NCBI GenBank assembly: GCA_028693395.1 | Contig: JAQUVJ010000003.1 | Coordinates: forward strand, 2,298-66,297 | Source: Candidatus Nanoarchaeia archaeon | Lineage (GTDB): Archaea; Nanobdellota; Nanobdellia; Woesearchaeales; JAQUVJ01 | Reading direction: 5' to 3' | DNA: 64,000 bases | Part shown: one piece after another, positions 1 through 64,000 of the stretch | Numbering within the stretch: the first letter of the stretch is position 1 | Layout: each line of letters starts with the position of its first letter | Position numbers and translations under genes: made by a program | The notes under the pieces: generated by a model | Seen by the model: the letters and a program-made list of their open reading frames with translations, nothing else | Told to the model about the DNA's origin: nothing | The model's database searches: none

Positions 1-335
1 ACTAAACAAACAGCATGATTCCAAAACAAACCAGAAAAAGTTTTCATTTTAAATTTTGATATTATTTTTGAATCATAATTTCTTTTTTCTAAAAGATGTT
101 TGAGCACAATAGCATTTTCTAAACATCCTAAAGTAACTTTACTAAATATTATTTCATTTGCATTTCTTTTTAAATACATCTGATTAAAATTTAATAAATT
201 TCCTTTTTCATCATATTTTAATTTTTCATATTTATTTTTAGGTTTATTTTTTTTTGCATTTTTTAAATTTTTATTAATCCAATTTATACATTCAAAAAAA
301 TATGTATAATCATTTTCTAAAAAATTATCAACCAT
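1..335 (-). CDS. Transglutaminase-like cysteine protease (lasso-peptide B2 / McjB C-terminal-like, PF13471-like). Partial: the 3' end runs off the left window edge.
   Basis: Not in the ORF track; I translated it by hand. It reads MVDNFLENDYTYFFECINWINKNLKNAKKNKPKNKYEKLKYDEKGNLLNFNQMYLKRNANEIIFSKVTLGCLENAIVLKHLLEKRNYDSKIISKFKMKTFSGLFWNHAVCL with no stop before position 1. The segment GCLENAIVLKHLLEKRNYDSKII...FWNHAVC matches the Cys...(about 35 aa)...HAW pattern of the Transglut_core3 family. Its ATG (333-335) overlaps the stop of the upstream rSAM gene (ATGGTTGA). Confidence 0.55.
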   Translation of the reverse strand, partial: MVDNFLENDYTYFFECINWINKNLKNAKKNKPKNKYEKLKYDEKGNLLNFNQMYLKRNANEIIFSKVTLGCLENAIVLKHLLEKRNYDSKIISKFKMKTFSGLFWNHAVCL

Positions 336-1395
336 TAATAACATCACCTAAATCTTTTTTTATAACACTAAATAATGTTTTATAAAGTTTACAAAATGGC
401 GTTTTTTCTGAAGATCTATTTGTTAAGCTATCGGAATAACATCCTCCATTACAATTATCTAAAAATTCACAACCATTGCATTCTTGATATATTTTTTTAT
501 AATGTACATATTGCTTTTTAATAACATCTGACCTTAATATTTCTTCCAGTTTTGTTTCCAATATATTTCCTAACTTAAAATCATTATTATTTACAAGACG
601 ATTACAAACATATAGATCACCTAAAGAATCTAATGCTAAAAAAGAAAAACAAGATTCACAAGACAATGAACAAACATTACTTCTATTGAATAATAAACTT
701 TCAGTCATTTCTACAAAAGGATTTAAAATAATTCTTTTATCATCATTTTTCCATATTTCATAAAGATTTCTATATATTTCAATAACTTTATCAATATTAA
801 AAGAAAAATTCTTAGAATTTTTACCCATTCTTATATATGGATTTAAATTTGCTTTTTCAGTTATATCAATTAAATTTTCATATAATTTTTCTTCTAATCC
901 AAAAAAACTATCACTAATAACAGATATAGTTGAATAATTTATTTTATAATATTTTAACATATCAATAGCATTCAAAACTTTATCAAAACTTTCATCTCCA
1001 TTTTTAAAAAATCGAAAATTATTATGAATTTCCCTTATTGGTTCTAAACTTATTCCGACTTTCATTTTTGTTAATTCAAAAAGTTTTACAAAATTCTCAT
1101 CAATTAAAGTACCATTTGTTTGTATAGATTGTTTTATATCAGATTTATCAAAATATTTTTTCAAAACCTTATTTGCTTCATAAAAAAAATCATATCCAGC
1201 AAGAGTTGGTTCTCCACCATGCCAAATAATTCCCAATTTTTTTATTCCTACTCTTTTTGATTCACTAAATAATCTATCCAATGTATCTATATTTACAATA
1301 TTATTTTTTCTTGAATCCCTATAACAATACAAACAATCAAGGTTACAATTATCTGTAACATGAATTAAAAAATTTTGTCTATACAGAAAAAACAC
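328..1395 (-). CDS. Radical SAM enzyme with a C-terminal SPASM domain (peptide-modifying / anSME-like maturase)
   Basis: The N-terminal CNLDCLYC is a CX3CX2C radical SAM cluster motif, and HGGEPTL is present. A complete SPASM signature is present: CFSFLALDSLGDLYVC (CX9GX4C), then CNGCEFLDNCNGGC (CX2CX5CX3C), then a later FC. The start is GTG, 3 nt after the stop of the upstream small ORF. There is no N-terminal RRE/PqqD-like extension. Confidence 0.85.
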   Translation of the reverse strand: MFFLYRQNFLIHVTDNCNLDCLYCYRDSRKNNIVNIDTLDRLFSESKRVGIKKLGIIWHGGEPTLAGYDFFYEANKVLKKYFDKSDIKQSIQTNGTLIDENFVKLFELTKMKVGISLEPIREIHNNFRFFKNGDESFDKVLNAIDMLKYYKINYSTISVISDSFFGLEEKLYENLIDITEKANLNPYIRMGKNSKNFSFNIDKVIEIYRNLYEIWKNDDKRIILNPFVEMTESLLFNRSNVCSLSCESCFSFLALDSLGDLYVCNRLVNNNDFKLGNILETKLEEILRSDVIKKQYVHYKKIYQECNGCEFLDNCNGGCYSDSLTNRSSEKTPFCKLYKTLFSVIKKDLGDVING

Positions 1396-1398
1396 CTT

Positions 1399-1665
1399 TC
1401 ATTTTCCATCTGAATACACATCCCAATGACTTCCCCATCCATCATTATCACTATGTGTGTCATAATGTTGAGAATATACATTAGAATTTACGTAAAAAGG
1501 TTTTGGCTTTATTGGTAAATCTAATTCATTTATTCCTAGAACTGAGACTAAAAATACATCTTCTGATTTTTCAAAAATTTCATTCCTTTTTGATTCAAAA
1601 GACATAATTATATCCACCAAATTACCTGATTTTTCTTCTTTTTTTAATATATGCATATAAACCAC
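1399..1665 (-). CDS. Candidate RiPP precursor peptide (Cys-free, aromatic/Asp-rich C-terminus). The likely true start is the ATG at 1605 (68 aa) or at 1656.
   Basis: This small ORF sits directly upstream of the SPASM rSAM gene and is coupled to it by a 3 nt gap. The C-terminus is FYVNSNVYSQHYDTHSDNDGWGSHWDVYSDGK. A GGTGG Shine-Dalgarno-like motif (1614-1618, minus strand) lies 8 nt before the ATG at 1605. The track start at 1665 is GTG. I recognise no homolog. Confidence 0.45.
   Translation of the reverse strand: MVYMHILKKEEKSGNLVDIIMSFESKRNEIFEKSEDVFLVSVLGINELDLPIKPKPFYVNSNVYSQHYDTHSDNDGWGSHWDVYSDGK
1614..1618 (-). promoter_or_regulatory. SD-like GGTGG upstream of the internal ATG (1605) of the candidate precursor ORF
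   Basis: The minus strand reads ttGGTGGAtataattATG. The same GGTGA/GGTGG-type motif precedes radA, the EF-1beta gene, rps15, tatA and the DUF5320-like gene in this window. Confidence 0.4.
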
Positions 1666-1877
1666 ATAATTTTAATATATGTATATTATATAAATCTTTT
1701 GTAATAATATGATTATTAAAAAAATATTATTATCTATGTTTAGATTTTAAATATTTTCTTTTTAAATTTATTTTTATTTAAATTTATATACTTGATTATT
1801 TTATATAAAATGTATCAACTATACGAAATATATGAAATAAATTAAATAAATGAAATAAAAAACATTCAATCATAAAA

Positions 1878-2729
1878 ATGATAATCAATCTAGACAAAAC
1901 ATCAACAAAAGAAGATGTAGGAAATAAAGCATATAATCTAATGCTATTAAAAAAATATAATTATAATGTTCCTAATGGAATAGTCATTTCATCTAAATAT
2001 ACAAATACTTTAATAAAAAATATTAAAGAAAAAGTTTTAAAAAATCTAAACGATCAAATCATGTCAAATAAAAAAAATTTTGAAAAATTTATAAAAGAAA
2101 TAAACAATGATTTTAATAAATTAAAATTAGATGAAGAATTAATAAAAGATATAAAAAATCAATTAACAAAAAACAAAACTAAAAAATTCGTAGTAAGAAG
2201 CAGTACTAATTTTGAAGATTCGAAAAATTTCTCTTTTGCAGGACAATTTGATTCATTTTTAAATGTTAAAATTGAAGAATTAGAAAAATACATTTTAAAA
2301 TGTATAAAATCTACTTTTTCAAGAAGAATGTTAAAATACACTTTCTTAAATAAAATAAAATTAGATAATATTTCCATATCTGTAATAATTCAAGAAATGA
2401 TTATTGGAAAATATAGTGGAATTGCATTTTCAAAAAATCCAATTAATAATAATGAAAACGAAATAATAATTGATATCGGTCCTGGACTTTGCAATAATTA
2501 TGTATCAGGAAAGAAAAACCCAAACACATATATATTAAAAAAAAATGAAAACATAAAAACTTGTCTTTCCATAGAAAATAAAATAAAAAACGAAGATGAA
2601 ATACTAAAAACAATAAAAAAAAATATATTAGAAATTGAAAAAAAATTTGAAAATTTCATAGATATTGAATTTACATTTGATAAAGAAAATAATTTTTTTA
2701 TTTTACAAGCAAGACCAATAACAAATTAA
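1878..2729 (+). CDS. Stand-alone PEP synthase / pyruvate phosphate dikinase N-terminal ATP-grasp domain protein (PPDK_N, PF01326-like)
   Basis: VGNKAYNLMLLKKYNYNVPNGIVIS matches the GGKxxNL...G.PVP.GF.I motif. VVRSSTNFEDSKNFSFAGQFDSFLNV matches VRSSAxxEDxxxxSFAGQ..t.LNV. The C-terminal IDIEFTFDKENNFFILQARPIT matches DIEWa...l.ivQaRP.T. At 283 aa there is no phospho-His swivel domain and no PEP-binding domain. Confidence 0.8.
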   Translation: MIINLDKTSTKEDVGNKAYNLMLLKKYNYNVPNGIVISSKYTNTLIKNIKEKVLKNLNDQIMSNKKNFEKFIKEINNDFNKLKLDEELIKDIKNQLTKNKTKKFVVRSSTNFEDSKNFSFAGQFDSFLNVKIEELEKYILKCIKSTFSRRMLKYTFLNKIKLDNISISVIIQEMIIGKYSGIAFSKNPINNNENEIIIDIGPGLCNNYVSGKKNPNTYILKKNENIKTCLSIENKIKNEDEILKTIKKNILEIEKKFENFIDIEFTFDKENNFFILQARPITN

Positions 2730-2742
2730 ATTTAATATATAA

Positions 2743-3246
2743 TTAAATTCCATGAAATATTGTCTTATATTCTTTTCTTTTATATCCTGGAATTTTGTCT
2801 TCTAATTCTCTAACTTCAAGATTTTCATAGACTTTATCAATCATTTCAGGTTCAATTCTCAAAATATCTTTTAATGTAACAAGTCCAACTAATTTACCTT
2901 TTTCATCAATTACTGGAAATCTTCTAATATCATATCTATTTATTAAATTAATTGCAACATTAATTTCATCATTTGGTTTTACAGAAATAATTTCTTTACT
3001 CATAATTTCTTCTGCTAAAATTTTTTTAGGATCTTTTGCCAAAGCAATTACTTTATAAACAATGTCAGATAATGTTATAATTCCAACTAAAACATTTGGA
3101 TTTACTTTTTCATGGACTAAAATTGAGCTAATATCATGTTTTTGCAATTCTTTTGTGATTTTATATACAGATGTTTCTTCTGAGACTGCTATAGGTTTTC
3201 TTGTCATTATATCACAGATTAAATATTCTTCTCCCATTTTAATCAA
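2743..3246 (-). CDS. CBS domain pair protein
   Basis: Two CBS-like modules are present (IMTRKPIAVSEETSV...; IMSKEIISVKPNDEI...RFPVIDEKGKLVGLVTLKDIL). Confidence 0.75.
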   Translation of the reverse strand: MIKMGEEYLICDIMTRKPIAVSEETSVYKITKELQKHDISSILVHEKVNPNVLVGIITLSDIVYKVIALAKDPKKILAEEIMSKEIISVKPNDEINVAINLINRYDIRRFPVIDEKGKLVGLVTLKDILRIEPEMIDKVYENLEVRELEDKIPGYKRKEYKTIFHGI

Positions 3247-3320
3247 TCAATAATACTTTATATCTTTATTTAAATTTATTGATGTTTTTAAATTTTTTTA
3301 ATAATATTTTTAAATTGCAT

Positions 3321-3374
<54 letters not shown>

Positions 3375-3375
<1 letters not shown>

Positions 3376-3731
3376 TATTTATTTTTTTCATCATTTACAA
3401 TAAGAGATATTCCATCAATCAATTTATACATTTGAGAGAAATCAGTACTTTCTTCTTGAATTAATTTTTTGATTTGTTTAGATAAATTTTCAACTTCGTC
3501 TATTTCGAAAGTATCTTTATATTCAAATCTTTCATGAGGATAAGCTTCTTTATATGTTATAAACGGTGTCTTTTTTAAAATATATTCTGAATTAGATAAG
3601 CCCATATAACTACGATACCAATCTTCATCTTTTAATATTAATTCTAAAGCTCCACACAATCCTCCTAAAAAATTATTATAATCATAACTTACTCCAATAT
3701 TGTTTAATTGAGGAACTTGTTTTTTATTCAT
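3375..3731 (-). CDS. Hypothetical protein (track ORF trimmed to the internal ATG)
   Basis: The N-terminal 49 aa of the track ORF 3375..3878 is a poly-F/L translation of an A-rich spacer. The sequence from MNKKQVPQLNNIGVSYDYNNF onward has normal composition. Confidence 0.45.
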
Positions 3732-3947
3732 AAAAATAAAAATAAATTTTATTATATAAAAGTACTTATTTATAATTTTAATATAAAAATGAAATAGAAA
3801 AAATAGAAAAAATAAAAATAAAAAACATCTAAAAACAAAAAAAAACAAAAAAAAACAAAAAAAACAAAAAATTAACAAATCTAAAAATCCAATATCCTAT
3901 ATATAAAAAATCTATACATTTTTATAAATAAAAAAAATCTAATAAAT

Positions 3948-5063
3948 ATGTCCTATGAAATCAAAAAGAAATATGACGACTTTATCGTAATTGAAATTCC
4001 TAATGCAAACATAAAAATAGAAGATACTCAAGAATCTCCAAACAAAATCACACAATCTAAAAAAGGATTAATTGCATTAATGATAAAAAAAGATATTGAT
4101 TTTTATAAAGCAAAACATCACTTAGAAAATTATGCGAAATTTACATTTAATGGTATAAAAGATAAAACTGCTTTAACATATCAACTAATAGAAATTAACA
4201 AAATATTAAAACCAATTCAAGAAGATAATCTTATAGAAATAAAATCACCAAAACAAGTAGAAAAATTATTAGATTTTATGCAAAAAAAACAAGAACATAT
4301 TGAATTAGAAGATCTTTATATTCCAGAAAAAAACATCGCAATTATTCCACTTTTCTATGCACAAAACAAAGTTTTTCCAGGAAATCTTGAAAAAAATTAT
4401 TTTATAATCAATCTATACTCAGACGATGAAATTAAAATTGAACAAAATCAAGAAAATAAAAAAACACAAGATTTTACATTTATTAATTATTTTGATAAAC
4501 AAAGATTTGGGAAAAACAATTTAGAAATCTCAAAATTAATCCTAAAAAAACAATTCAATAAAGTAATAGAAAAACTAAAAGAAGAATATAATTTCTTAGA
4601 AAATACAAACGATTTAAATAAAATAAGAGACGTATTAAAAATAATTTTAAACTCTTATCAATCTTACATTTTTAATAAAACTATTTCTGAATATATTAAA
4701 CAAAATTATCCAAAAAATCTAAAAAAAATAACTATATTAGATGAAGAATATTTTATATCAAATGAAATTGACCAAAAAGAATTTCCACTAATAGGATTTG
4801 ATTCAAGAAAAGAAATCTTAAATAAAAAATATGAAGACATAATTTATGATTTAATTGAAAAAGATAAAATCACATTTAGAGATTTAATTATTAGAGAATT
4901 AAGAAATCTAAGTATGGATCACTCATTTAGAAATTCAAAAGTTACAACTAGTTTAAAAATACAAAGAGATAATAATAAATACACTTTTCAATTTTTTATA
5001 GAAAAAGGTAGTTATGCAACAATGCTAATAAAGCAATACTATGAATTAAATAAAGATGATTAA
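3948..5063 (+). CDS. truD: tRNA pseudouridine synthase TruD/Pus7 family
   Basis: NGIKDKTALTYQ matches the TruD catalytic G-x-KD-x-x-A-x-T-x-Q motif. NYFDKQRFG matches NYFG.QRFG. Confidence 0.75.
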   Translation: MSYEIKKKYDDFIVIEIPNANIKIEDTQESPNKITQSKKGLIALMIKKDIDFYKAKHHLENYAKFTFNGIKDKTALTYQLIEINKILKPIQEDNLIEIKSPKQVEKLLDFMQKKQEHIELEDLYIPEKNIAIIPLFYAQNKVFPGNLEKNYFIINLYSDDEIKIEQNQENKKTQDFTFINYFDKQRFGKNNLEISKLILKKQFNKVIEKLKEEYNFLENTNDLNKIRDVLKIILNSYQSYIFNKTISEYIKQNYPKNLKKITILDEEYFISNEIDQKEFPLIGFDSRKEILNKKYEDIIYDLIEKDKITFRDLIIRELRNLSMDHSFRNSKVTTSLKIQRDNNKYTFQFFIEKGSYATMLIKQYYELNKDD

Positions 5064-5433
5064 TATGGAAAACGAAGAAAAAAATGGAACATTTATAACA
5101 TGTTTAAGTACAGGTAAAGGAACATGGGGAACTGTAAAAAGTATAATTAGTAAAGGAAATTTTGAAAAAGTAATAGTAATAACAAATGATTTTGGAAAAG
5201 AAAAATTCCAAGAAGAATGTGATATGATTGTAGTTGATACTTTTGGAGAAATTGATGATATTAAAGCAAAAATAACAAAAGAATTACCTGAAGCAAAATT
5301 TGCATCAGAAGTAGCTTTAAATATCGATTCTGGTTCCGGAAAAGAACACATGGCTTTAATTTCTGCTTTAATTGAAAAAGGTTATGGATTTAAATTCGTA
5401 ACAATTAAAGAGGATGCAATTATTACAATTTAA
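5056..5433 (+). CDS. Hypothetical small Rossmann-like protein
   Basis: It overlaps the truD stop by 8 nt. The motifs ITCLSTGKGTWG and NIDSGSGKEHMALISAL loosely resemble CARF-type signatures. This is a weak call. Confidence 0.4.
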   Translation: MINMENEEKNGTFITCLSTGKGTWGTVKSIISKGNFEKVIVITNDFGKEKFQEECDMIVVDTFGEIDDIKAKITKELPEAKFASEVALNIDSGSGKEHMALISALIEKGYGFKFVTIKEDAIITI

Positions 5434-5438
5434 TTTTT

Positions 5439-6719
5439 TTATTTTTTTAGAGGATCTCTTAAAGTTAAAACATAACTTCCTTCTTCTCTACTTTTTGGAA
5501 AATATGTTCTTGCCGCTTCTTGAATATCTTTAGGAGTTATTTTTTTTACTTGTTCTAAATATTCCAATTGTGAAAAATCATAATTTTCAGCAAGATATAT
5601 CATACCACTTAATTTTCTAACATCTTTAATGTCTTTATACATTCTGTATTCTATTCTTTTTTTTACATATTCTAATTCTTCTTCTGAAACAAGAGTTTCT
5701 CTTAATTGAGACATTACATCAAAAATTAAATCTATTGCATAATCAGATTTTAAAGATTTAATATTTCCTTTTATTGATAATTCTCCATAATTTACTTCAG
5801 AAAAATTTAAAGATTTAATATTGTATGCCAAACCTTCTTTTCTACTAATAAGTTTAAATAATCTTGAATTAGAATTTCCACAAAAAATATCATTTAAAAC
5901 ATCAACAAATGGAGTGTTTTCATTCTTCAAAGGTATTGTTGGAATACTTAAAATTAATTCGGAATTACTTTCATTTGCATTTATTTTATTTAATAAATCA
6001 GGAGCTTTATGATGAAAAAACTTTACATGATTTATTAATTTATTTTCTGGTATAATAAATTTATCAAATTCTGATTTTCTATATTTTCCAAAATACGAAT
6101 CTATTATTTCTTCAATATTTTTTGGGATTCCTCCTATTACATTTAAAAATACATTATTAATATTATAATTTCTAGTATAAAAATCTCGAATTGTTTGAAT
6201 ATCAAAACTCTTAAGCATCATTTCATTTCCAAGAACTTCCCTTAACATTAAAGAATTTTTTCCTAAAAAAGATTCTTTATGTAATTTATCATGAAAATAA
6301 TTTGGTTTACTTAATTTATTTGAAATTTCTCTTAAAACCCTTTGTCTTTCTCGTTCTATTTTTTCAAGATCAAATCTTTGATTAAATACTATTTCAGAAA
6401 AATAATCTAAAATTTGTAAAAAGTCATCTTTTAAAGAATCAACATAAAATAATGTTCTTTTTAAACTTGTAGAAGCATTAGATTCGCCAAAAGTATTCTT
6501 TATTTTTTCAATTTCTAATGGAGAATATTTTTTTGACCCAGCATTGTTAACAATATGTTCTAAAAAATGTGCAAGTCCATCTTCATCTTTTTTTTCACTT
6601 GTAGCACCACTATTTACAATTAGTTCAACATAAACTGTTGGTTCATCGTTTTCTTTATAATTAACTTTAAAGCCATTATCTAATTGTAATTGTTCATATC
6701 TTAAAGCATCTTCCAACAT
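5439..6719 (-). CDS. M16 family (pitrilysin-like) zinc peptidase
   Basis: HFLEHIV is the inverted HxxEH zinc motif. The length and two-domain layout are typical. Confidence 0.8.
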   Translation of the reverse strand: MLEDALRYEQLQLDNGFKVNYKENDEPTVYVELIVNSGATSEKKDEDGLAHFLEHIVNNAGSKKYSPLEIEKIKNTFGESNASTSLKRTLFYVDSLKDDFLQILDYFSEIVFNQRFDLEKIERERQRVLREISNKLSKPNYFHDKLHKESFLGKNSLMLREVLGNEMMLKSFDIQTIRDFYTRNYNINNVFLNVIGGIPKNIEEIIDSYFGKYRKSEFDKFIIPENKLINHVKFFHHKAPDLLNKINANESNSELILSIPTIPLKNENTPFVDVLNDIFCGNSNSRLFKLISRKEGLAYNIKSLNFSEVNYGELSIKGNIKSLKSDYAIDLIFDVMSQLRETLVSEEELEYVKKRIEYRMYKDIKDVRKLSGMIYLAENYDFSQLEYLEQVKKITPKDIQEAARTYFPKSREEGSYVLTLRDPLKK

Positions 6720-6838
6720 ACATAAAAGAATTATTTTATATTTATAAAGATATTTATTTTTATTACTATTTAGTAACTATTAAAATAATTTAAATAAATT
6801 TATATAAATAATCGGATATAATAATACGTGGTGATAAG

Positions 6839-7090
6839 ATGAAATCAGAAATAATAGAAAAAATCTCAGCATTAGTTACAGCAGCTTTTGGATTAGTTGC
6901 TGCACTTGCATGGAATGACGCAATAAAAGCATTATTTGTAGGACCTTGTGGAGCAGAAAATGCAGGAGCTCTTTGTGCACTATCTTCAGGAGGACCTTGG
7001 TTTTACGCAGTATTTGTTACTATTTTAGCAGTGTTAGCTAGTATTTGGGTTGGAAAAGCAACTTCAAAAATTAGTAAACCAAAAAAATAA
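6839..7090 (+). CDS. Small hydrophobic membrane protein (DUF5654-like)
   Basis: Two predicted TM segments are present, with ALVTAAFGLVAALAWNDAIKALF. GC is noticeably higher than the surroundings, which suggests constraint. Confidence 0.5.
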   Translation: MKSEIIEKISALVTAAFGLVAALAWNDAIKALFVGPCGAENAGALCALSSGGPWFYAVFVTILAVLASIWVGKATSKISKPKK

Positions 7091-7110
7091 TTTTTATTTT
7101 TTATTTTTTT
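7091..7110 (+). terminator. Oligo-T tract, putative archaeal intrinsic terminator
   Basis: The sequence tttttattttttattttttt follows immediately after the stop codon. Confidence 0.4.
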
Positions 7111-7122
7111 ACTATTTTAAAC

Positions 7123-7170
7123 AATAAATAAATAAGAAATTAATAAATAAATAAGAAATTAATAAATAAA
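7123..7170. repeat. 19-nt tandem repeat (aataaataaataagaaatt, 2.5 copies)
   Basis: Two exact copies lie at 7123-7141 and 7142-7160, followed by a partial third copy. Confidence 0.9.
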
Positions 7171-7245
7171 AAGATAAAAAAAAGAAATATAAAATAAGAA
7201 ATTAAAAATAAAAAAAAATCATAAAACGTATTACATAAAACATAA

Positions 7246-8499
7246 TTACAAATAAATAATCTCTTGAGATTTATTATCTAAATCTTTTAAAGTGTAAAAA
7301 TTCTTCTTAACTTCCTCTTCTCCTATGATTATCATTTTTTTACAATTAAAATTCATTGAATTTTTTATTTCTTTAGACATTCCTTTTGATTTGTAATTTA
7401 CAAAAACATTTTTTCCTTTTTTTCTTAATTCTAATGCAACGATATTTGAAAAATCAATTTCTTCTTTTGAATTTGACATTGTAATCATATAATAATCTAT
7501 ATTATATTGATTTTCTATTAATCCTTTTTCCTTTAATAATTCTTCAAAAACAACATCTCCCATTCCAAAACCAATTCCCATTACTTTTTGACCTCCATAA
7601 GCTTCAACAAGATTATCATATCTTCCTCCACCAAGGATTGCTCTTAATGATTTTGATTTATCAAATCCTTCAAAAATTATTCCTGTGTAATATCCCAAAC
7701 CTCTAATAATCTTTGGATCAAATTCAACATATTTTTTATATTCTTTTGGTAAATTTTCAATAATTTCTTTTAATTCTAAATATGATTTGTTATCAATATT
7801 TTTCATGTCTTCTATATTATCTGATTTTATTAATTTTAATATTTCTTCAATTTCTTTATCTTTTAATTTTAAATCTTTTAAAGATAATGTAAAATTACTT
7901 TCTCCTATTTTATCAAATTTATCAATCAATGATAATATCTCACTTTTTTGATCATATTTTTCTAAAAATGAGTTTAAAAAACCTCTATGAGAAACTCTTA
8001 GAGAAAAATCTTTTTGAGTAAGTCCACTTTCTTTTAAAATATCAATTGCTAACATTAATATTTCAGATTCTAAATTAGAATTTTCAGTTTCAAATAAAGA
8101 ATCAACATTTAATTGATAAAATTCTCTAAGCCTTCCTTTTTGTGGTCTTTCATATCTCATACAAATTGGAATTGAAAATAATTTTATTGGTTTTTTTATT
8201 TCAGGTCTTTGTGCGATCATTCTTGCAAGTGTAGGTGTCATTTCTGGTCTTATTGTAAATTCATCAGATTTTTCAGATCTATTTTTTATGATAAACATTT
8301 GTTCAGAGATTTCTCCTTTTTTTTCCCACAATTTAGTGTTTTCAACTATCGGTCCATCATACTGCATAAAACCATATTTATTACATACTTTTTCCCAAAT
8401 TGTTAAAACTTTTTTTACAGTTAAATAATCTTCTGGATATAAATCTCTTGTTCCTTTCATTGTTTGTATCAAAATTTTCACCTGTTTTTTTATTATCAT
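7246..8499 (-). CDS. hisS: Histidyl-tRNA synthetase
   Basis: MKGTRDLYPEDY, IRPEMTPTLARM, RYERPQKGRLREFYQ and GGGRYDNL are class II HisRS motifs. The true start is probably the Met of MKGTRD near 8460. Confidence 0.9.
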   Translation of the reverse strand: MIIKKQVKILIQTMKGTRDLYPEDYLTVKKVLTIWEKVCNKYGFMQYDGPIVENTKLWEKKGEISEQMFIIKNRSEKSDEFTIRPEMTPTLARMIAQRPEIKKPIKLFSIPICMRYERPQKGRLREFYQLNVDSLFETENSNLESEILMLAIDILKESGLTQKDFSLRVSHRGFLNSFLEKYDQKSEILSLIDKFDKIGESNFTLSLKDLKLKDKEIEEILKLIKSDNIEDMKNIDNKSYLELKEIIENLPKEYKKYVEFDPKIIRGLGYYTGIIFEGFDKSKSLRAILGGGRYDNLVEAYGGQKVMGIGFGMGDVVFEELLKEKGLIENQYNIDYYMITMSNSKEEIDFSNIVALELRKKGKNVFVNYKSKGMSKEIKNSMNFNCKKMIIIGEEEVKKNFYTLKDLDNKSQEIIYL

Positions 8500-8787
8500 A
8501 TTGATTTTTTATTATATTTTTTGATATTTTATTAATATTATTATGTTATATGACTATTATATCACTATTATATCACTATTATATTTTTATTAATAGTATA
8601 TTGTCATAAATAATAGAAAGTAATCTTATTTTTAAATTAATTGTTTTTTTATATAATAAAAAAGTTTGAAACATAAAAGAATTATTTTAAAAAAGTTTAA
8701 AACTTAACATAGTTATTTTTATATTTATGTTTGTCTATTCTTTTCATAAGACATTGGACATATATCAAAGGAATTTATATATGAATA

Positions 8788-9042
8788 ATGTATATAGTAG
8801 GTTATAAGGTTATTAAGATGGCACCAATAAAAAATTATAGAACGGGAACTATGGAGGTTGCTCTATGGGAAAATGAAATAGAAGATAAGACATTTAGAAA
8901 TATAACTATAAGTAGAAGTTATAAAGATAAGGAAGACAATTGGAAAAATACTAATAACATTCCAGTTGATGATATTCCGAAATTAGTCGCAATTTTAAAT
9001 GAAGTATATAGAAGTCAAATGTTTGAAAACAAAGAAAATTAA
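8788..9042 (+). CDS. Small conserved protein, possibly a PC4/YdbC-like ssDNA-binding fold (uncertain)
   Basis: MAPIKNYRTGTMEVALWENEIEDKTFRNITISRSYKDKEDNWKNTNNIPVDDIPKLVAILNEVY. The gene ends 5 nt before the radA ORF. The fold assignment rests on pattern resemblance only. Confidence 0.3.
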   Translation: MYIVGYKVIKMAPIKNYRTGTMEVALWENEIEDKTFRNITISRSYKDKEDNWKNTNNIPVDDIPKLVAILNEVYRSQMFENKEN

Positions 9043-9047
9043 ATTAG

Positions 9048-10010
9048 GTGAAATATATGGGTGATGATTTAACTAAACTACCAGGAGTAGGACCAGCATC
9101 AGCAGAGAAATTAGAAAGTGCAGGTTTTGAAACTTATTTATCGATTGCAGTTTCAAGTCCAGCTGTTTTATCAGAAGTAACTGGTCTTTCCGAAGCAGCA
9201 TCAAGAAAAGTAATTCAAAATGCAAGAGATTCAATGAAAATGGGATTTGAATCAGGAGATGCATTACTTGAAAGAAGAAGCAAAGTAATTAAAATAACAA
9301 CAAGTTCAACAAATCTTGATAACATGCTAGATGGTGGTTTAGAAACATCAGCCATTACTGAATGTTTTGGTCAATATGGATCATCAAAAACTCAAATTGC
9401 ACATCAACTAGCAGTAAATGTTCAATTACCTTTAGAACAAGGAGGTGCAGATGGAGTTGCAGTTTATATTGATACTGAAAACACATTTAGACCTGAAAGA
9501 ATAAAACAAATGGCAGAAGGTTTGGGACTTGATTACACAGAAACTCTAAAAAACATTAGAGTTGCAAAAGCATACAATTCCGACCATCAAATGCTTTTAG
9601 TTCAAAAAATATCAGATTTAATAAATGAAGACAAATTAAATGTAAAAGTTGTTATTGTAGATTCATTAACTTCTCATTTTAGATCTGAATTTGTAGGTAG
9701 AGGTACTTTAGCTGATAGACAACAAAAATTAAATAAACATATGCATGATTTAGCAAAACTTGCTGATATGTATAATTTATGTGTTTATGTAACAAATCAA
9801 GTAATGGCAAAACCTGATCAATTTTTTGGAGATCCAACAGAAGCAATTGGTGGAAATGTTGTAGGACACAATTCAACTTTTAGAATTTATCTAAGAAAAG
9901 GTAAAAAAGGAAGTAGAGTTGCAAAATTAGTAGATAGTCCAAATTTACCAGATAACGAAGCAGTATTTTTCATAAATAATTGTGGAGTAAGAGATGAGTT
10001 TTTAGATTAA
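9048..10010 (+). CDS. radA: DNA repair and recombination protein RadA
   Basis: An N-terminal HhH is present ([20 protein letters not shown]). The Walker A region is GQYGSSKTQ and the Walker B region is [12 protein letters not shown]. The likely start is the ATG at 9057, preceded by AGGTGAaatat. Confidence 0.92.
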
Positions 10011-10158
10011 TTTATTTATTTTTTTTCTATTTTCATCTTATTGTTTTATAAAAAAATTATAAGAACAAATTAATAAAATCTAGATTAATTAAGAATATTT
10101 CTGTCTATTTTCTTGTTTTTTTTAATTTTTCTTTAATTTTTCTTAAAATTATAAAAAA

Positions 10159-11178
10159 TTACAACATTTTTATACTATTTTTAATAATTTCTATAAAAAA
10201 ATCTTCATCATCCTTTGCAATACTACATCCTGATGCATTATTATGACCTCCACCAAAACCATTCATTTGAGAAAAAACATATGACATAAGTTCAGTTAAA
10301 TTAACATGACCATTAGACCTTAAACTCATTGAAATTTTATCAATTGCATCTCTTGCAACAATTATTATCTTTTTTTTAGGGTATTTTACTAATAAAAAAT
10401 TACTTACTTCTGTTGAAACAGAAACATCTTCATAATATTTTAGATAATATAAATCATCATTAATTAAAGGCTTATAATTACAAATTGCATAATATTTATC
10501 ATAAATTCTTTTTGCTTTTTTAAAAAAAGGATTTTCTTCAGTATCTAAATTTAACAAATTTATTTCCAAAAGTTCTAAAATATATCTTTTAAAAGATGTA
10601 ACATTAGATTTTAAAGAGAAATTCAAAAACAATATTTTTTCTCCTAGTGATGAATCAAACAATATTTCTCCTGGTGTCTCTTTTTTATTTATTAATTGAT
10701 CTAATTGTAATTTTTTTATAGATGATTTTATTGTTCTATCAATATACCAATCTGATATACATCCTATTATCATCGCTAATTTTTCTTTTTTAAAGATTTT
10801 ATAAACAAGCATTGAAGTAGGATAATCTTTTTTAAAATCTGTTGAATTTAAAATTATTAAATTATTTCTACTTTTTATTTCACTTTGAGGATGATGATCT
10901 ATCCAAATAATTTTATATCCTGAATATTTTTTTAAAAATGATTCATCAACTTTTGCTATATCTAATATTATAATCGCATCAAAACTTGTTTCATCTAATT
11001 TATAAGAAAATCTCTCATCAATTAATGGTCTATCTTTAACCATAGTAAAAGAAAATGTGTCAAAATATTTTGCTATTTGATAAAAACTACAAAATCCATC
11101 TGCATCATTATCAAAAAAAATGTATGGGTTTTTTATTTGTTTAAATTCTTTTTTTATTTGTTTAATTATGTTTTCCAT
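10159..11178 (-). CDS. DHH/DHHA1 family phosphoesterase (RecJ-like paralog)
   Basis: The motifs DNDADGFCS, IDHHP and GGGHNNASG are present. Confidence 0.7.
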   Translation of the reverse strand: MENIIKQIKKEFKQIKNPYIFFDNDADGFCSFYQIAKYFDTFSFTMVKDRPLIDERFSYKLDETSFDAIIILDIAKVDESFLKKYSGYKIIWIDHHPQSEIKSRNNLIILNSTDFKKDYPTSMLVYKIFKKEKLAMIIGCISDWYIDRTIKSSIKKLQLDQLINKKETPGEILFDSSLGEKILFLNFSLKSNVTSFKRYILELLEINLLNLDTEENPFFKKAKRIYDKYYAICNYKPLINDDLYYLKYYEDVSVSTEVSNFLLVKYPKKKIIIVARDAIDKISMSLRSNGHVNLTELMSYVFSQMNGFGGGHNNASGCSIAKDDEDFFIEIIKNSIKML

Positions 11179-11280
11179 TTAATCACTATTTTTTGTTTCT
11201 TGTTTTTTTATTTTCTTGTTTTTTTATTTTATTTTTTGTTATTTTTTATTTTATTTTTATAAAAAACATAAAAAAATTAA

Positions 11281-12051
11281 TTAATCATTAAAATCAATTA
11301 TTAATTCTATTGGACAATGATCTGAACCATAATAATCTTTAAGGATATTTGATTCTTTAACTTTTTTTATTATATCTTTTGAAACTACAAAATAATCTAT
11401 TCTCCAACCTATGTTTTTTTCTCTTGCACTAAATCTATAACTCCACCATGTGTAATTATCAGGTTCTTTATTAAAATATCTAAAAGTGTCTACAAAATCA
11501 TTTTCTAATAATTTTGTAAACCAATTTCTTTCATCAATATAAAATCCTGGATTCATAGTGTTTGTTTTTGGATTTTTTAAATCGATTTCTTCATGTGCAA
11601 CATTAAAATCTCCTGTTAATATAACTGGTTTATTTTTTTTTAATTCGTTTATTTTATTTAATAAATCATTATTAAATTTATTTTTAAAATCAATTCTTAC
11701 AAGTTCTGGTTGTGAGTTTGGAAAGTAACAATTAATCATATAAAAATCTTTAAACTCGAATAATATATATCTTCCTTCATCATCAAATTCTTTAATTCCA
11801 ATTTCTTTTGAAATTGATATAGGTTTTTCTTTAGATAAAATCATAACTCCGGAATAACCTTTTTTTTTAGCGAAAGAATAATCTTTATAATAACCTAATT
11901 CTTTTATTTCATTTGGAATTGTATCTTCTTGTGCTTTTATTTCTTGAATACAAAGTATATCTGGATTTTCTTCTTTTATGTAATCAAGAAAATCTTTTTT
12001 TAGAACGGCTCTAATTCCATTAACATTCCATGAGTGTATTTTTGTTGACAT
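11281..12051 (-). CDS. xth: Exodeoxyribonuclease III (AP endonuclease)
   Basis: The motifs SWNVNGIRA, CIQEIK, GDFNVAH and SDHCPIEL are present. Confidence 0.9.
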   Translation of the reverse strand: MSTKIHSWNVNGIRAVLKKDFLDYIKEENPDILCIQEIKAQEDTIPNEIKELGYYKDYSFAKKKGYSGVMILSKEKPISISKEIGIKEFDDEGRYILFEFKDFYMINCYFPNSQPELVRIDFKNKFNNDLLNKINELKKNKPVILTGDFNVAHEEIDLKNPKTNTMNPGFYIDERNWFTKLLENDFVDTFRYFNKEPDNYTWWSYRFSAREKNIGWRIDYFVVSKDIIKKVKESNILKDYYGSDHCPIELIIDFND

Positions 12052-12265
12052 AATAAAACCTTTTTTAAAAATTAATATAATAATAATTTAATAACAATAA
12101 CTAATGATATAATAATAATTTAATGATATAATAATATTAATGATAATGATTATAGTAACAATTTATTATGATTTATTTATAATATATTTATCTAAATCTT
12201 TATAAAATTTATTCATTTTGTTTCTTTTTATTTTTGTTTTAGTTTTGTTTTGTTTTGTTTCTTTT

Positions 12266-13966
12266 TTATTTTTTAATTTCTTTATTATCAACAACAAAAT
12301 CATCTTTTAATAAATCTTTTTTTAATAAACAAGCTTTGCATATTTTATTTGAACTTGGTTGATTACATATTTCACATCTTCCTATACTTTGATTATTTGT
12401 GTTATTTGTGCTATTTATTTTATTAATATTGTTAGTATTATTAATATTATCTTTATTATTATTATTTTTATCTTTTTTGTTTTTTGTATTTTTTTTGCTT
12501 TTTACATTTTTTATGTTTTTTATATATTCAAAACAAGAAAATAAAAAATTAAATGATTCTATTTTATTATATCCTATTTCGTTTATTATGTCTCTAATTT
12601 TTCCTCTAAAACTCGCATAAGCATAAGGACATTCATTGTATTTTACTTTAAATTTTTGTAAAATTGAATAAATTAAAACTTCTTTTTCTGTTACAAAATA
12701 TAGTGGTTTTATTCTTTGAACAAATCCATCATCAATGGATAAAAATCCCGTAATTGGACCCATTTTATAAAATTGATCGTTGTTATTTTTTATTAAATTC
12801 ATCTTGAATGCTTGCAATTCATCATCAAAATTATGACCTGTTGCAATTATATCTGAATCATTTTCCAATGCTCCTAAATTTAAACTTTGTCTTCTAAAAA
12901 CTCCACAGATATTACAAGGAAGCAAATTACTTTTTTTTACCGCACTATCTAAATCTATTTTAAAAACATCTTTAAAAGAAATTACTTTGTAATTTATTTT
13001 AATTTTTTTGCAAAAATCATTTAAATCATCAATTGTATGAGGTCTATATCCTGCAATTCCTTCATCAATACATAATGCAGTTATTTGAAAACAATCATTA
13101 TGATTATCTGAATATTTTTTTAATAAACTTAATACTGTTAGCGAATCTTTTCCACCACTTGTTGCAATTGTTAGATTAATTTTTTTGTTTTTATCATTAA
13201 ATTTATTTTTGAAATTCTTATCTCTTTTTTTTAAAGATTTTAAAATATAATCAATTGTAAGAAATACTTTTTCTTCTACATAATTAATGAAATTATTTTT
13301 ATCAAAAACAAGATCATCTATTTTGTAAACTATTTTTTCTTTTGATTTTATTGATTTTTTTGAATACTTTTTTGTGATTTTAATTAGATCTTTTTGTGAT
13401 TTCATTTTTAGATTTTTGAATTGATTTGAAAATTCTTTTATACCTTTGTAGTATGAATTTGAATTTTCAATTGATATTTTTTCTATGTATTTTTCTATGA
13501 TTTCTTTATGATTTTTTTTGTATTCATCTAATACGTTTTTCTCAAAAAGAATTTTATCTTTTTCGATTATTTTTAAAAAATTATTTATATTTTTTTTATT
13601 TGATTTATTATTTTTCTTTGTGTTTTTGTTTATGTTTTTATTAATATTTTTTATACCTTCATCATTTTCATTTATATTTTTATTATTAAAATTCATTTCT
13701 AAAATATTAGAAAATTTTTCATCAATCTTTAAAATATTCAAAAACTTTTCAAAATAATAAATTATATCTAATTTATCTAAAAAATACATTTTTTTTTTAT
13801 GATTATTTTTCAATAATGAATTTTCAAAATTATTAGAAACAATTATTCTTGATTTAAAAACTGGATTTATATTTTTTATTTCATTTGTTAAAAACATTTT
13901 TTCTTCTTGATTATAACAAATTAATTTGTTTTCTAAAAAGCCTCTAGGAAATTTAATTTTCTTCAT
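12266..13966 (-). CDS. PP-loop ATPase, tRNA 2-thiolation enzyme (TtuA/NcsA/TtcA family) with long low-complexity extensions
   Basis: The PP-loop is ATSGGKDSLT. CNICGVFRR is present, and the C-terminal Zn ribbon is CEICNQPSSNKICKAC. About 250 aa of N-terminal Lys/Asn-rich extension precedes the domain, and an Asn/Lys-rich insert lies before the C-terminal ribbon. Confidence 0.7.
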   Translation of the reverse strand: MKKIKFPRGFLENKLICYNQEEKMFLTNEIKNINPVFKSRIIVSNNFENSLLKNNHKKKMYFLDKLDIIYYFEKFLNILKIDEKFSNILEMNFNNKNINENDEGIKNINKNINKNTKKNNKSNKKNINNFLKIIEKDKILFEKNVLDEYKKNHKEIIEKYIEKISIENSNSYYKGIKEFSNQFKNLKMKSQKDLIKITKKYSKKSIKSKEKIVYKIDDLVFDKNNFINYVEEKVFLTIDYILKSLKKRDKNFKNKFNDKNKKINLTIATSGGKDSLTVLSLLKKYSDNHNDCFQITALCIDEGIAGYRPHTIDDLNDFCKKIKINYKVISFKDVFKIDLDSAVKKSNLLPCNICGVFRRQSLNLGALENDSDIIATGHNFDDELQAFKMNLIKNNNDQFYKMGPITGFLSIDDGFVQRIKPLYFVTEKEVLIYSILQKFKVKYNECPYAYASFRGKIRDIINEIGYNKIESFNFLFSCFEYIKNIKNVKSKKNTKNKKDKNNNNKDNINNTNNINKINSTNNTNNQSIGRCEICNQPSSNKICKACLLKKDLLKDDFVVDNKEIKK

Positions 13967-14270
13967 GTATTAGAAAATTTTTTATTATTCTTAAATCTAT
14001 TTACTTTTTTTGTTTTGTTTTTCTTTGTTTTTTTAGATTTTTTATTTAATTTTTATTTAATTCTTATTCTATTTTTATTTAAATATTTTTTTAATATGTT
14101 TTCTTTATTTTTGTTATTTTTTGTTTTTTGTTTTTATGTTTTATGTTTTTTATTTTTATGTTTTTATGTTTTTTATTTTTATGTTTTTATGTTTTTTATT
14201 ATTTATTATTTATTGTTTTTAACAAATCTATAAAATATTAAAAAATATACGTCATAAATATATCAGAAAA

Positions 14271-16718
14271 TTATTTACCATTTAACAAATTTGAAGGATT
14301 GTAATTTAAAAATTGTAAATAATTTGTATCTCCATTTTCATTTACTTTCTTAATAATCATATATTTTTCATTTATCAAATAATCATGAGTCTCAAAATGT
14401 TTTGTACATTCACTTTCTGTTTCCCAACAATCTTCATCTAAACATCCAACATAACCATTATTATTGATATCTTTTATTGATTCTATTTTACAATCTTCTC
14501 TTTCATTGGAATCATCTCCTATACAAGCTTCGTTATTAATTTTCATTGTTCTTTGAGTATATGTATGTTTTTGAGATTCATTCCATTCTGTTTTTACATT
14601 AAATATTTCTGAATATTTTTTACAATATTCTTTTTTTTCATCAGGATCAACCATTTGTCCATCATAACAAAAAATTCCATCATAACCATATATTTTTATA
14701 TTATTATCTGGATTGTCAGAAGTTAATATAATTAAATTCTTAGTTTTTGTTTTAAAATCAAATAAAGAATTTGTTGTTAAACCCAAATTATTTATATATG
14801 ATTCACGTGAAATTAATTTTATAACAACATCATCATCGTTTTTTTCATTTTCACATTTATCATAATCAACTTGAGATGATTTATCGTCTTCCAATTTATA
14901 AATAACACCTTTTTGATAAAAATTTGTTCCATAATAATTCTTTTCATTTAACAATTTATAAATATCATTTGAATCTGTTTTTACTAAAGTATCTATTTTA
15001 TTTCCTTTATTATTTTTTAAAGATTTTGCATAATTTGGAAAGAAATATAATAAATTATTAAAAGTTGATATCTTTCTTTTTGTAAAATCCACAACACACT
15101 TTCCATCAAAGCATTCTCCAAATTCACTACAATCAAAAATTTTTCCAAACAATTTACCATCTAAAATAAATTTTTTTAATAAGAATGATTCATCAATACA
15201 ATATGATAATTGTTCATCATAATAATATTTTCCATCTTTATCTAAATTTTCTTCTTTTATTTCTTCTTTTAAAGGAAAAAAACCATAACTTTTTTCATTA
15301 TTTTCTTCTTTATCTCCTAGAAAAAAATTAACTAATGAACCATGTGATGCTTTTACAATAGTATTAAAAAAATTTTCTACATTATCTTTTGTTAAATATA
15401 ATACTTTTTTGGTTTTTATTAATGGATCTAAAGCTTTTAATATTTCATCTGGATCTTCAAATAATCCTTTTTCTGGAGTTAAATAAAAATCATTACAATT
15501 ATCTTGATTTATTTGATAATAATAATTATTATTATTGTTTATGTTTTGATCTTTTTCCCATTCATATCCTAAACCTTCGCATACATATTGAGAAAAATCA
15601 TCATCAACACATCTTCCTTCAAAACAATAATTTGTCTCTACATTTTTTAAATTAATAATTTTTTGACCATTTGAATTTATAATATCTGAATTAAATTTAG
15701 TTGCAACATCACTACATTTTACTTCCTTAGTTACAAATTTATCTACTTCTTGAAGATAAATTCTTTCTACTAATGTTTCTGAATCTAAACAATAATCTCT
15801 GTTTAATAATTCAAACATATCACCTTTTGAATCATACTTATATAAATTACCTTGAAGAAAATAATTTGAATAAAAATAATAGTAATTAGCATCATATAAT
15901 TCTTTTTCCATTTTTACTCTTTCCATATTACCTTTTTCTTGCATATAGATATTATTTCTCTTTATGAAGAAATCTAAAAGATTATTAAAATCTGTTTTAT
16001 AATATTCTAATTTATTTTGTTTATCGTTTAAATTTGTTTTTTCATATTCTTCAATTTTAGTTTCTTTACCTTCTTTAATTATAGTTTTAATTATAAGTAC
16101 ATCAAAAAAATTATTGAATTTAATTAAAAAATTATTATCTATTTTATTATTACTTTTATATTGTTTTAATATATCAACAACACATTTACCTTCACTACAA
16201 CTACCATATTCTGAACAATCATATATTTTATATGCTGTTGAACTGTTATCAAAAACAATTTGACGACCCTTTTCTTCATCAATAATTCCTCTCTTTATTA
16301 AAAAACGATTATCTAAACAAAAAGAATTTAAAAATTCAGAACTATTAAAAATAAATAAACCATAAGGTCTATTAAAAATATTATTTGAATTTTCTATATC
16401 ATTTTTTAAATAATTATATTCTAAGTTTGAAACATCTGGTACAAAAGGATCGAATGTTTTTAGATGTGGAAATGAATCATCATAATCATTACCAAACCAT
16501 CCTGCAATAAGTCCTGTTTGAATTTCTTCATATAGTCTAGGTGATGATTGAAATGATAAAACAAAATCTATGTTTAAGAAAAAAAATGTAAATATTATTA
16601 ATATAAAAGAAAAAAAGAAGATATTTTTATTTTTATTATTTCTTCTTTTTATTATATTTACTTTATTATCTTTATTATTTTTATTATTATCAATATTCAT
16701 GATATTTAATATTCTCAT
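14271..16718 (-). CDS. Large secreted or membrane-anchored protein with repeated Cys motifs
   Basis: The N-terminal hydrophobic segment is IFFFSFILIIFTFFFLNIDFVLS. Internal repeats include FCLDNRFLIKRGIID...IYDCSEYGSCSEGKCVVD and YCIDESFLLKKFILD...IFDCSEFGECFDGKCVVD, with a degenerate third copy ending YCFEGRCVDDD. Confidence 0.6.
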   Translation of the reverse strand: MRILNIMNIDNNKNNKDNKVNIIKRRNNKNKNIFFFSFILIIFTFFFLNIDFVLSFQSSPRLYEEIQTGLIAGWFGNDYDDSFPHLKTFDPFVPDVSNLEYNYLKNDIENSNNIFNRPYGLFIFNSSEFLNSFCLDNRFLIKRGIIDEEKGRQIVFDNSSTAYKIYDCSEYGSCSEGKCVVDILKQYKSNNKIDNNFLIKFNNFFDVLIIKTIIKEGKETKIEEYEKTNLNDKQNKLEYYKTDFNNLLDFFIKRNNIYMQEKGNMERVKMEKELYDANYYYFYSNYFLQGNLYKYDSKGDMFELLNRDYCLDSETLVERIYLQEVDKFVTKEVKCSDVATKFNSDIINSNGQKIINLKNVETNYCFEGRCVDDDFSQYVCEGLGYEWEKDQNINNNNNYYYQINQDNCNDFYLTPEKGLFEDPDEILKALDPLIKTKKVLYLTKDNVENFFNTIVKASHGSLVNFFLGDKEENNEKSYGFFPLKEEIKEENLDKDGKYYYDEQLSYCIDESFLLKKFILDGKLFGKIFDCSEFGECFDGKCVVDFTKRKISTFNNLLYFFPNYAKSLKNNKGNKIDTLVKTDSNDIYKLLNEKNYYGTNFYQKGVIYKLEDDKSSQVDYDKCENEKNDDDVVIKLISRESYINNLGLTTNSLFDFKTKTKNLIILTSDNPDNNIKIYGYDGIFCYDGQMVDPDEKKEYCKKYSEIFNVKTEWNESQKHTYTQRTMKINNEACIGDDSNEREDCKIESIKDINNNGYVGCLDEDCWETESECTKHFETHDYLINEKYMIIKKVNENGDTNYLQFLNYNPSNLLNGK

Positions 16719-17020
16719 CCTTTTTTAAATTTTTTTAATTTTACAAAAAAAACTATAAAAATATAGAATAAAAAATAAAATATTTTCAAAATATTCAAGA
16801 AATTTTATAGATTATTTATAGATTATTCATAAATTATTTAATAAAATAATAAAAAACTAAATAATAATGATAATAATAATAATAAATAATTACAAAAATA
16901 TTTAAGAATCTTATAAAATATAAAATAAATTAAATAATAAAAATTAAATAATAAAAAAATTAAATATGAATAAATCTAAAAATTGAATAAATTTTTATAC
17001 ATAAATAATATTAATTTATC

Positions 17021-17716
17021 ATGGACAAAAAAAACTTCATACTATTATCAATTTTAATGTTTTCTTTAATGATATTTTTAATTTTAATTAATTACAATAA
17101 TCTTAATGAAAAAATGATAACTAATTGGGATTTTAATGGAGAACCTTCAGGTTATTCTTCAAAATTAGAAGCATTAATAATTATGCCTATTACATCAATA
17201 TTTATCTTTATTATTATTTTCATTTCTATATTTTTTTTAAAAAAACAAAATAAATTAGAAGATAATGAAAATACTATTTACAATTTCATGTTAATCATTT
17301 TATTATTTCTTTTATCTATGCAATTCTTTATTATCTACAAAAATTTAGGATATAATATTGATACTATTAAGTTCATTATGTCATTTTTTACAATACTTTT
17401 TTATTATTCTGGAGTTGTTTTAAAAGATATAAAACAAAATAATTTTATTGGTGTAAGAACAATTTGGACATTAAAAAATGAAGATGTTTGGAATAAAACA
17501 AATCAATTAGGTGCATATTTCTTTAAATTTTTTGCAATCGTTTCTTTTATAGGAGTAATTATTCCAAAATTTAATATGATATTTTTAATGATTTTAATAT
17601 TCTTAGGAGTTATTTATTTGTATTTTTATTCTTTTTATTTATATAAAAAAACCAATAATTTAAATAACATTAATACTAAAAATATTAATGAAAATAGCAC
17701 AAAAAATGAAAAATAA
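17021..17716 (+). CDS. SdpI/YhfL family membrane protein (DUF1648 + SdpI)
   Basis: NWDFNGEPSGYSSK and GVRTIWTLKNEDVWNKTNQLGAYFF are present, along with multiple TM segments. Confidence 0.55.
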   Translation: MDKKNFILLSILMFSLMIFLILINYNNLNEKMITNWDFNGEPSGYSSKLEALIIMPITSIFIFIIIFISIFFLKKQNKLEDNENTIYNFMLIILLFLLSMQFFIIYKNLGYNIDTIKFIMSFFTILFYYSGVVLKDIKQNNFIGVRTIWTLKNEDVWNKTNQLGAYFFKFFAIVSFIGVIIPKFNMIFLMILIFLGVIYLYFYSFYLYKKTNNLNNINTKNINENSTKNEK

Positions 17717-17797
17717 AAAAATAAAAGAAAGTAAAATACAAAGAAAGAAAGAAAAAAATAAAAAAACAAAAAGAAAAACAAAAAGAAAATAAATAAT

Positions 17798-18469
17798 GTG
17801 ATAATCATGAAAATAGACGAATTATTAACACCTAAAGAATATATAAGTATTGATCAAGATGTAAAATCTGAAAGTGAAATCTTTGAAAAAGTTAGATATA
17901 TTCTAAATTTAACAAAAAATACTTATAGTTTTAATAATTCAGATCCTTTTAAATTTGTAATTGTAAAAAATAAAATATTAAAAGAACTAATTGCAAAATC
18001 TACATTAAATGAATTAATCTTAGCAAAAGTCATAGTTGTATTGGAATGTAACACAAAAGAAACTGATATATTACAAATTAGTAAAGAATCTGCTATTGCA
18101 AATTGTGGAATGGCTTTACAAAATTTAATGATTTATTCTAGAGCTTTTAACATGGAACCTGCAATTTTTTTTAAATTTGACTCTAAATTATTTAAAGAAA
18201 AAATGAAGTTGGAAAATCCTCTTGCAATAATTGTTTATGGAAATTTACATCTAAAAAATCAAATTAAAGTCGATAAAAAAATTATTACAATTGATGATAC
18301 AAAAAATATAAAATTAGAACCTTTACTTGATGATGCTAAATTTGACGAATATATTGAAAATAATTTTAAAGAAACTTTAGTTGATTTAAAAACTATTAAA
18401 CTTGGATTTCAGAAAAATATTGAAAAATTAAAAGAGAAATTCTTAAATAAAAAAAATAAAGATGATTAA
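17798..18469 (+). CDS. Nitroreductase-fold protein (uncertain)
   Basis: The pattern DPFKFVIVKNK...AIANCGMALQNLMIYSRAFNMEPA...PLAIIVYGN resembles the nitroreductase family. The canonical N-terminal RRS motif is absent. Confidence 0.4.
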   Translation: MIIMKIDELLTPKEYISIDQDVKSESEIFEKVRYILNLTKNTYSFNNSDPFKFVIVKNKILKELIAKSTLNELILAKVIVVLECNTKETDILQISKESAIANCGMALQNLMIYSRAFNMEPAIFFKFDSKLFKEKMKLENPLAIIVYGNLHLKNQIKVDKKIITIDDTKNIKLEPLLDDAKFDEYIENNFKETLVDLKTIKLGFQKNIEKLKEKFLNKKNKDD

Positions 18470-18616
18470 TTTTTTTAATTGTTTTATTTATTTAATGTTA
18501 TTTTGTATTTTTTATCATTATTTTTTATTTTTTTTGCTTTATTTTGTATTTTATTTTTTAAAATTTATATTAAAAATCTAAATCTTTTTATACTTTAAAA
18601 AAAAATAATAAATAAA

Positions 18617-19915
18617 ATGATAATCTTAAAAAATTGTAAAAAAATCATTACTCAAAATGATAAAAGGGAAATTTTAGAAAATTATAACATTGTTATAGAA
18701 AAGAATCTTATAAAATCTATTTCTAAAGATATTGAAAATCAAAAATTCACAGACAATGACACAATTATTGATTGTTCACAAAAAATTGTAATGCCGGGAT
18801 TAATAAACATGCATACACATCTTCCTATGACTTTTCTTAAGGGATATAGCGATGATAAAGAATTAAAAGAATGGTTGGAAAAGGATATATGGCCAAAAGA
18901 AGCAACCATGACAAAAAACGATATAAAACAAAGTAGTTTACTTGCACTTAAAGAATTATTATTAACTGGAACAACAACTTTTGTAGATATGTATTATCAT
19001 CTTGATGCAATGCTTGAAGCAATAAAAGAAATTCCTCTAAGAAGTTATCTTGGTTATGGTGTTATTGATGGAACAATAAATTATGATATTGAAACAAATA
19101 AAACAAATTGGATTGATTTTAATAAAACTCAAAAGGAATTAAATGGCGTAAATGAATCTATAAAAATGTATGAAGAAATAAAAATGACAAATCTACCTGT
19201 GAAAATTTTAATAACTCCTCATTCTCCATATACTGTAAATGAATCAACTTTAAAAAAATTAAAAAACATTGCAAATAAAAATAATCTTAAATATTTAATA
19301 CATGTAAATGAAACAAGAACTGAATTTTATAATGTAAAAAAACAATACAATAAATCACCTATAGAATTTTTAAATGATCTTAAAGTTCTTGATTCTAATT
19401 CTATATTAGTTCACAATGTTTGGGCTACAAAAATGGAATTAGATATATTAAAAAAAACAAATTCTCATTTAGTCTTTTGTGCAACATCAAATGCAAAACT
19501 TGCATCTGGAAGCGTTTTCCCATATAGAGAATCAAAAAAAAGAAACATAAACATAACATTAGGTACTGATGGTTCTTCATCAAATAATTGTCTTGATATG
19601 TTTCAAGAAATGAAATTTTCCTCTCTTTTAATAAAAAATCATCTTTGGGATCCTACTGTTGCAAATGCACAAGAAATACTTGATTGTGCTACGATAAATG
19701 CTGCAAACGCACTTGGTGAAAAAATCGGTAGTTTAAAAGAAGATTACATTGCAGATTTAATAACATTAGATGCAAACGATGTTACACTACAACCAGATAC
19801 AAATAATATTATTAGTCATCTTGTTTACTCTCTAAATTCATACTCGACACAAGATGTAATTGTAAATGGAGAAATACTTTTAAATAATAGAAAGATAATA
19901 AAAAAATATGTTTAG
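18617..19915 (+). CDS. mtaD: Amidohydrolase, 5-methylthioadenosine/S-adenosylhomocysteine deaminase-like
   Basis: The motifs MPGLINMHTHLPMT, HVNET and GTDGSSSNN are present, and the length is about 430 aa. Confidence 0.8.
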   Translation: MIILKNCKKIITQNDKREILENYNIVIEKNLIKSISKDIENQKFTDNDTIIDCSQKIVMPGLINMHTHLPMTFLKGYSDDKELKEWLEKDIWPKEATMTKNDIKQSSLLALKELLLTGTTTFVDMYYHLDAMLEAIKEIPLRSYLGYGVIDGTINYDIETNKTNWIDFNKTQKELNGVNESIKMYEEIKMTNLPVKILITPHSPYTVNESTLKKLKNIANKNNLKYLIHVNETRTEFYNVKKQYNKSPIEFLNDLKVLDSNSILVHNVWATKMELDILKKTNSHLVFCATSNAKLASGSVFPYRESKKRNINITLGTDGSSSNNCLDMFQEMKFSSLLIKNHLWDPTVANAQEILDCATINAANALGEKIGSLKEDYIADLITLDANDVTLQPDTNNIISHLVYSLNSYSTQDVIVNGEILLNNRKIIKKYV

Positions 19916-21242
19916 AGAAAATAAAGAAAACATAGATTATATCTTATTGATTAAAAGTATTGAAAAAAAGTTTTATCTATTTAGAGATTTTTATAAAAAT
20001 CAAACAAATTTAGAAGATTTAATTAAATTAATTAATGAAATAATTCATACTTCTATAAAATTACAAAAATATGAAAAAATAGAACATGAATATAACAATA
20101 ATGAATTTAAAAAAATACATTTTGATAATTTTGAATTATTAAAAATGATTAACCTTGAAGTTAATAAAAAAATTCCTACAAATGAATCTGAAAATTTTAT
20201 TAAAAATATAAAAGAAGGATTAAAAAAAGAAGATGAAGCCTTTACTGAAAAAATAAAAATGATTTTTCATATTGAAGACATTTTTTCTAAAATTATTTTT
20301 GAAAACGAAAAACAACTAAAAATTTTAATGGAAATAAAAAATAAAACAATGAATGAAGTTAAATTAAAAGAATCCTTAATAAATGAATATAGATTGGTAT
20401 CAGAATTAAACGAATCTTTGAAAACTTCAAATAATATAACACTAAAAAAAGATTATATTGAAGAAAAAATCATAACTTCAACAAATCCAATAATAAATTA
20501 TAAAAAACAACAAATAAGAAACAAAAAAGATTTAAAAAAACAAATAAAAGAAAATAAAAAACTTGAACGAAAAAATAAAAACATTTTAAAAAATTGTAAA
20601 AAAGAAGAAAAAATATTTGGAACTCAAAATTCTTTTTTAATAAAAGATAGACATACACACGATATCTTAAAATCTATTGATTTTTCATTTTCAATTATTA
20701 CAAAAAATAATAATTTTGATTTATATTGGCAATGTATTCCTATAGTAAGAAATGAAATCGCTTATTCAATAACAGAAATTTCAAGAAGATTTAATAAAAA
20801 AATCTCTGAATTATTTAATATTGAATTAAAAGATTCAATTCTTGTTATAACTGATACAATAAGAAGTAAGGAAACTCAAGAAAAATATTTTAAAACAAAT
20901 CCAAATGCAATAAATCCTGAAAAATCAAAACATGTAAGTGGATTTGCAATAGATATTGGATTAAATTCTACAACAAATAAGTTAAGAAAAATATTAAAAA
21001 AAGATAATAATGAAAAAAACAATAAAATTATTGAAAAAATAAGTTTTAAAATATTAAAAAATAAAATAAAATCAATTTTAAATTCAATTGTTAATGATAT
21101 AAATAAAGAATATTCAAAAGATTTAAACAATAAACCATTGTTTTTTGCAATTATTGAAAATAATGGATGTTTTCATATTAGTTTAAATCAAACAATTGAA
21201 GCAAAAAGAATAACTTATAATTTTAAGAAAAGTATTGTTTAA
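19908..21242 (+). CDS. Coiled-coil protein with a C-terminal LAS-family zinc peptidase domain (M15/VanY D-Ala-D-Ala carboxypeptidase-like)
   Basis: SKHVSGFAIDIG is an exact SxHxxGxAxD motif. RSKETQ lies upstream of it, and ENNGCFHIS lies downstream as the distal His. The start overlaps the mtaD stop (ATGTTTAG). Confidence 0.6.
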   Translation: MFRENKENIDYILLIKSIEKKFYLFRDFYKNQTNLEDLIKLINEIIHTSIKLQKYEKIEHEYNNNEFKKIHFDNFELLKMINLEVNKKIPTNESENFIKNIKEGLKKEDEAFTEKIKMIFHIEDIFSKIIFENEKQLKILMEIKNKTMNEVKLKESLINEYRLVSELNESLKTSNNITLKKDYIEEKIITSTNPIINYKKQQIRNKKDLKKQIKENKKLERKNKNILKNCKKEEKIFGTQNSFLIKDRHTHDILKSIDFSFSIITKNNNFDLYWQCIPIVRNEIAYSITEISRRFNKKISELFNIELKDSILVITDTIRSKETQEKYFKTNPNAINPEKSKHVSGFAIDIGLNSTTNKLRKILKKDNNEKNNKIIEKISFKILKNKIKSILNSIVNDINKEYSKDLNNKPLFFAIIENNGCFHISLNQTIEAKRITYNFKKSIV

Positions 21243-21264
21243 GACTATTATTTATTAATAATTT

Positions 21265-22704
21265 TTAAATTTTACTTAAAACTTCTATTGATCTATTCAA
21301 GAATTCTTCTTCCTTATCAAGAGGAACAATCGCACCTGATGCAGAAACATGACCTCCATATTCACCATAATCAAAGTTTTTAAAAATTTCATTAAATATT
21401 TCTCTTAAATTATGATTTCCTGTTGTTCTAAGTGATATTTTTAAATATTTTTTAGGTGTTCTAGCCATTGTCATTAAAACTTTTCCTTTAGGAAAATCTT
21501 TTGATTTTGATAATATTGATGCTAAAGTTCCAACCATTGTATGTAATATTTCTTCCTTACCATTTATTATTAAATATTTATCAGAATCATAAACAAATTC
21601 TTTATTATTTTCTGATCTTACTTTTTTAACCCAATTTAAATAATGAACTAAATCTGTTTTATAAGTTTTTATTAATTTTGAAGCTTCAACTTTCATTTTT
21701 TTATCATTTAAGCAAGCATAAAGACCATATTCTGGCTTTCCTAATCTTCCACATCCATTTAACAATGTTGCAAATTCTTTAATACTTTTAAATGCACTTT
21801 CTTCTTTTTCACTTTTTATTATATAATGAGTAGAATAAATATCACTAGGATTTTTACAATCTTTTCTTGTCATTAAAATACCCATCTCTAATTTCTTCTT
21901 TTCCTCATCGCTTAATTCATAGTAATATCTAAATCTATTACCTTCTTTCATTTTTATTCCCATGCCTTCTAAAAAATTCATGGTTTTTTGAAATTTTTCG
22001 CTAGAATAAGGTATTAATGGATCTTGAACATTTTGTAATAGCATAATTAATGGTTTTGAATAAATACCAAATAATCTTAAATCTTTTTTAACTTCAACAA
22101 GACCTTCTTTTATTGACATCTCTAAAATATCTTTATTTATAGAAACAAAACCTCCATCAGAATCTTGAACATCTCCTACCGCTCCTATCAATGGTATATA
22201 TGATAACTTTGACATTTTTTTATCAATTACTAAAGAAAATAAAAAACAAACTCCAGCTCCTGAAATTTCTCTTCCTCCATCTATTCCAAACATATGAGGA
22301 TTTACTTGAATTATATTTTCTTTTAAATAATTATCAAATTTTCCATCTTTTAATTCTTCTTCTTCTTTTGTTAATTCGACACATTCATGATGATCTAAAA
22401 TTAAAATATTTTTATCTGGTAAAAATTTTCTAATTCTATCAATTTGTCCTGAACCTAAATCAGAAAAAACATACAAATCAAAAAATCCGTCTTTCATAGA
22501 TTCTATATCTTCAGTTCTTAATTGATTTAAAATAGATGTACTAAAAATTGAAGATCTTGGTTTAAAAATTTTTGTTAATAATGCTGCTGAACTAATACCA
22601 TCAGCATCTAAATGAGAAATTAATTTTACTTTTTTCAAATTACCTTTAGATTTATATTTATTTCCAACAACTTTAATAAAATCCAAAAACAATTCTTTTG
22701 ACAT
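21265..22704 (-). CDS. Archaeal RecJ/Cdc45-like DHH nuclease (GAN-type)
   Basis: The motifs SHLDADGISSAA, ILDHHE and GGHVSASG are present. The length is 479 aa. Confidence 0.7.
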   Translation of the reverse strand: MSKELFLDFIKVVGNKYKSKGNLKKVKLISHLDADGISSAALLTKIFKPRSSIFSTSILNQLRTEDIESMKDGFFDLYVFSDLGSGQIDRIRKFLPDKNILILDHHECVELTKEEEELKDGKFDNYLKENIIQVNPHMFGIDGGREISGAGVCFLFSLVIDKKMSKLSYIPLIGAVGDVQDSDGGFVSINKDILEMSIKEGLVEVKKDLRLFGIYSKPLIMLLQNVQDPLIPYSSEKFQKTMNFLEGMGIKMKEGNRFRYYYELSDEEKKKLEMGILMTRKDCKNPSDIYSTHYIIKSEKEESAFKSIKEFATLLNGCGRLGKPEYGLYACLNDKKMKVEASKLIKTYKTDLVHYLNWVKKVRSENNKEFVYDSDKYLIINGKEEILHTMVGTLASILSKSKDFPKGKVLMTMARTPKKYLKISLRTTGNHNLREIFNEIFKNFDYGEYGGHVSASGAIVPLDKEEEFLNRSIEVLSKI

Positions 22705-22873
22705 TTTTTCACCATAAATATCATAAATTAAAATTAAAAATTAAATAATAATTAAATGATATTAAATAATTAAATAAATAATATTAAATAATAATTAATT
22801 GTTATAAAAATATAAAATAAAACTTTTAAAATATAATAAAATATAATTTAAAAAAATAAAAAAAAAGAAATAA

Positions 22874-23329
22874 TTACTGTACAAGTAATTTTGCTCTCTT
22901 TGGATCATAGTTCCAATCTTTTGATACTTTATTAGTTCTCTTATAATATTTAACTAATCTTAATATCTTAGATTCAGTATATAATAATCCTCTTTTAGCA
23001 ACAACATCATGATTATTAGTAGCAATGTGTTCTCTTAAAACAACAGCTCTCTTGATTAATGAGTATAAATCTTCTGGGAATTCTTTTGCTAAATTCTTTT
23101 CTTCTAATATTTTTGTGATTTTCTTTCCTAAAATCATTCTTACATCTGGAATTCCATAACTATCTCTTAAAATCATTCCGATTTGAGATGCACTATTTCC
23201 TTCTTTTGCTAATTTTAGAATTAAATGTTCGATAACATTTGGTTTGTATTGTACCCATGTTGGAACAATCTTATGTAAACTTTTCTTACTTCTACTTTTT
23301 CCTTTATGTCTTGAATGTATTCTTGCCAT
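22874..23329 (-). CDS. rps15: 30S ribosomal protein uS15 (S13e-type)
   Basis: MARIHSRHKGKSRSKK...LREHIATNNHDVVAKRGL. GGTGAT lies 3 nt upstream of the ATG. Confidence 0.92.
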   Translation of the reverse strand: MARIHSRHKGKSRSKKSLHKIVPTWVQYKPNVIEHLILKLAKEGNSASQIGMILRDSYGIPDVRMILGKKITKILEEKNLAKEFPEDLYSLIKRAVVLREHIATNNHDVVAKRGLLYTESKILRLVKYYKRTNKVSKDWNYDPKRAKLLVQ

Positions 23330-23393
23330 ATTATCACCGGTGTGATTTGGTTACTTAACTAAACCACCCATATTTTAAGGGAGATTTCTTTTA

Positions 23394-23401
23394 TTTATAA
23401 A
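23394..23401 (+). promoter_or_regulatory. TATA-box-like element (TTTATAAA), candidate promoter for the downstream structured element
   Basis: It lies about 20-25 nt upstream of the first base of the terminal helix at 23419-23430. TATA-like strings are very common in this AT-rich DNA, so specificity is low. Confidence 0.25.
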
Positions 23402-23418
23402 TGTATTTTTTATTTTAT

Positions 23419-23558
23419 GAGAATCTGACCTAAATCTGCTATTATGACACCTTTATTCACAGAATTATTGCTTGCCAGCTCAATAGATAGGATTAAGCTT
23501 CACGAGTTTTATTTATCCCTATCAAAATTCAGGTATTCAATAATGGTCAGATTTTTTA
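23419..23558 (+). ncRNA. Unassigned GC-enriched structured element: a candidate ncRNA or a MITE-like inverted-repeat element. Strand is uncertain.
   Basis: A perfect 9-bp terminal pairing joins AATCTGACC (23422-23430) and GGTCAGATT (23545-23553). Nested complementary segments are ATTAT/ATAAT, ACC/GGT and GAATT/AATTC. Two internal hairpins are TATTGCTTGCCAGCTCAATA and GATAGG...CCTATC. On the + strand the element ends in a T6 run. By hand count it has about 45 G/C in about 135 nt, against far lower GC in the flanking spacer. Confidence 0.4.
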
Positions 23559-23727
23559 AAATATTGTAATTAAATATAAATTTATTGTTATTTTTATTAA
23601 TTTATAATAAAATATGACATAATTATAATTATATAATGTAAAAATAAAAATAAAAAATGAAATGAAATAAAATAAAATGAAAATAATGAAAATAATGAAA
23701 AAATAAAATCATTAATACCTACAAAAT

Positions 23728-24903
23728 CTATAGAATGTCATCTAATACACTAATTAAATTATCTATATCAGATTCCTCTACAAATAATCCAAAAGAAAAT
23801 CTTATGACACTTTCTATATTATTTTGTGATAGAAAAAATATATTTCCAAAATTAGATTCTGAACAAATTATATCATTTTCTCTAAGTGTTTCTACAAATC
23901 TTTTATTAGGTATGTTATCCAAAGTAAAAGAAAATATTGGTGCTTTATTATTCTTATCTTGAATGTTTATAAAATTTAATTTTTTATTATTTTTTATATA
24001 TTTTAAGAATTTATCAATTATTTTTTTATTATTTTCTTCTATATTTTCATATCCTAGTTCTTCTAAATAATTTATTGAATATCCTAAAGCAATAGCTCCA
24101 ATAATATTTTTTGTCCCGTATTCTAATCTATTATAATCTTTATACAATAAATAATCGTTTTTTGTAATTTTTGAAACTGAATTTGATCCTATTAAAATTT
24201 CTTCAAAATGACTTAATGATTTTTCATTTATAAATAAAATTCCCATTACTATTGGAGAATACAATTTCTGAGCACTAAAACAAATTGAATCAGCATTTAT
24301 TTTTTTTAAATCTACTTTTCTAAATGGAATATACGAGGCTAAATCGTAATTTATAAAAACATCTTTATTTTTTTCTTTTATTATATTTGAAATGCCTTCT
24401 AAATCTTGTAAATATCCTAAAATAGATGAACAACCAGATATTGATGCAATTTTTGTTTTTTGATTTATTTTAAATTTTAAATCATTAATATCGATTTCTC
24501 CATTTGAATTATGTTTTATTAAATTTATCTTTAAATCTTTTTCTTTGGCTATTTTTTGCCAAATTAAGAAATTTGAATCGTGTTCTTGTTGTGATAAAAT
24601 TATTTCATCGCCTTTTTCTAAATTTTTTGTTAACCCATAGGCTAATATATTTATTGATTCTGTTGTATTTTTCGTATAAATAATTTCTTCTCTATTACAA
24701 TTTAAGAATTCTGCAACAATTTCTTTGGACTTTAAATATTCATTGTTTGCTTGTGTTTCAAAAGAAATATATCTATCAATATCATTTAATGTGCAATTAA
24801 AGATATCATTCATTCTAATGAGTATATTTTGTGGAATTATACTTATCGAAAGGTTGTCCAAATAATTTATTTGGCTTATTTGATTGAAATCAAATTTGTT
24901 CAT
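23728..24903 (-). CDS. Class V aminotransferase / cysteine desulfurase-like PLP enzyme
   Basis: The length and layout are typical. FSAQKLYSPIVMGILF corresponds to the S.HK..gP.G.G PLP-lysine region. Confidence 0.6.
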   Translation of the reverse strand: MNKFDFNQISQINYLDNLSISIIPQNILIRMNDIFNCTLNDIDRYISFETQANNEYLKSKEIVAEFLNCNREEIIYTKNTTESINILAYGLTKNLEKGDEIILSQQEHDSNFLIWQKIAKEKDLKINLIKHNSNGEIDINDLKFKINQKTKIASISGCSSILGYLQDLEGISNIIKEKNKDVFINYDLASYIPFRKVDLKKINADSICFSAQKLYSPIVMGILFINEKSLSHFEEILIGSNSVSKITKNDYLLYKDYNRLEYGTKNIIGAIALGYSINYLEELGYENIEENNKKIIDKFLKYIKNNKKLNFINIQDKNNKAPIFSFTLDNIPNKRFVETLRENDIICSESNFGNIFFLSQNNIESVIRFSFGLFVEESDIDNLISVLDDIL

Positions 24904-24906
24904 TTT

Positions 24907-25692
24907 CTATAGGTTGATTATATTATTGTTATTTGTTGGTATAACATCAAAATCTTGAAAGTGATCTTGCTGATCTAAATCAATGACATCATTGTTTCTC
25001 ATTTGTAATAATGGAATGAATGTGTAAATTGTTTCTGTTTTATCTTGTGTTCCAACTAATTTTGAGAATTTAATTCTTTCTTCATTAAATGAATGTATTT
25101 TATTATAAACTTGATCTACAAGATAACTCATTTCAGGATATTTTTCTTCTACCATATCTTGAAGTTCTTTATCAATTTTTTTAGTTGAGGTTCTTTTTAC
25201 ATTGTGTCTTTCAACCTTTCTTTTATATACTTTCATTGCTCTTTCAAGATTACTTACTAAATCAAACAATGAGACTTTTCTTGATGTTCTAATTGGGGTT
25301 CTTAATTTTAAATTTTTCAATATCTCTTCTTCTTCTGGAATTAAAGGAATTTCTTCATATCCTTCTTGATTTGAATAATCTAAGAAGTCAGAATCTTCAA
25401 TTAATTCTTCGTTTGCTGAACTAAATATATCAAAATCAGAATTGGATAAGTTTTCAGCTTTATATTTTAGTAACATTGAAGCTGTCAAAACAACTTTACC
25501 TGATAAGAAAAAATCTACTGATTTCATTTGTGAAATTATCTCCATAAATCTTTGAGATAATACAGAAACATCAATGTCCCATGGATCTAATCCTTCTTGT
25601 TTAACGATTTCATAGATTAAAGACTGCCAACTTAAATTTTGTTCGTCTTTTAATGTATCGATTATTCTGTTGACTACATCCATATGAATCAC
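24907..25692 (-). CDS. scpA: Segregation and condensation protein A
   Basis: QEGLDPWDIDVSVLSQRFMEII is present, along with a C-terminal winged-helix-like region (TFIPLLQMRNNDVIDLDQ). Confidence 0.65.
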   Translation of the reverse strand: MIHMDVVNRIIDTLKDEQNLSWQSLIYEIVKQEGLDPWDIDVSVLSQRFMEIISQMKSVDFFLSGKVVLTASMLLKYKAENLSNSDFDIFSSANEELIEDSDFLDYSNQEGYEEIPLIPEEEEILKNLKLRTPIRTSRKVSLFDLVSNLERAMKVYKRKVERHNVKRTSTKKIDKELQDMVEEKYPEMSYLVDQVYNKIHSFNEERIKFSKLVGTQDKTETIYTFIPLLQMRNNDVIDLDQQDHFQDFDVIPTNNNNIINL

Positions 25693-26052
25693 ATGTTATA
25701 TTAATATACGTATATGTATATTTGTATAATTATATATAAACTTTTCTTTTTTGTAGAAATACTGTTTATATTATTTTACATCATCAAATAATACATTATA
25801 TTTACTATACTTTTGTTTTATAGATTGTTTATAAATTTTTGTATTTTTCGTCTTAAAATATATTATCTATTATAATGAAAATATTATAAATCTTTATATG
25901 ATACAAAAAGATAAAAGTAGAATAGTAAAAATAAAAAATAAATTTAGAAAAATAAGAAACAAAAAAAGAAAATAAAAAATAAAAAATAAAAAATAAAAAA
26001 TAAGAAATAAAAAATTAAATAAACAGATTAAATAAAAAATTAAATAAACAAA

Positions 26053-26538
26053 TTAAACCAACTTTCTTTCCAAATCAAAAACAATATCTTCTTTTGAATT
26101 TTGAGTATCAGAAAGTAAAGTATAAGCAGATTTGAAATCTTTAGCTTTTAAAACTGTATAATCTTCTAAGAAAACACCTTTAGAATGATGTCTTCTAATT
26201 CCATAACTAGATTCTAAATTTGCATTTTTTAAATAAGAAATATTAATCTTTTTATTATGATATTCAATAATAATTGTTGAATTTTCAAGTAAAGAATTCA
26301 TTGCTAAATCTTTTTCTCTTTTAGGATGAATAAATCCAACATGTTCAACTTCTTCACTTCTTGCATAATCTGTTAAAGCATGATTTAGTGCTGAAATAAC
26401 TGTTCCACCTTTTCCATGAGCTATTAAATTGCCTTCAACATCTTCTATATTAAAAACTATACTTCCATTTTTTTTAGTTGATATTGCTTTACATTGACTT
26501 TCTAGAAGAGATTCTATTGTTAATACTTCATCAAACAT
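26053..26538 (-). CDS. Hypothetical protein
   Basis: The ORF is clean with normal composition. I recognise no confident family. AHGKGGTVISALNHAL faintly resembles LeuA-dimer/ACT-like regulatory domains. Confidence 0.4.
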   Translation of the reverse strand: MFDEVLTIESLLESQCKAISTKKNGSIVFNIEDVEGNLIAHGKGGTVISALNHALTDYARSEEVEHVGFIHPKREKDLAMNSLLENSTIIIEYHNKKINISYLKNANLESSYGIRRHHSKGVFLEDYTVLKAKDFKSAYTLLSDTQNSKEDIVFDLERKLV

Positions 26539-26722
26539 TTATATCAATATTTTTTTTATTTATCCCATATATTAAGATTGTGCCCTTTTTATATATCTTT
26601 TTTATTATAACTTTTAAATTATATATACTGCATTGTATAATATAAAATTTATATAGAATAACTACATTAATAATAATAATTATTATTATATAACAATATA
26701 ATTATTAAAAAGAAGTGATTAA

Positions 26723-27142
26723 ATGGAAATACTAAAGAAAAATTTTTTCGAATTAACAACAAAGGAGTTATATGATATATTGCATTTAAGATCGGAAATT
26801 TTTGTTTTAGAACAAAATTGTCTTTATCAAGATTTAGATGAAATAGATAAGATTTCAATACACTATTTTTTGATTATTGATGGAGAAATTGTATCTTATT
26901 TAAGGACATATAAAGATAAAGATTTCACTCGAATTACAAGAGTTTGCACAAAGAAAGATTATAGAAAAAAAGGATATTCAAAAACGTTAATTAATAATGC
27001 TATTAAAGATTTAGACAAACCTATTTTGATTCATGCTCAAAATTATTTAAAAGATTTTTATGAATCTTTTGGATTTAAGAAAACTTCGGAAATTTTTCTA
27101 GAGGATGGCATAGAACATATAATAATGGTTCTTAGAGATTAA
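26723..27142 (+). CDS. GNAT family N-acetyltransferase (ElaA-like)
   Basis: The ElaA signature is LYDILHLRSEIFVLEQNCLYQDLDEIDK. The acetyl-CoA region is RKKGYSKTLI. Confidence 0.7.
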   Translation: MEILKKNFFELTTKELYDILHLRSEIFVLEQNCLYQDLDEIDKISIHYFLIIDGEIVSYLRTYKDKDFTRITRVCTKKDYRKKGYSKTLINNAIKDLDKPILIHAQNYLKDFYESFGFKKTSEIFLEDGIEHIIMVLRD

Positions 27143-27282
27143 TTAAAAGATTAATTAGGACATGTTCCCCAGATTGGTTGAAAATCAGCTTGAAGAGGAC
27201 ATATAAAAAAATATTTATTTTGTAAAAATGTTACAAAAAAAATGTAGTTATTACTATATATTTCCTAAACTTTTATTTTTTA

Positions 27283-28434
27283 ATGTTTGTAACATATCTT
27301 CTATATCTTCTTTTAGGAATCTTTTTTGGTTGCATTACAGGTCTTATTCCTGGAATTCATGTAAATTTAGTTTGCTCAATTTTACTATTCTTTAATCTAA
27401 ATCATTATTTTGCCATAACTATTATTTCTATGTCAATTACTCACACTTTCTTAGATACAATTCCTAGTGCTTTTCTTGGAATTCCTAGCGATGTTATTTT
27501 AAACGCATTACCTTTACATAAAGAAACATTAAATGGAAATGCATTTAAAGGAATTTATTATACATTAATAGGAAGTTTGTTTACAACCATTTGTTCTTTT
27601 TGCTTAATTCCTATAAGTTATCTATTATTAAAACATACATACGACTACATTAAATTATCTTTTCCTTATGTTTTATTTATAATAATGATTTATCTTTTCT
27701 TTAAAAACAAACCATTAAAATCAAAAATTACTTTTATTTTTGCATTTTTAATAGGATATATTTCATTAATTCAACTTAGTTTGAAAAATCCTTTATTTCA
27801 TTTACTTTCTGGATTTTTTGCTCTTGCTTGCCTTGATTTTAAAAAATCAACAATTCCCAAACAAACAATTGAATATCCTCAAATAAAATACAAATATATC
27901 ATTGTTTCACTATTTTCTTCGTTTGGTGGGTTTTTAACATCAATTGCTCCTGGGATTGGAAGTGCTTTTGCAATTTTAATAATATCAATCTTTAAAAAAT
28001 TTAAAGAAGAAGATTTCTTAGTTTTAACAGGAGGAATAAATACTGCTAATTTTTATTTTAGTTTAATTATGTTTTATCTTTTCGATAAATCCAGAAATGG
28101 ATCTATTAGTGCTATCTCAAATTTTATAACACCTAATTTTGAATCTTTTTTATTATTTGTTTTATTATCTTTATTAAGTGGAATTATTGCTTTTAAAATT
28201 GGTATTTTTTTTGCAAAAAAATTTACATTAATAATTCCAAAATTAAACATAAAAATAATTAATTTTGTATTAATTTCAATAATAATTTTTATATCTTTTT
28301 GCTTTGATGGTATCATAGGATTATTAATATTATTATCAAGTACACTTGTTGGAATTTATTCTTTAAAAAATAATGTGTCTAGAAAAATAAATCTTGTTTC
28401 TTTAATTGGACCAACTTTAATTAATCTTATCTGA
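27283..28434 (+). CDS. Polytopic membrane protein, DUF112/TctA-like
   Basis: There are about 10 TM segments. Two halves carry GLIPGIH and IAPGIGSAF motifs. Confidence 0.45.
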   Translation: MFVTYLLYLLLGIFFGCITGLIPGIHVNLVCSILLFFNLNHYFAITIISMSITHTFLDTIPSAFLGIPSDVILNALPLHKETLNGNAFKGIYYTLIGSLFTTICSFCLIPISYLLLKHTYDYIKLSFPYVLFIIMIYLFFKNKPLKSKITFIFAFLIGYISLIQLSLKNPLFHLLSGFFALACLDFKKSTIPKQTIEYPQIKYKYIIVSLFSSFGGFLTSIAPGIGSAFAILIISIFKKFKEEDFLVLTGGINTANFYFSLIMFYLFDKSRNGSISAISNFITPNFESFLLFVLLSLLSGIIAFKIGIFFAKKFTLIIPKLNIKIINFVLISIIIFISFCFDGIIGLLILLSSTLVGIYSLKNNVSRKINLVSLIGPTLINLI

Positions 28435-28603
28435 TTTTTTAATATTATTTAGATTGAAAAAAATTATTCAAAAATAAGTAAAATAATTTAAAAAAATAAG
28501 TAAAAATATTAAAATATATAATATAAAAAATATAAAAAATATATAAATATAAAAAATAAAAAAAATAAGAAAACAAAAAAACAAAAAAAATAAATCGAAT
28601 AAA

Positions 28604-29671
28604 TCAATCTAAATAATGTGAAATATCTGAGGAAATATCAATTAAAGTATCTAATTTATTAGAAATAAAATTTTTATCTTCTTCATTAATTTCTACTGAT
28701 TTAAATAAATTAGTTTTGGATCTCTTTAACAAAAATCCAGTAAATAAGAATATAACACAATCTTGTGTAAATAAAATATTCATACCTTTTGTTTTCTTAT
28801 CTAATTCTATAATCTTTTCTTGAACCGCAGGAGATAATTGTTTAACAATCTCTAAAGACTTCTCTGACTTTTTACCATCATATAAAAAAGAAAACCTTTT
28901 ATTAAATTCAATTGATTCTGTATTTATCTCTTTTTTACTAAATCTAGAAAAAATTGATTCTCTACATAAACAAAATCTTGTGTTTATTTTTTTATTTAAT
29001 TTTATTGAAAAAAAATGTGTATTATATGTTGTCGAAGATGAATTTTTACCATTTTGTGTTCTAATTGTATATGTAAAAATCCCTGAATAAAAATAATGAT
29101 CTATACTATTTTTTGTTAAACTTCCCCAAAATTGATCTTCAACATGCTGACTAGAATTACCTTTCTGAAATATTTCAGGATATAATTTCGATAAATCAAA
29201 CCATTTTTTATAATCAGAATATGGATCATAAAGAAAGTTATTTGATTGTGCAACTTGAATTTTTATAATATCTTTTGATAAAGATTGGTAATCAATAAGA
29301 ATAAAAGTTAACGGAAATATTGCAAATAATAAATACATAAGCCATGCATCTGGATCGATTTTTATTGAACTATTAAAATTTAAAAGAAAAACTCCAACAG
29401 TTCCAACAATTAATATAAGAGATGCTATAGATATTTGTTTTTTAGGTTTGTCTGGGTTTCTTTTAAGAAAAAAAAGTTTACTTAAAATTTTAATACAATT
29501 TTTATTTATTCTTTCAAAATCAATAAAATTTGTTGGATCCCAATAATTATTTTGTGAAATGTTTGAAAAGGATTGCTTAGCCATTTCTACATCTTCTTGT
29601 TTTGGTTTTACAAGACTAGTTTTATCTAAAAAATTAGATAAGATTTTTTTACCATTTTCCATTTTAATCAA
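28604..29671 (-). CDS. Membrane protein partnered with LemA (DUF3137-like, uncertain)
   Basis: A central pair of TM helices is present. The start overlaps the lemA stop by 4 nt. Confidence 0.35.
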   Translation of the reverse strand: MIKMENGKKILSNFLDKTSLVKPKQEDVEMAKQSFSNISQNNYWDPTNFIDFERINKNCIKILSKLFFLKRNPDKPKKQISIASLILIVGTVGVFLLNFNSSIKIDPDAWLMYLLFAIFPLTFILIDYQSLSKDIIKIQVAQSNNFLYDPYSDYKKWFDLSKLYPEIFQKGNSSQHVEDQFWGSLTKNSIDHYFYSGIFTYTIRTQNGKNSSSTTYNTHFFSIKLNKKINTRFCLCRESIFSRFSKKEINTESIEFNKRFSFLYDGKKSEKSLEIVKQLSPAVQEKIIELDKKTKGMNILFTQDCVIFLFTGFLLKRSKTNLFKSVEINEEDKNFISNKLDTLIDISSDISHYLD

Positions 29672-30222
29672 AAACTAATATTTACTTCTTTTTTTTCTTC
29701 TTTTGTTGCTTCAAAAAAATCTGCTTGTTTGAATGAAAACATTTTTGCAATTATATTTGAAGGAAAAGTTTCAATTTTATTATTAAAATATGTAACGTTC
29801 TCATTGTATATTCTTCTTGATGCTGCTATTTGATTTTCTGTTTTACTTAATTCACTTTGTAATTCCATAAAATTTTGATTTGCTTTTAAATTTGGATAAT
29901 TTTCAGAAACTGCAAATAAAGATTTCAAAGAACTAGATAATTGATCTTGAGTTTTTGCAATGTCTTTTAAATTAGTTTGATTCATAGATAGATTTCTTAG
30001 TTTTACTATATTTTCTAATGTTTCTTTTTCATGTGTTGCATATCCTTTTACAACATTAACTAAATTTGGAATTAAATCATTTCTTCTTTTTAATTGAACA
30101 TCTATTCCTGACCATGAATTTTTAACATGATTTTTTAATCTAATTAAAGAATTAAACATAGATATAATGCCTAAAAAAACTACTCCTATAATTATTAACA
30201 ATATCTTTATTTCCATTTTCAT
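29668..30222 (-). CDS. lemA: LemA family protein
   Basis: An N-terminal TM segment is followed by NYPNLKANQNFMELQSELSKTENQIAASRRIYNENVTYFNNKIETFPSNIIA. Confidence 0.85.
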   Translation of the reverse strand: MKMEIKILLIIIGVVFLGIISMFNSLIRLKNHVKNSWSGIDVQLKRRNDLIPNLVNVVKGYATHEKETLENIVKLRNLSMNQTNLKDIAKTQDQLSSSLKSLFAVSENYPNLKANQNFMELQSELSKTENQIAASRRIYNENVTYFNNKIETFPSNIIAKMFSFKQADFFEATKEEKKEVNISF

Positions 30223-30404
30223 ATTTTTTAATAATTATAAATATATAAATTTATTTAATCAATAATTAAAAAATAAAAAATAATACCTAACAATATAAAA
30301 AATAACAATATGAAAATATAATATATCTCTAAAGTATTACATCATTAAAAAAGCAAATACTGATATAACAAAATGTTTATAAATCCTATAATTAAACATA
30401 TTAC

Positions 30405-30869
30405 ATGGATAAACCATTATTATCATTAACTGGATATGTTCAAATAACTAAAATTATAAAAAATTGTAAAGATTATAAAAAAAAACGAATCTTATGCAAT
30501 CAAATATATGATACTTTAATAGAAAATAGTGAAAAAATGGATATTGCAGTATTAAATGATTTTTACATTAGATATGAAAAATTCCTAAATAATGAAAGTG
30601 ATGAAAAAAAAGAAGAAATTGCAAAAAAAAAAGAAGAACTTAAAAAAAATCAAGATGAAATAAAAGATTTAATGATTTATACTGACTTCTGTGAAGATCT
30701 TGAAGATATATTAAATCAAAGTATAATAACTCCAAAAGAAACAGAATTAATAATTAAAAAATCAAGTTCAACAATGTCACTTCTTGAAAGATTAGGTATA
30801 GATCCTTTTAATATTCCTGAAACATTAATTTACTTAAACAATTTATTTGATATAGAATATCATTTTTAA
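30405..30869 (+). CDS. Hypothetical protein
   Basis: This call rests on the ORF only. The central region is acidic and Lys-rich. Confidence 0.35.
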   Translation: MDKPLLSLTGYVQITKIIKNCKDYKKKRILCNQIYDTLIENSEKMDIAVLNDFYIRYEKFLNNESDEKKEEIAKKKEELKKNQDEIKDLMIYTDFCEDLEDILNQSIITPKETELIIKKSSSTMSLLERLGIDPFNIPETLIYLNNLFDIEYHF

Positions 30870-31511
30870 TCATTCATATTTTAGAAAAACTTCTGCGAAT
30901 CTACATTTATGAATTATTCCATAAATCAATGATTTTATTATTACTATTGGAGTTAATTGATATACTGCTGTTTTTTGTGTTTTAAATTCAGCCAAAGCTT
31001 TTAATTTTGTTCTTAATGTTTCTCTTATGTCAACAACAATTGAATCATTGTTTGCTTCACTTATACTTATTGGATTCCAAATATTAAAAGTATACGCGTT
31101 TTTATAGTCTTTTTCTTTTAAAACTTCTGAAACAATTTTATAAACAGCCAAATGATCTACAAAAATTCTATCGTCTTTTGAATGAAATAATATAAATTCT
31201 GGATTATAAAAATCTATTAATCTATGAACTGCTCTTTTTACTCTTGGTTTTTTTATTTCATTTATTAAATTCATATCTTTTAATGACAAAAAATATGGTG
31301 TTGTTCCTAAAATATTACTAACTCTTTTTGCTTCTTGAATTCTTTTAGGAATCAAATACTCTTTATTCATAATCAATGAACCTTCTTCACCTAATGAGAA
31401 AAATATCGTAACTACTTTATATCCTTGATTTGTTAGTTTTTTAATAAATCCGCCAGCACCTAATGTTTCATCATCTGGATGAGCACAAAAGATTAATACG
31501 TTTTTTTTCAT
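30870..31511 (-). CDS. PIG-L/LmbE family deacetylase
   Basis: VLIFCAHPDDETLGAGG and a downstream HxDH-like VDHLAV are present. Confidence 0.8.
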   Translation of the reverse strand: MKKNVLIFCAHPDDETLGAGGFIKKLTNQGYKVVTIFFSLGEEGSLIMNKEYLIPKRIQEAKRVSNILGTTPYFLSLKDMNLINEIKKPRVKRAVHRLIDFYNPEFILFHSKDDRIFVDHLAVYKIVSEVLKEKDYKNAYTFNIWNPISISEANNDSIVVDIRETLRTKLKALAEFKTQKTAVYQLTPIVIIKSLIYGIIHKCRFAEVFLKYE

Positions 31512-31616
31512 TTTCTTTCTGTTTAATATTAAAATAATACATAAATAATTAATAAGTAATAAGTAATAAATAAATAATAATTTAATAAAAAAATATTAAA
31601 TATTATTATTAAAAAT

Positions 31617-32129
31617 TCACTTTCTTACTTTTAAAAAATCTCCAACTGTTAAAACATTTGAATTGTTTTTTGAAGTAAATGGTATTGAATCACTTCCTAC
31701 ATTCGACTTTTCAATAATGGAAATCTTAAAAAATTTTTCTAATTTCGTAGCTACTTCTTGAGTTGGTTGAATTCTTTCTGATTCAATTGCATGAATTAAA
31801 GATTCTTTTATCCCTAACTCTTTTGATAATTCTTTATGAGTCATTGGAATCTTCTCTCTTGCTTCTTGAACTTTTCTTCCATATCCTTCAACAAAATCTA
31901 CAAAATCTTTGAATAAATCTTCTTCTTTTTTTGTACCTTTGTTTAATAAATTATATTCATGCATATAATCAGGAGATAAAGAAACTCCCCTGCTTTCTGC
32001 TGAATTCTTATACACTAAAGTTCCCATTTTTGAACAATCTTTACAAACTTTCAAAACTGCTCCTTCGATATTTGTTTCGAATAATTCGTTAGTTTTAGCA
32101 CCACATAATTCACAGTACATCTTTACCAC
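31617..32129 (-). CDS. mbf1: Archaeal multiprotein bridging factor 1 (Zn ribbon + HTH)
   Basis: The Zn ribbon is CELCG...CKDC. The C-terminal Cro/C1 HTH is MTHKELSKELGIKESLIHAIESERIQPT. Confidence 0.8.
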   Translation of the reverse strand: MVKMYCELCGAKTNELFETNIEGAVLKVCKDCSKMGTLVYKNSAESRGVSLSPDYMHEYNLLNKGTKKEEDLFKDFVDFVEGYGRKVQEAREKIPMTHKELSKELGIKESLIHAIESERIQPTQEVATKLEKFFKISIIEKSNVGSDSIPFTSKNNSNVLTVGDFLKVRK

Positions 32130-33719
32130 TTATTTTTTGTCTTTTGTATTTTTTAAATAAATTTCTATAAATTTAGCATACGCTGGTCTTGTTATTAAAA
32201 CACCAATTGTTACACCTAAAATTGTTGTAAATGCAAATCCTCTAAGTAATTGAACTCCTCTAAATAAAGGAATCATTGCTACAACTGTTGTAAAATAAGC
32301 TCCAAACATTATAAAAAATGCGTTTGCTAATCTTTTCTTTATACTATATTCCTTTTTTAAACTTCCTTGAGATTTACCCATTGCTTCATCTGTAATTATT
32401 AACTGATCATCTACTCCAGTTCCTACTGAAATTATAATTCCAGCAATTGCAACTAAATCTAAATCCCATTTCAATAATGCAGCAAATCCTAAAACAATCA
32501 ATATCTCACTTAACACTGTTAATATAATAAATCCACTAAGTGCAAATTTTTTATAAAAAATAAATACCAATATTGATACAATTACTACTGCAACAATTCC
32601 TAATAACATTGAATTCTTTAAAAATAATTCTCCTAAATCAGCAGTTATAATATCTAAACTTTCAATATTTAATTTTGCTGGTAAAGAACCTGATTCTAAA
32701 ATTACCTGTAATTTTTTCATATTATCTAATGCATCTTCTTGTGCAATAGCCATACTAGCACCTGTTCCTGAACCTGAAATTACTATTGTTGTTTGTGGTG
32801 CACTTTTCAAAGAACCTGCAATTTTTAATCTATCTTGTAAATTTCCATCTAAGTATAATTCTAAATCTTGAGTTAAATATGATTCTCCAGAGGAAGATTC
32901 TGTTGGAATATTTTGAATTGTTTCATGAAATTTCTGTGCTGCTTTTGGTGTTTTATATATTTCAAATCTAAATCTACAACCCCATCCATCAGCATATTCT
33001 TGACATCCTGAATAAGGATCAATTCCTGCACATGATGAAACCTTACAAACTCCTGCAATATCATCTCCACCTTCAAAAACTGTTACATTTCCAATTTTTG
33101 CTTCAAATGCTCCTTCACTTAATATAATTTCTTTAAATTCGGATTCACTCATTCCAGCCATTTCAATTAAAATATATTGACCTTCAAGTGTTCTTATTAC
33201 AACATTTGACAAACCAAAAGCATTTAATCTTTGATCTAAACTATCAATCATTAAAGTCATTTCATCTGCTTTTAAATGTTTATCAGGTTTTAAAACAGCT
33301 CTAATTCCACCTTTTAAATCTATTCCAAATCTTAAATTTGAATTAGTTGATTCAACTAATGATAAACCAATCATTTCTTCTAATGTAACATTTTCATTAT
33401 AACTTAATGATTCATATGTTAAAACGTTTCCTTTATTTGTTTCCAAAATTAATGATTCATTTTTTAAATCTTTAATTATTGAATAAAAATGATCCATATC
33501 TTCTACTTTTTGAGAATTAGCGACTAATATCAATTCCCTTTGCGTCAATGGTGCAGTTTCATCAGGACTTGATATTCCCAAATCTCTATCAATTACTTTA
33601 TTAATAGTAACTCCACTTGTATCAAACTTATAATTAATTGAAAAAATTGAAATCAATAAAAAAATAATAAAAATCCATATTTTTACTGATGTTAAAACCT
33701 CTTTTAACACTTTATTCAT
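32130..33719 (-). CDS. secD: Preprotein translocase subunit SecD
   Basis: A large periplasmic-type domain is followed by a C-terminal TM bundle containing GTGVDDQLIITDE. The start overlaps the secF stop by 4 nt. Confidence 0.8.
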   Translation of the reverse strand: MNKVLKEVLTSVKIWIFIIFLLISIFSINYKFDTSGVTINKVIDRDLGISSPDETAPLTQRELILVANSQKVEDMDHFYSIIKDLKNESLILETNKGNVLTYESLSYNENVTLEEMIGLSLVESTNSNLRFGIDLKGGIRAVLKPDKHLKADEMTLMIDSLDQRLNAFGLSNVVIRTLEGQYILIEMAGMSESEFKEIILSEGAFEAKIGNVTVFEGGDDIAGVCKVSSCAGIDPYSGCQEYADGWGCRFRFEIYKTPKAAQKFHETIQNIPTESSSGESYLTQDLELYLDGNLQDRLKIAGSLKSAPQTTIVISGSGTGASMAIAQEDALDNMKKLQVILESGSLPAKLNIESLDIITADLGELFLKNSMLLGIVAVVIVSILVFIFYKKFALSGFIILTVLSEILIVLGFAALLKWDLDLVAIAGIIISVGTGVDDQLIITDEAMGKSQGSLKKEYSIKKRLANAFFIMFGAYFTTVVAMIPLFRGVQLLRGFAFTTILGVTIGVLITRPAYAKFIEIYLKNTKDKK

Positions 33720-34630
33720 TTTTTAACACCTTTTTTTGATAAATATATCTTTAAAATTCCTGCATTCATAAACCAAGTACTCATTAAATCTACAATTAAT
33801 CCTATTAATAAAATTGTCACAATTTGTTTTATTGCAGGTGCTTGAGAAACAAAAAAAACAGCTATTAAAACTCCTATTGTAGTAGAAGTCATCTTTAAAC
33901 CTGTTTTCATCGCATCATAAATTCCATCTTGAATATTTTTTGGTTTTTCTTTTATTAATTTAGTTGTCAATAAAATATTTGTATCAACTGAATATCCCAC
34001 AAGCATTAAAATTGCTGCAACTCCCGCCATTGACAATTTCATTTGAAATAAATTAAAAAAACCTATTGTTATAATAATATCAAAAATACTTGACAATATT
34101 ATTGATACAGAAGGTGCAAATTTTCTAAAATATAAGAAAACAACAGCTCCCATAAATAAAAATGCATATATTAAAAACTTAAATGTAGTCTTAAAAAAAT
34201 CATCTGCAATTGTTCCACTCATATTTGATTTAGAAGCAATTGAATAACCTTCATTAAAATTACTTGTTAAAACTTCATTTAAGATTTCTTCAAATTCTTC
34301 TTCTTGCAAAGAATCTAAGTCAACCATTAAAGAAAAACCAATTCTTTCTCCAAAATTTTTTAAATCCGTTACACTATAAGTCTTTTCAGAATATCTTATC
34401 ATTAATTCATTAACAACATCTGTAGATGTTTTTGAATTCCAATTATCTACCCTAATATCGTAACTAATTCCTCCGCTTAATGAAACATCCTTTTGAACTA
34501 CATCTCCATAGTTAATCATTGTAAATGCTATTGATACAATTGCCAAACCAAAGAGAATAAAAGGTATAATCATTAATATCTTGTATTTTTTTTCATAAAA
34601 TTTTTTCAAAGATTCCTTCATCATTACCAC
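33716..34630 (-). CDS. secF: Preprotein translocase subunit SecF
   Basis: The TM bundle contains VGYSVDTNILLTTKLIKE. The gene is adjacent to secD. Confidence 0.8.
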   Translation of the reverse strand: MVMMKESLKKFYEKKYKILMIIPFILFGLAIVSIAFTMINYGDVVQKDVSLSGGISYDIRVDNWNSKTSTDVVNELMIRYSEKTYSVTDLKNFGERIGFSLMVDLDSLQEEEFEEILNEVLTSNFNEGYSIASKSNMSGTIADDFFKTTFKFLIYAFLFMGAVVFLYFRKFAPSVSIILSSIFDIIITIGFFNLFQMKLSMAGVAAILMLVGYSVDTNILLTTKLIKEKPKNIQDGIYDAMKTGLKMTSTTIGVLIAVFFVSQAPAIKQIVTILLIGLIVDLMSTWFMNAGILKIYLSKKGVKK

Positions 34631-34929
34631 ATTTATTCTATTTTTTTTAATTATTTTAAGTAATTATTATTTTTAATTTTAAATTAATCGATTAAATAAA
34701 TAAAATTATATTACATTACAATACATCATTAATACATTAATTCATATAAATATATATAAATATAATAGTAATTTCATTAATTTGTATTTATTAAAGATAT
34801 ATAAATTTATCAATTATATTAATTAAAGAATGTAAAATTGTAAGTAAATAAAAATAGATAAAAACAAAAATAAAATAATAATAAACAAAAAAACAATAAA
34901 GAATAAAATTATGATAACATAAAAATAAA

Positions 34930-35967
34930 ATGGTTTTAGAAATGGGAAAAGAAATAATTAAGAATAAAACTAATGATACAATTAAATTAACAAATATCAT
35001 ACAAAAATTTATTGAAAAAAAAAACAAAAGAAATAATGAAAGAAATAATCAAAAAAAAAATCAAAAAATTGAATTATACAAAGATAAATCCATTGATTTC
35101 TTGAAAAATTATTTCAATCTTAATTCTCAATATCATTTTTATATATTAAACTCATGCGATGCATCAATTTTTTATGCTTTAAATGCGATTTTATCAAATA
35201 AAGAAATAAAAAATATTAATATTCCAAGTACTGCATCATGGCTTTCTTATGAACCATTTTGTGAACTTTTAAATAAAATTAACAATAATTACAAGATAAA
35301 CAAATATGATTTTAAAAATTACGAACCAAATTACGAAGAATTAAAACAAGAAAATGATAATTTAAACATAATTCAACTAAATCCAGGATATTTAAATTAT
35401 GTGGAAATCGAAAAAATACCAAAAAATAGTATCATTGATGCTAGTGGGTTTAAAAATAAAGTTAATCTTAATGATTTTGATTGTATTGTTTTAAGTTTTC
35501 AACATTGGAAGCCAATAAACATTGGTTTTGGTGGATTTATCGCAATAAAAAAAGAATTAGATATAAAAAAGAAAGAAAAAACATATTTAAAAAAAATATT
35601 AGATCCTCAAATTAAATCACTTGAAAATTCAAAGATATCAAAAAAGATAATAAATTTTAACATTTATTTTTACAAAAAACTTTATTACAATTTAAATAAT
35701 TTAGATGAAAGAATAAATAAATTTCAAACTTTTTTTGATAATAAAATTATATCTATTATGAATTTTTTAAAAAAAGAAAATATAAATTTTGAAATAAAAT
35801 TCTTTGAAAATTCCTTAAATGCATTAATAATAACTAATTTAGAAAAAAATCAAAAAGATGAATTAATAATAAAACTAAAACAAAAATTTAAAGAAATAGA
35901 TTTTAAAAATGATTTAGATATTAGATTTAAAGGTATTAGCGTAGAAATCAAAAGATTTTTTAAATAA
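34930..35967 (+). CDS. Hypothetical protein, possibly a degenerate PLP-dependent (DegT/class V-like) fold
   Basis: NSCDASIFYALNAI and SFQHWKPINIGFGGFI resemble the S.h..K....geGG lysine region. The match is weak. Confidence 0.3.
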   Translation: MVLEMGKEIIKNKTNDTIKLTNIIQKFIEKKNKRNNERNNQKKNQKIELYKDKSIDFLKNYFNLNSQYHFYILNSCDASIFYALNAILSNKEIKNINIPSTASWLSYEPFCELLNKINNNYKINKYDFKNYEPNYEELKQENDNLNIIQLNPGYLNYVEIEKIPKNSIIDASGFKNKVNLNDFDCIVLSFQHWKPINIGFGGFIAIKKELDIKKKEKTYLKKILDPQIKSLENSKISKKIINFNIYFYKKLYYNLNNLDERINKFQTFFDNKIISIMNFLKKENINFEIKFFENSLNALIITNLEKNQKDELIIKLKQKFKEIDFKNDLDIRFKGISVEIKRFFK

Positions 35968-36214
35968 AGATAAATATATAATTTAATTTTAGTTTTATGA
36001 AATAATAATATTAGAAATAAAATTAAATCCTATAAAAATATAAAATAATATGAAAAAATAAATAAAAAATTAAAATAGATAAAAGAAAATTGAAAGTAAA
36101 AATATAAATGAAAAAATAAATAAAAATTAAAAATATTTAAATACCATTCACTTTTCTTTATTATCAAGATTTTAATTTTTTTATAAAAAAATATTATAAT
36201 AATAAGTGATAAAT

Positions 36215-36379
36215 ATGGAAAAAGTATGTAGTAGTTGTAAAAAAGCTATTAATAATGACAATGGAGCAATTGAATTCAAATGCCCTAATTGTGGAAAACA
36301 AACAATAATAAGATGTGGACATTGCAGAAGTGTATCCGCAAAATATAGATGCCCAGAGTGCAACTTCGAAGGACCTTAG
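36215..36379 (+). CDS. Zn-ribbon protein (COG2888-type, typical partner of aEF-1beta)
   Basis: Not in the track (54 aa); I translated it by hand as MEKVCSSCKKAINNDNGAIEFKCPNCGKQTIIRCGHCRSVSAKYRCPECNFEGP. It has four CxxC pairs and lies immediately upstream of the EF-1beta gene. Confidence 0.65.
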   Translation: MEKVCSSCKKAINNDNGAIEFKCPNCGKQTIIRCGHCRSVSAKYRCPECNFEGP

Positions 36380-36667
36380 GTGAAATATATGGCAGCAACA
36401 TTAGTAGTTTCATATAAAATAATGGCTTCAGATCCTGATGTAGATATGGAAGAATTAGTAAGAAAAGTAACACCAGTACTTACAAAATATGGTATTGAAT
36501 ATGGTAAACATTCAGTTGAACCTGTTGCTTTTGGACTAAAAGCTTTAATCTTACACGTTTTATCAAATGATGATATTGGAACACCTGAAGAATTAGAAAA
36601 TGAACTTGAAGATTTTGAAGAAATTGAAAATGTTCAAGTAATCCAAATGCAAAGAGCTTTGGGCTAA
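36380..36667 (+). CDS. Elongation factor 1-beta (aEF-1beta)
   Basis: MAATLVVSYKIMASDPDVDMEEL...EPVAFGLKALIL. The likely start is the ATG at 36389, preceded by AGGTGAAATAT. The 15-mer AGGTGAAATATATGG is identical to the one at radA. Confidence 0.85.
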   Translation: MKYMAATLVVSYKIMASDPDVDMEELVRKVTPVLTKYGIEYGKHSVEPVAFGLKALILHVLSNDDIGTPEELENELEDFEEIENVQVIQMQRALG

Positions 36668-36988
36668 ATTTTTTCTTTTTTTTATTTTAATTATTTATTT
36701 AAATATTTTCTTAATAAAACAAAATTATAAAAAGTTCATTTCTTATTTTCTAAAATTCAATAATAACAATAATAATAACAATATTATTTGAAAAATATTA
36801 TTAAAGAAATAAAATAATAAATCTATTAATAAATATTTTATAAATAAAATAATCTATAAATTAAAAAATTATAAATTAAAAATCTTAAAAAACAATAAAT
36901 TACATCACAAAAATCATAATGTTATTTATTATAAAAAAATATTAAAAATTTTGGAAATTTTAGAAATAAAATTAATAATACGAAAATC

Positions 36989-37702
36989 TCAAAAAAAATC
37001 TTTTATAAAATCCCTTCTTGTTTGAATAAAATCCTTTTTAAAAACAAATGGTTTTATCTTTATCCAAATAGAATTATCTCCATATTTTAAATTAAATATA
37101 TTATTTTTTATTAAATCATTTTTATCCAATCTAACATATATCTTAAAATCTTCCTGAAAATATTCTATGAACTTTTCTTCTATTTTTTTATTATTTTTTT
37201 GAATTCTTATAATTTCATTTGAAACATCATCTTCAAATTTTTCAACGTTTTCGATTATTTCATCTTTATTATAATCAAAATCTAATTTTATTTTACCAAT
37301 TAATTCTTTGATTATTATTTTTGAAAAATCTTTATCTTTAATTAAGAAATTAATGTTTAACATAAACAATCCATTTGCTTTTTCTATTAAATAAATTTTA
37401 GTTTCAATTATATTATTTTTGAATTCAATTGGTTCATTTTCATAAACATCTTGTTCTTCTGGCATTTTTTCAAAATCCTTTTGTAAATATTCAAATTCTT
37501 CAATTGTTTTTACAAATTCCAAAAATTCTTTTATTTTCTCTATTTTATTTTTTGGTAATTTTTTAAAAAGATTTTCGCTTTTATTATTATTATTATTATT
37601 ATTTTCAATAAAAAAATCTATAAATTTAATTATTGTATCTTTAAAAGAAATTAATTCTTCATTGTTTTCAATAAATAATCTTGCTTCAATATTATAATCC
37701 AT
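36989..37702 (-). CDS. Hypothetical protein
   Basis: This call rests on the ORF only. The protein is acidic and Lys-rich with a poly-Asn tract. Confidence 0.35.
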   Translation of the reverse strand: MDYNIEARLFIENNEELISFKDTIIKFIDFFIENNNNNNNKSENLFKKLPKNKIEKIKEFLEFVKTIEEFEYLQKDFEKMPEEQDVYENEPIEFKNNIIETKIYLIEKANGLFMLNINFLIKDKDFSKIIIKELIGKIKLDFDYNKDEIIENVEKFEDDVSNEIIRIQKNNKKIEEKFIEYFQEDFKIYVRLDKNDLIKNNIFNLKYGDNSIWIKIKPFVFKKDFIQTRRDFIKDFF

Positions 37703-37884
37703 GTATATAAAAAGATTAAGTTATATAAAATCTTTATTGATTTAATGTTTTTTAATTTTTTCATTTTGCTATTATTAAATTTTTATATTTATAATTTTTA
37801 TATTGTATTTTTTATATTATATTTTTAATTAATCTAATAATCAAAATTGTTTAAATTTATATATAAAAGAATCTTTACACAATT

Positions 37885-39354
37885 ATGAAAAAAAATAATA
37901 AAAAAGAAAATAATGATTATAATTACATCAATGTTGATGGAAAAAATAAAATTATTTTAGATGAAAATCTTATTAAAAATGAAAAATCTAAAAAATCTAA
38001 AAATCACAATACTAATCATAAGTGGATATTTATAATATTATCACTCATTTTATTTTTTTTTATTCATTATTTTACATCTGTAAATTTTGATTATCAAAAC
38101 TTTAATTCTTATAATTCTGTTTCAAAAATAATGGAAAATCCTACACTTTTTGAACATGAATACACAAGAATTGAAAAAATATTAATTAGTTTGAATTCTA
38201 TACTAAGTGAAGAAATAATGAAAATTTTTTCAATATTATTTTTAATTTTATGCTCATTAATTGTTTTCTTAATACTTGAAGAATTGAAAATTGAGAAAAC
38301 TTTTGTTTATCTTTCGTATACTTTATCACTTTTTATGACTCTTGGATTTTACATTGATAAAATATTTAGTTTTGTTGGTTTTGAATTGTTTTTGTTTTTA
38401 ACTCTAATTTTGTTATATATTAAAAGTTTAAAAATAAAAAAAAATATTTATTATTTTATTAGTTTACTTATATTTTCTTTAATTATAAGTCCTTATTTTT
38501 TCATTTTAGTTTTTACTATTTTCTTGTCTTACTTTTTGTCTAATGTCTTTGATATTAAAACGACAAGATTCCAAAGAGAAATTTCTATACTTTTGTTAAT
38601 TTTATCTATTTCAATATTTACTTTATTTTATTATAATGTAAATATCAATTTTCACATAATTTCACATTCTTTAAAATTATATATGATTATTCCATTTAGT
38701 ATAATTGGATTAATTTATGCAATAACAAATACAAAAGATCTAAAATTTAATCCTAATTATATTTTCATTGTTTCAAATATGCTTATATTTTTGTTTTTAT
38801 TTGTTTATAATTCAAGCAATCTCTTTATTACCTCTTTATTATATTTCATTTTAATAATTGTAATAGGTTTATTTTTTAATTGGTTTAATGATTTCTTAGA
38901 TTTTACAAAATTTAGATATTATAAAAATCATTTAATAATTGCTATTTTTACCTTATTAATTATCTTTTCAACACTTATAAATATCAATTATATAACATCA
39001 GAAAATGAAATTATAAAAGATTATGTAGAATTAGGAAATAAAATGGAAAATTTAAGCATTAATAGATTCTTTTTGGGAGATGAAAATATATCAGCTGTTT
39101 ATTCATATTTACACAAAAGACCTGTTGCAAACATAATTTCTGACAATGATAATGTTTTAGTAAAAGATTATAATTCAAGAAAAATTAATGCAGATAAATT
39201 ATATTTATTAAATAAATACGACATTGAATATATTGATGAAACTTTTTATTATAATGATCCTTATTGTTTAATTCCTGTCGTTAGTTATGAATCAGAAAAT
39301 ATAAATAAAACAATTTACAAAGTAAGTTGTCAGATTCGTGGAATAAAAAATTAA
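37885..39354 (+). CDS. Polytopic membrane protein (possibly a glycosyltransferase-C-like fold)
   Basis: There are more than 10 predicted TM segments followed by a soluble C-terminal domain. I recognise no diagnostic motif. Confidence 0.4.
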   Translation: MKKNNKKENNDYNYINVDGKNKIILDENLIKNEKSKKSKNHNTNHKWIFIILSLILFFFIHYFTSVNFDYQNFNSYNSVSKIMENPTLFEHEYTRIEKILISLNSILSEEIMKIFSILFLILCSLIVFLILEELKIEKTFVYLSYTLSLFMTLGFYIDKIFSFVGFELFLFLTLILLYIKSLKIKKNIYYFISLLIFSLIISPYFFILVFTIFLSYFLSNVFDIKTTRFQREISILLLILSISIFTLFYYNVNINFHIISHSLKLYMIIPFSIIGLIYAITNTKDLKFNPNYIFIVSNMLIFLFLFVYNSSNLFITSLLYFILIIVIGLFFNWFNDFLDFTKFRYYKNHLIIAIFTLLIIFSTLININYITSENEIIKDYVELGNKMENLSINRFFLGDENISAVYSYLHKRPVANIISDNDNVLVKDYNSRKINADKLYLLNKYDIEYIDETFYYNDPYCLIPVVSYESENINKTIYKVSCQIRGIKN

Positions 39355-39383
39355 TTCTCATAAAATACAAAAAAAAAGAAATA

Positions 39384-39456
39384 TAGTCCTATCCAGATTC
39401 GAACTGGAGTCACCGGCTCCAAAGGCCAGTATGATTGGCCACTACACCATAGGACT
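39384..39456 (-). tRNA. tRNA-Gln (anticodon UUG)
   Basis: Hand-folded cloverleaf. The acceptor stem is AGTCCTA/TAGGACT. The D loop is AGTGGCCAA. The anticodon stem is CTGGC/GCCGG with loop CTTTGGA. The T arm is TCCAG-TTCGAAT-CTGGA. The discriminator is A73. There is no intron and no encoded CCA. The region is GC-rich relative to its flanks. Confidence 0.9.
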
Positions 39457-39681
39457 GATCATATGTTAAGTGATTTATTTTTAGTATTTAAATTTAATTG
39501 TTATTTTATTTATCATATCTTTCTTGTATTATATTTATTTGCAATTATTTTCAAATATTATAATAATAAATATAATGTGATTAAATTCTTAATACTAATT
39601 AATGAAAAAATATAATAAAAAAAGAAAAAAAGAAAAGAATAATTTAAAAAATTAAGATAAATTAAAATAAATTAAAATAAA

Positions 39682-40203
39682 TTAAGAATTTAAAACATCA
39701 CTTTTTGTTATTATTCCTATGAAATCTCCTTTTTTTATTATGAAAATAATTGAATAATCTATTAATAATTTCTTTATATGAGTAATAGAGCTATCTTCTT
39801 GTAATATAATGAAATTATTTGAAATATGTTTTTCTAATTTTTCATCTTTATTGGCAAATAAAAGATCTCTTTCTGTTACTATTCCTAATATTTTTTCTTT
39901 TTCAAAAATTGGAACTTGAGATATATTTTTTTTTAACATCAATTCTACTGCATCTTTTACTGTTTTTTCTTTTTCTAAAAAATAAATTTTCTTATTCATA
40001 ATTTCTTTTGCATGTTTTTGATTTTTATTTTGAGAATCTAGTGCTTCTGAAATTTTTTTTATGGTTGAATATGTTGGATCTGTTTTCCCAGATTCAATCT
40101 TTGCAATTATGGATTGAGAAATCCCTGCTATGTTTGCTAATTGTTTTTGTGTTATTTCTAATTTTTTCCTTATTTTTTTGATTTCTTCTATATTTTCAAT
40201 CAT
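39682..40203 (-). CDS. Transcriptional regulator, XRE-type HTH fused to a CBS pair
   Basis: LEITQKQLANIAGISQSIIAKIESGKTDPTYSTIKKI is followed by CBS modules. Confidence 0.7.
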   Translation of the reverse strand: MIENIEEIKKIRKKLEITQKQLANIAGISQSIIAKIESGKTDPTYSTIKKISEALDSQNKNQKHAKEIMNKKIYFLEKEKTVKDAVELMLKKNISQVPIFEKEKILGIVTERDLLFANKDEKLEKHISNNFIILQEDSSITHIKKLLIDYSIIFIIKKGDFIGIITKSDVLNS

Positions 40204-40357
40204 TTTTACCTTTCTTTAATTTGTTTATCTTTTTTTTATTATTATTTTTTGTTGTTTTTGTTGTTTATTATTTTGTTGTTTGTTGTTTTTGTTGTTTATA
40301 ATATTTTTTTTAATATTAATTTAATATCTTATTTTTTATATTTAATTTTTTTAATAA

Positions 40358-41668
40358 TCAAAAATCTAATAGAAATTTATACTCAATATCATCAATTTCA
40401 TATAATTCTCTCATCTTTTTATCATTTTTTAAGATACTTGCATAATATCTAAAATCTTCTCTTATTCTTGTTTTTGATTGATGTGAATTTTCTTGTATTT
40501 TCTCAACTATACTTTTGAATAATGCTCTTGAACGCATTGTTCTTGACATCTCTAAAATATATTTTGGAAATTCAACTTTATCTATTATTATTTCTTTTGA
40601 TTCTTTAATCTTTTTTTCTAAAATTTCATCATTTAAATTAAAATACTGTTTTATTCTTTTTGCAACATATTTATTTTCACTATTATATATCGATGTATTA
40701 ACTCCTGATGTTAAAAAATAACTTACATAAACTAAATATCTCCAACTCTGATACCTCATGATTCTACTTAAAAAAATATCTGATGTTGAAATGTATTCAA
40801 ACATATTCCAAAAAGATTTCGAATCAATCATTTTGTTAATTCTAAACATATTTTCTTCTATCCATAATTCTAAATTGTCCCATTGTTCATCCATGTCTTG
40901 AATCGATGAGAAGTCTTTTTGTGATTTATTGGTTAATATTTTTAAAGATTCATAAATTGTTTCATCTTTTTTTCTTAAAGATAATTCAAAAAAATCTTTT
41001 AAAATTTCGTCATATTCACTTTCTTCATCTTTAAAACAATAAAACACAAAAATATCTGTCATTAATGCTCGAATATCTCCTTGTGATTTAGAAATCAAAG
41101 ATTCTTTCACATTTTCAGGTAATTTAAAATCATTTTTCTCTTCAATCTTTTTTACGATTTTATTTAATGTAATTTTATTTGGAACTTGAATTTCACATTT
41201 TTCAACTTTTGCTCTAAATGTTGATAATTTTGTATTATACAAATCATTTACTGTAACAATTATTGGAAAATTACTATCTTTTGAAATCTTTAGGATTTCT
41301 TGTAAATATCCTCTATCATATCTTGAAGAAAAATTATCTATTTCATCTATAAAAATTAATTTATCATTTCCAAATAAAGAAATTTGTTTTATTGCTTGTT
41401 CTAATGTTTTATGAATATCATTTTTATTTAAGGAATTTGATGGATTTATTTCATAAAGCTCCATATTATATTTTTTTGCTAAATAATGAACCAAAAATGT
41501 TTTTCCAACACCTGATGGACCGTAAATCATAATAATTTCTTTTGAAGATTTTTTATAATTTTCTATAAACAATTTTAATTTTTTAAAATGATATGGAGAA
41601 ATTGAAAAAAAAGTTTCATCAACATCTTCCTCTTTTAAAAAAAAATTAGAATATTTTTTTGTTTTCAT
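40358..41668 (-). CDS. AAA+ ATPase, replication factor C large subunit-like
   Basis: The Walker A is GPSGVGKTF and the Walker B is LIFIDEID. The size and context fit an archaeal RfcL. Confidence 0.5.
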   Translation of the reverse strand: MKTKKYSNFFLKEEDVDETFFSISPYHFKKLKLFIENYKKSSKEIIMIYGPSGVGKTFLVHYLAKKYNMELYEINPSNSLNKNDIHKTLEQAIKQISLFGNDKLIFIDEIDNFSSRYDRGYLQEILKISKDSNFPIIVTVNDLYNTKLSTFRAKVEKCEIQVPNKITLNKIVKKIEEKNDFKLPENVKESLISKSQGDIRALMTDIFVFYCFKDEESEYDEILKDFFELSLRKKDETIYESLKILTNKSQKDFSSIQDMDEQWDNLELWIEENMFRINKMIDSKSFWNMFEYISTSDIFLSRIMRYQSWRYLVYVSYFLTSGVNTSIYNSENKYVAKRIKQYFNLNDEILEKKIKESKEIIIDKVEFPKYILEMSRTMRSRALFKSIVEKIQENSHQSKTRIREDFRYYASILKNDKKMRELYEIDDIEYKFLLDF

Positions 41669-42042
41669 AAATCTTTGTAATAAAATTACTATTATAAGCT
41701 TTTTGATTATTTTTAGTTAATGATTTTTTTCTTTTAATATTTATGTTAAAAATTAATAAATAATATTATAATAATTTGAAAATTTAAAAAAAATATTATT
41801 TTTCATTATTATAAAAAGGTAAAATGAAAAAAAAGAATAAAAACTAAAGAATAAAAATAAAAAATATGAAATAAAATACTAATAATAATATAATATAATA
41901 ATAAATAAGAATTTAAAGTAAATTAAAAGTAAATTAAAAGTAAATTAAACAAAAAAATATTTAATTAATAAAATAAAAAAGAAAAGAAATAAAATAAAAA
42001 GAAAAAAAATAAAAAGAAAAAAAATAAATAAAAAAATCAATA

Positions 42043-45000
42043 TTAATTATCAACAACTAATTCAACATCTGAATCATTAGATAAAACTAAATCATCTAAA
42101 TCATCACTATTTTCTATTTCTATTGTTTCATTTATACTTAAATTTGAATCTATCTTTTCAATGTTTTCTTGTGTTAAATTAGTACTATTTATTGTTTCAT
42201 TTATTGGTTTTCCTTCCCATAAAACTTTGTATGTATAAATTGTACCACTTCCCATTCCACTTTGAACATTGCTTAATTCAAAGTTATTTAATCCTAATCC
42301 TCCTAAATAAAACATTTTAGTAAATAATGATGTTGATAATTCTTTGTTCATTAATAAAGATTGTACTCCATCATTTGATGTTGTAAATAATACACTATAT
42401 GGATTATTTTCATTGTAAATTTCTTCAACTAATTCATCTTCATTTATTCCAACTAATGAATACATTTCTTCTATTAAATATCCATTAAATAATAATCTAT
42501 TATCTTTTGTGTATTTCTTTTGTTGGCAAACAAAACTATCATCTTTTTCTGAACAACTTGCAGCAATTACTAAATAAGGTGTTTGTGTTTCTTTATTGAC
42601 TAAAACATTGTTTTCACAAACAATATATTCACTAAAAGCTTCAACTTCTTGACATGATGCACTTTGCGCATAACTTATAACTGGTGCAATCCAATAATTT
42701 ACATCTGTTTCAGATTTTAAAGCTCTTGCTTCTAATAATAATTTATTTGCTTTTACTTCATCATATCCAAATTTTTCCATTATTACTTCTTTTGTTAAGT
42801 TTCTTCTGTTTTTGTAAATATATGCTTTTTCAAAATCCCAAGAACCCCATCTTGCCCAAACTCCTGATTTTCCAACCATGTCTTCACTTGCAATAATATA
42901 TGCGTCTGGATATTCTTTACAATACATTAAATCACTAATTTCTTTTATTTCTAAATTTGTAAATTTACCTGTATCTTCTAAATGTTTTTCAATTAAATTC
43001 TTATCATTATATTCGATTAAATCTTCAATTAAATTTATTGAAAAAATTGAATCATTTGTCTTTTCATTAACATAATCATATGCTCCATTTTCTGAACAAT
43101 CAAGCATTCTTAAAATTCCCATTGATTCATTTTCTGTTTTTGCTTTTAAAAAACGTCCTACCCAATATGCCTGTGGACCGTCTTGAGATGCTCCATCAAA
43201 AGTTACTGATCTTTCTGAGAAATATATAAAAAAGTGTCCAAAATCCCACCAAGAAGTAATTATTGCATTTTCACTATCTTCATTAATTTCCATTAATGTT
43301 GAATACCAAGCATCATTTACATTTGGTAATGAGGAATCTCCTATTTGATTTGCTAATGTAAAAAATGGTATTGTTAATAAAAACAACATTAAAGCACTTA
43401 TTATTTTTGATGTAAGTATTTGTTTTTTTTCTGAGTTTATTCCTATAAAATTTGCTCCCATTTTTATTAAATCAAATATACAAACAAATGTTAAACCAAG
43501 TGATATTGCATAAGGAGTTGCTGTAAATAATAAGAATCTAATTCCTTTTAATACCATAAATTGTGTAATTGGATACCACATTAATACTAATAAAAATAAA
43601 AAGAATTCTTTACTATTTTTTTCTGCAAATAAAATATGGTTTAATGTTAAATAAATATATGGTATGTACAAAATAATAACAAATAATATTTGTAACAATG
43701 TATTATTTATTAATGATAAACTATAAATTGAATTTATTATTGGAATCTTTACTCCTGAAACATTTAGAGCAAATAAAAGATACCAAATCATTGTAACTAA
43801 AAATATTATTGTATTTCTCTTTTTCTTTTTATCTTTAAATCCTAATTCTTGATATTTATTAATATGAAATAAATAAATAATTGGTCCTATAAATGATAAA
43901 AGGAAAAATAAAAATCCTTGTGATAATTGAGTAAATATATTTGAGTAATTTGCAGATTGTAATTCAGCAACTGATGTAAAAATATTTGGCCATATATTTC
44001 TTGATACTGCATCTTGAAGTCCTGTTGAACTTCCTAAATACAAAATACTATTTATTAAATTTCCACCAAATACCAAAGTAAAAATAATCAAAATTAAATT
44101 ATATATTCCAAATATTATTAAAATGTCTTTTAATGAATTTTGCTTCTTTCTTAATTTTAAAGATAATTCAAATATGATATATCCTAATAATGCTAAATTA
44201 AAAATAACATATGTAAAAATACCTGGACCCCAAATTATTAAAAATAAAAATTGAGTTATTCCTGCAAAACCTGCTAATAAATATTTTACTATTTTATTTT
44301 TATTAACAATTGCATAAGATAAAAAGATTACAACTAATATTGGAAAGAAAACATTATATGCATCTGTATCAGTAAATCCTGCGATTGTTCTTTGTAAAAA
44401 TGTTGGTGATAATCCTAATAAAATTGATGAGAAAAATGCTAAAATATCATTCATGTATCCTTTTAAAAAAAAGAAAAACAATACCATAACTAAAATTGAA
44501 ACAACTACTGGAAAAAAATATATTGACCTAAAAAAATCTGCATCATTAAATTCATCATCTTTATGCATTACATTATAAAAATTAGCTAAAATCTTTGAAT
44601 GTATTTCTACACTTACATTTGGATTTCCTTTTGGTGCTAATCTTAAATTATCTAAATATGTTCCATCTTCTTGCAAATCTCCATAATATCCTTTTTGAAT
44701 ATATTCTTTTGCTTGTCTTGCATAATAATATGGGTCTATTGCTAATAAAAATGGTGTTTTATTTATTGTATATTGCTCTTTTAACATATCTGCTTGAAAT
44801 TTAATAAAATCACTTCTTTTAACTTCTCCTGCAGATAATGAAATTTGTTTGTTTTTTAAATAATCTTTATAAAGTTCATCTTTTAAATTTACTTTTTGTA
44901 AAGGAGAAACACTCATTTGATTAACATCTGATTCAATTAAATCTTTAACCCAAGCATCAACAGAACTTTCAATCCCTTTTTCTATTGCTCTTAAATCATA

Positions 45001-45288
45001 AGAACCTGATCTATAGTAAAAACCAATATATGATAAGATTACAACTAATAATATAGTAAAAGCAATTGATTTAATATTTACTTTCTTTTTTTCTACTGCT
45101 TTTTTTATTAATTTATTTTCTTTTTTTATTATTACTTTTTCTTCTGCTTTTTTTTCTACTTTATTTTCCTTTTGTAAATCTTTTTTGTTAATACTTGATT
45201 TATCAATTTTATGTTCAGTAATCTTTGCATCTATTTTTTTTACTGTTTTTTTTACATTGTCTTTTTTTAGATCTTTTGCTTGAACCAT
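42043..45288 (-). CDS. aglB: Oligosaccharyltransferase AglB/STT3
   Basis: SWWDFGHFF is the WWDYG motif. About 13 TM segments are followed by a large C-terminal soluble domain. Confidence 0.85.
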   Translation of the reverse strand: MVQAKDLKKDNVKKTVKKIDAKITEHKIDKSSINKKDLQKENKVEKKAEEKVIIKKENKLIKKAVEKKKVNIKSIAFTILLVVILSYIGFYYRSGSYDLRAIEKGIESSVDAWVKDLIESDVNQMSVSPLQKVNLKDELYKDYLKNKQISLSAGEVKRSDFIKFQADMLKEQYTINKTPFLLAIDPYYYARQAKEYIQKGYYGDLQEDGTYLDNLRLAPKGNPNVSVEIHSKILANFYNVMHKDDEFNDADFFRSIYFFPVVVSILVMVLFFFFLKGYMNDILAFFSSILLGLSPTFLQRTIAGFTDTDAYNVFFPILVVIFLSYAIVNKNKIVKYLLAGFAGITQFLFLIIWGPGIFTYVIFNLALLGYIIFELSLKLRKKQNSLKDILIIFGIYNLILIIFTLVFGGNLINSILYLGSSTGLQDAVSRNIWPNIFTSVAELQSANYSNIFTQLSQGFLFFLLSFIGPIIYLFHINKYQELGFKDKKKKRNTIIFLVTMIWYLLFALNVSGVKIPIINSIYSLSLINNTLLQILFVIILYIPYIYLTLNHILFAEKNSKEFFLFLLVLMWYPITQFMVLKGIRFLLFTATPYAISLGLTFVCIFDLIKMGANFIGINSEKKQILTSKIISALMLFLLTIPFFTLANQIGDSSLPNVNDAWYSTLMEINEDSENAIITSWWDFGHFFIYFSERSVTFDGASQDGPQAYWVGRFLKAKTENESMGILRMLDCSENGAYDYVNEKTNDSIFSINLIEDLIEYNDKNLIEKHLEDTGKFTNLEIKEISDLMYCKEYPDAYIIASEDMVGKSGVWARWGSWDFEKAYIYKNRRNLTKEVIMEKFGYDEVKANKLLLEARALKSETDVNYWIAPVISYAQSASCQEVEAFSEYIVCENNVLVNKETQTPYLVIAASCSEKDDSFVCQQKKYTKDNRLLFNGYLIEEMYSLVGINEDELVEEIYNENNPYSVLFTTSNDGVQSLLMNKELSTSLFTKMFYLGGLGLNNFELSNVQSGMGSGTIYTYKVLWEGKPINETINSTNLTQENIEKIDSNLSINETIEIENSDDLDDLVLSNDSDVELVVDN

Positions 45289-45297
45289 ATGTTACAC

Positions 45298-46668
45298 CTA
45301 TCTTTTTCTCATTTTTCTTAACATTTTTTTAAATTCTGGATTATTAATATCAAAGTTTTCCATTTTATCTATTTTATTTGGCTTTATATATTTAATCATT
45401 TTTTTCATTTTTCTATATTGAGTCATCAATTCTCTTATTGATGTTTTTGAAATTCCACTACCTATTGAAATTCTATCAATTCTTGATTGATCTATAATTT
45501 CTGGATCTTCTAATTCTTTTTTTGTGCAAGATGTCATTACTATTTTCCAATCTCCCATCTTACCTTCAATCATTCCTATATCTTCTTTACTTATTCCTGT
45601 GGAAGACATTCCCGGTATCATTGATATAATCTTAGAAAATGATCCCATTTTATTTACTGCTTCAAGTTGATCATATAAATCTAAAAGAGTAAACTCTCCT
45701 TTAAGCATTTTTTCAGAAATTTCCTTAGCTTTTGTTTCATCAATAGCTTCAGATGCTCTTTCTAATAATTCTTCTAAATCTCCTAATCCTAATAATTTTT
45801 CTATAAATTTATTTGGTTCAAAGACTTCTAAATCATCAATTTTTTCTCCTACACCAATATATTTTACCTTTGCTCCTGTTAGTGCACAAGCAGAAATAGC
45901 TCCACCACCTTTTGATGTACCATCCATCTTAGTAATTATAATTCCATTAACATTACATGTTTCATGAAATGATGTTGCAAGATTCATAACACTTTGACCT
46001 AAATCTGCTGATATTACAAGTAATACGTCATCAGGTTTTACATAATCATTAATATCTTCAATTTCTTTTTGTAGTTCTTGATTTAAGGAATCTCTTCCTG
46101 CAGTATCATAAACAATTATGTCATAATTCGATAAATCTTTTTTGTCTAATTCTTTTAAAATTTCAATTGGATCTTTTGCATTTGGATTTCCAAAAACATC
46201 AACATTTATTGATTTTGCAAGTGTTTCTAATTGTTTATATGCTGCTGGTCTAAAAGTATCAAGACTAACAAGAAGTGGTTTATAACCTTTTCTTCTCAAA
46301 AGTTTTCCCATTTTTCCAACGGTTGTAGTTTTTCCTGAACCATACAAACCTAATAATAAAATTTTATGTGGTTTTTTTGTTATTTCTAAAGATTTATAAT
46401 CTCCTCCAAGTAAAACAACTAAATTATCATATATTATTTTAATTAGATAATCTCTTTTGTTTAATGTAGGGGGAATGTCTGATTTATAGAAATCATTTTT
46501 AATTTTCTTTGTAAATTCAAGAACAATTTTGACGTTTACATCACTTCTAATAAGGACTTTTTGAATATCTTTTAATATTTCATTAATTAAATTTTCATCA
46601 ACTATAACTGTATTTTTTATTTTATTAAAACTTTCTTTTATAGTTGTTCCTATTTTTTCAAAAACCAT
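45298..46668 (-). CDS. srp54: Signal recognition particle protein SRP54
   Basis: GLYGSGKTTT, DTAGR and TKMDG are present, followed by a Met-rich M domain. Confidence 0.92.
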   Translation of the reverse strand: MVFEKIGTTIKESFNKIKNTVIVDENLINEILKDIQKVLIRSDVNVKIVLEFTKKIKNDFYKSDIPPTLNKRDYLIKIIYDNLVVLLGGDYKSLEITKKPHKILLLGLYGSGKTTTVGKMGKLLRRKGYKPLLVSLDTFRPAAYKQLETLAKSINVDVFGNPNAKDPIEILKELDKKDLSNYDIIVYDTAGRDSLNQELQKEIEDINDYVKPDDVLLVISADLGQSVMNLATSFHETCNVNGIIITKMDGTSKGGGAISACALTGAKVKYIGVGEKIDDLEVFEPNKFIEKLLGLGDLEELLERASEAIDETKAKEISEKMLKGEFTLLDLYDQLEAVNKMGSFSKIISMIPGMSSTGISKEDIGMIEGKMGDWKIVMTSCTKKELEDPEIIDQSRIDRISIGSGISKTSIRELMTQYRKMKKMIKYIKPNKIDKMENFDINNPEFKKMLRKMRKR

Positions 46669-46954
46669 ACATAATAGAATTAGTTTTTATTTAAAAAGAT
46701 TCTGATTTTTTATGAGAATTGTTTTTAAAATATTTTATAAATAATTTATAAATAATTTGAAAAATATGAAAATAAAAATAAATATAAAATATAAAATATA
46801 AAGATAAAGATAATATAAAGATATAAAAGATATAAAAGACATAAAAATAAATGTAAAAAACATAAAAAATAATAAAATAAATAAAATAAATAAAATAATA
46901 TAAAAAATAAGAAAATAACAAAATATTTTTATAATAATAACATATAATTATTTC

Positions 46955-48088
46955 ATGGAAGAAAATATGAAACTTGTTTTTAGTATTTTATCGATTGCAT
47001 TAATTGTTTCAACAAGTATTCTTTCAATTATGATTTCATCTAAAAATAAAGAAATTTATTATTTAAATGAAAAAATATCAATTAAGATAGAAGAAATAGA
47101 TAAATTAATTGATTATATTGATGAAAATAAACAAATAATAAATCATTTAGATACTTCATATAAAAAACTTAATAATTCTTACACTTATTTAACAAATATC
47201 CATGAAGAATTGGGATATAAATATACTGAATTAAATAATGAAACAAACACACTAATAAATGATATTGAAATTTATCAATTTGAAATAAAAAAATCTATTG
47301 AATGGTTTAATGCAAATGCAATTTTAGAAGATTCATCAAAACATCAATTAATAAAAGATAAATTGGAAGAAAGTTGTTTAGAAATTACCGAAAATAGTTG
47401 TAGAATAAAAGCTGGATGTTTTTATTTAATTAATAAAAAAGATATTGGATTAGAATACAAATATGATTATGAAACTTCTAATAGAACTGATAAATTACAA
47501 TCAATAAATGAATTTATAGAAAATGAAGGAGGAGATTGTGAAGATTATTCTTTGTTTTTCAAAGCAGAATACAATTATTTGTATGAAAAATGTGAAAACA
47601 AAAACATAATTCTTGAATCTTATGTTATAACTAATGAAAATGATAATAATGCTGAAAATTATTGGCTAAATTTTCAAAAGAACTGGTATTTTCCATATAC
47701 TTTAATAAAAAACTTTGAGAATTACAATTTTCCTAATGTTATTTGTGGAAACATGTATGATAAAAACAAAGATAAAATCTCCGGACATTGTATGATTGTT
47801 TTTTCTAGAGAAAAAATTAAATCGATAAATGATTTAGAAAAATTAGATAAGATGATTGTCATAGAACCTCAAGATGGATCATATAGAGGAAAAATTAATG
47901 AGGAAATTACTTTAATAAATAAGGAAAAATTTCTAAACAGTGATTTTGAATCTTGGGTAAATGTAGTAATAACTGATGATGATTATTATTTATTTAGCCA
48001 AAATGATTATTCTTGGAAATCATATTCTTCTTTTTATGATGATTTAGAAATAAAAAAAAATCATGCACTTGAGTTATTAGATGAATAA
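46955..48088 (+). CDS. Membrane-anchored coiled-coil protein with a transglutaminase-like cysteine protease core
   Basis: The protein has an N-terminal TM segment. GGDCEDYSLFFKAEY matches the G-x-C-x-D-[FY] catalytic Cys motif. A downstream SGHCMIVF supplies the His. Confidence 0.5.
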   Translation: MEENMKLVFSILSIALIVSTSILSIMISSKNKEIYYLNEKISIKIEEIDKLIDYIDENKQIINHLDTSYKKLNNSYTYLTNIHEELGYKYTELNNETNTLINDIEIYQFEIKKSIEWFNANAILEDSSKHQLIKDKLEESCLEITENSCRIKAGCFYLINKKDIGLEYKYDYETSNRTDKLQSINEFIENEGGDCEDYSLFFKAEYNYLYEKCENKNIILESYVITNENDNNAENYWLNFQKNWYFPYTLIKNFENYNFPNVICGNMYDKNKDKISGHCMIVFSREKIKSINDLEKLDKMIVIEPQDGSYRGKINEEITLINKEKFLNSDFESWVNVVITDDDYYLFSQNDYSWKSYSSFYDDLEIKKNHALELLDE

Positions 48089-48263
48089 TTTTTTAATTTT
48101 CTCATTTAAAATATTAATATGATATTGTAATATAATGATTTAAATTAAAATATATGATAATAAATAATATAATAAATAACAAAAAAAGAAATATAAAAAA
48201 AATAAAGAGATAAAAAGAAGAAAAAATAAATAAATTTATTTATATAATTAATTATCACTAAAC

Positions 48264-48776
48264 ATGATCGAAATAGAATATAACAATGAAGTATTTATTG
48301 ATAAAGATTTTTCTAATATTAATTACTCTAATTCAAAATTTTATGATGTTACATTCGATAATTGTAATCTATCAAACACAATAATTGATAATGCTCATTT
48401 ACAAAACGTTGTTTTTAAAAATTGTAAGATTCAAGGAATAGATTTTTCAAAAATAAACAAGTTGTTCTTAAAAATAGAAATGAAAAATTGTTTTCTAAGA
48501 AATTGTTTTTTTTCAAAATTAGATTTAAAAAATACAACTTTTCAAGATTCAAAAATTTATGATTGTGATTTTAATAATTGTAATCTTAGTAATTCATGTT
48601 TTGAAAATTGTGATTTAAATGAAACAATTTTTAATGAATGTAATTTATCAAAATCAAATTTTAATAATGCGATTAATTATTTTATTGATATTGAAAAAAA
48701 TAACATTAAAAATGCAATCTTTAGTTATCCTGAAGTTTTAAATTTACTTGATAAATATAATTTGAAAATTAATTGA
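48264..48776 (+). CDS. Pentapeptide repeat protein
   Basis: The protein consists of continuous A(D/N)LxX-type repeats (NCNLSNTIIDNAHLQNVVFKNCKIQGIDFS...). Confidence 0.75.
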   Translation: MIEIEYNNEVFIDKDFSNINYSNSKFYDVTFDNCNLSNTIIDNAHLQNVVFKNCKIQGIDFSKINKLFLKIEMKNCFLRNCFFSKLDLKNTTFQDSKIYDCDFNNCNLSNSCFENCDLNETIFNECNLSKSNFNNAINYFIDIEKNNIKNAIFSYPEVLNLLDKYNLKIN

Positions 48777-48893
48777 AAAAATAAAAAAATAAAGTTAAAA
48801 AAAATATAATATAAAAAAATTATAATATAAAAAAACAAACATAAAATTCCAAAGAGACAAAATAATAAAAAATAAAACATAATTACTAAAAAA

Positions 48894-49175
48894 CTAATTT
48901 ATTTTTATTGCTTTTCCATTAATAATAGCATCTGATACTTTTTTTCTTGCAATTGTGATAATTCTATGAAAAGTTGTTTGGGAAATTTCCATTTGTTTTG
49001 CACACTCTATTTGTTCTAAATCTTCATAATCTTTTAATCTAATCGCTTCAAATTCCTCATTTGTTAATATTATTTCTTCTAAATCTCTTTTAGGAATTCC
49101 ATTTGGTTTAAAATATGAAGAAATAGGATATCCCCTAACTCTTCTTTGCTTACAAGGTCTTGGCATTTTTATCAA
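48894..49175 (-). CDS. DUF134 (UPF0251) family DNA-binding protein
   Basis: MPRPCKQRRVRGYPISSYFKPNGIP is followed by a sigma-70-region-4-like HTH. The likely start is the ATG at 49166. Confidence 0.7.
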   Translation of the reverse strand: MIKMPRPCKQRRVRGYPISSYFKPNGIPKRDLEEIILTNEEFEAIRLKDYEDLEQIECAKQMEISQTTFHRIITIARKKVSDAIINGKAIKIN

Positions 49176-49182
49176 AAAGAGT

Positions 49183-49353
49183 TTAGTTATTGTTATTTAA
49201 AAAGTTTGCTCTTCTTGGAGAATTTCTATTGTTTCTTATTCCAAATCTAAAAAACCCTAAACCTCTTTTTTCTGGTAAACCGTCACAATTTCCCATTTTT
49301 CTTCCCGTCAAAGGACCTTTTCCTTCTGGACCTGTTCCATCAAATCTTGGCAT
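49183..49353 (-). CDS. DUF5320-like small protein
   Basis: Not in the track (56 aa); I translated it by hand as MPRFDGTGPEGKGPLTGRKMGNCDGLPEKRGLGFFRFGIRNNRNSPRRANFLNNNN. GAGGTGAT lies 3 nt upstream of the ATG. This gene explains the GC-richer patch that the track assigns to the antisense ORF 49190..49384. Confidence 0.6.
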   Translation of the reverse strand: MPRFDGTGPEGKGPLTGRKMGNCDGLPEKRGLGFFRFGIRNNRNSPRRANFLNNNN

Positions 49354-49434
49354 TTTATCACCTCAATTGAATATATATTCATAATAATATATAAATATTT
49401 AGGGTATATAACATTCATATTGAATATATATTCA

Positions 49435-49938
49435 TTACTCGTATGATGATTTTGGCCAAACCATAAAACCACTTCTATCATATACAGCAGATACATATCC
49501 TGCAGGTAATTTGCTTTGTTCAAAAAATTCCTTATGTTTATCTAAAGAATCTTCAATTTCAACTTTTTTAAAAACTTTTAAAATAGAAGAATAATCTTCA
49601 ACAAAAAATCCATAATTATCTCCTAAACCTACAAAAAGACTTCCTTCAACGTCAACTCCATTATTAAAATAAAAAAATGGTTTATTTTGTTTTAAACTTA
49701 CAATTGGATAAATTGATTTTCCATTTGAATCATGAATAAATTTTAATTGAGACTCATCAATTGATAAAACTCTTCCTTCTAATTCATTAAAAAACTCTAT
49801 CTTCTTTTTTTGAAATCCACTTTTTCTCATTTGTAAATTTCTTTCTTTTAATAAAATAATTGGAGAACTAACTAAACTTTCTAAAGTTAAATTTTCCCCT
49901 AATAAATTTTTTATTTCTTTTCCATAAATATCTTTCAT
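49435..49938 (-). CDS. Hypothetical protein
   Basis: The ORF is clean with normal composition. I recognise no family. Confidence 0.4.
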   Translation of the reverse strand: MKDIYGKEIKNLLGENLTLESLVSSPIILLKERNLQMRKSGFQKKKIEFFNELEGRVLSIDESQLKFIHDSNGKSIYPIVSLKQNKPFFYFNNGVDVEGSLFVGLGDNYGFFVEDYSSILKVFKKVEIEDSLDKHKEFFEQSKLPAGYVSAVYDRSGFMVWPKSSYE

Positions 49939-50058
49939 TTTTTAATCACCGGGTAATAGTGAAATATGATTAATATTATAAACATTACCATATTTTGAAA
50001 TAACCAATAATAAAATGAAAATAAAGAAATTAAAATAAAAAAATAAAAAAATAAAAAA

Positions 50059-50130
50059 ATAAAAGAAAAAAAATGAAATAAAAATAAAAATAAAAGAAAA
50101 AAAATGAAATAAAAATAAAAATAAAAGAAT
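50059..50130. repeat. 31-nt tandem repeat (ataaaagaaaaaaaatgaaataaaaataaaa, about 2.3 copies)
   Basis: Exact copies lie at 50059-50089 and 50090-50120, followed by a partial third copy. Confidence 0.85.
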
Positions 50131-51404
50131 TAATCAAAACCTAAAAATACAGGTAATCTATTAACATCTTCTATTATTACTTTAAATTCATAAGATTTAG
50201 ATATTTTTCCATCAGATAAAACTATCTTTTGAACATATTCTCCTTGGCTTTCATAATCAATATTTTTTGAATTTGATTTAAAGAAACCATCATATGTTAT
50301 TGTTACTTTATCATTATCTAAATCTTCATAAATTATTTCTAATGTTGCATTTTCTCCTTCATTAAAATTTAATTCTAAATCATTATCATATGCTTTTGAA
50401 TTTACTTTTAATAAAGTTGGAGCAAAGTTAACATCTTCAACAACAAATGTAAGTTCTTGTTTTACTATATGATTTCCATCATCTAATTCAATTTCATATC
50501 TCTTAGTACCAATATCTCCAATCTTTGCTTTAAATGAACTATCTTTTAATTCTTCTGGTAAAATAAATTCAACATCATCATTATCCAAGTCTTCAAAATT
50601 TAAATTCAAATCAATTGTTTCATTTTCTTTTACATTATATTTTGAGATTCCTGTGAATTTTGGTGGTTGATTTACATCTATAATTGTAATTTTAAAAGAA
50701 GTTTCGACAATATTAAATCCATCTTCAACAATTACTGTTTGATTGTAAACTCCTGAATCAAAGAAAGTTGTTTGATATGATTTTTTTGTGGTAAATCCTC
50801 TGTAAGATATATTCAAAGAATCGTTTTCTTCATCTTTTACATCAATTTCAATTGTTATTTCTTCTCCTTCATCTACTACAATATCTTCAATTTCTTTTAA
50901 TATTGGTGCTCTATTTTTTTTAGCTATTGATAAATCAATTGAAACGTTTTGATAACTTTTTCCATCGGTAATTGTAAAAAATACTGTGTGATTACCCGCA
51001 TCTCCTAATTTTGTATCCCATACTCCATTTAAATTGAATGGTTCATAAAATATTATATTTATAGTATCTCCATCTGGATCTGTTATTTTGGGATTTAAAA
51101 TTATTTTATCTCCTTCTGTATAATTCAAAACTATTTCATTTTTTAATTCTAATTCAGGTTTTGAATTTTCTTCTTCATTAATTGATTCGTTTTTTTCTGC
51201 TTCAAATTCAATTAATTCACTTCCTTGTGTTTCGTTTTCTGGTAATATATTTTCACTTTGATTTGTTGCGTTAAATTCTGTTAAGTTATTATTTATGTTT
51301 TCTCCTAAAGAATTGTTACTCAAATCTATTGTTTTTTCGTTTGAACAAGCAACAAAAACAAATAAAAATATAATTAAAAATCCTATTTTTTTCATAGCAA
51401 TCAC
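50130..51404 (-). CDS. Secreted or lipid-anchored surface protein with four cadherin/Ig-like repeats
   Basis: The signal and lipobox-like N-terminus is FLIIFLFVFVACSNE. Repeat boundaries are NRAPIL, VNQPPKF, VNFAPTL and VNRLPVF. Each repeat carries an acidic Ca-binding-like motif (DPDGDTINI, DEENDSLNI, DLDNDDVEF, DLDNDKVTI). Confidence 0.55.
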   Translation of the reverse strand: MIAMKKIGFLIIFLFVFVACSNEKTIDLSNNSLGENINNNLTEFNATNQSENILPENETQGSELIEFEAEKNESINEEENSKPELELKNEIVLNYTEGDKIILNPKITDPDGDTINIIFYEPFNLNGVWDTKLGDAGNHTVFFTITDGKSYQNVSIDLSIAKKNRAPILKEIEDIVVDEGEEITIEIDVKDEENDSLNISYRGFTTKKSYQTTFFDSGVYNQTVIVEDGFNIVETSFKITIIDVNQPPKFTGISKYNVKENETIDLNLNFEDLDNDDVEFILPEELKDSSFKAKIGDIGTKRYEIELDDGNHIVKQELTFVVEDVNFAPTLLKVNSKAYDNDLELNFNEGENATLEIIYEDLDNDKVTITYDGFFKSNSKNIDYESQGEYVQKIVLSDGKISKSYEFKVIIEDVNRLPVFLGFD

Positions 51405-51458
51405 TTATATAATCCATTTAAAAGAATATTAATATATAAACTTTATCGTGATAACAAC

Positions 51459-52046
51459 TTATTGCGACCAGTCAGTAATACAATTATAAAAATAATCGTC
51501 TTTAATACCAGAATCCATTTCAAATACATCTATAAAGAAATTTCTAATATAATCGATTGTTTGAGATCTATTTAAAATAGATAATAATATAATTTGTTTT
51601 TTAAGATTTATTTTATTCAAAAAATCTTCTATAAAATTTTCTAAATCAAAATTTTGAATTGCAGTTAAAGAAATAATTATATCATAATTTAATGTTTTAT
51701 TTTTATTTAAAAATTCAACAGCATCCATTAATTCTAATTTATATGAAAAATCAATTTCAAAAATTACATTTTCTAATCTTTGTTTTGCTAATTCAATTAA
51801 TGATTTTGAATTATCTACTCCTACATACTCTATTTTTGTTATTGATTTTTTTGATAAAAAATCGATTAAATATGGAATTGCAACACAAGAACCACAACCG
51901 AAGTCTAAAATTTTTAAACTAGATTTTTTATATTTTAAATCTGATAATTTATTTAAAAAAAAATCTAATTTTTGAATTTGTTCTTCGCCGTATAATTCAT
52001 CATATCCTAATGATATACTATTGTAATAATCATCGCTTAATTCCAT
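51459..52046 (-). CDS. Class I SAM-dependent methyltransferase
   Basis: ILDFGCGSC is motif I. The protein has Rossmann-fold length. Confidence 0.6.
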   Translation of the reverse strand: MELSDDYYNSISLGYDELYGEEQIQKLDFFLNKLSDLKYKKSSLKILDFGCGSCVAIPYLIDFLSKKSITKIEYVGVDNSKSLIELAKQRLENVIFEIDFSYKLELMDAVEFLNKNKTLNYDIIISLTAIQNFDLENFIEDFLNKINLKKQIILLSILNRSQTIDYIRNFFIDVFEMDSGIKDDYFYNCITDWSQ

Positions 52047-52125
52047 TTTCTATCTGCTTTTTTATATGGATTTTAAAATTTTTTAAAATTTTGGTTTTAC
52101 TATTTTGGTTTTTTGTTTTATTTTT

Positions 52126-52671
52126 TTATTTTTTCACTTTTAATGGCGAAATAATTGCTTTTTCAGATATTATTGCTGAATTTCCTGTAGGATCTTCTAT
52201 GACTAATTTTATTGTTTCTTGTCCCCAAGTAACTTTTCTTAATTTCTTTATCATATTTTTTCCTTTTTTAATTTTATCATTATCTTCTTCGGAATTTATT
52301 GCTTTTTCAATAGCTGAAATAAATCTATTAAGAACTCCTTCTACATTTGATACGAAACCTTGAGCAGCAATTCCAGGTTCTAAATCTATCATTCTTGGTA
52401 TTCTAATACTTCCTTCTGATGATCTAACAATTCTTATATTCATATCTTCTTTAGAAGAAATATCAATTTCATATTTTTTTGGATCTTTTGGTTCTGATGC
52501 TTCAACGTCTGCTTTAAAAAATTTACATTCATTACAAAACATTGAAAAAATATAAACTTCACCAAAAAATGGAATGTCTCTTGTTGAACTTATTATTTTT
52601 AATGTATTACTCATACATATCGGACATGTTTGATTTTCTATTATTTCGACTTCTTTATCCATATAAATCAT
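52126..52671 (-). CDS. ZPR1-type zinc finger protein
   Basis: CPICMSNTLKIISSTRDIPFFGEVYIFSMFCNECKF carries the ZPR1 CxxC...CxxC pattern with the FFGE motif. Confidence 0.7.
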   Translation of the reverse strand: MIYMDKEVEIIENQTCPICMSNTLKIISSTRDIPFFGEVYIFSMFCNECKFFKADVEASEPKDPKKYEIDISSKEDMNIRIVRSSEGSIRIPRMIDLEPGIAAQGFVSNVEGVLNRFISAIEKAINSEEDNDKIKKGKNMIKKLRKVTWGQETIKLVIEDPTGNSAIISEKAIISPLKVKK

Positions 52672-52839
52672 CTAGAAAAAATACTAGTTTATTTAAAAAA
52701 CTTTTCTATAAAACTTATAAATTAAAAGATAAATTTAAATAATGACATTTAAAATTGATTTTTATTTTTTAAAAAAAACAATATAAATATTATAAATATA
52801 AACAAGAAAATAAAAAGAAATAAAAGAAATAAAAATAAA

Positions 52840-53208
52840 TTAATCTACAAATCCTCCTATTAACAAAAATAATCCTGCTGATAAATCAAAAATATAAAGC
52901 ACATTTATTAAAAATGTAGGAATTGTAAATAAAATTATTCCAAATGTTGCAAGTATTGGTACTAAATATAAAATTAAAACTGATAAACCTATTATTAAAG
53001 ACAAAAAGAATAATACTCCATAACTATGAATTTCTCTAAATGCATCGATTATCAATATTACTGCACCAAATATTATAACTATAGATATTAATATTGTAGG
53101 AATAAAATCAATATTTATTACTATTCCAAAAGTTGCAAGTATTGGAATTAATCCTGTAAAAATCAAAGCTAAAGCCAAAATAAATGAAGTAACTTTTATG
53201 AATTCCAT
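52840..53208 (-). CDS. Small membrane protein with an internal duplication
   Basis: The two halves share LIPILATFGIVIN and LVPILATFGIILF. There are four TM segments. Confidence 0.45.
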   Translation of the reverse strand: MEFIKVTSFILALALIFTGLIPILATFGIVINIDFIPTILISIVIIFGAVILIIDAFREIHSYGVLFFLSLIIGLSVLILYLVPILATFGIILFTIPTFLINVLYIFDLSAGLFLLIGGFVD

Positions 53209-53465
53209 ATCATCACCAATAAAATAATATTTTCAAAGTTTAAAAACTTATTGTTTCACGTATAGGTTTTTATCTGTTTATTTTTCATTTTGTTTTTCTT
53301 TTTTATTTTTTGATTTTTGATTAATTTATTTTAATTTTTGATTTTTTTCATTTTGTTTTTATTTATCTTCAATTATTTTTTATTTAAAAGTTTTTATTTA
53401 TTATTTTTTTATTATTTTTTTTATTATTTTTTTTATTATTTTTTATTATTATTATATTATTTTAA

Positions 53466-53888
53466 TTACTCTCCTATTATTTTTATTAAAACTTTTTTAT
53501 CTCTTCTTCCATCAAATTCTCCATAAAAGATTTGTTCCCATGGACCAAAATCAAGACTTCCTTTTGTTATTGCGACAACAACTTCTCTACCCATTATTGT
53601 TCTTTTTAAATGTGCATCGGCATTTATTTCTCCCGTCCTATGATGATAATATCCATCATAAGTTGATTTTTCAGGTGCTAATTTTTCTAACCATTCTAAA
53701 AAATCTTTTTTCAATCCGTTTTCTTCATCATTTATAAAAACAGAAGATGTAATATGCATAGAATTAACAAGCAATAATCCTTCTTTTATTCCTGATTCAT
53801 GTAAAACTTTTTCTACATCATAAGTAATATTTAGAATTTCTTTTTCTTCTTTTGTTTTTATGTTTAGATATTTTGTATACGATTTCAT
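53466..53888 (-). CDS. YjbQ/UPF0047 family protein (secondary thiamine-phosphate synthase-like)
   Basis: The motifs [37 protein letters not shown] and [18 protein letters not shown] are present. Confidence 0.8.
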
Positions 53889-54211
53889 AGTATTCTAATA
53901 TTAAATAAATTCATATAAAAATTTTCTGATTTTTTCTTTACAATAATTATCATTGTTTTATTAAAGAAATTTAAAGAAATTTAAAAAAAATTTAGAATAA
54001 ATAGAAAATAAAAAAGCAATAAAAATCAAGATTAAAAAATTAGAAAATGAAAAATAAAAAAAAGTAAAAAATAAAAAAAAAAGCAAAAGAGTAAAGAGTA
54101 AAGAATAAAAAGTAAATAATCAAAATAAATTTAAATAAAAAATAAAAAAAAACACAACTATAATTAACAATTAAAATATTAAGAAATTAAGAAATTAAGA
54201 AATAAATAACA

Positions 54212-54805
54212 TCATTTTTTTTGATGTATTTTATAATTTTTTAATTCCTCAAATCTAAAACAATCAAAAGAATGATCATTTACCATTCCTACTGCTTGCA
54301 TAAAAGAATATATAATTGTAGATCCCACAAAATTCATTCCTCTTTTTTTTAAATCTTCGGATATTTTGTCAGATATTATAGATCTTGTAATTATTTTGTT
54401 TTCTAAATTTATTATTGGTTTATTATTTACAAATCCCCATATGTAATTTGAAAAACTTCCAAATTCTTTTTGAATTTCTATAAAAATTTTTGAATTTCTA
54501 ATTGCAGATTCTATCTTTCTTTTATTTCTAATTATTCCTTTATTTTCAATTAGTTCTAAAATTTTTTCTTCATTATATTTTGAAATCTTTTTATAATCAA
54601 AATTGTCAAAAGCACTACGATAATTTTCTCTTTTTTTTAAAATAATAATCCAAGAAAGTCCTGCTTGTGCAGATTCTAGAATAAGCATTTCAAATAACTT
54701 CTTGTCATCAAATACTGGGACCCCCCATTCTTCATCGTGATATTTAATATATACTTCATCATCACCGGCCCAAGAGCATCTTTTTTTCATTGACATATTT
54801 GACAT
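54212..54805 (-). CDS. tag: DNA-3-methyladenine glycosylase I
   Basis: RCSWAGDDEVYIKYHDEEWGVPVFDDKKLFEMLILESAQAGLSW is present. Confidence 0.88.
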   Translation of the reverse strand: MSNMSMKKRCSWAGDDEVYIKYHDEEWGVPVFDDKKLFEMLILESAQAGLSWIIILKKRENYRSAFDNFDYKKISKYNEEKILELIENKGIIRNKRKIESAIRNSKIFIEIQKEFGSFSNYIWGFVNNKPIINLENKIITRSIISDKISEDLKKRGMNFVGSTIIYSFMQAVGMVNDHSFDCFRFEELKNYKIHQKK

Positions 54806-55101
54806 TGTGCTTTGTTTTTTTTAAATATAGTTATACTTTAAAGTATATATTAAAATGTATATTAAAATTAAATTTTATTAATAATTTTATTAACAACTAT
54901 ATTAATAAATTACAATGAAAAATTATGTAGAAATAAAATAATAAAATAATAATAAATAATAAATAATAATAAAATAAAAAAATAAATAATAAATAATAAA
55001 AATGAAAAATAAATTGAAATGAAATGAAATAAAAGAAAAAAATAGAAAAAAACAAAAAAAAATAGAAAAAAACAAAAAAAATAAATGATAAAAGTAATCA
55101 A

Positions 55102-56238
55102 TCAATTAAAATCTATGATTTTTTCCCATTCAAAAATATCTCTTCCAAAATGACCATAACTTGAAGTTTTTGAATATATTGGATTTTTCAATTTTAATTT
55201 TTCAATAATCTTTCCTGGTCTTAAATCAAAATTTTTTATTACCAATTTTTCTATCTCTTCATCGTTTCCTGTTCCAAAACTATCAACAAAAATACTTACT
55301 GGTTTTTCTACTCCAATACAATAACCTATTTGTATTTCACATCTTTTTGCTAATTTATTTGCAACAACATTTTTTGCAACAAATCTTGCTGCGTATGCTG
55401 CTGATCTATCTACTTTTGATGGATCTTTTCCACTAAAAGCACCTCCACCATGCCTTGCAACTCCTCCATAAGTATCAACGATAATCTTTCTTCCTGTTAA
55501 TCCTACATCTGCAAGTGGTCCACCTGTAACAAATTTTCCTGTTGCATTAATAAAATATTTTGTATTTTCATCAAGATATTTTCCACAAACGTGTTCTATT
55601 ACTTTTAATTTAATTTCTTTTCTAAGATCTTCTAAATTCCATAAATCTGAATGTTGTTGTGCAATAACAACTGCATCGATTCTTTTAGGAATACCATTTT
55701 CAAATTCAAATGTAACTTGACTTTTTGCATCTGGTCCTAAATTTTCTATTATATTATTTTTTCTTACTTCTTCTAATCTTTCTATTAATTTATGAGCGTA
55801 AATTATTGTTGCAGGCATATATTCTTTTGTTTCATCTGTTGCATAACCAAACATTATTCCTTGATCTCCTGCTCCTTGTTCTTCAATTGTTGTTTTTGAA
55901 ACTCCTTGATTTATGTCTGAACTTTGTTTTGAAATATTTGTTACTAATTCAAAATTATCTACATCAAACCCCCATTGATTATTATATCCTATTTCTTTTA
56001 AGACATCTGTAACAATTTTTTTATAATTTATTTCATTATAGTTACTACTAATTTCTCCACATAGATATACAGAATTTTTTGATATCATTGTTTCAATTGC
56101 AACATGAGATTCTTTATCATTTTTTAAGAATTCATCTAAAATGCTATCACTAATTCTATCACAAACTTTGTCTGGGTGTCCACTTGAAACACTTTCAGAT
56201 GTAAAAAAATATTTTCCTCTTTCCATACATCTAAACAA
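55102..56238 (-). CDS. metK: S-adenosylmethionine synthetase, bacterial/eukaryotic MetK type
   Basis: The motifs FTSESVSSGHPDKVCDRISD, GAGDQGIMFGYA and GGGAFSGKDPSKVDRSAAY are present. Confidence 0.92.
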   Translation of the reverse strand: MFRCMERGKYFFTSESVSSGHPDKVCDRISDSILDEFLKNDKESHVAIETMISKNSVYLCGEISSNYNEINYKKIVTDVLKEIGYNNQWGFDVDNFELVTNISKQSSDINQGVSKTTIEEQGAGDQGIMFGYATDETKEYMPATIIYAHKLIERLEEVRKNNIIENLGPDAKSQVTFEFENGIPKRIDAVVIAQQHSDLWNLEDLRKEIKLKVIEHVCGKYLDENTKYFINATGKFVTGGPLADVGLTGRKIIVDTYGGVARHGGGAFSGKDPSKVDRSAAYAARFVAKNVVANKLAKRCEIQIGYCIGVEKPVSIFVDSFGTGNDEEIEKLVIKNFDLRPGKIIEKLKLKNPIYSKTSSYGHFGRDIFEWEKIIDFN

Positions 56239-56364
56239 AATAATAAAGTCAATATAAATAGTGTTGACAATAATATTCTTTTAGGAATATTTTTAAAATT
56301 AAAAATAAATAAATAAATAAATGAAAAATAATTAATAAATTAAAAATAAAAAAAATTACCAAAA

Positions 56365-57405
56365 TCATTGCTTCTTAGAAAAAAACTCTTGATCAATAAT
56401 TTTTGCAATCAAGAAAAAATATGATAATATTAAAGGTCCTATAACAACACCTATAAATCCAAAAAATTTAAGTCCCATAAAAGTTCCAAAAAGCCCAATA
56501 AGTGGATGAATCTTTCCAAATTTCTTTTGTAATAATGGCCTATAAATCATATCAGTATTAGAAATCAATAATCCCAATATAACCATCCAAACTCCTGCTG
56601 CAATGTTTCCTCCTATAAAATTTATCACTGCAATTGGTATCCAAACAAAATAAACCCCTATTACTGGAATAAAAGCTAATATAAATGAAATCAAACCTAA
56701 AAGTAAAGAACCTGGAACTCTAAAAATAAAAAGAACTAAGGTCATTAATCCTCCTTGAATTAAAGCACTAATTCCTGAAACAATTATTCCTGAATTTGAA
56801 ACATTAATAAAATTTTGAACTAATTTTTCTGTGTTTTCTTTTGAAAAAGGACTATGTTTTAATAAAAGTTCATAAAAACTATTCTCTGGTTTTAAAACAT
56901 AATAAAGTAAAAATAATGATAAAACTAATTGAAATAATGTATTAAAAACATTTGAAAAAGTTTTTATTGCTGAATTTTTTATAAAATTTATTCCTGAATT
57001 AACAATACCTCCTAAAAATTCTAAATTATTTGAAAAATTTGGTGCAACAAAGTAAGAATTTATTTTTTCAATCATATTATCTAAAAAAATAAAATCCTCA
57101 ACATTAATATTCATTCCTGTTATTGCACTATCTATTTGAATTATTGCACTTGCAGAAATTAAATACAATGGGATTAAAATTATGAAAAAAATTAATAAAA
57201 CAATTATAAAAAATGAAAAAGTATGATTAATCTTTTTTTTTCTCAAAAATTTATAAATTGGTTCTGATAAAACAAAAAAAACTAAACCATAGAATATTGC
57301 ATTCAAATAAGGGCTCAACAAATAACATAAAATCAAACCAATTATTATTAATATTGCTATTGCAATATTTTTTTTATTATTATCCATATATAACAAAATA
57401 CTCAT
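56365..57405 (-). CDS. AI-2E family transporter (PerM/UPF0118)
   Basis: There are about 8 TM segments. The length and the C-terminal PLLIL..GP.I pattern are typical. Confidence 0.6.
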   Translation of the reverse strand: MSILLYMDNNKKNIAIAILIIIGLILCYLLSPYLNAIFYGLVFFVLSEPIYKFLRKKKINHTFSFFIIVLLIFFIILIPLYLISASAIIQIDSAITGMNINVEDFIFLDNMIEKINSYFVAPNFSNNLEFLGGIVNSGINFIKNSAIKTFSNVFNTLFQLVLSLFLLYYVLKPENSFYELLLKHSPFSKENTEKLVQNFINVSNSGIIVSGISALIQGGLMTLVLFIFRVPGSLLLGLISFILAFIPVIGVYFVWIPIAVINFIGGNIAAGVWMVILGLLISNTDMIYRPLLQKKFGKIHPLIGLFGTFMGLKFFGFIGVVIGPLILSYFFLIAKIIDQEFFSKKQ

Positions 57406-57478
57406 TAGTTTAAAAATATATCTTTTGCACTAAATAAAAGTAACTAAAGTTTAAAATAAAAAAAAACAACAATTTCTT

Positions 57479-58837
57479 ATGGATTACAATTCTACACTAA
57501 AGGCTTACGATATTAGAGGAACAATTGATATTATTAATGAAGAATATACTATAAATTTAGCTCTAAATATTTTGGAAAAAATCGATTTTAATTCTGTAAC
57601 AATTTCTTATGATACAAGAGAAAAATCAAAAACAATGGCAGAAGTTTTAATGAATGTTTTTTTACAAAAAGAAAAAAAAGTTTATGATCTTGAAATTTGT
57701 TCTACACCAATTTCATATTTTTTAACAAAAAGATTAGGTACTGATATTGGAATAATTGTTACAGCATCACACAATCCTTTAAATTATTTAGGATTTAAAA
57801 TCTACAAAAAAAATTTAATTCCTTTTTCTCCAATTGAACTTTTTCAAAATTTAAAAAAATTAGAAACAAATTCAAATCAAATTGTTAGAGAATTGTTCTT
57901 TTCAAAAAATTATGAAAAAATTGATTTTAGATCTTTTGTTAATAATTATTTTATTCATAATTTCTCATACAAAAATTTAAAAAATCTACCTTTTATTATT
58001 GATTTTTCAAATGGTTCTGCTATAACTTATGAACATGATTTTTTAATTAATAATTTTCAAAAATGTTTTTTAATTAATACAAATCTAGGAACTTTTAAGC
58101 ATTCATTAAATCCATTAGATGAAGATGCTTTAATTGATGCAAAAAAATACATTAAAGATTATAATTTGAATTTTGGAATTGTTTATGATACAGATGCAGA
58201 TAGAACTGTTTTACTTGATGAAAATTCAAATCCTGTCAGTGGAGATGATTTATTATTATTTTTAATTTATATAAAAAAAGAAATATTGGATGAAAAATTT
58301 AAAGTTTTATATGATATCAGATCTACAAGAGAAATAAAACAATATTGTAAAAAAAACAAAATTGAATCTTTCGAATCAGTTGTTGGTCATTATTTTATAA
58401 AAAAATTAATGAAAGAAAATGATATCGATATTGGAGGAGAAAAAAGTTCTCATATTTATTTTAAAGAATCAAATTACACAGAAAATTCTTTAATCTTATT
58501 TTACTATTTAGATGCTTTTTTTTCTAACAAAAATAAAAAAACAAAATCAATTTCACAAACTATAGAAGAATTACATAAATCTATTTCATCAAAAGAATTA
58601 AATTATGAATTTAATATAGAAAAAGATAAAATAATAAAAGATTTAGAAGAATTATTTTCAAATTACAATAAAGAAAAAAAAGATGGAATTTCTGTTTGGA
58701 GTGATTTTTTTTGGTTTAATATTAGATTTTCTAATACAGAAAATTTAATGAGATTAAATTTAGAAACAAAAAATCAACAAATTTATGATAAAATAAAAAA
58801 TTTAATAGAAAAGTATTTAAAAAAGGTCAATATTTAA
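57479..58837 (+). CDS. Phosphoglucomutase/phosphomannomutase family (GlmM/ManB-like)
   Basis: The TASHNP active-site loop, the YDTDADR metal site and the GGEKSSH sugar loop are present. Confidence 0.8.
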   Translation: MDYNSTLKAYDIRGTIDIINEEYTINLALNILEKIDFNSVTISYDTREKSKTMAEVLMNVFLQKEKKVYDLEICSTPISYFLTKRLGTDIGIIVTASHNPLNYLGFKIYKKNLIPFSPIELFQNLKKLETNSNQIVRELFFSKNYEKIDFRSFVNNYFIHNFSYKNLKNLPFIIDFSNGSAITYEHDFLINNFQKCFLINTNLGTFKHSLNPLDEDALIDAKKYIKDYNLNFGIVYDTDADRTVLLDENSNPVSGDDLLLFLIYIKKEILDEKFKVLYDIRSTREIKQYCKKNKIESFESVVGHYFIKKLMKENDIDIGGEKSSHIYFKESNYTENSLILFYYLDAFFSNKNKKTKSISQTIEELHKSISSKELNYEFNIEKDKIIKDLEELFSNYNKEKKDGISVWSDFFWFNIRFSNTENLMRLNLETKNQQIYDKIKNLIEKYLKKVNI

Positions 58838-58842
58838 CATTC

Positions 58843-59247
58843 ATGGAAAATGATATTAATAATGAAGAATATTCTAAACAAATGTATGATAAATATAATA
58901 TGATTTTAGAAGAATACAATTTACTAAAAGATGAAAAAGATAGAATTTCTCATGACATAAAATCATTAAAAAATAACATTTTAATTCTTAATGAAATTGA
59001 AAAAGAAAAGAATCTTGATGAAATATATTTTCCTTTATTTAATGGAGTATATATGAAAGCAAAAGTAATAGATAAAGAAAATTATTTTATGTTAAGTTCA
59101 AATAAATATGCTATAATTGAAAATAAAAATTCTATAAAAGATAAAATAAAAGAAAACATAGAAGAATTAGAAAAAGTCATAGGAAAAATAGAAAATATTC
59201 TAAATAAAAGAAAAAATGATTTAGATGAAATTGAAAATTCTATTTAA
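58843..59247 (+). CDS. Coiled-coil protein, prefoldin alpha-like
   Basis: Two coiled-coil arms flank a beta-hairpin-like segment (YFPLFNGVYMKAKVIDKENYFMLSSNKYAIIE). Confidence 0.4.
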   Translation: MENDINNEEYSKQMYDKYNMILEEYNLLKDEKDRISHDIKSLKNNILILNEIEKEKNLDEIYFPLFNGVYMKAKVIDKENYFMLSSNKYAIIENKNSIKDKIKENIEELEKVIGKIENILNKRKNDLDEIENSI

Positions 59248-59892
59248 TTAACAAGACTCAGAATTTCTCCAACAAGCTCTATTAGATTTATAATCACATT
59301 TTTTTCTACAACTATTACATCCAGCCTCCCAATTACAACAACTTCCATTATCACCTTCTGAACAAGTTCCTTCGTTACTTGCAGAATTTTGAGCACAATA
59401 TTCCCAATCACAACACCATAATACATAAAACCATCCACATTTTCTACAAGAAGTCCATCTCGTACTTGGACCTGTGTTTAATGTTTCACAATTAGATCCT
59501 GAAAAACTAGCATAGTCTGATCCTGTTCTTGCATACTGAATTTCTTCTTTTACTAATGATTGAATTTCTCCATTTATCATTTTATATTCAGTATATGATC
59601 TTTTTCTAGCACATTTAACAGCTCCTTCACAACTCCAAGAACCATATTCTCTTAAAAAGACATTTGTTGCAAGTTCATTCGTAAAAATTCTCCATTCATT
59701 TTCACTTTTTGTTGGAACAAATAGAGTATATCCTTGTGAATTTTTATTTTCAACTCCTCTATAAATACTATGCTCATTTATTTGTACAACAGAATCAAAT
59801 GCTACATTATAAAAATCAGCTGAAAATGAAAAATAAAAATTTAATATAAAAATAATACAAAAAAAAATGAAACTTATAGTTGATTTTTTCAT
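59248..59892 (-). CDS. Secreted cysteine-rich protein
   Basis: The signal-like N-terminus is MKKSTISFIFFCIIFILNFYFSFSA. The C-terminal region of about 85 aa is packed with Cys/Trp (CRKCGWFYVLWCCDWEYC...CCNWEAGCNSCRKKC...CWRNSESC) and the protein ends in Cys. Confidence 0.6.
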   Translation of the reverse strand: MKKSTISFIFFCIIFILNFYFSFSADFYNVAFDSVVQINEHSIYRGVENKNSQGYTLFVPTKSENEWRIFTNELATNVFLREYGSWSCEGAVKCARKRSYTEYKMINGEIQSLVKEEIQYARTGSDYASFSGSNCETLNTGPSTRWTSCRKCGWFYVLWCCDWEYCAQNSASNEGTCSEGDNGSCCNWEAGCNSCRKKCDYKSNRACWRNSESC

Positions 59893-59988
59893 AATTTTAA
59901 TTAAAAAAGAGTTTTATATAAATTTTTCTAACTAGTATTAATACATCGTAAGTAATCTTTATAAAGATTGTATTAATCTCTAAGTATT

Positions 59989-60240
59989 GTGGTCAATATG
60001 GATGAAAGAATCGAAGGAATATTAGAAGTTATAAAAGATATGACTCTTGATAATACTATACCTAGAAATGTAAAAATCAAACTTGAAAATGTAAAAGAAC
60101 AATTTAAAACAGATAAAGAAATTTCTCTAATCAAAGATAATGTTTTATCTATCTTAGAAGAAATTTCAGATGATATAAATTTACAAGCATTTACAAGAAC
60201 TCAAATTTGGAATCTTATTAGTGCTGTAGAAATTTTATAA
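59989..60240 (+). CDS. UPF0147 family protein
   Basis: DNTIPRNVKIKLENV...ILEEISDDINLQAFTRTQIWNLISAVE matches the archaeal UPF0147 pattern. Confidence 0.6.
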   Translation: MVNMDERIEGILEVIKDMTLDNTIPRNVKIKLENVKEQFKTDKEISLIKDNVLSILEEISDDINLQAFTRTQIWNLISAVEIL

Positions 60241-60252
60241 AAAAATAAAAAA

Positions 60253-60426
60253 TTATTTTTCTTCTTTTGAAGAATTATTTTCTTCTACTTCATCTTCTTT
60301 TTTTAATTCTTCATTAAAAACTCTTTTTGCTCTTCCAGCTTCTCTTGCCCATTCAACAACTTTTGGTCCACCAAATAAAAAAACAGCCAAAAGTAATATT
60401 AAAATAATTTCACCAGCTCCAATCAT
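60253..60426 (-). CDS. tatA: Twin-arginine translocase subunit TatA/E
   Basis: Not in the track (57 aa); I translated it by hand as MIGAGEIILILLLAVFLFGGPKVVEWAREAGRAKRVFNEELKKEDEVEENNSSKEEK. It has a TM helix, an FGG hinge and an amphipathic helix. AGGTGATaat precedes the ATG. Confidence 0.7.
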   Translation of the reverse strand: MIGAGEIILILLLAVFLFGGPKVVEWAREAGRAKRVFNEELKKEDEVEENNSSKEEK

Positions 60427-60487
60427 ATTATCACCTATTTTATTATATATTTTTATATCTTTATTACTTATTAAATCTTTCTATTTT

Positions 60488-61813
60488 TTAATGGTTATTA
60501 CTATAAATTTCAATTTCTTGAGATAATTTATTCATGTATTCTTGAATTTCTTTTTTATGATTTTCGTCATAAAATAAATAATCGTAAAATATATTGTATT
60601 TTATTAGAAAAGGTCTTTGATATATTGTGTTCCCGTCTTTTGTTGGTATTTGATTTTCAAAGTTAAATTTTACTCCTCTTGGTGGAGGTCCTACTTTTTT
60701 TATTATTTCTAATAATTTTTGCATCTCTCTAAAAAAATCATGTTCTAAAACCATGTAAAATTTTGGATTATTATCATAGTTTATTTCAACATAATGTTCA
60801 TTACTATTCAAATTTGAAAATGTATTTTTTAATTTATTTTTGTAACTTCCAATTCCTAAAACAGGATCAACATGTCCAGCCATTGATAATAAATCATTTT
60901 CTGATGTTAAAACCTCATCCATTCCTTTAATAAATTTAAATATTTCAAAATTTTGCATTTTTTTAGATAATTCTTCTTTAAAAAATCTCATAGTTTTTAA
61001 ACTTTTAAATTCCTCTTTTAAAAAATTAGAATCAAATTTATTTATTTGTCCTTCTGATTTTATTTTTAATATTTCAGATAAAGATAAGTATTCTCCTGAT
61101 AAATAAAGACTACTTGTTAAAACATCTTGAATTAAAAATTCATCATATTTTTCTTTATAATCATAATGAGTTTGAACTGTTATTTCATCAGGGTTTAATT
61201 CATATGCTAATTCTAAATCACTTCTTAATATTTTTCTATCATCTTCTTTATCATTTAAAAATCCAATTATATCATATGATACTCTTATATTTCTTTTTTT
61301 TAATTCTTCAGTTATTTTTTTTATTTCTTCAAATGTTGCAGGTATTCTGTTTTGATTTTTTAATGTTTCTTGATCAAATGTTTGAATTCCTATTATTACA
61401 TTGTCAAAATTATATTTCTTAAGAATATCTAATTGTTCCATACTCCAAAATGCTGGATGTAATTCAAATGTTTTTTCTCCTCTTTGTTTAAAATTTGGAA
61501 GAGATGAAAATAGTTTTTCTAATCTTTGTGTATCTAAAAGACTTGGAGTTCCTCCTCCAAAAAACCATGTTTTAATTTCTTTTTTTTCTAAGATATCTTT
61601 ATACATTTCAATTAATTTTGGTAAATATTTGTCATAATATCTTTCATATTCTTGCTGATTAAACAAAGTTCCTTTATAATAACAGAATTTACAGATAGAT
61701 TTACAAAATGGACTATGAATATAAACATTAATAGGTTTATTTACATTTTCCCATTTCTCTTCTATTTCTTCAAAAGAAATTTCTCTATATATTTCTGAAA
61801 ATTTTTTTGTCAT
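60488..61813 (-). CDS. HemN-like radical SAM enzyme (class C / coproporphyrinogen oxidase-like family)
   Basis: VYIHSPFCKSICKFCYY carries the CX3CX2C motif in the HemN IHIPFC context. FFGGGTPSLL and GIQTFD are present. Confidence 0.8.
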   Translation of the reverse strand: MTKKFSEIYREISFEEIEEKWENVNKPINVYIHSPFCKSICKFCYYKGTLFNQQEYERYYDKYLPKLIEMYKDILEKKEIKTWFFGGGTPSLLDTQRLEKLFSSLPNFKQRGEKTFELHPAFWSMEQLDILKKYNFDNVIIGIQTFDQETLKNQNRIPATFEEIKKITEELKKRNIRVSYDIIGFLNDKEDDRKILRSDLELAYELNPDEITVQTHYDYKEKYDEFLIQDVLTSSLYLSGEYLSLSEILKIKSEGQINKFDSNFLKEEFKSLKTMRFFKEELSKKMQNFEIFKFIKGMDEVLTSENDLLSMAGHVDPVLGIGSYKNKLKNTFSNLNSNEHYVEINYDNNPKFYMVLEHDFFREMQKLLEIIKKVGPPPRGVKFNFENQIPTKDGNTIYQRPFLIKYNIFYDYLFYDENHKKEIQEYMNKLSQEIEIYSNNH

Positions 61814-61827
61814 TTTTTATTTTAGTT

Positions 61828-62841
61828 TTATTTTTTTATTAATGAATCTTTAAATTTTTTCATTTGTTCTTCTGTTGCTGAATTTAATTCTTCATATCCA
61901 TAATCCCAAGGAGCACACATTCCTTTTAATGTGTCTGATTTTATTTTTGGTCTAAATGGTTGATTTGTTTTACATTGTCTACATCTTTCTACTGCTGAAC
62001 TACAATCAATTACTGAAAAATGGTAACCTTTATTTATTACTTCTTCCATTATATCATAGACTAAACCTTCATCATACATATGATAAAAATGGTCTTTATA
62101 TGCTCTCCATTTATCTTCTGGATAACATTTTTCAATTGCATCTCTATTATAATCTGAAATTTGAACTTCAACCATATCTAAATGTTTTAATCCTATTTTT
62201 TCAAAAAATGGTAATAATTCCATTATTTCTTCACGATGATGTGGCCATGATGGTTCTTCAACTGTTACAAAAAATCCCATTTCTTTTGCTAATTCCATAT
62301 TTTTTAATACTAATTTAGAAAAATTTGAAGCACTTAAATGAAATCTTATTTCATGAACACCTAAATTTTCTTTAAGTCTAATTAACATTTCTTTATTTGC
62401 TAATATTCCATTTGTATACAAAAAACGATATTGATGAATTCCTGTTTGTTTTTCCATATTATCTAAAATTAATGCTATTTTTTCTAATTCATTAATGTAA
62501 TACAATGTTTCTCCAGAACTTTGATATGAAAATGTTGTTGCTTTATATTGTTCTGGTCTTAAACTTTGGTAAAAGAAATCTGAAATTTTATTTTTTATTG
62601 AATCTGCTGATTCTTCTAATCTATTTGGATCGTAATAACAATAAGGACATTTACACATGCATTGTGTTCCTATTTGGATTCCTGAACCAGGTTCTTGAGT
62701 AAAACACATTCTACAACCTGGTGATATTTCTCCAACATGAAAACAATGGCCATCAGCATCTCTTTTTGCTCCCATTTTTAATAATTTTTCTTGTCTTGCT
62801 AATTTTTCTTGCATTATTTCTTGATATGGAACGACTCTCAT
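61828..62841 (-). CDS. Radical SAM protein (PFL-activase-related, COG2108-like) with an extra N-terminal Cys cluster
   Basis: GTQCMCKCPYCYY contains CX3CX2C. An upstream CFHVGEISPGCRMCF is present. C-terminal Cys residues occur in IDCSSAVERCRQC. The composition is less Lys/Asn-biased than the neighbouring genes. Confidence 0.7.
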   Translation of the reverse strand: MRVVPYQEIMQEKLARQEKLLKMGAKRDADGHCFHVGEISPGCRMCFTQEPGSGIQIGTQCMCKCPYCYYDPNRLEESADSIKNKISDFFYQSLRPEQYKATTFSYQSSGETLYYINELEKIALILDNMEKQTGIHQYRFLYTNGILANKEMLIRLKENLGVHEIRFHLSASNFSKLVLKNMELAKEMGFFVTVEEPSWPHHREEIMELLPFFEKIGLKHLDMVEVQISDYNRDAIEKCYPEDKWRAYKDHFYHMYDEGLVYDIMEEVINKGYHFSVIDCSSAVERCRQCKTNQPFRPKIKSDTLKGMCAPWDYGYEELNSATEEQMKKFKDSLIKK

Positions 62842-62909
62842 TTTTATCTCTCTTTAAAATTATCTTTTTTAATTTAAATGTTTTGATAAATTTAACTTAT
62901 AAAATTTCA

Positions 62910-64000
62910 TTAATTGTATATCATATGAACACAATTAGAAATTTCTTTATATAATACATTTATTCTTTCTAATATCTCAAAATTATTTGGATTTTCTTTT
63001 TCATAATATTTTAATAATTTCAATAACTTTTTTAATGTTTCATTTTTACCATAATTTATATCAAAATTTTTATTTTCTATTGATTTTATTGAGAATTTTT
63101 CATAATTTTTTTCAATATATGATTTTGGTGAAATAAAATAATCATAAAATTCAAATGAAATATTGCTAAAATCTTTATTTATTTTTTTTAAAAATTTTAA
63201 TTCTTCATAAAATATTTCTATTGTTTGACTTGGAATTCCAACTATATAAAATAATTTTACACTAATTTTTTGTTTATTTAATTCTTTTAATAAACTATAA
63301 ATTATTTTCAAAGATGGCATCTTTTTGTTAATATTTTTTGATAATGTTGGATGTAAACACTCAATACCAAATGCAACATTATTAAAACCTGCTTTTTTCA
63401 TTTTTTTTACTTGTTCAATTGTTAAACCATCAAAAGCTAAATCAGAATTTTGAATTTTTATTTTATTATTTATTTTTATTAAACCATCTAATAATTTATC
63501 AAATTCAAATTTATTTAATGTAGAATCATTAAATCTAATACTTTTTACACCTATTTGATTATAATATTTAAACCATTCAATTAAAACATCTCTTTTTAAT
63601 AAATTATATCTTGAAAGTGCTGGACTACTACAAAAATAACAATTATTAGCACAACCTCTTGATGATGATATCATAATATTATAATTTAAATATTCTAACT
63701 CATCTTTACTATATTTTGGTACATCATCTTTTGTTAATTTTGATAAATTATAAAAATGATTTGAATTATAAAATTCCTTTTCATTAATTAATAATTGATA
63801 CAAAGACTCTTCAAAATCTCCTCTTGTACAATAAAAACCCATTGATTTTAATGATTCATATGTAAAATCATTTAAAATTACTTCAGGGCCTCCAAAAGTT
63901 ATTTTTGAATTTGGGTATTTTTCTTTTAAAAAAAGTGCAATTATTGGTTGTATTGACAAATAAGCATCATAAAGAGAAAAACAATAAATATCATATCCTT
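62910..64000 (-). CDS. Cobalamin-binding (class B) radical SAM enzyme. Partial: the 5' end runs off the right window edge.
   Basis: SSSRGCANNCYFCSSP is a CX3CX2C motif. The track start at 63959 is TTG. The frame stays open upstream to the window end and reads GYDIYCFSLYDAYLSIQPIIALFLKEKYPNSKITFGGPEV, which is typical of a B12-binding domain. Confidence 0.75.
   Translation of the reverse strand, partial: GYDIYCFSLYDAYLSIQPIIALFLKEKYPNSKITFGGPEVILNDFTYESLKSMGFYCTRGDFEESLYQLLINEKEFYNSNHFYNLSKLTKDDVPKYSKDELEYLNYNIMISSSRGCANNCYFCSSPALSRYNLLKRDVLIEWFKYYNQIGVKSIRFNDSTLNKFEFDKLLDGLIKINNKIKIQNSDLAFDGLTIEQVKKMKKAGFNNVAFGIECLHPTLSKNINKKMPSLKIIYSLLKELNKQKISVKLFYIVGIPSQTIEIFYEELKFLKKINKDFSNISFEFYDYFISPKSYIEKNYEKFSIKSIENKNFDINYGKNETLKKLLKLLKYYEKENPNNFEILERINVLYKEISNCVHMIYN

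Follow-up and report, generated by a model that had tools for sequence, protein, structure and literature searches.

The closest described systems to the locus treated here are those of radical SAM (rSAM)/SPASM enzymes which form three-residue cyclophanes, the triceptides. YxdB, a bacterial anSME-like enzyme without an RRE and the prototype of the YxD kind, introduces Tyr-C3 to Asp-Cβ links into the YxD motifs of the small precursor YxdA, whose gene adjoins the maturase gene (Sugiyama et al. 2022 JACS, as summarised in PMC11002830). HaaB, HtkB and YhhB form His-C2 to Cβ links, yielding three-residue cyclophanes on H-x-x motifs (PMC11499958), and cyclophane rSAM enzymes such as DarE are closer to anaerobic sulfatase-maturating enzymes (anSME) than to other enzymes (PMC10288494). 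For transglutaminase-like leader peptidases the lasso B2 proteins are the precedent (PMC10885120). DynA and DarE are anSME-like rSAM/SPASM enzymes as well, crosslinking aromatic residues in short cores. Archaeal RiPPs are barely explored, and to our knowledge none has been characterised from DPANN lineages.

The window, i.e. the whole analysed stretch of 64,000 nucleotides, belongs to a DPANN archaeon ('Candidatus Nanoarchaeia archaeon'), the kind of host that the first-pass annotation had presumed. An ORF of 68 or 88 aa, an rSAM/SPASM gene and a third ORF lie in tandem on the minus strand, tightly spaced within about 2.3 kb:

1..335, minus strand: first 111 codons of a gene for a putative transglutaminase-like Cys-His-Asp enzyme, start ATG 335, cut by the window edge; whole gene at 1361..2299 of contig L001
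328..1395, minus strand: putative radical SAM/SPASM peptide maturase of 355 aa (PF04055 and PF13186)
1399..1605, minus strand: precursor peptide gene; the 68-aa form from ATG 1605 is favoured, an 88-aa form from GTG 1665 (1399..1665) is possible
1402..1476, minus strand: predicted core peptide, a conserved 25-residue segment with four (H/Y)-x-D motifs
1878..2729, plus strand: PPDK_N gene (PF01326 at 1.5e-50)

The genes are translationally coupled. The stop codon TGA of the peptide gene is followed by AAG and then by the GTG start of the rSAM gene, and the rSAM stop codon overlaps the start of the third ORF within ATGGTTGA. Gaps and overlaps between the cluster genes amount to 3 to 14 nt, and a ribosome-binding-like motif, GGTG(A), is located 5-8 nt ahead of each cluster start. 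The same trio is present in two further metagenomic contigs, L002 and L003, with rSAM identities to the window enzyme of 63 % and 94 %, respectively; thus the arrangement is more than chance and a real cluster, known from three loci of which two are near-identical. The RiPP-like cassette of precursor, rSAM-SPASM enzyme and Cys-His-Asp enzyme proposed in the first-pass annotation was borne out by gene layout, motifs and the conserved trio, including the expected conservation of the small ORF beside rSAM homologues. A transporter or RRE had been considered possible beyond the left edge; the recovered flank (L001) instead contained a small membrane protein and an archaeal pyrH, and an exporter was not found. 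The neighbours, i.e. the membrane protein, pyrH, PPDK_N, CBS and TruD, include neither a lasso-type Asn-synthetase-like cyclase, as had been stated, nor an RRE (B1/PqqD). The downstream membrane protein was rejected as a conserved partner, its homologue being found nowhere else. Of the 'divergent ATP-grasp', the predicted PF01326 assignment stood, but not the role as a cluster partner: the gene product is a PPDK_N domain on its own, and 90 related loci yielded no homologue of it. L002 has another gene upstream, oriented like the cluster.

The rSAM gene product, read from GTG 1395, matched PF04055 (2e-16) and PF13186 (3e-8), the two families anticipated for it. Its Fe-S motifs comprise the CX3CX2C motif of C17/C21/C24 and the full SPASM signature already noted in the annotation, with C249-x9-G-x4-C264 and C306-x2-C-x5-C-x3-C319; additional cysteines are C242, C246 and C335. 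An N-terminal RRE is absent, as had been supposed, because the CX3CX2C motif begins at residue 17 and leaves no room for it, and because the alignment to CteB begins at CteB chain residue 100. Apart from the enzymes of L002 and L003, identity to anything in the searched databases was at most 35 %. Among the NCBIfam equivalogs, every score was below the cut-off. The two top models were anSME (TIGR03942, 206.5 vs 349.45 bits) and DynA (NF041298, 202.6 vs 450), followed, for the triceptide synthases, by GrrM/OscB (127.8 vs 310), AmcB (122.2 vs 425), YhhB (114.6 vs 445), FxsB (95.8 vs 370) and XyeB (64.3 vs 450). The best PDB match was anSMEcpe (4K37, 2.5e-33).

For the precursor, the gene caller run on the identical Logan contig gave the 68-aa peptide, and a Shine-Dalgarno-like GGTGGA is present 7 nt upstream of ATG 1605. 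The peptide ORF is kept in L002 and L003. A peptide-profile search of 5.8e9 protein clusters returned the same three loci and no further homologue, and neither JGI metagenome contigs nor IMG/VR contained a match to a degenerate DNA pattern for HYDTHSDNDGWG. The predicted core, YSQHYDTHSDNDGWGSHWDVYSDGK, is devoid of Cys, and the consensus of the C-terminal 25 residues is Y(S/A)QHYDTHSDNDGWG(S/D)HWDVYSDGK. Its four (His/Tyr)-x-Asp motifs, HYD, HSD, HWD and YSD, are invariant in the three loci. Between the window and L002, the 25 core codons differed by 7 synonymous and 2 amino-acid-changing substitutions, the 40 codons preceding them by 6 synonymous and 28 amino-acid-changing ones. The C-terminal 25 residues are under strong purifying selection. 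The leader is variable overall, but a patch LG(I/V)N(E/K)L(D/E)(L/I)PIK is conserved. All three precursors share Gln46 in the core and Lys68 at the C-terminus, and the Trp residues in WGS and WDV are conserved. These Trp residues could be actual crosslink sites.

Peptides of this kind are found beside related rSAM genes. Every one of the nearest other rSAM relatives (31-35 % identity) adjoins a small aromatic peptide, with HVD/HVD/YVD/HTD plus NDWGGS in L004, YCD/YSD/YSD in L008 and KKSWINSYMCSA in L006 and L007. Across 87 related loci with 7060 small ORFs, 18 ORFs contained three or more aromatic-x-Asp motifs in a span of 30 aa; 15 of the 18 adjoin the rSAM gene and share its strand, an enrichment next to related rSAM genes. 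The host lineages of these loci include Woesearchaeota, Methanosarcinales, Patescibacteria, Bacteroidales and Chloroflexi, and comparable repeat peptides are encoded next to related rSAM genes in no fewer than 10 other bacterial and archaeal genomes. The motif count alone is no proof of register, since acidic, aromatic-rich peptides contain aromatic-x-Asp by composition; what the distant loci have in common is aromatic-x-Asp at i/i+2 spacing. Aromatic-x-Asp precursors next to anSME-like rSAM genes are widely distributed, from DPANN and methanogens to CPR bacteria, Bacteroidales and Chloroflexi, and this distribution can help to correct widespread mis-annotations as 'anaerobic sulfatase maturase'.

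As in triceptide systems, for which an RRE is not required, an rSAM/SPASM maturase gene adjoins a precursor gene in whose product aromatic(1)-X(2)-X(3) motifs are conserved. With a probability of about 0.55, the operon encodes a triceptide-type RiPP of the YxD kind, with crosslink chemistry, ring number and protease function as predicted traits. With YxdA/YxdB, which were compared by description, the locus has in common the RRE-less anSME-like maturase and a small adjoining precursor with repeated aromatic-x-Asp three-residue motifs. It differs in the archaeal host, the mixture of His- and Tyr-x-Asp motifs, the conserved Trp and the coupled downstream transglutaminase-like enzyme, and its crosslink chemistry is a prediction. 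Three of the four motifs start with His, as do the H-x-x motifs of HaaB, HtkB and YhhB (PMC11499958), whereas the third residue of those is Ala, Lys or Arg in place of Asp, and the YhhB model is far from its cut-off. The 68-aa precursor would consist of the variable leader and the conserved core with its four motifs, into which the rSAM/SPASM enzyme would most likely introduce three-residue cyclophanes. The 5'-deoxyadenosyl radical would abstract a hydrogen from the β-carbon of Asp, and the resulting radical would add to the aromatic ring two positions upstream, at Tyr C3 or His C2. As many as four small rings are predicted, with a mass loss of 2 Da each. The coupled 312-aa product of the third gene most likely removes the leader. 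If the chemistry holds, His/Tyr-to-Asp cyclophane formation is extended to archaea and the RiPP toolbox gains an unrecognised transglutaminase-like processing enzyme.

The rSAM enzyme may act on the same peptide with another chemistry, e.g., a dynobactin- or darobactin-like C-N or C-O bridge, longer-range Trp crosslinks, a conversion of Asp to aminomalonate or an epimerisation, which we regard as rather unlikely. The DynA model nearly equals the anSME score, this group of cyclophane synthases is promiscuous, and the conserved Trp residues of the core offer further sites. Dynobactin chemistry includes a His-N to Tyr-Cβ link, and SjiB, a member of the promiscuous group, reportedly forms aminomalonate, as far as the title of the study by Ma et al. 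2021 tells. The DynA score is, however, far under the model's cut-off of 450 bits, and the distant loci share the i/i+2 spacing. An NSNV stretch, apparently similar to the dynobactin core, was rejected as a link to dynobactin because it is not conserved, reading IKSNV in L003 and KNFIY in L002; the core motifs are unrelated to those of the DynA/DarE systems once homologues are compared.

The third ORF encodes a protein of 312 aa once the left flank is recovered. It had zero matches in Pfam and NCBIfam, and a sequence search of the PDB returned noise only. On account of its GCLENAIVLKHLL...FWNHAVC segment it had been assigned to PF13471, the family of lasso B2 proteins. This identity was rejected: PF13471 matched neither the fragment nor the full protein, and the lasso_biosyn_B2 model (NF033537) reached E=0.1 and 13 bits vs a cut-off of 33 on the fragment, at the Cys helix, and nothing on the full protein. 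The full-length sequences among 5.8e9 protein clusters were P0001 and P0002 only, which makes the protein an orphan. A profile search of 1.84e9 proteins added P0123 (8e-5) and P0124 (4e-4), both PF01841 proteins. These two remote relatives provide no independent link to RiPPs, since they occur in housekeeping gene contexts without a SPASM rSAM. C71, H107 and D122-P-T are invariant (alignment A2), with the Cys-His-Asp triad in canonical order on a helix-then-strands core (helix 71-84, strands after it). The top Foldseek matches were all transglutaminase-like at E-values of only 6e-3 to 0.1: transglutaminase, the putative Cys protease 3isr, TglA, vasohibins, LapG and NATs. The full-length AF2 model, computed from an alignment of four sequences, was poor (pLDDT 56.6) with an uninterpretable C-terminal half. 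Judged from the transitive HMM matches to PF01841 proteins and from Foldseek, the N-terminal domain is probably transglutaminase-like with a conserved Cys71-His107-Asp122 triad. The third ORF would thus encode a divergent domain of this type, nearer to PF01841/DUF553, plus a C-terminal half, about 180 aa long, of no recognised family.

Transamidation and acyl transfer are further activities compatible with the transglutaminase-like fold. The 312-aa enzyme might act as a transamidase or acyltransferase instead of a leader peptidase, e.g., in closing an isopeptide macrocycle from the core Gln to the C-terminal Lys or in acylating the peptide, a possibility of low probability. True transglutaminases (4xz7), amide synthases (GdmF, CtaG) and N-acetyltransferases are among its Foldseek neighbours next to proteases, and Gln46 and Lys68 are invariant in three of three precursors, although invariance across three closely related sequences is weak. 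On the other side, proteases are represented by 3isr, LapG and the vasohibins, and the RiPP precedent for the fold, lasso B2, is proteolysis (PMC10885120). The probable triceptide-type operon is unusual in its helper enzyme, the 312-aa protein, which has not been seen before. Speculatively, this orphan may found a RiPP-processing family, a transglutaminase-like domain with a putative peptide-binding domain, as the first known leader peptidase dedicated to triceptide-type peptides or as a closer of Gln-Lys isopeptide macrocycles in addition to the rSAM rings. If true, a DPANN symbiont with a reduced genome would make a hybrid archaeal RiPP scaffold, for use perhaps against the host or in concert with it.

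The first-pass annotation had read the combination of an rSAM enzyme and a lasso-type protease as an undescribed RiPP class, which is now very improbable. The Cys/His motif of the third ORF resembles the peptidase-CA clan, and the weak NF033537 match coincides with the Cys helix. McjB (lasso B2, PF13471, MEROPS C96) likewise brings a transglutaminase-like Cys-His-Asp fold into a RiPP cluster, with presumed leader cleavage. In contrast to McjB, the full 312-aa protein has no significant PF13471 or NF033537 match and carries the additional domain of about 180 aa, and its cluster is without B1/RRE and without an Asn-synthetase-like cyclase; the only relatives detected for the protein, which belong to PF01841/DUF553, occur among housekeeping genes. 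The peptide/rSAM pair fits the known logic of YxD triceptides: by analogy to YxdB, compared by description only, the aromatic-x-Asp repeats match those processed by anSME-like rSAM/SPASM cyclophane synthases, and the core logic is not that of an undescribed class (PMC11002830).

That the rSAM enzyme is an anaerobic sulfatase-maturating enzyme with an incidental small ORF beside it can practically be dismissed, although TIGR03942 is its top NCBIfam model and anSMEcpe 4K37 and AslB are its top fold and sequence neighbours with the same three-cluster SPASM architecture: the TIGR03942 score is far under the cut-off; selection acts on the small ORF, which is conserved; in an NJ tree without bootstrap support the enzyme branches outside the clade of sulfatase-linked homologues; tblastn with E. 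coli AslA gave zero matches both in the 64-kb window and in the L001 flank on its left, while 11 other loci carry a sulfatase beside the rSAM gene; and the cluster-ligating Cys is followed by Asn in the window (C264-N265) vs C-D-H in 12 of 12 sulfatase-linked homologues, E. coli AslB included. Asn265 occupies the position of Asp277 in the C276-D277 pair of anSMEcpe, the reportedly catalytic Asp (Goldman et al. 2013). On these grounds, the window rSAM is not a sulfatase maturase, in agreement with the earlier annotation. As to its translation start, a conserved AAAGGTG may serve as ribosome-binding site for an aligned CTG/TTG codon, instead of the start at GTG 1395.

At the left edge of the window, which has a G+C content of about 20 % throughout, three minus-strand genes follow each other closely beside a divergent fourth gene:

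1399..1665, minus strand: small peptide ORF, 88 aa from GTG or 68 aa from the ATG at 1605
328..1395, minus strand: radical SAM/SPASM enzyme (rSAM), 355 aa
335 to beyond the left edge, minus strand: third ORF, starting with ATG and leaving the window after 111 codons (raw sequence and ORF listing)
1878..2729, plus strand: PPDK_N gene, a stand-alone PF01326 domain (Pfam, 1.5e-50) as predicted by the first-pass annotation

Raw sequence and ORF listing bore out what that annotation had read directly from the DNA, namely ORFs, junctions and cysteine motifs. The TGA stop of the peptide gene is followed by AAG and then GTG, and ATGGTTGA contains both the rSAM stop and the start of the third gene. An exact-protein look-up gave the left flank, a Logan contig of 3.5 kb (L001) whose sequence matches the window edge exactly. 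There the third ORF is complete at 312 aa, and next come a membrane protein of 156 aa and an archaeal UMP kinase, instead of the further partners (transporter, RRE) that had been suggested. Transporter, RRE and lasso cyclase were absent on either side of the cluster. As expected for rSAM homologues, the small ORF recurred with a conserved core: the trio is present on the sister loci L002 (rSAM 63 %, third protein 58 % identical) and L003 (rSAM 94 % identical, third ORF cut by the contig end). We assign a probability of about 0.85 to a peptide-modifying operon.

The C-terminus is invariant in the three peptides, reading Y(S/A)QHYDTHSDNDGWG(S/D)HWDVYSDGK, while the N-terminal part has diverged save one conserved patch, LG(I/V)N(E/K)L(D/E)(L/I)PIK. 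Between window and L002, the last 25 codons (core) differ by 7 synonymous and 2 amino-acid-changing substitutions, the preceding 40 leader codons by 6 and 28, respectively. Judged by its sequence, the small ORF is a real gene under selection. A GGTGGA motif lies 7 nt upstream of the ATG at 1605, and GGTG(A)-like motifs likewise precede the rSAM and the third gene in both window and L002, which speaks for the 68-aa form and for true translational coupling. AAAGGTG is kept between peptide and rSAM (window 1396-1402; L002 393-403), its GTG being in frame only in the window; the rSAM of L002 starts with TTG 5 nt downstream of the GTG, where the aligned window codon is CTG. Thus the start of the window rSAM is uncertain by four codons. 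AAAGGTG may act as ribosome-binding site instead of start codon. The core holds four triplets of the (H/Y)-x-D type, HYD, HSD, HWD and YSD, and lacks cysteine, which rules out thioether chemistry of the sacti- or ranthipeptide kind.

Small peptides likewise adjoin the closest relatives of the rSAM (31-35 % identity): in L004, an ORF without a gene call, which overlaps the start of the rSAM, reads HVDLEHVDNGYVDSHTDTYYNDWGGSD, the peptide of L008 ...AYCDDYSDSYSDDGDND, and a 37-aa peptide with the C-terminal KKSWINSYMCSA is accompanied by an amidohydrolase in L006 and L007. Of all 7060 ORFs of 20-130 aa on both strands of 87 related loci, only 18 had three or more aromatic-x-Asp triplets within a stretch of 30 residues, and 15 of these 18 immediately precede or follow the rSAM gene on the same strand. 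One such peptide each was present in L001-L004 and L008 (the cluster itself, sister loci and metagenomic relatives) and, with organisms as named in the source records, in Methanosarcinales (L068), Patescibacteria (L022), Kiritimatiellae (L064), Muribaculaceae of the Bacteroidales (L015), Pelolinea of the Chloroflexi (L029) and Chloroflexi (L040); two were found in Bacteroidales (L018) and two in tandem in Woesearchaeota (L011). HSDH(I/T)D or WG(E/S)H strings are common to the window core and several of the rSAM-flanking peptides.

In triceptides, rSAM/SPASM enzymes termed "3-CyFE" cyclise motifs of the form aromatic(1)-X(2)-X(3) (PMC11499958). YxdB of the characterised YxD subtype joins Tyr C3 to Asp Cβ (PMC11002830); HaaB, HtkB and YhhB join His C2 to the β-carbon of the third residue (PMC11002830; PMC11499958). 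The window core and the relatives' peptides show the same precursor logic. From the core triplets and the rSAM-flanking peptides we propose by analogy that the rSAM would form as many as four cyclophanes on the core, each spanning three residues. None of the named triceptide-synthase models of NCBIfam reached its own cut-off with the rSAM, and we rate this chemistry at slightly better than even odds. The earlier RiPP reading stands in outline. The core logic is that of a known class, rSAM cyclophane/triceptide peptides of the aromatic-x-Asp type, not of a new rSAM-plus-lasso class. New are the DPANN host, the very divergent maturase and an orphan, putatively transglutaminase-like enzyme that also carries an unknown domain and has to date been seen only in this small lineage (window, L002, L003).

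Precursor-like ORFs rich in aromatic-x-Asp and directly downstream of the rSAM, not upstream, were seen in L011 (4007-4589), L068 (4127-4384), L022 (4131-4379) and L064 (4076-4369). The 37-aa peptide, an Amidohydro_2 protein and an rSAM/SPASM enzyme (P0007 and P0006, 33-35 % identical to the window rSAM) form another conserved trio in L006 (3949-6098) and L007 (3974-6137), which resembles a further RiPP cassette, as yet uncharacterised, with W-x-N and Y-x-C motifs. In L004 (2969-3247), the candidate precursor next to P0005, not a called gene on the source contig, has a hydrophobic, membrane-helix-like tail (TCLVILAIFALLAIITEC), unusual in RiPP precursors; downstream are genes for a TIR-WD40 protein and a reverse transcriptase.

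The 312-aa protein, annotated by NCBI as a hypothetical protein of a 'Candidatus Nanoarchaeia archaeon', had no match in Pfam, NCBIfam or PDB sequences. A PF13471 domain had been predicted on 1..335; Pfam was empty there, and NCBIfam lasso_biosyn_B2 gave only E = 0.1 (13 bits, cut-off 33). Among 5.8 billion protein clusters one homologue was found, P0002. A full HMMER search of 1.84 billion representatives with a profile of these two sequences added only P0123 (8.4e-5) and P0124 (3.6e-4) over residues 6-173; both are true members of PF01841 Transglut_core (1.7e-12 and 7.1e-11), and P0123 is DUF553 as well. C71 (in G-C), H107 and D122-P-T are invariant in the four-sequence alignment. AF2 modelled residues 1-140 with a mean pLDDT of 75.8 (pTM 0.72) and the full length with 56.6 (pTM 0.41), leaving the C-terminal half unresolved. 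Top Foldseek matches in the PDB were essentially only transglutaminase-fold Cys-His-Asp enzymes, at modest E-values of 6e-3 to 0.1: TGase 4xz7, the putative cysteine protease 3isr (TM-score 0.52, probability 1.00), TglA, vasohibins, LapG, the amide synthases GdmF and CtaG, and arylamine N-acetyltransferases. Profile matches, invariant residues and fold matches support a predicted transglutaminase-like protein at superfamily level, not a PF13471 lasso B2 protein. The tight coupling and the precedent of transglutaminase-like leader peptidases in lasso clusters (PMC10885120) tentatively suggest a leader peptidase, at slightly less than even odds. The remote relatives P0123 and P0124 reside in housekeeping contexts without SPASM enzymes; other aromatic-x-Asp loci lack a homologue, and their downstream genes are varied or without assigned function, with one MA-clan peptidase-like gene in L022. 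The 312-aa protein may alternatively be a transamidase that, e.g., joins two residues of the precursor, Gln46, which is invariant, and Lys68 at the C-terminus.

The rSAM matched PF04055 (2e-16) and PF13186 SPASM (3e-8), as predicted, and has the motifs C17-x3-C-x2-C24, C249-x9-G-x4-C264 and C306-x2-C-x5-C-x3-C319, with further cysteines at 242, 246 and 335. Its best solved-structure match was the anaerobic sulfatase-maturating enzyme anSMEcpe (2.5e-33), and its top NCBIfam models were TIGR03942 anSME (206.5 bits, cut-off 349.45) and DynA (202.6, cut-off 450), followed by about 20 RiPP maturase models, each far under its own cut-off. The cyclophane-forming DarE resembles anSME more than other known enzymes, thus an anSME-like score is expected for this enzyme group (PMC10288494). 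A sulfatase maturase, the alternative raised by the first-pass annotation, is disfavoured by the sub-cut-off score, the lack of a nearby sulfatase, the tree position and an Asn in place of Asp. In tblastn with E. coli AslA, 11 of 80 genome loci had a sulfatase next to the rSAM; none occurred in the window, L001-L008 or any aromatic-x-Asp peptide locus. AslB and all sulfatase-linked enzymes formed one clade in a neighbour-joining tree without bootstrap, outside which the window enzyme grouped with L002, L004 and L006/L007. The residue after the cluster-ligating cysteine is Asp in anSMEcpe (C276-D277), reported to be the catalytic base, and Asp-His follows in 12 of 12 sulfatase-linked sequences; the window enzyme has Asn, its nearest relatives Gly, His or Asn. 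Among the anSME-like rSAMs of L009-L088, the dipeptide after the auxiliary-cluster cysteine splits the contexts cleanly, C-D-H in every sulfatase-linked and C-G/N/H-R in most peptide-linked enzymes, and might be used to filter annotations quickly.

The PPDK_N domain has an ATP-grasp type fold. As a cluster member the gene was rejected: all it has in common with the cluster is a divergent intergenic region of 212 bp, nothing connects it to the peptide, no homologue occurs at any related locus, and the upstream gene of L002 is a different one in cluster direction. Nearby genes of the window are in keeping with archaeal housekeeping surroundings (TruD, M16 peptidase, HisRS, RadA, DHH phosphoesterase, PP-loop ATPase). 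Some RiPPs are processed by M16 enzymes; nothing connects the insulinase-type M16 zinc peptidase (5439-6719, minus strand), 4 kb from the cluster, to the peptide, and PPDK_N, CBS, an ORF without assigned function and TruD lie between. An 815-aa ORF (14271-16718, minus strand) had no Pfam match at E ≤ 0.001. An ATT microsatellite of 19 copies and long A-rich arrays of low complexity (3325-3379 and 3785-3889) lie within and next to the ORF at 3375..3878 (minus strand), which also lacks a Pfam match and whose N-terminal part is probably non-coding.

Follow-up and report, generated by a model that had tools for sequence, protein, structure and literature searches.

The question raised by this locus is whether a small Cys-free peptide, encoded next to a radical SAM/SPASM gene, is the substrate of its neighbor and, if so, what kind of cross-link the enzyme could make in it. 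The DNA analyzed is a stretch of 64,000 nucleotides (the window) on a contig of a Candidatus Nanoarchaeia (DPANN) MAG with a genome G+C of 21%. A first-pass annotation of the letters had taken the end of the small open reading frame for the core of a modified peptide, in which the radical SAM enzyme would join aromatic-x-Asp triplets into triceptide-like rings. The sequence comparisons described below support that reading.

The cassette and its small reading frame

The cassette consists of three genes on the minus strand, as read from the listing of open reading frames and their translation (Table 1). These are the 68-aa ORF, the radical SAM/SPASM gene, whose GTG start follows the stop of the small ORF after a gap of 3 nt, and a third gene that overlaps the radical SAM stop by 8 nt. 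The same order (precursor, radical SAM gene, third gene) is found in the related loci L001, L002 and L003, and GenBank assigns a function to none of the three genes. A called product identical to the window precursor is also carried by a Logan contig. An M16 peptidase (Pfam) lies 4 kb from the cassette. A scan for bacterial-type promoters and terminators gave 17 sites where 21 were expected, which is uninformative given that the model is bacterial and the DNA is AT-rich and archaeal.

Table 1. Coordinates of the cassette genes and their features within the window.
Feature	Position	Strand	Remarks
Third gene, N-terminal 111 codons	1..335	(-)	PHT94_01115, hypothetical; cut by window edge; 312 aa in full
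Radical SAM/SPASM peptide maturase (candidate)	328..1395	(-)	355 aa, GTG start; MDD3263478.1, 'SPASM domain-containing protein'
SPASM region	391..672	(-)	Cys C242, C249, C264, C306, C309, C315, C319, C335; invariant in alignment A2
C264-N265-R266	598..606	(-)	Asn following auxiliary-cluster Cys; alignment to 4k37
CX3CX2C radical SAM cluster motif	1324..1347	(-)	C17, C21, C24; columns invariant in alignment A2
Precursor peptide gene	1399..1605	(-)	68 aa + TGA stop, MSFESK...YSDGK; ORF listing and translation
Conserved core	1402..1476	(-)	Residues 44-68, YSQ HYD T HSD NDG WGS HWD V YSD GK
Variable linker	1477..1506	(-)	Residues 34-43 (PKPFYVNSNV)
Leader	1507..1605	(-)	Residues 1-33; semi-conserved motif VLGINELDLPIK at 1507-1542
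GGTGG, Shine-Dalgarno-like	1614..1618	(-)	8 nt upstream of ATG at 1605; tentative, weak evidence from sequence reading
Longer GenBank call of precursor	GTG at 1665		88 aa; MDD3263479.1, hypothetical protein

On the minus strand, positions 1399-1494 translate to YVNSNVYSQHYDTHSDNDGWGSHWDVYSDGK*, that is 31 codons and the TGA stop. The first-pass annotation did not name the strand. Its description of the segment as the last 31 residues agrees with these coordinates, but the string it quoted has 32, with F37 (1495-1497) falling outside. The conserved core starts later than F37, at Y44. The counts it made are correct: the translation has no Cys anywhere in the 68-aa precursor, and a recount returns the four aromatic-x-Asp triplets (HYD, HSD, HWD and YSD) as well as the three aromatic-x-polar ones (YVN, YSQ and WGS). 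Residues 44-66 hold five to six aromatic-x-x triplets next to the maturase gene, and the candidate ring motifs of this core are its aromatic-x-Asp/Ser/Gln triplets. Shuffling the peptide 100,000 times gave a mean of 1.5 aromatic-x-Asp triplets against the 4 observed (P=0.02), which is a modest excess and weak evidence. Among the small ORFs of the 64-kb window (25-150 aa, six frames), this is the only one with at least three [HYW]-x-D triplets in 30 residues.

The third gene can be seen complete in L001 and L002. Its family has two members in 5.8 billion clusters, both of them within this cassette, and sequence searches of Pfam, NCBIfam, PHROG and PDB gave no match to the protein. In the predicted model, which is of low confidence (pLDDT 43), a Cys lies at the N-terminus of a helix and is followed by His- and Asp-bearing strands, and nearly all of the low-rmsd local Foldseek matches (about 65-80 columns) have the transglutaminase fold, with non-significant E-values of 0.1-1. 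Based on this model the protein is probably a candidate transglutaminase-fold peptidase with a Cys-His-Asp triad (C71, H107 and D122). Profile comparison found it unlike the papain-like accessory proteins of L075 and L076.

Conservation of the peptide

The closest informative comparison is with L002, whose enzyme is 63% identical to that of the window, and a more distant one is with L004, where the identity is 34%. Over the last 24 codons the window and L002 differ by six synonymous changes and one replacement, and the stop changes from TGA to TAA, leaving the last 23 residues close to unchanged (QHYDTHSDNDGWGxHWDVYSDGK). Directly ahead of this core, eight of the ten codons are replaced, so the variable linker that the first-pass annotation had predicted is seen. 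The two replacements relative to L003 (V39I and N40K) also fall in the linker, and in the same comparison the 20 codons 5' of the ATG are more variable than the 68 codons after it. The small ORF is likely to be translated because of the pattern of synonymous over replacement changes against L002, and these alignments indicate that it is a real gene under protein-level selection.

A conserved leader had been predicted as well, and this is only partly the case. The motif LG(I/V)N(E/K)L(D/E)(L/I)PIK is just what L002 keeps, while the rest of its leader diverges. It appears there as ALGVNKLEIPIK, and similar motifs are found as FFGIELDLAQIRNP in L010 and EFMGLPIKVNDLSN in L076. The site of leader cleavage is probably within the linker (residues 34-43).

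Two other explanations of the small ORF have to be weighed at this point, namely that it is a chance frame in AT-rich DNA, or that read-through of the TGA makes it the N-terminal part of a longer radical SAM protein. The TGA (1399-1401) and the radical SAM GTG (1393-1395) do share a frame and are one codon apart, and a G+C of 21% is in the range where some lineages have recoded TGA. However, we take TGA to be a genuine stop because it ends 13 of the 50 large ORFs and because table 11 gives a coding density of about 89%; reading it as sense hardly extends real genes, and there is no UGA-reading tRNA within the window. A read-through fusion is effectively refuted by L002, where the peptide ends in TAA and its frame differs from that of its radical SAM gene, while the chance frame is opposed by the strong protein-level conservation of the core. 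Both explanations are in our judgment extremely improbable.

Returning to the peptide as a real precursor, small ORFs beside homologous radical SAM genes were aligned, as had been suggested in the first-pass annotation, and the conservation sits at the aromatic and Asp positions in both L002 and L004. The columns that are invariant across the window, L003, L002 and L004 are Q46, H47, D49, H51, D53, N54, H60, D62 and Y64. Of the triplets with another polar residue, YVN is changed in the relatives and YSQ is kept (as YAQ in L002). L075 has the HW[DN]-x-Y-x-D block as well, and parts of it are seen in L004 (HTDTYYN), L076 (KYDDYCD) and L013 (HWDN). Homologues of the precursor itself are confined to three lineages among 15 billion proteins: neither a word-indexed profile search nor HMMER, run exhaustively over 1.84 billion representatives, found any beyond these. 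The more distant precursors were located solely through the neighborhoods of related enzymes.

These neighborhoods are informative. The nearest relatives of the enzyme have small ORFs that are rich in aromatic-x-Asp/Asn, the most regular being the L009 peptide with 14 consecutive in-phase H/Y-x-[DN] triplets (P<1e-5 by shuffling). Two more such peptides are in L018 and one is in L008. Cores of the HW[DN]/Y-x-D type, together with a similar leader, are found at the archaeal loci L075, L013 and L076, the last with two tandem copies; L010 has the leader in common and a core that is less clearly aromatic-x-Asp. In the L008 peptide, which comes from a distant relative, Y-x-D triplets stand alongside Cys, and it may belong to the ranthipeptide type. 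No comparable small ORFs were found in about 78 bacterial loci of sulfatase-maturase type. The triplet observation gains its significance because the aromatic and Asp columns are invariant over three lineages and because the peptides of related enzymes share the triplets.

The radical SAM/SPASM enzyme

Membership of the enzyme in the radical SAM/SPASM superfamily follows from its Pfam matches, with Radical_SAM at 61 bits and SPASM at 34 bits, both above cut-off. Its eight SPASM Cys should be sufficient for two auxiliary Fe-S clusters, and an N-terminal RRE domain is absent. At the level of families the assignment is less simple. The top NCBIfam model is the anaerobic sulfatase maturase TIGR03942, at 206.5 bits against a cut-off of 349.45, then come the DynA model NF041298 (202.6 bits; cut-off 450) and, as third-best match, PapB (133 bits; cut-off 340). 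GrrM/OscB (128 bits; cut-off 310), AmcB (122; 425), YhhB (115; 445), FxsB (96; 370) and XyeB (64; 450) are all below their cut-offs, as are a methanogen peptide-rSAM family, DarW and DarE, and at 60.6 bits against 370 the enzyme is not of HxsB type either. From these scores the enzyme appears to be related to the five curated cyclophane-forming families that the comparison covered, GrrM/OscB, XyeB, FxsB, YhhB and AmcB, and yet to lie outside each of them.

One could suppose from the anaerobic sulfatase maturase topping both the NCBIfam and the PDB matches, and from the many homologues named sulfatase maturase, that the enzyme converts Ser or Cys to formylglycine, or that it acts on some other protein, and that the small ORF is an unrelated neighbor. 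The score of 206 bits is, however, far under the 349-bit cut-off, and a distance tree (which has no support values) places the enzyme outside the clade of sulfatase maturases. The residue after the auxiliary-cluster Cys also differs. In the best PDB match, anSME 4k37, residues C255, C261 and C276 align to C242, C249 and C264 of the enzyme. Asp277 of anSME (4K37), the proposed catalytic base, is at the position occupied by N265. This position holds Asp in 76 and Glu in 2 of 78 loci of the anSME clade, while the window family and all 15 other deep-branching relatives have Gly, Asn, His or Ser there, with Arg, Lys or His as the next residue. Most of these 16 adjoin a small ORF that is rich in aromatic-x-Asp/Asn or of another kind.

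The peptide argues in the same direction, as it lacks a C/S-x-P/A-x-R motif and its Ser positions vary between loci (S59D in L002; HVD and YYN in L004), and peptide and enzyme co-occur and co-vary over the lineages. We reject an identity as sulfatase maturase on account of the sub-cut-off score, the tree position and the missing Asp, and the wider alternative, with the small ORF as a bystander, we regard as very unlikely. Our conclusion is that the enzyme descends from the sulfatase-maturase/cyclophane-synthase branch. Cyclophane-forming radical SAM enzymes, DarE among them, are nearest to sulfatase maturase in their full-length sequence (PMC10288494). ChlB, the one triceptide synthase with a solved structure, matches only distantly and lacks the aligned auxiliary Cys. 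Within this sample, Cys-Gly/Asn-Arg versus Cys-Asp is a sequence marker that parts the peptide-linked relatives from the sulfatase maturases.

Candidate chemistry and known systems

[quoted passage not shown] The 68-aa product would be the precursor, with a leader (residues 1-33, motif LGINELDLPIK), a linker (34-43) and a Cys-free core (44-68). In each aromatic-x-Asp (or Ser/Gln) triplet the 5'-deoxyadenosyl radical would remove a hydrogen at C-beta of residue three, and the carbon radical left behind would add to the aromatic ring of residue one (His, Trp or Tyr). Up to five or six adjoining three-residue cyclophanes would result, each with a mass change of -2 Da, after which the 312-aa protein, as a putative peptidase, would cut off the leader. 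Rings to the third residue fit best because of the strict i/i+2 spacing of the conserved aromatic residues and Asp and because of the 14 in-phase triplets of L009. The individual bonds have relatives in characterized enzymes: on Y-x-D motifs YxdB links Tyr-C3 to Asp-Cbeta in a cyclophane and OscB joins Trp-C7 to Asn/Asp-Cbeta (PMC11002830), and HaaB, YhhB and HtkB join His-C2 to Cbeta (PMC11499958). For His-to-Asp rings we found no characterized precedent in the literature.

It is possible, although we give it a clearly smaller share of our confidence, that the same precursor and enzyme form a pair with a different modification, such as C-N bridges (His nitrogen to C-beta) or C-O ether bridges of the sort known from dynobactin and darobactin, rings of more than three residues, or oxidation or hydroxylation of Asp C-beta. 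His is the commonest aromatic residue of the core. PapB (of the ranthipeptides) and QhpD are SPASM enzymes that abstract the C-beta hydrogen of Asp in Asp-rich cores, but the bond they form is to Cys sulfur, and such thioethers are excluded by the Cys-free peptide. DynA also scores near the sulfatase maturase (203 versus 206 bits). The dynobactin maturase, which NCBIfam names DynA and papers call DynB or DynE, forms a His-N to Tyr-Cbeta bond and a Trp-to-Asn C-C bond, giving its Cys-free core one cyclophane from Trp and a separate one from His (PMC11002830, PMC10288494). Against these other bonds are again the i/i+2 spacing and the L009 triplets, which favor three-residue rings, and the fact that the NSNV shared with dynobactin is not conserved.

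For the modified peptide the next question is its role. Rather than a secreted natural product, it could be a cofactor precursor that stays inside the cell, or a peptide that binds metal (compare PQQ and mycofactocin), with cross-links that pre-organize a His/Asp chelating site. This addresses the role of the product and is compatible with the proposed ring chemistry. The 23-residue core has 4 His and 7 Asp by count, no transporter gene is part of the cassette, the M16 peptidase is 4 kb off, and a costly antibiotic pathway would be less expected in a DPANN host with a reduced genome. However, a redox partner or dehydrogenase gene is found in none of the loci, and core sequences differ widely between relatives, a breadth that is usual for natural-product peptides and not for cofactors. 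We regard this role as improbable.

DPANN archaea are host-dependent and their genomes are very small. That such a genome keeps a conserved three-gene peptide cassette suggests a role in host interaction or metal handling. A more ambitious version of the cyclophane reading would have a modified-peptide family, so far mainly of DPANN, in which one sulfatase-maturase-derived radical SAM enzyme makes five to six contiguous His/Trp/Tyr-x-Asp rings in a 23-residue acidic core, unprecedented His-to-Asp links included. An obligate episymbiont would use this rigid product to bind metal or to act on its host, after processing by a hitherto unseen transglutaminase-fold peptidase. All of this together is unlikely. 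The cassette is most likely a rare form of a known kind of chemistry, with a ring type that is familiar in bacteria and unproven in archaea. A 2025 survey states that such radical-SAM-modified peptides are predicted in archaea and that the archaeal clusters with a characterized function are so far those of lanthipeptides only. For enzymology the interest is in a compact, RRE-less enzyme that would process mixed and contiguous His/Trp/Tyr-x-Asp triplets, and the precursor is a very short test case that is easy to synthesize.

Comparison with known systems places the cassette more closely. Ranthipeptides and sactipeptides require Cys in the core as thioether donors, and the window precursor has none. 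The His-Xaa-Ser system has a second radical SAM enzyme (HxsC) and targets His-x-Ser repeats, whereas the window motif is His-x-Asp. Dynobactin is a Photorhabdus product whose target, BamA, is of no obvious relevance to an archaeal symbiont. The window peptide does contain an NSNV that recalls WNSNVHSYRF, but its conserved core is dissimilar to that of dynobactin. A dynobactin-like core on the strength of NSNV was rejected, as this stretch reads IKSNV in L003 and NKNFI in L002. With anSME (PDB 4K36-4K39), the best match in both full-length sequence and PDB, the enzyme shares the radical SAM core and the two-cluster SPASM architecture; it differs by Asn265 in place of Asp277 and by a partner that is a dedicated small peptide without a sulfatase motif.

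The triceptide systems (YxdA/YxdB, OscB and HaaB/YhhB/HtkB) are the most similar in kind. Both they and the cassette have a small precursor beside an RRE-less, sulfatase-maturase-like radical SAM/SPASM enzyme, and both have cores made of serial aromatic-x-x triplets; Asp as the last residue of a triplet and Tyr, His or Trp as the opening one are each precedented. The differences are that the window enzyme is under the cut-offs of every curated cyclophane family that was compared, that its core mixes His, Trp and Tyr triplets in 23 residues with His-x-Asp dominant, and that the host is a DPANN archaeon with an accessory protein of a new sequence family. If the chemistry is that of YxdB, this would be an incremental spread of triceptides to archaea.

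A conserved small ORF ahead of the radical SAM gene

The small ORF next to the radical SAM/SPASM (rSAM) gene had been described in the first-pass annotation as a Cys-free peptide with repeated aromatic-x-Asp triplets. The sequence quoted there was correct, but it held one residue too many for its coordinates (F37, codon 1495-1497). All 68 residues are free of Cys, and a recount returns the same four aromatic-x-Asp (HYD, HSD, HWD, YSD) and three aromatic-x-polar (YVN, YSQ, WGS) triplets. At least four aromatic-x-Asp triplets appear in 2% of shuffles of the 32 residues, thus the pattern of a single precursor is just mildly unusual for its composition. Across all six frames of the window it is the sole small ORF with at least three [HYW]-x-D per 30 residues.

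Stronger evidence comes from related loci. The peptide of L003 (rSAM 94-95% identical) differs from that of the window by V39I and N40K only. In L002 (63% identical) the N-terminal half is mostly different and the linker is rewritten, with the leader motif retained (ALGVNKLEIPIK vs VLGINELDLPIK in the window) and the last 23 residues, QHYDTHSDNDGWGDHWDVYSDGK, carrying the single replacement S59D. Between the window and L002 the last 24 codons differ by one replacement, six synonymous changes and the stop change, as against eight replacements and two synonymous changes in the ten codons ahead of them, the mark of selection acting on the encoded core. An alignment of the L004 core, QHVDLEHVDNGYVDSHTDTYYNDWGG (rSAM 34% identical, 51% G+C), to those of the window family leaves Q46, H47, D49, H51, D53, N54, H60, D62 and Y64 invariant, and these columns are the triplet aromatic and Asp positions. 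Invariant aromatic-x-Asp positions with a variable linker are what had been predicted for homologous small ORFs beside homologous rSAM genes, and judged by these alignments the small ORF is a real conserved gene. No member of its family outside these three lineages came up when 5.8 billion clusters were searched with a profile and 1.84 billion representatives exhaustively with HMMER.

Two further features of these peptides can be mentioned. In L004 the core runs on into a stretch rich in Ser and Gly and then a hydrophobic C-terminal tail, TCLVILAIFALLAIITEC, which suggests that this precursor is anchored in the membrane or bears a follower. The NSNV of the window linker also occurs in dynobactin A (WNSNVHSYRF); we rejected a kinship on this basis because the stretch is not kept in L003 or L002, and coincidence is most likely.

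The precursor and the rSAM gene lie in one frame, with a single AAG codon between the TGA stop of the former and the GTG start of the latter, and therefore a recoded TGA was checked; read-through would yield a fused 425-aa protein. Translation table 11 gives 63 ORFs of at least 100 aa covering about 89% of the window, the long ORFs become scarcely longer when TGA is read as sense, and 13 of the 50 large ORFs stop at TGA. The sole tRNA in the window is a tRNA-Gln. In L002 the precursor ends in TAA, out of frame with its rSAM. We rejected the fusion on these grounds, and the precursor is a separate gene.

Coordinates of the cassette, its surroundings and the related peptides
Feature	Position	Strand	Description
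Window: accessory gene	1-335	-	overlaps rSAM stop; cut by window start
Window: rSAM gene	328-1395	-	355 aa; begins three nucleotides past precursor stop
Window: precursor stop to rSAM start	1393-1401	-	TGA, AAG, GTG
Window: precursor ORF	1399-1605	-	68 aa from ATG
Window: precursor segment	1399-1494	-	YVNSNVYSQHYDTHSDNDGWGSHWDVYSDGK, then TGA
Window: NSNV in linker	1480-1491	-	residues 39-42
Window: ATP-binding domain protein	1878-2729	+	283 aa; PF01326, 173 bits
Window: triplet run	3279-3464		TAT/ATT-type; ORFs reading HHHYYYYYYYYYYIIIIII
Window: M16 (insulinase-type) peptidase	5439-6719	-	two-domain
Window: three radical SAM-domain genes	60488-63959	-	441, 337 and 349 aa, in a row
L004: precursor ORF	2969-3247	+	overlaps rSAM start by 7 nt
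L006: peptide	2974-3087	+	37 aa
L007: peptide	2949-3062	+	37 aa
L009: peptide ORF	194-424	+	76 aa; 127 nt upstream of rSAM/SPASM gene
L075 (uncultured archaeon): peptide	4079-4249	+	...SHNDHWNQYSDCFLVS
L076 (Woesearchaeota MAG): peptides	4007-4589	+	two tandem paralogues, one with HDEHPDHVDTYFDDTHSDYIDKYDEG

The enzyme and its wider relatives

The rSAM has Pfam Radical_SAM and SPASM domains, a CX3CX2C motif (residues 17-24) and, towards the C-terminus, eight conserved Cys; an N-terminal peptide-recognition domain is absent. Its NCBIfam bit scores (cut-offs in brackets) are 206 for anaerobic sulfatase maturase (349), 203 for the dynobactin maturase DynA (450), 133 for PapB (340), 128 for GrrM/OscB (310), 122 for AmcB (425), 115 for YhhB (445), 96 for FxsB (370), 64 for XyeB (450) and 61 for HxsB (370); by this measure it belongs to none of the nine families. 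The best PDB match is the anaerobic sulfatase maturase 4K37 (119 bits from the single sequence and 194 from the family profile), and the profile also matched the triceptide synthase ChlB (98 bits) and CteB (94 bits).

A sulfatase maturase would form formylglycine, and the alignment to 4K37 bears on this alternative. C242, C249 and C264 align on the auxiliary-cluster Cys255, Cys261 and Cys276, and N265 aligns on Asp277, the catalytic base proposed for the sulfatase maturase. Among the 78 members of the sulfatase-maturase clade, 76 have Asp here and 2 have Glu; the window family, like every one of the 15 other deep-branching relatives, has Gly, Asn, His or Ser, with Arg, Lys or His as the next residue. 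As far as these aligned sequences go the residue is a simple marker parting both groups, and the missing Asp277 equivalent argues against formylglycine formation by the window rSAM. The precursor also has no sulfatase motif, and its Ser residues vary in L002 and L004. In a neighbour-joining tree of 113 loci, built without support values, the window family groups with L004 and L006/L007, near the archaeal loci L075, L076, L010, L014 and L011, and all of these fall outside a single large clade of bacterial sulfatase maturases.

We retrieved 146 loci from metagenome and species-representative genome collections, ranked them by likeness to the window enzyme and searched them for small ORFs beside each rSAM gene. 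The nearest loci have small peptides rich in aromatic-x-Asp/Asn. The ORF of L009, a lake metagenome contig (rSAM 30% identical), finishes with 14 H/Y-x-[D/N] triplets in a row (HTDYDDYDDYSNYDNYSNYDDYSN...; HTD YDD YDD YSN YDN YSN YDD YSN YDD YSN YDN YND YSN YGD), all in phase, compared with a shuffle mean of 6.7 and none of 100,000 shuffles reaching 14. L018 has two peptides, ending in YADYMVYTDYTDVM and VYTDYTEHG..., and that of L008, YCDDYSDSYSDDGDND, also contains Cys. In the archaeal L075, L076, L013 and L010 the peptide lies downstream of the rSAM; L013 reads ...YDKYQEYADAPDHWDN, and L010 has the leader in common and a core (...SRWDPDYWAGD...) that is less clearly aromatic-x-Asp. The archaeal peptides share the leader element EFxG...L.NPIL, and an HW[DN]-x-Y-x-D block, whole or partial, occurs in several of them and in the window precursor. 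The small-ORF scan found no comparable peptide beside the rSAM in about 78 bacterial sulfatase-maturase-type loci. L006 and L007 (rSAMs 32-34% identical) hold a different cassette, in the order peptide ending in KKSWINSYMCSA, Amidohydro_2 gene, rSAM.

The accessory protein, host and surroundings

The third gene is complete in L001, the same contig in another assembly, where it encodes 312 aa. The protein has two members only among 5.8 billion clusters and zero matches in Pfam, NCBIfam, PHROGs or PDB sequences. Inspection by eye finds G-C71 at a helix start, W-N-H107 and I-D122-P-T; C71, H107 and D122 are invariant across both members and are ordered as in a transglutaminase/papain-type Cys-His-Asp triad. 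AlphaFold, given the two sequences, yields a poor model (pLDDT 43), in which Cys71 sits at the N-terminus of a helix and His107 and Asp122 on the strands that come after it. Foldseek against the PDB gave no significant E-value with this model; the local matches of low rmsd (2.4-5.5 Å over about 65-80 columns), themselves non-significant, are almost all transglutaminase-fold Cys-His-Asp enzymes (arylamine N-acetyltransferases, the putative Cys protease 3ISR, the amide synthase GdmF, TglA and vasohibins). It is reasonable to infer a putative leader peptidase. In L075 and L076 the next gene encodes a protein of about 220 aa, homologous between both, with a GHxC motif N-terminally and a GH motif C-terminally. 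It is possibly papain-like, with a weak match to Pfam PF09778, presumably a papain-like clan member, and has no detectable homology to the window accessory protein.

GenBank has all three cassette genes on a contig of 68,408 bp from the MAG of a Candidatus Nanoarchaeia archaeon, labelled in gene order hypothetical protein, SPASM domain-containing protein and hypothetical protein. Candidatus Nanoarchaeia is a class within the phylum Nanobdellota (DPANN). The window has 21% G+C and carries the archaeal markers RadA, ribosomal S13/S15 with an archaeal/eukaryotic N-domain, and STT3/AglB. Divergent from the precursor gene is a stand-alone PEP-synthase/pyruvate-phosphate-dikinase N-terminal ATP-binding domain, and the triplet run beyond it is low-complexity intergenic DNA. 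The M16 peptidase lies 4 kb off the cassette with CBS-domain and TruD genes between; such peptidases work in some modified-peptide and cofactor pathways, e.g. PQQ. The radical SAM trio at the far window end has no positional tie to the cassette.

Predicted chemistry and known systems

The first-pass observation is thus borne out, and its interpretation is supported as far as such analysis reaches. Precursor and rSAM very probably form the precursor-maturase pair of a modified-peptide pathway. That the modification would be three-residue aromatic-to-Asp-Cbeta cyclophane formation is an evenly balanced prospect, the chief alternative being a cross-link of another type. What defines triceptides is that aromatic residues are cross-linked to Cbeta within aromatic-X-X motifs; they are made by RRE-less rSAM/SPASM enzymes, with about 3,900 putative pathways (PMC11499958). 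YxdB joins Tyr-C3 to Asp-Cbeta, OscB Trp-C7 to Asn or Asp Cbeta, HaaB His-C2 to Ala-Cbeta and YhhB Tyr and His to Arg-Cbeta (PMC11002830); HtkB joins His-C2 to Lys-Cbeta (PMC11499958). Dynobactin maturase links Trp to Asn through a C-C bond and a His nitrogen to Tyr-Cbeta (PMC11002830, PMC10288494). DarE is nearest to sulfatase maturase in full-length sequence, yet resembles other cyclophane formers in its active-site profile (PMC10288494). There is therefore precedent for each element of the proposed cyclophane chemistry bar His-to-Asp.

A 2025 survey predicted rSAM-dependent clusters across archaea, DPANN included, with functional characterisation of archaeal modified peptides for lanthipeptides only (PMC12144867). 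Our literature search found no account of this precursor/rSAM family. The window cassette is a rare, uncharacterised version of a known type of system, set apart by its DPANN archaeal host, its dense mixed His/Trp/Tyr-x-Asp core and its new accessory protein.

Follow-up and report, generated by a model that had tools for sequence, protein, structure and literature searches.

What are three consecutive radical SAM genes doing together at the right end of a 64,000-nt stretch of archaeal DNA (hereafter, the window)? The original prediction placed them in one dedicated multi-step system whose operon start and substrate gene would lie beyond position 64000. The three minus-strand ORFs are present as claimed (60488-61813, 441 aa; 61828-62841, 337 aa; 62910 to the window edge), with gaps of 68 and 14 nt and a CX3CX2C motif in each (CKSICKFC, CMCKCPYC and CANNCYFC). 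The contig reaches 2.1 kb beyond the window, and extending the search rightward located two further ORFs upstream of the edge gene: a fourth radical SAM enzyme, famA, which puts the operon start where it was expected, and a Cys-repeat protein that is a candidate for the anticipated substrate. The count of three radical SAM genes is therefore an artefact of the window edge, which cuts the cluster; past that edge lies famA as the fourth and probably a fifth enzyme too. The features of the cluster, all on a single strand, are as follows, with coordinates beyond 64000 given as window equivalents.

60253-60426, minus strand: TatA/E-type translocase subunit, 57 aa, closing the cluster (Pfam TatA_B_E)
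60488-61813, minus strand: HemN-like radical SAM enzyme, 441 aa, optional and putatively a tailoring member (Radical_SAM 81.2 bits)
61828-62841, minus strand: famB radical SAM enzyme, 337 aa, one extra conserved set of Cys (alignment, AF2/Foldseek)
62910-64000 and on to 64271 (L001 7208-8569), minus strand: class-B-like radical SAM enzyme, 453 aa complete
64273-65160 (L001 8571-9458; C8 66570-67457), minus strand: famA radical SAM enzyme, 295 aa, beyond the window
65166-66110 (L001 9464-10408; C8 67463-68407), minus strand: Cys-repeat protein, at least 314 aa, beyond the window

Read from the contig end, which interrupts the Cys-repeat ORF, the order is Cys-repeat protein, famA, class-B-like enzyme, famB, HemN-like enzyme and TatA, with gaps of 5, 1, 68, 14 and 61 nt. 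The five complete ORFs are all intact; of the class-B-like gene, only the C-terminal 362 codons fall inside the window.

The class assignments made from the window fared unevenly. PF04055, proposed as a check, scored 81.2 bits on the 441-aa protein and 65.2 bits on the edge gene, but just 19.8 bits, below the gathering score, on the 337-aa protein. The edge gene had been described as a cobalamin-binding class B enzyme. Its radical SAM core stands (64.3 bits for the full-length protein at residues 201-361, motif CANNCYFC), whereas the cobalamin-binding domain PF02310 stayed below threshold (E 0.12; 12.7 bits where 32.1 are required; residues 92-160). Among homologs, the same model gave E 0.012 at one locus (L126) and no match in a related DPANN archaeon (L174). 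The best NCBIfam models were B12-dependent radical SAM families, with PhpK at 67 bits against a cut-off of 600. This subfamily is rare, with 6 members in 5.8 billion clusters, and four of the contexts examined (our own, L174, L126 and L177) were cassettes with CxCxxR repeats.

For the 441-aa protein, predicted to be a HemN-like class C enzyme, a HemN-type core was recovered (best PDB match HemN 1OLT, 8e-14 over residues 4-213; NocN, 4e-8), whereas HemN_C (PF06969) gave no match even at E up to 5. Its best NCBIfam models were HemN, HemZ, HemW and ChuW at about 76-93 bits against cut-offs of 205-597 (HemN, 88.6 against 325; HemW, 76.2 against 205; ChuW, 77 against 400). A firm class C methyltransferase assignment is not supported, nor is a firm cobalamin-binding label for the edge gene. 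The 441-aa protein belongs instead to a separate family of about 415-440 aa (101 matches), across which its C-terminal 220 residues are conserved; the ortholog in L174 is 61% identical. This family is broad and occurs outside the cassette too (L175). In a 201-kb phage, one of its members is the direct neighbor of a Gly-rich, GP38-like adhesin.

The relationship of the 337-aa protein, famB, to PFL activases was not supported: no activase appeared among its NCBIfam matches or in the Foldseek top 50, and a PDB sequence search gave no match at all. Its AF2 model (pLDDT 84.8, pTM 0.85) retrieved radical SAM folds exclusively at the top of the Foldseek list, namely the generic folds of NifB, BlsE, HydE, MoaA and CteB at TM of about 0.45-0.48, with viperin and anSME also in the top 50. 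Invariant residues across famB (alignment A5) comprise C43 and C46 (GCRxCF), the SAM-cluster residues C61, C65 and C68, and C280, while C287 is nearly invariant.

The fourth enzyme, famA, matched PapB best among NCBIfam models (114.6 bits against a cut-off of 340) over its N-terminal 205 residues only (model positions 7-209), and CteB (5WGG, 1e-18) best in the PDB. Just three Cys are invariant among 7 orthologs (alignment A3), and famA therefore has no SPASM domain. Nor does it have the auxiliary cluster on which known thioether synthases rely, an observation that counts against the thioether proposal developed below.

The candidate substrate contains 59 Cys (19%), arranged in about 24 C-x-C-x-x-R(T) repeats with 23 exact C-x-C-x-x-R motifs. 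It is unique within its own genome and had no match in Pfam or NCBIfam. Members of its family (alignment A4), which are 190-530 aa long with 16-81 Cys, open with a conserved N-terminal domain of about 85 aa, continue with variable repeats and close with 'CxCNxxxxF'; relative to the L174 protein, our copy is missing about 30 N-terminal residues. The consensus of 503 repeats is C-[SDT]-C-[NVDQ]-[SGTA]-R(70%)-T(43%), in which Thr occupies +4 from the second Cys in 43%, D/E at +4 is not conserved, and no cleavage motif is conserved between repeats. Word-based searching gave 16 matches; 160, 114 and 50 representative clusters among 1.84 billion were found at E 1e-3, 1e-10 and 1e-30, respectively. 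The AF2 model was weak (mean pLDDT 56), and Foldseek found no match to it. In one variant (L177), the leader is swapped for a different N-terminus of DGxWK-type repeats.

We used famA orthologs to define 46 distinct loci for a survey of gene neighborhoods. At all 35 loci whose upstream sequence was long enough to tell, the Cys-repeat protein adjoins famA. The PapB-like SPASM enzyme famC is present in 38 of 38, and a tail-fibre gene ending in TFC, a conserved C-terminal fibre domain of about 70 aa, in 28 of 32. The window enzymes recur as optional members of the same cassette: famB orthologs (39-74% identity) in 13 of 29 cassettes, full-length HemN-like homologs (327-375 aa) after famA in 11 of 29, and class-B-like enzymes rarely. 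This synteny of the three genes with each other elsewhere agrees with the single dedicated system originally predicted.

With few exceptions, these loci are situated either in the tail or baseplate modules of phages or in prophages of Bacillota, one of which is a cassette-bearing prophage in Dethiothermospora halolimnae SD1, and the only cellular genomes with the cassette in the famA-ortholog survey were Bacillota. The phage version runs tail-fibre gene ending in TFC, famC, Cys-repeat protein, famA. At one locus (L093), the full order is tape measure, baseplate wedge proteins, TFC, famC, Cys protein, famA and endolysin, and other cassette loci carry gp25, Dit, M23 or integrase. The cassette thus normally occupies the tail-fibre slot in phages and prophages of anaerobic Bacillota. 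We consider it probable that the three window enzymes are the downstream half of one operon, an archaeal copy of this phage tail-fibre cassette that matures a Cys-repeat protein.

In the related loci, famC scored 175-209 bits with the PapB model (cut-off 340) across positions 4-327 of 330, and shows the SPASM-type CxxxxxC...CxxC pattern; small CxC-bearing proteins or tails accompany it. The next-best models were the SCIFF, CXXX-repeat, QhpD and CcpM maturases. All four of these act on Cys-rich peptides or proteins. A Cys-repeat protein of more than 100 aa with a leader-like N-terminal domain stands beside a SPASM enzyme, an arrangement observed in the related loci; no SPASM partner of our own copy is visible, as the contig ends. 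As famC was not found in a search of our genome, we can place it beyond the contig end by assumption only, and we assume the same of TFC and TatC.

Is the copy genuinely archaeal? Our contig (C8) carries archaeal S13_N/S15, STT3/AglB, SRP54 and prefoldin genes. A complete island is present in L174, a related DPANN archaeon assembled independently from another sample, in which the full cassette is joined to Dph5 (253 bits) as well as to genes that share 68-77% identity with those of another of our own contigs (C46). Gene order is kept between the two. For all six shared genes dN/dS was 0.15-0.52, values that are rough because dS is probably saturated.

Tat genes accompany the cassette in both archaea. 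In L174, TatC (105 bits) lies within the island and TatA closes it, 55 nt beyond the HemN-like gene; the seemingly 'orphan' TatA of our window lies 61 nt downstream of its HemN-like gene, scores 39 bits with TatA_B_E (cut-off 21) and is 57% identical to the L174 TatA. Judged from this sequence similarity and matching position, TatA belongs to the radical SAM cluster. No TatC was found in our 88%-complete assembly.

The closest characterised analogue is the CrpA/CrpC system of Methanococcus voltae, in which CrpC installs ranthionine links in CrpA, a 29-kDa Cys-repeat protein, through thioethers whose Cys precedes the acceptor residue (Dieter et al. 2026, PMC13692751). Both systems have a protein-sized Cys-rich repeat substrate (putative in our case) with a leader-like N-terminal domain and an adjoining SPASM radical SAM gene, and the AlphaFold model of the CrpA repeat region is of low confidence too. 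They differ in several respects. CrpC belongs to TIGR04463, for which famC scores 82-88 bits against a cut-off of 525, and famC, whose SAM-cluster motif begins at about residue 20, is without an RRE-like extension at its N-terminus. Each CrpA repeat spans 17 residues and has CxxQ/D motifs, in contrast to CxCxxR(T); a single enzyme serves the Crp system (CrpA, CrpB, CrpC), compared with two to five here; and Crp has neither a phage tail-fibre context nor Tat genes.

Three other known systems were compared. The enzymes of the group comprising PapB/freyrasin (NF047865), CteB (5WGG), the CXXX-repeat maturases and QhpD are the best match for the whole of famC and for the famA core, and turn several repeated Cys motifs per substrate into thioethers. 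However, famA and famC reach just 115-209 bits of the equivalog cut-off of 340, famA is without the SPASM domain, and the PapB substrate is a short peptide with a CX3D/E motif, unlike the 190-530 aa, 16-81 Cys protein with C-x-C-x-x-R-T repeats encoded within a phage tail module. In genome position, the cassette resembles T4 gp37/gp38 and lambda Stf/Tfa: its genes come immediately after that for the fibre, within the stretch from baseplate to lysis genes, and a fibre with a conserved C-terminal domain is coupled to a downstream partner that varies. HemN-like (class C) and cobalamin-dependent (class B) RiPP tailoring enzymes of the NocN, TbtI and PoyC type share domain order with the optional members and are among their best matches (NocN, 4e-8; TIGR03975, 'RiPP maturation radical SAM C-methyltransferase', 42-43 bits); they too have an accessory role alongside a core maturase. 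They are set apart by the missing HemN_C, the sub-threshold B12-binding domain and the curated cut-offs, all of which were missed.

We weighed four other explanations. The cassette might make a diffusible RiPP, bacteriocin- or signal-like, with a multi-core precursor cross-linked and cut to small thioether peptides that the phage or the archaeon releases, the latter via Tat. A leader-like conserved N-terminus, repeated cores and PapB/SCIFF/CcpM-like maturases give the locus a RiPP-like layout, the small CxC-bearing proteins or tails beside famC would fit, and multi-core precursors exist in other RiPP classes. We nevertheless regard this as unlikely: the cassette is invariably placed in the slot for tail fibres, from baseplate to lysis genes, beside a fibre with a dedicated conserved C-terminal domain, the repeats are not separated by a conserved cleavage motif, and L177 replaces the leader with its DGxWK-type N-terminus. 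A non-systematic reading of the called genes in the loci covered also revealed no protease or ABC exporter. A quite unlikely alternative is that the Cys-repeat protein is a metal or iron-sulfur scaffold instead of a substrate, with CxC pairs of several chains binding metals along the fibre or storing clusters for the neighboring enzymes. Metal-binding fibre repeats are known, as at the T4 gp37 tip, where His pairs bind iron. The regular CxC pairs and 19% Cys would suit such a role, and CrpA, the closest analogue, is itself a suspected metal binder (PMC13692751). Simple metal binding, however, would not call for a strict association with two to five radical SAM enzymes of the peptide-maturase type; moreover, the closest relatives of famC all modify Cys-rich targets, and Arg and Thr are conserved in the repeat besides Cys. 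The scaffold and substrate readings are compatible with each other.

That the archaeal cluster is a decaying provirus remnant or a chimeric phage-archaeal join, with functionless leftovers, would account for the cassette stopping at a contig break. Our MAG does include phage and bacterial contaminant contigs, with phage contigs of similar GC in the bin; famA turned up in just 1 of the 401 genomes of the order; and a quick famA tree paired our sequence with one other locus (L010; SH-aLRT 84) in a poorly resolved group that includes Bacillota prophages. Yet five ORFs are intact and tightly spaced with the sixth open to the contig end, the independent L174 assembly links the same genes to archaeal Dph5 and adds both TatC and TatA, and dN/dS, though rough, is 0.15-0.52. 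Fibre and baseplate queries found no other phage structural genes in our genome, and if the upstream flank is taken from L174 and the downstream one from our locus, about 10 kb remain in between, less than a provirus would need. We therefore hold a remnant to be very unlikely. Least credible, and indeed highly improbable, is that the three are independent housekeeping enzymes (a HemW-type chaperone, a tRNA/rRNA modifier, a cofactor or lipid methylase) that merely happen to be adjacent. The resemblances are weak (HemW, 76 bits; HpnJ and 'lipid B12' models, 46-53 bits) and far under the curated cut-offs, no gene reaching a housekeeping equivalog cut-off. Each enzyme instead falls in a subfamily found in the cassette: famB and the class-B-like enzyme have their closest relatives in cassettes, and so does the HemN-like enzyme (L174), although its wider family also occurs elsewhere. 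Synteny already contradicts this reading, since gene order is kept with L174 and members recur at other loci; nor is famA a widespread DPANN gene, 0 of 400 relatives having an ortholog. The suggested comparison with archaeal lipid enzymes fared no better, as the 'lipid biosynthesis B12/rSAM' model reached 53 bits of the 360 required and no lipid genes occur in the vicinity; a lipid or housekeeping role for the three enzymes is not supported.

Returning to the tail-fibre cassette, we infer that the Cys-repeat protein is the substrate and that the chemistry is thioether formation. In such a scheme, famC would turn the cysteines of each repeat into one or two thioether staples of the ranthionine type, famA would perform a companion step, and famB, the HemN-like and the class-B-like enzymes would add lineage-specific marks, possibly further links or C-methylations, methyl transfer by the latter two being a guess. 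The product would play a structural role, with short beta-strands forming a rod or ribbon that stays folded under reducing conditions. In phages it would be a virion component, forming with the TFC domain of the fibre a distal fibre or adhesin part. In the two archaea, the cassette would be a stand-alone island with TatA and TatC; with its own Tat pair as the likely export route, a protein cross-linked in the cytoplasm would leave the cell already folded. Our fullest account is less likely true than not: phages of strict anaerobes would build tail-fibre parts from a radical-SAM-stapled Cys-repeat protein, and a DPANN archaeon would have captured the kit, added TatA and TatC of its own and now export the protein, cross-linked beforehand, as a surface fibre.

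If true, up to five radical SAM enzymes would staple a phage fibre protein, and thioethers would replace disulfides, which are unusable in reducing habitats. The archaeal surface fibre might serve for holding on to a host cell, as a case of phage-to-archaeon domestication of a receptor-binding module. The fibre would then be the first of its kind, in virions or on cell surfaces, to be cross-linked by enzymes. In the literature searched, no account turned up of a fibre partner cross-linked covalently by an enzyme, or of radical SAM enzymes in such an arrangement. With regard to the export step, neither the Cys protein nor the TFC protein of L174 contains an RR motif of the twin-arginine type (S/T-R-R-x-F-L-K). 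The sole signal-like case in L174 is a 58-aa ORF, in which 'SKKDFLK' is followed by a hydrophobic stretch.

At the right edge of the window, three consecutive genes each encode a CX3CX2C radical SAM enzyme:

60488-61813, minus strand: HemN-like gene, 441 aa; Pfam Radical_SAM, 81 bits
61828-62841, minus strand: famB, 337 aa; Pfam Radical_SAM, 19.8 bits, sub-threshold
62910 to the window edge, minus strand: class-B-like gene, 453 aa in full; Pfam Radical_SAM, 65 bits

The intergenic gaps of 14 nt and 68 nt, and the motif in each of the three genes, were as the original prediction had described them. The class labels fared unevenly. A class B assignment of the edge gene fits the domain order, although the Pfam B12-binding match reached only E 0.12; similarly, the core of the HemN-like enzyme matches 1OLT at 8e-14, but a HemN_C domain was not found. 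The description of famB as PFL-activase-related was unsupported by Foldseek matches of its AlphaFold2 model (pLDDT 84.8, pTM 0.85), the top of which consisted of radical SAM folds only; famB also carries one extra conserved Cys set. None of the three enzymes approached an NCBIfam equivalog cut-off.

The operon start and any precursor had been expected beyond the window. The window spans positions 2298-66297 of contig C8. Extending the contig rightward (locus L001; window coordinate = L001 coordinate + 55702) recovered the remainder of the edge gene, a fourth radical SAM gene (famA) and a Cys-repeat ORF within the remaining 2.1 kb. The 295-aa famA lies 1 nt upstream of the edge gene, and the repeat ORF begins 5 nt beyond famA and runs for at least 314 aa, open to the contig end. 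FamA best matched the PapB ranthipeptide maturase family (114.6 bits, over its N-terminal 205 residues only) and, in the PDB, the SCIFF maturase CteB (5WGG, 1e-18). It has just three conserved Cys, all belonging to the SAM cluster, and an exact-sequence look-up returned no database entry. The repeat ORF contains 59 Cys, the majority of which fall in about 24 C-x-C-x-x-R repeats at a spacing of 6-11 residues. It matched no Pfam or NCBIfam model, had no paralogs elsewhere in the genome and was missing from the 40 genomes of its order that were searched. In its weak AlphaFold2 model (mean pLDDT 56), two N-terminal helices are confident and each repeat forms one short strand; Foldseek returned no PDB matches for it.

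The repeat protein belongs to a sizeable family. A word-based search identified 16 unnamed homologs; among 1.84 billion clusters, a profile search identified 160 representative ones at E 1e-3, 114 at 1e-10 and 50 at 1e-30. Members share an N-terminal domain of ~85 aa, a variable repeat count and a 'CxCNxxxxF' end, with a repeat consensus (503 repeats) of C-[SDT]-C-[NVDQ]-[SGTA]-R(70%)-T(43%). Combining exact look-ups with famA profile searches of viral, genome and metagenome collections yielded 46 distinct groups of loci, and neighbours were tallied for those with enough sequence.

Genes accompanying famA at cassette loci
Repeat protein: 35/35 loci
FamC, a SPASM enzyme: 38/38 loci
Tail-fibre gene ending in a conserved domain of ~70 aa (TFC): 28/32 loci
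FamB, ortholog of the window's 337-aa gene: 13/29 loci
HemN-like enzyme: 11/29 loci
Class-B-like enzyme: four loci (our own, L174, L126 and L177)

A Cys-repeat protein, PapB/CteB-type enzymes and optional tailoring enzymes thus form a conserved operon. FamC matched the full PapB model (175-209 bits), followed by the SCIFF, CXXX-repeat, QhpD and CcpM maturases. The class-B-like subfamily has six members in total among 5.8 billion clusters searched.

Because their subfamilies recur at cassette loci, all three window enzymes could be placed in cassette-linked subfamilies, in place of the scattered gene order and housekeeping relatives that would have spoken for independent functions. For the HemN-like gene, a housekeeping HemW/HemN role was ruled out by curated cut-offs together with synteny; the enzyme belongs to a separate family of proteins of about 415-440 aa. 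Lipids or cofactors had also been proposed as substrates. The sole lipid-type match, at 53 bits, fell short of its 360-bit cut-off; lipid genes lay beside the cassette in 0 of the 46 loci, and that role was rejected. Another member of the HemN-like family, 40% identical to the window enzyme, is encoded on a 201-kb phage contig (L175:8001-10244), where its neighbours are a Peptidase_S74 fibre and a GP38-like adhesin that is rich in glycine and free of Cys; the family may have a broader role at fibre tips.

By gene order, the usual setting of the cassette is phage tail machinery. In L093, a Thermoanaerobacterales locus, a tape measure, a LysM protein, a tail protein and two baseplate wedge proteins are followed by a TFC protein, famC, the repeat protein, famA and an amidase endolysin. 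At other loci the accompanying genes are gp25, Dit, YomG_N, an M23 peptidase, an integrase, or PolB plus ligases on contigs of 49-235 kb. A tblastn search of the GenBank phage collection with famA gave only distant, partial-length radical SAM matches (≤38% identity), so that collection held no named phage with the cassette. Only five cellular genomes among 185,579 species representatives carry it. All identifiable hosts are Clostridia-type Bacillota, presumably anaerobes, and the five include an isolate, Dethiothermospora halolimnae SD1 (L097), with a prophage copy. In a quick famA tree the window sequence paired with L010 (GC 0.25; SH-aLRT 84), within a poorly resolved group that includes Bacillota prophages.

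The window copy itself lies in a 1.12-Mb assembly of 48 contigs (GC 21%), an 88%-complete MAG that includes some foreign contigs. The sole rRNA contig in our SSU rRNA search (C11, 2842 bp, GC 0.51) carries bacterial rRNA (SSU 1025 bits, LSU 1087 bits) and was rejected as a taxonomic marker, being a bacterial contaminant of an archaeal bin; GC is likewise 0.38-0.53 in several further short contigs. Contig C8 encodes S13_N/S15, STT3/AglB, SRP54, SecD/F, prefoldin and UPF0147, and S28e is present in the genome; taxonomic placement relied on S28e and the C8 markers instead of rRNA. An independent assembly from another sample holds a related DPANN archaeon's locus (L174), whose complete island reads:

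Gene 1: class-B-like enzyme
Gene 2: 3405-4076, plus strand, 223 aa, Sec-type signal peptide and two phage-fibre 'LDADLLDG' motifs
Gene 3: 4091-4267, plus strand, 58-aa ORF directly before TatC
Gene 4: TatC, 105 bits
Gene 5: stand-alone TFC protein, 102 aa
Gene 6: 5350-6801, famC
Gene 7: repeat protein, N-terminus complete
Genes 8-9: famA, then famB
Genes 10-11: HemN-like enzyme, then TatA

Of its flanking genes, Dph5 (253 bits) shares 77% identity, and a tRNA methyltransferase 68%, with genes on contig C46 of our assembly. Since L174 independently joins the cassette to archaeal flanks, and the window copy sits beside archaeal genes on C8, we judge the window copy to be archaeal. Percent identities to the window operon were famA 77, famB 74, HemN-like enzyme 61, class-B-like enzyme 55 and TatA 57, and the two islands occupy different chromosomal places. 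Rough dN/dS values for the six genes common to both archaea, with dS near saturation, were 0.15-0.52. FamA occurred in 1 of 401 genomes of the order (our own; 0 of the 400 others), which points to recent acquisition. C46, a candidate continuation of C8 suggested by L174 synteny, was ruled out by unrelated genes beside Dph5. In tblastn searches of this 88%-complete MAG, orthologs of famC, TFC, TatC, tail-fibre and baseplate proteins were not found, nor was a homolog of the 223-aa L174 protein, whose features suggest a fibre shaft piece secreted separately.

The window TatA (60253-60426) belongs to the cluster, because the L174 island ends with its ortholog. Tat genes accompany the cassette at the two archaeal loci only, and TatC is absent from this assembly. 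In the archaeon, cross-linking of the repeat protein would precede its export by Tat. The repeat protein showed no twin-arginine signal, so piggy-back export, or another Tat cargo, is possible. The 58-aa L174 ORF, for which this genome yielded no homolog, has 'SKKDFLK' followed by a 12-residue hydrophobic stretch, the shape of a Tat signal with Lys-Lys replacing Arg-Arg. It could serve as a small cargo or as the carrier in piggy-back export.

For the chemistry, CrpC modifies CrpA, a 29-kDa repeat protein (PMC13692751), and on this precedent for a protein-sized substrate famC would place thioether staples within each repeat. FamA, without an auxiliary cluster, would perform a different step, and famB, the HemN-like and the class-B-like enzymes would tailor the product. 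Docking of the repeat protein's N-terminal domain on TFC, with the stapled repeats as the distal fibre part, is suggested by the constant place behind a fibre gene that has its own dedicated C-terminal domain. Anaerobic hosts would suit oxygen-sensitive enzymes as well as the need for cross-links other than disulfides.

Radical SAM maturation of a Cys-rich protein is a known kind of reaction; the repeat family, the multi-enzyme set, the tail-fibre setting and the Tat-linked archaeal island are new. The literature searched yielded no link between radical SAM/SPASM enzymes and tail fibres. To our knowledge, the only proteins cited so far with RiPP-like modifications are QHNDH, MCR, one ribosomal protein and CrpA. 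If the enzymes mature the repeat protein, RiPP-type chemistry reaches beyond small peptides to viral structural proteins, offering a concrete answer to how extracellular proteins stay stable where disulfides become reduced. The unannotated triad of TFC domain, CxCxxR protein and famA/famC can serve to recognise, in metagenomic data, the tail-fibre modules of jumbo phages and of phages infecting anaerobes. The archaeal island would be among the few documented instances in which a DPANN archaeon has taken up a phage-type module and linked it with export through Tat, and the cultured D. halolimnae SD1 makes the idea directly testable.

Near the window cluster, three genes away, a 214-aa protein (59248-59892, minus strand), whose N-terminus is signal-like and whose C-terminal part is dense in Cys and Trp, had no Pfam or NCBIfam matches and no CxCxxR repeats. 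A 355-aa radical SAM ORF (328-1395, minus strand) gave weak tblastn matches to famA and famC (22-37% identity) and appears unrelated to the cassette. Among the other loci, L177 encodes a variant repeat protein (5705-6508; 46 Cys, 21 repeats) in which DGxWK-type repeats take the place of the usual N-terminal domain; a DUF4376-domain gene immediately precedes it. Small acidic proteins of 84-119 aa (L011:6392-6646, L003:6032-6391, L005:8167-8427) have equivalents as tails fused to famC/famA, at the famC C-termini in L174, L010 and L007. In these proteins and tails, 'NPxNPxCLCD' and CxCxNRGG-type motifs precede an amphipathic helix; they resemble the substrate repeat in miniature and may be second substrates or recognition elements. 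FamC is enlarged to 601-774 aa at several phage loci (L011:4182-6386, L012:1498-3303, L019:5084-7408); given weak Pfam matches to Intein_splicing in L011 and L012, and to LAGLIDADG also in L011, inteins seem to be inserted in these two maturases.
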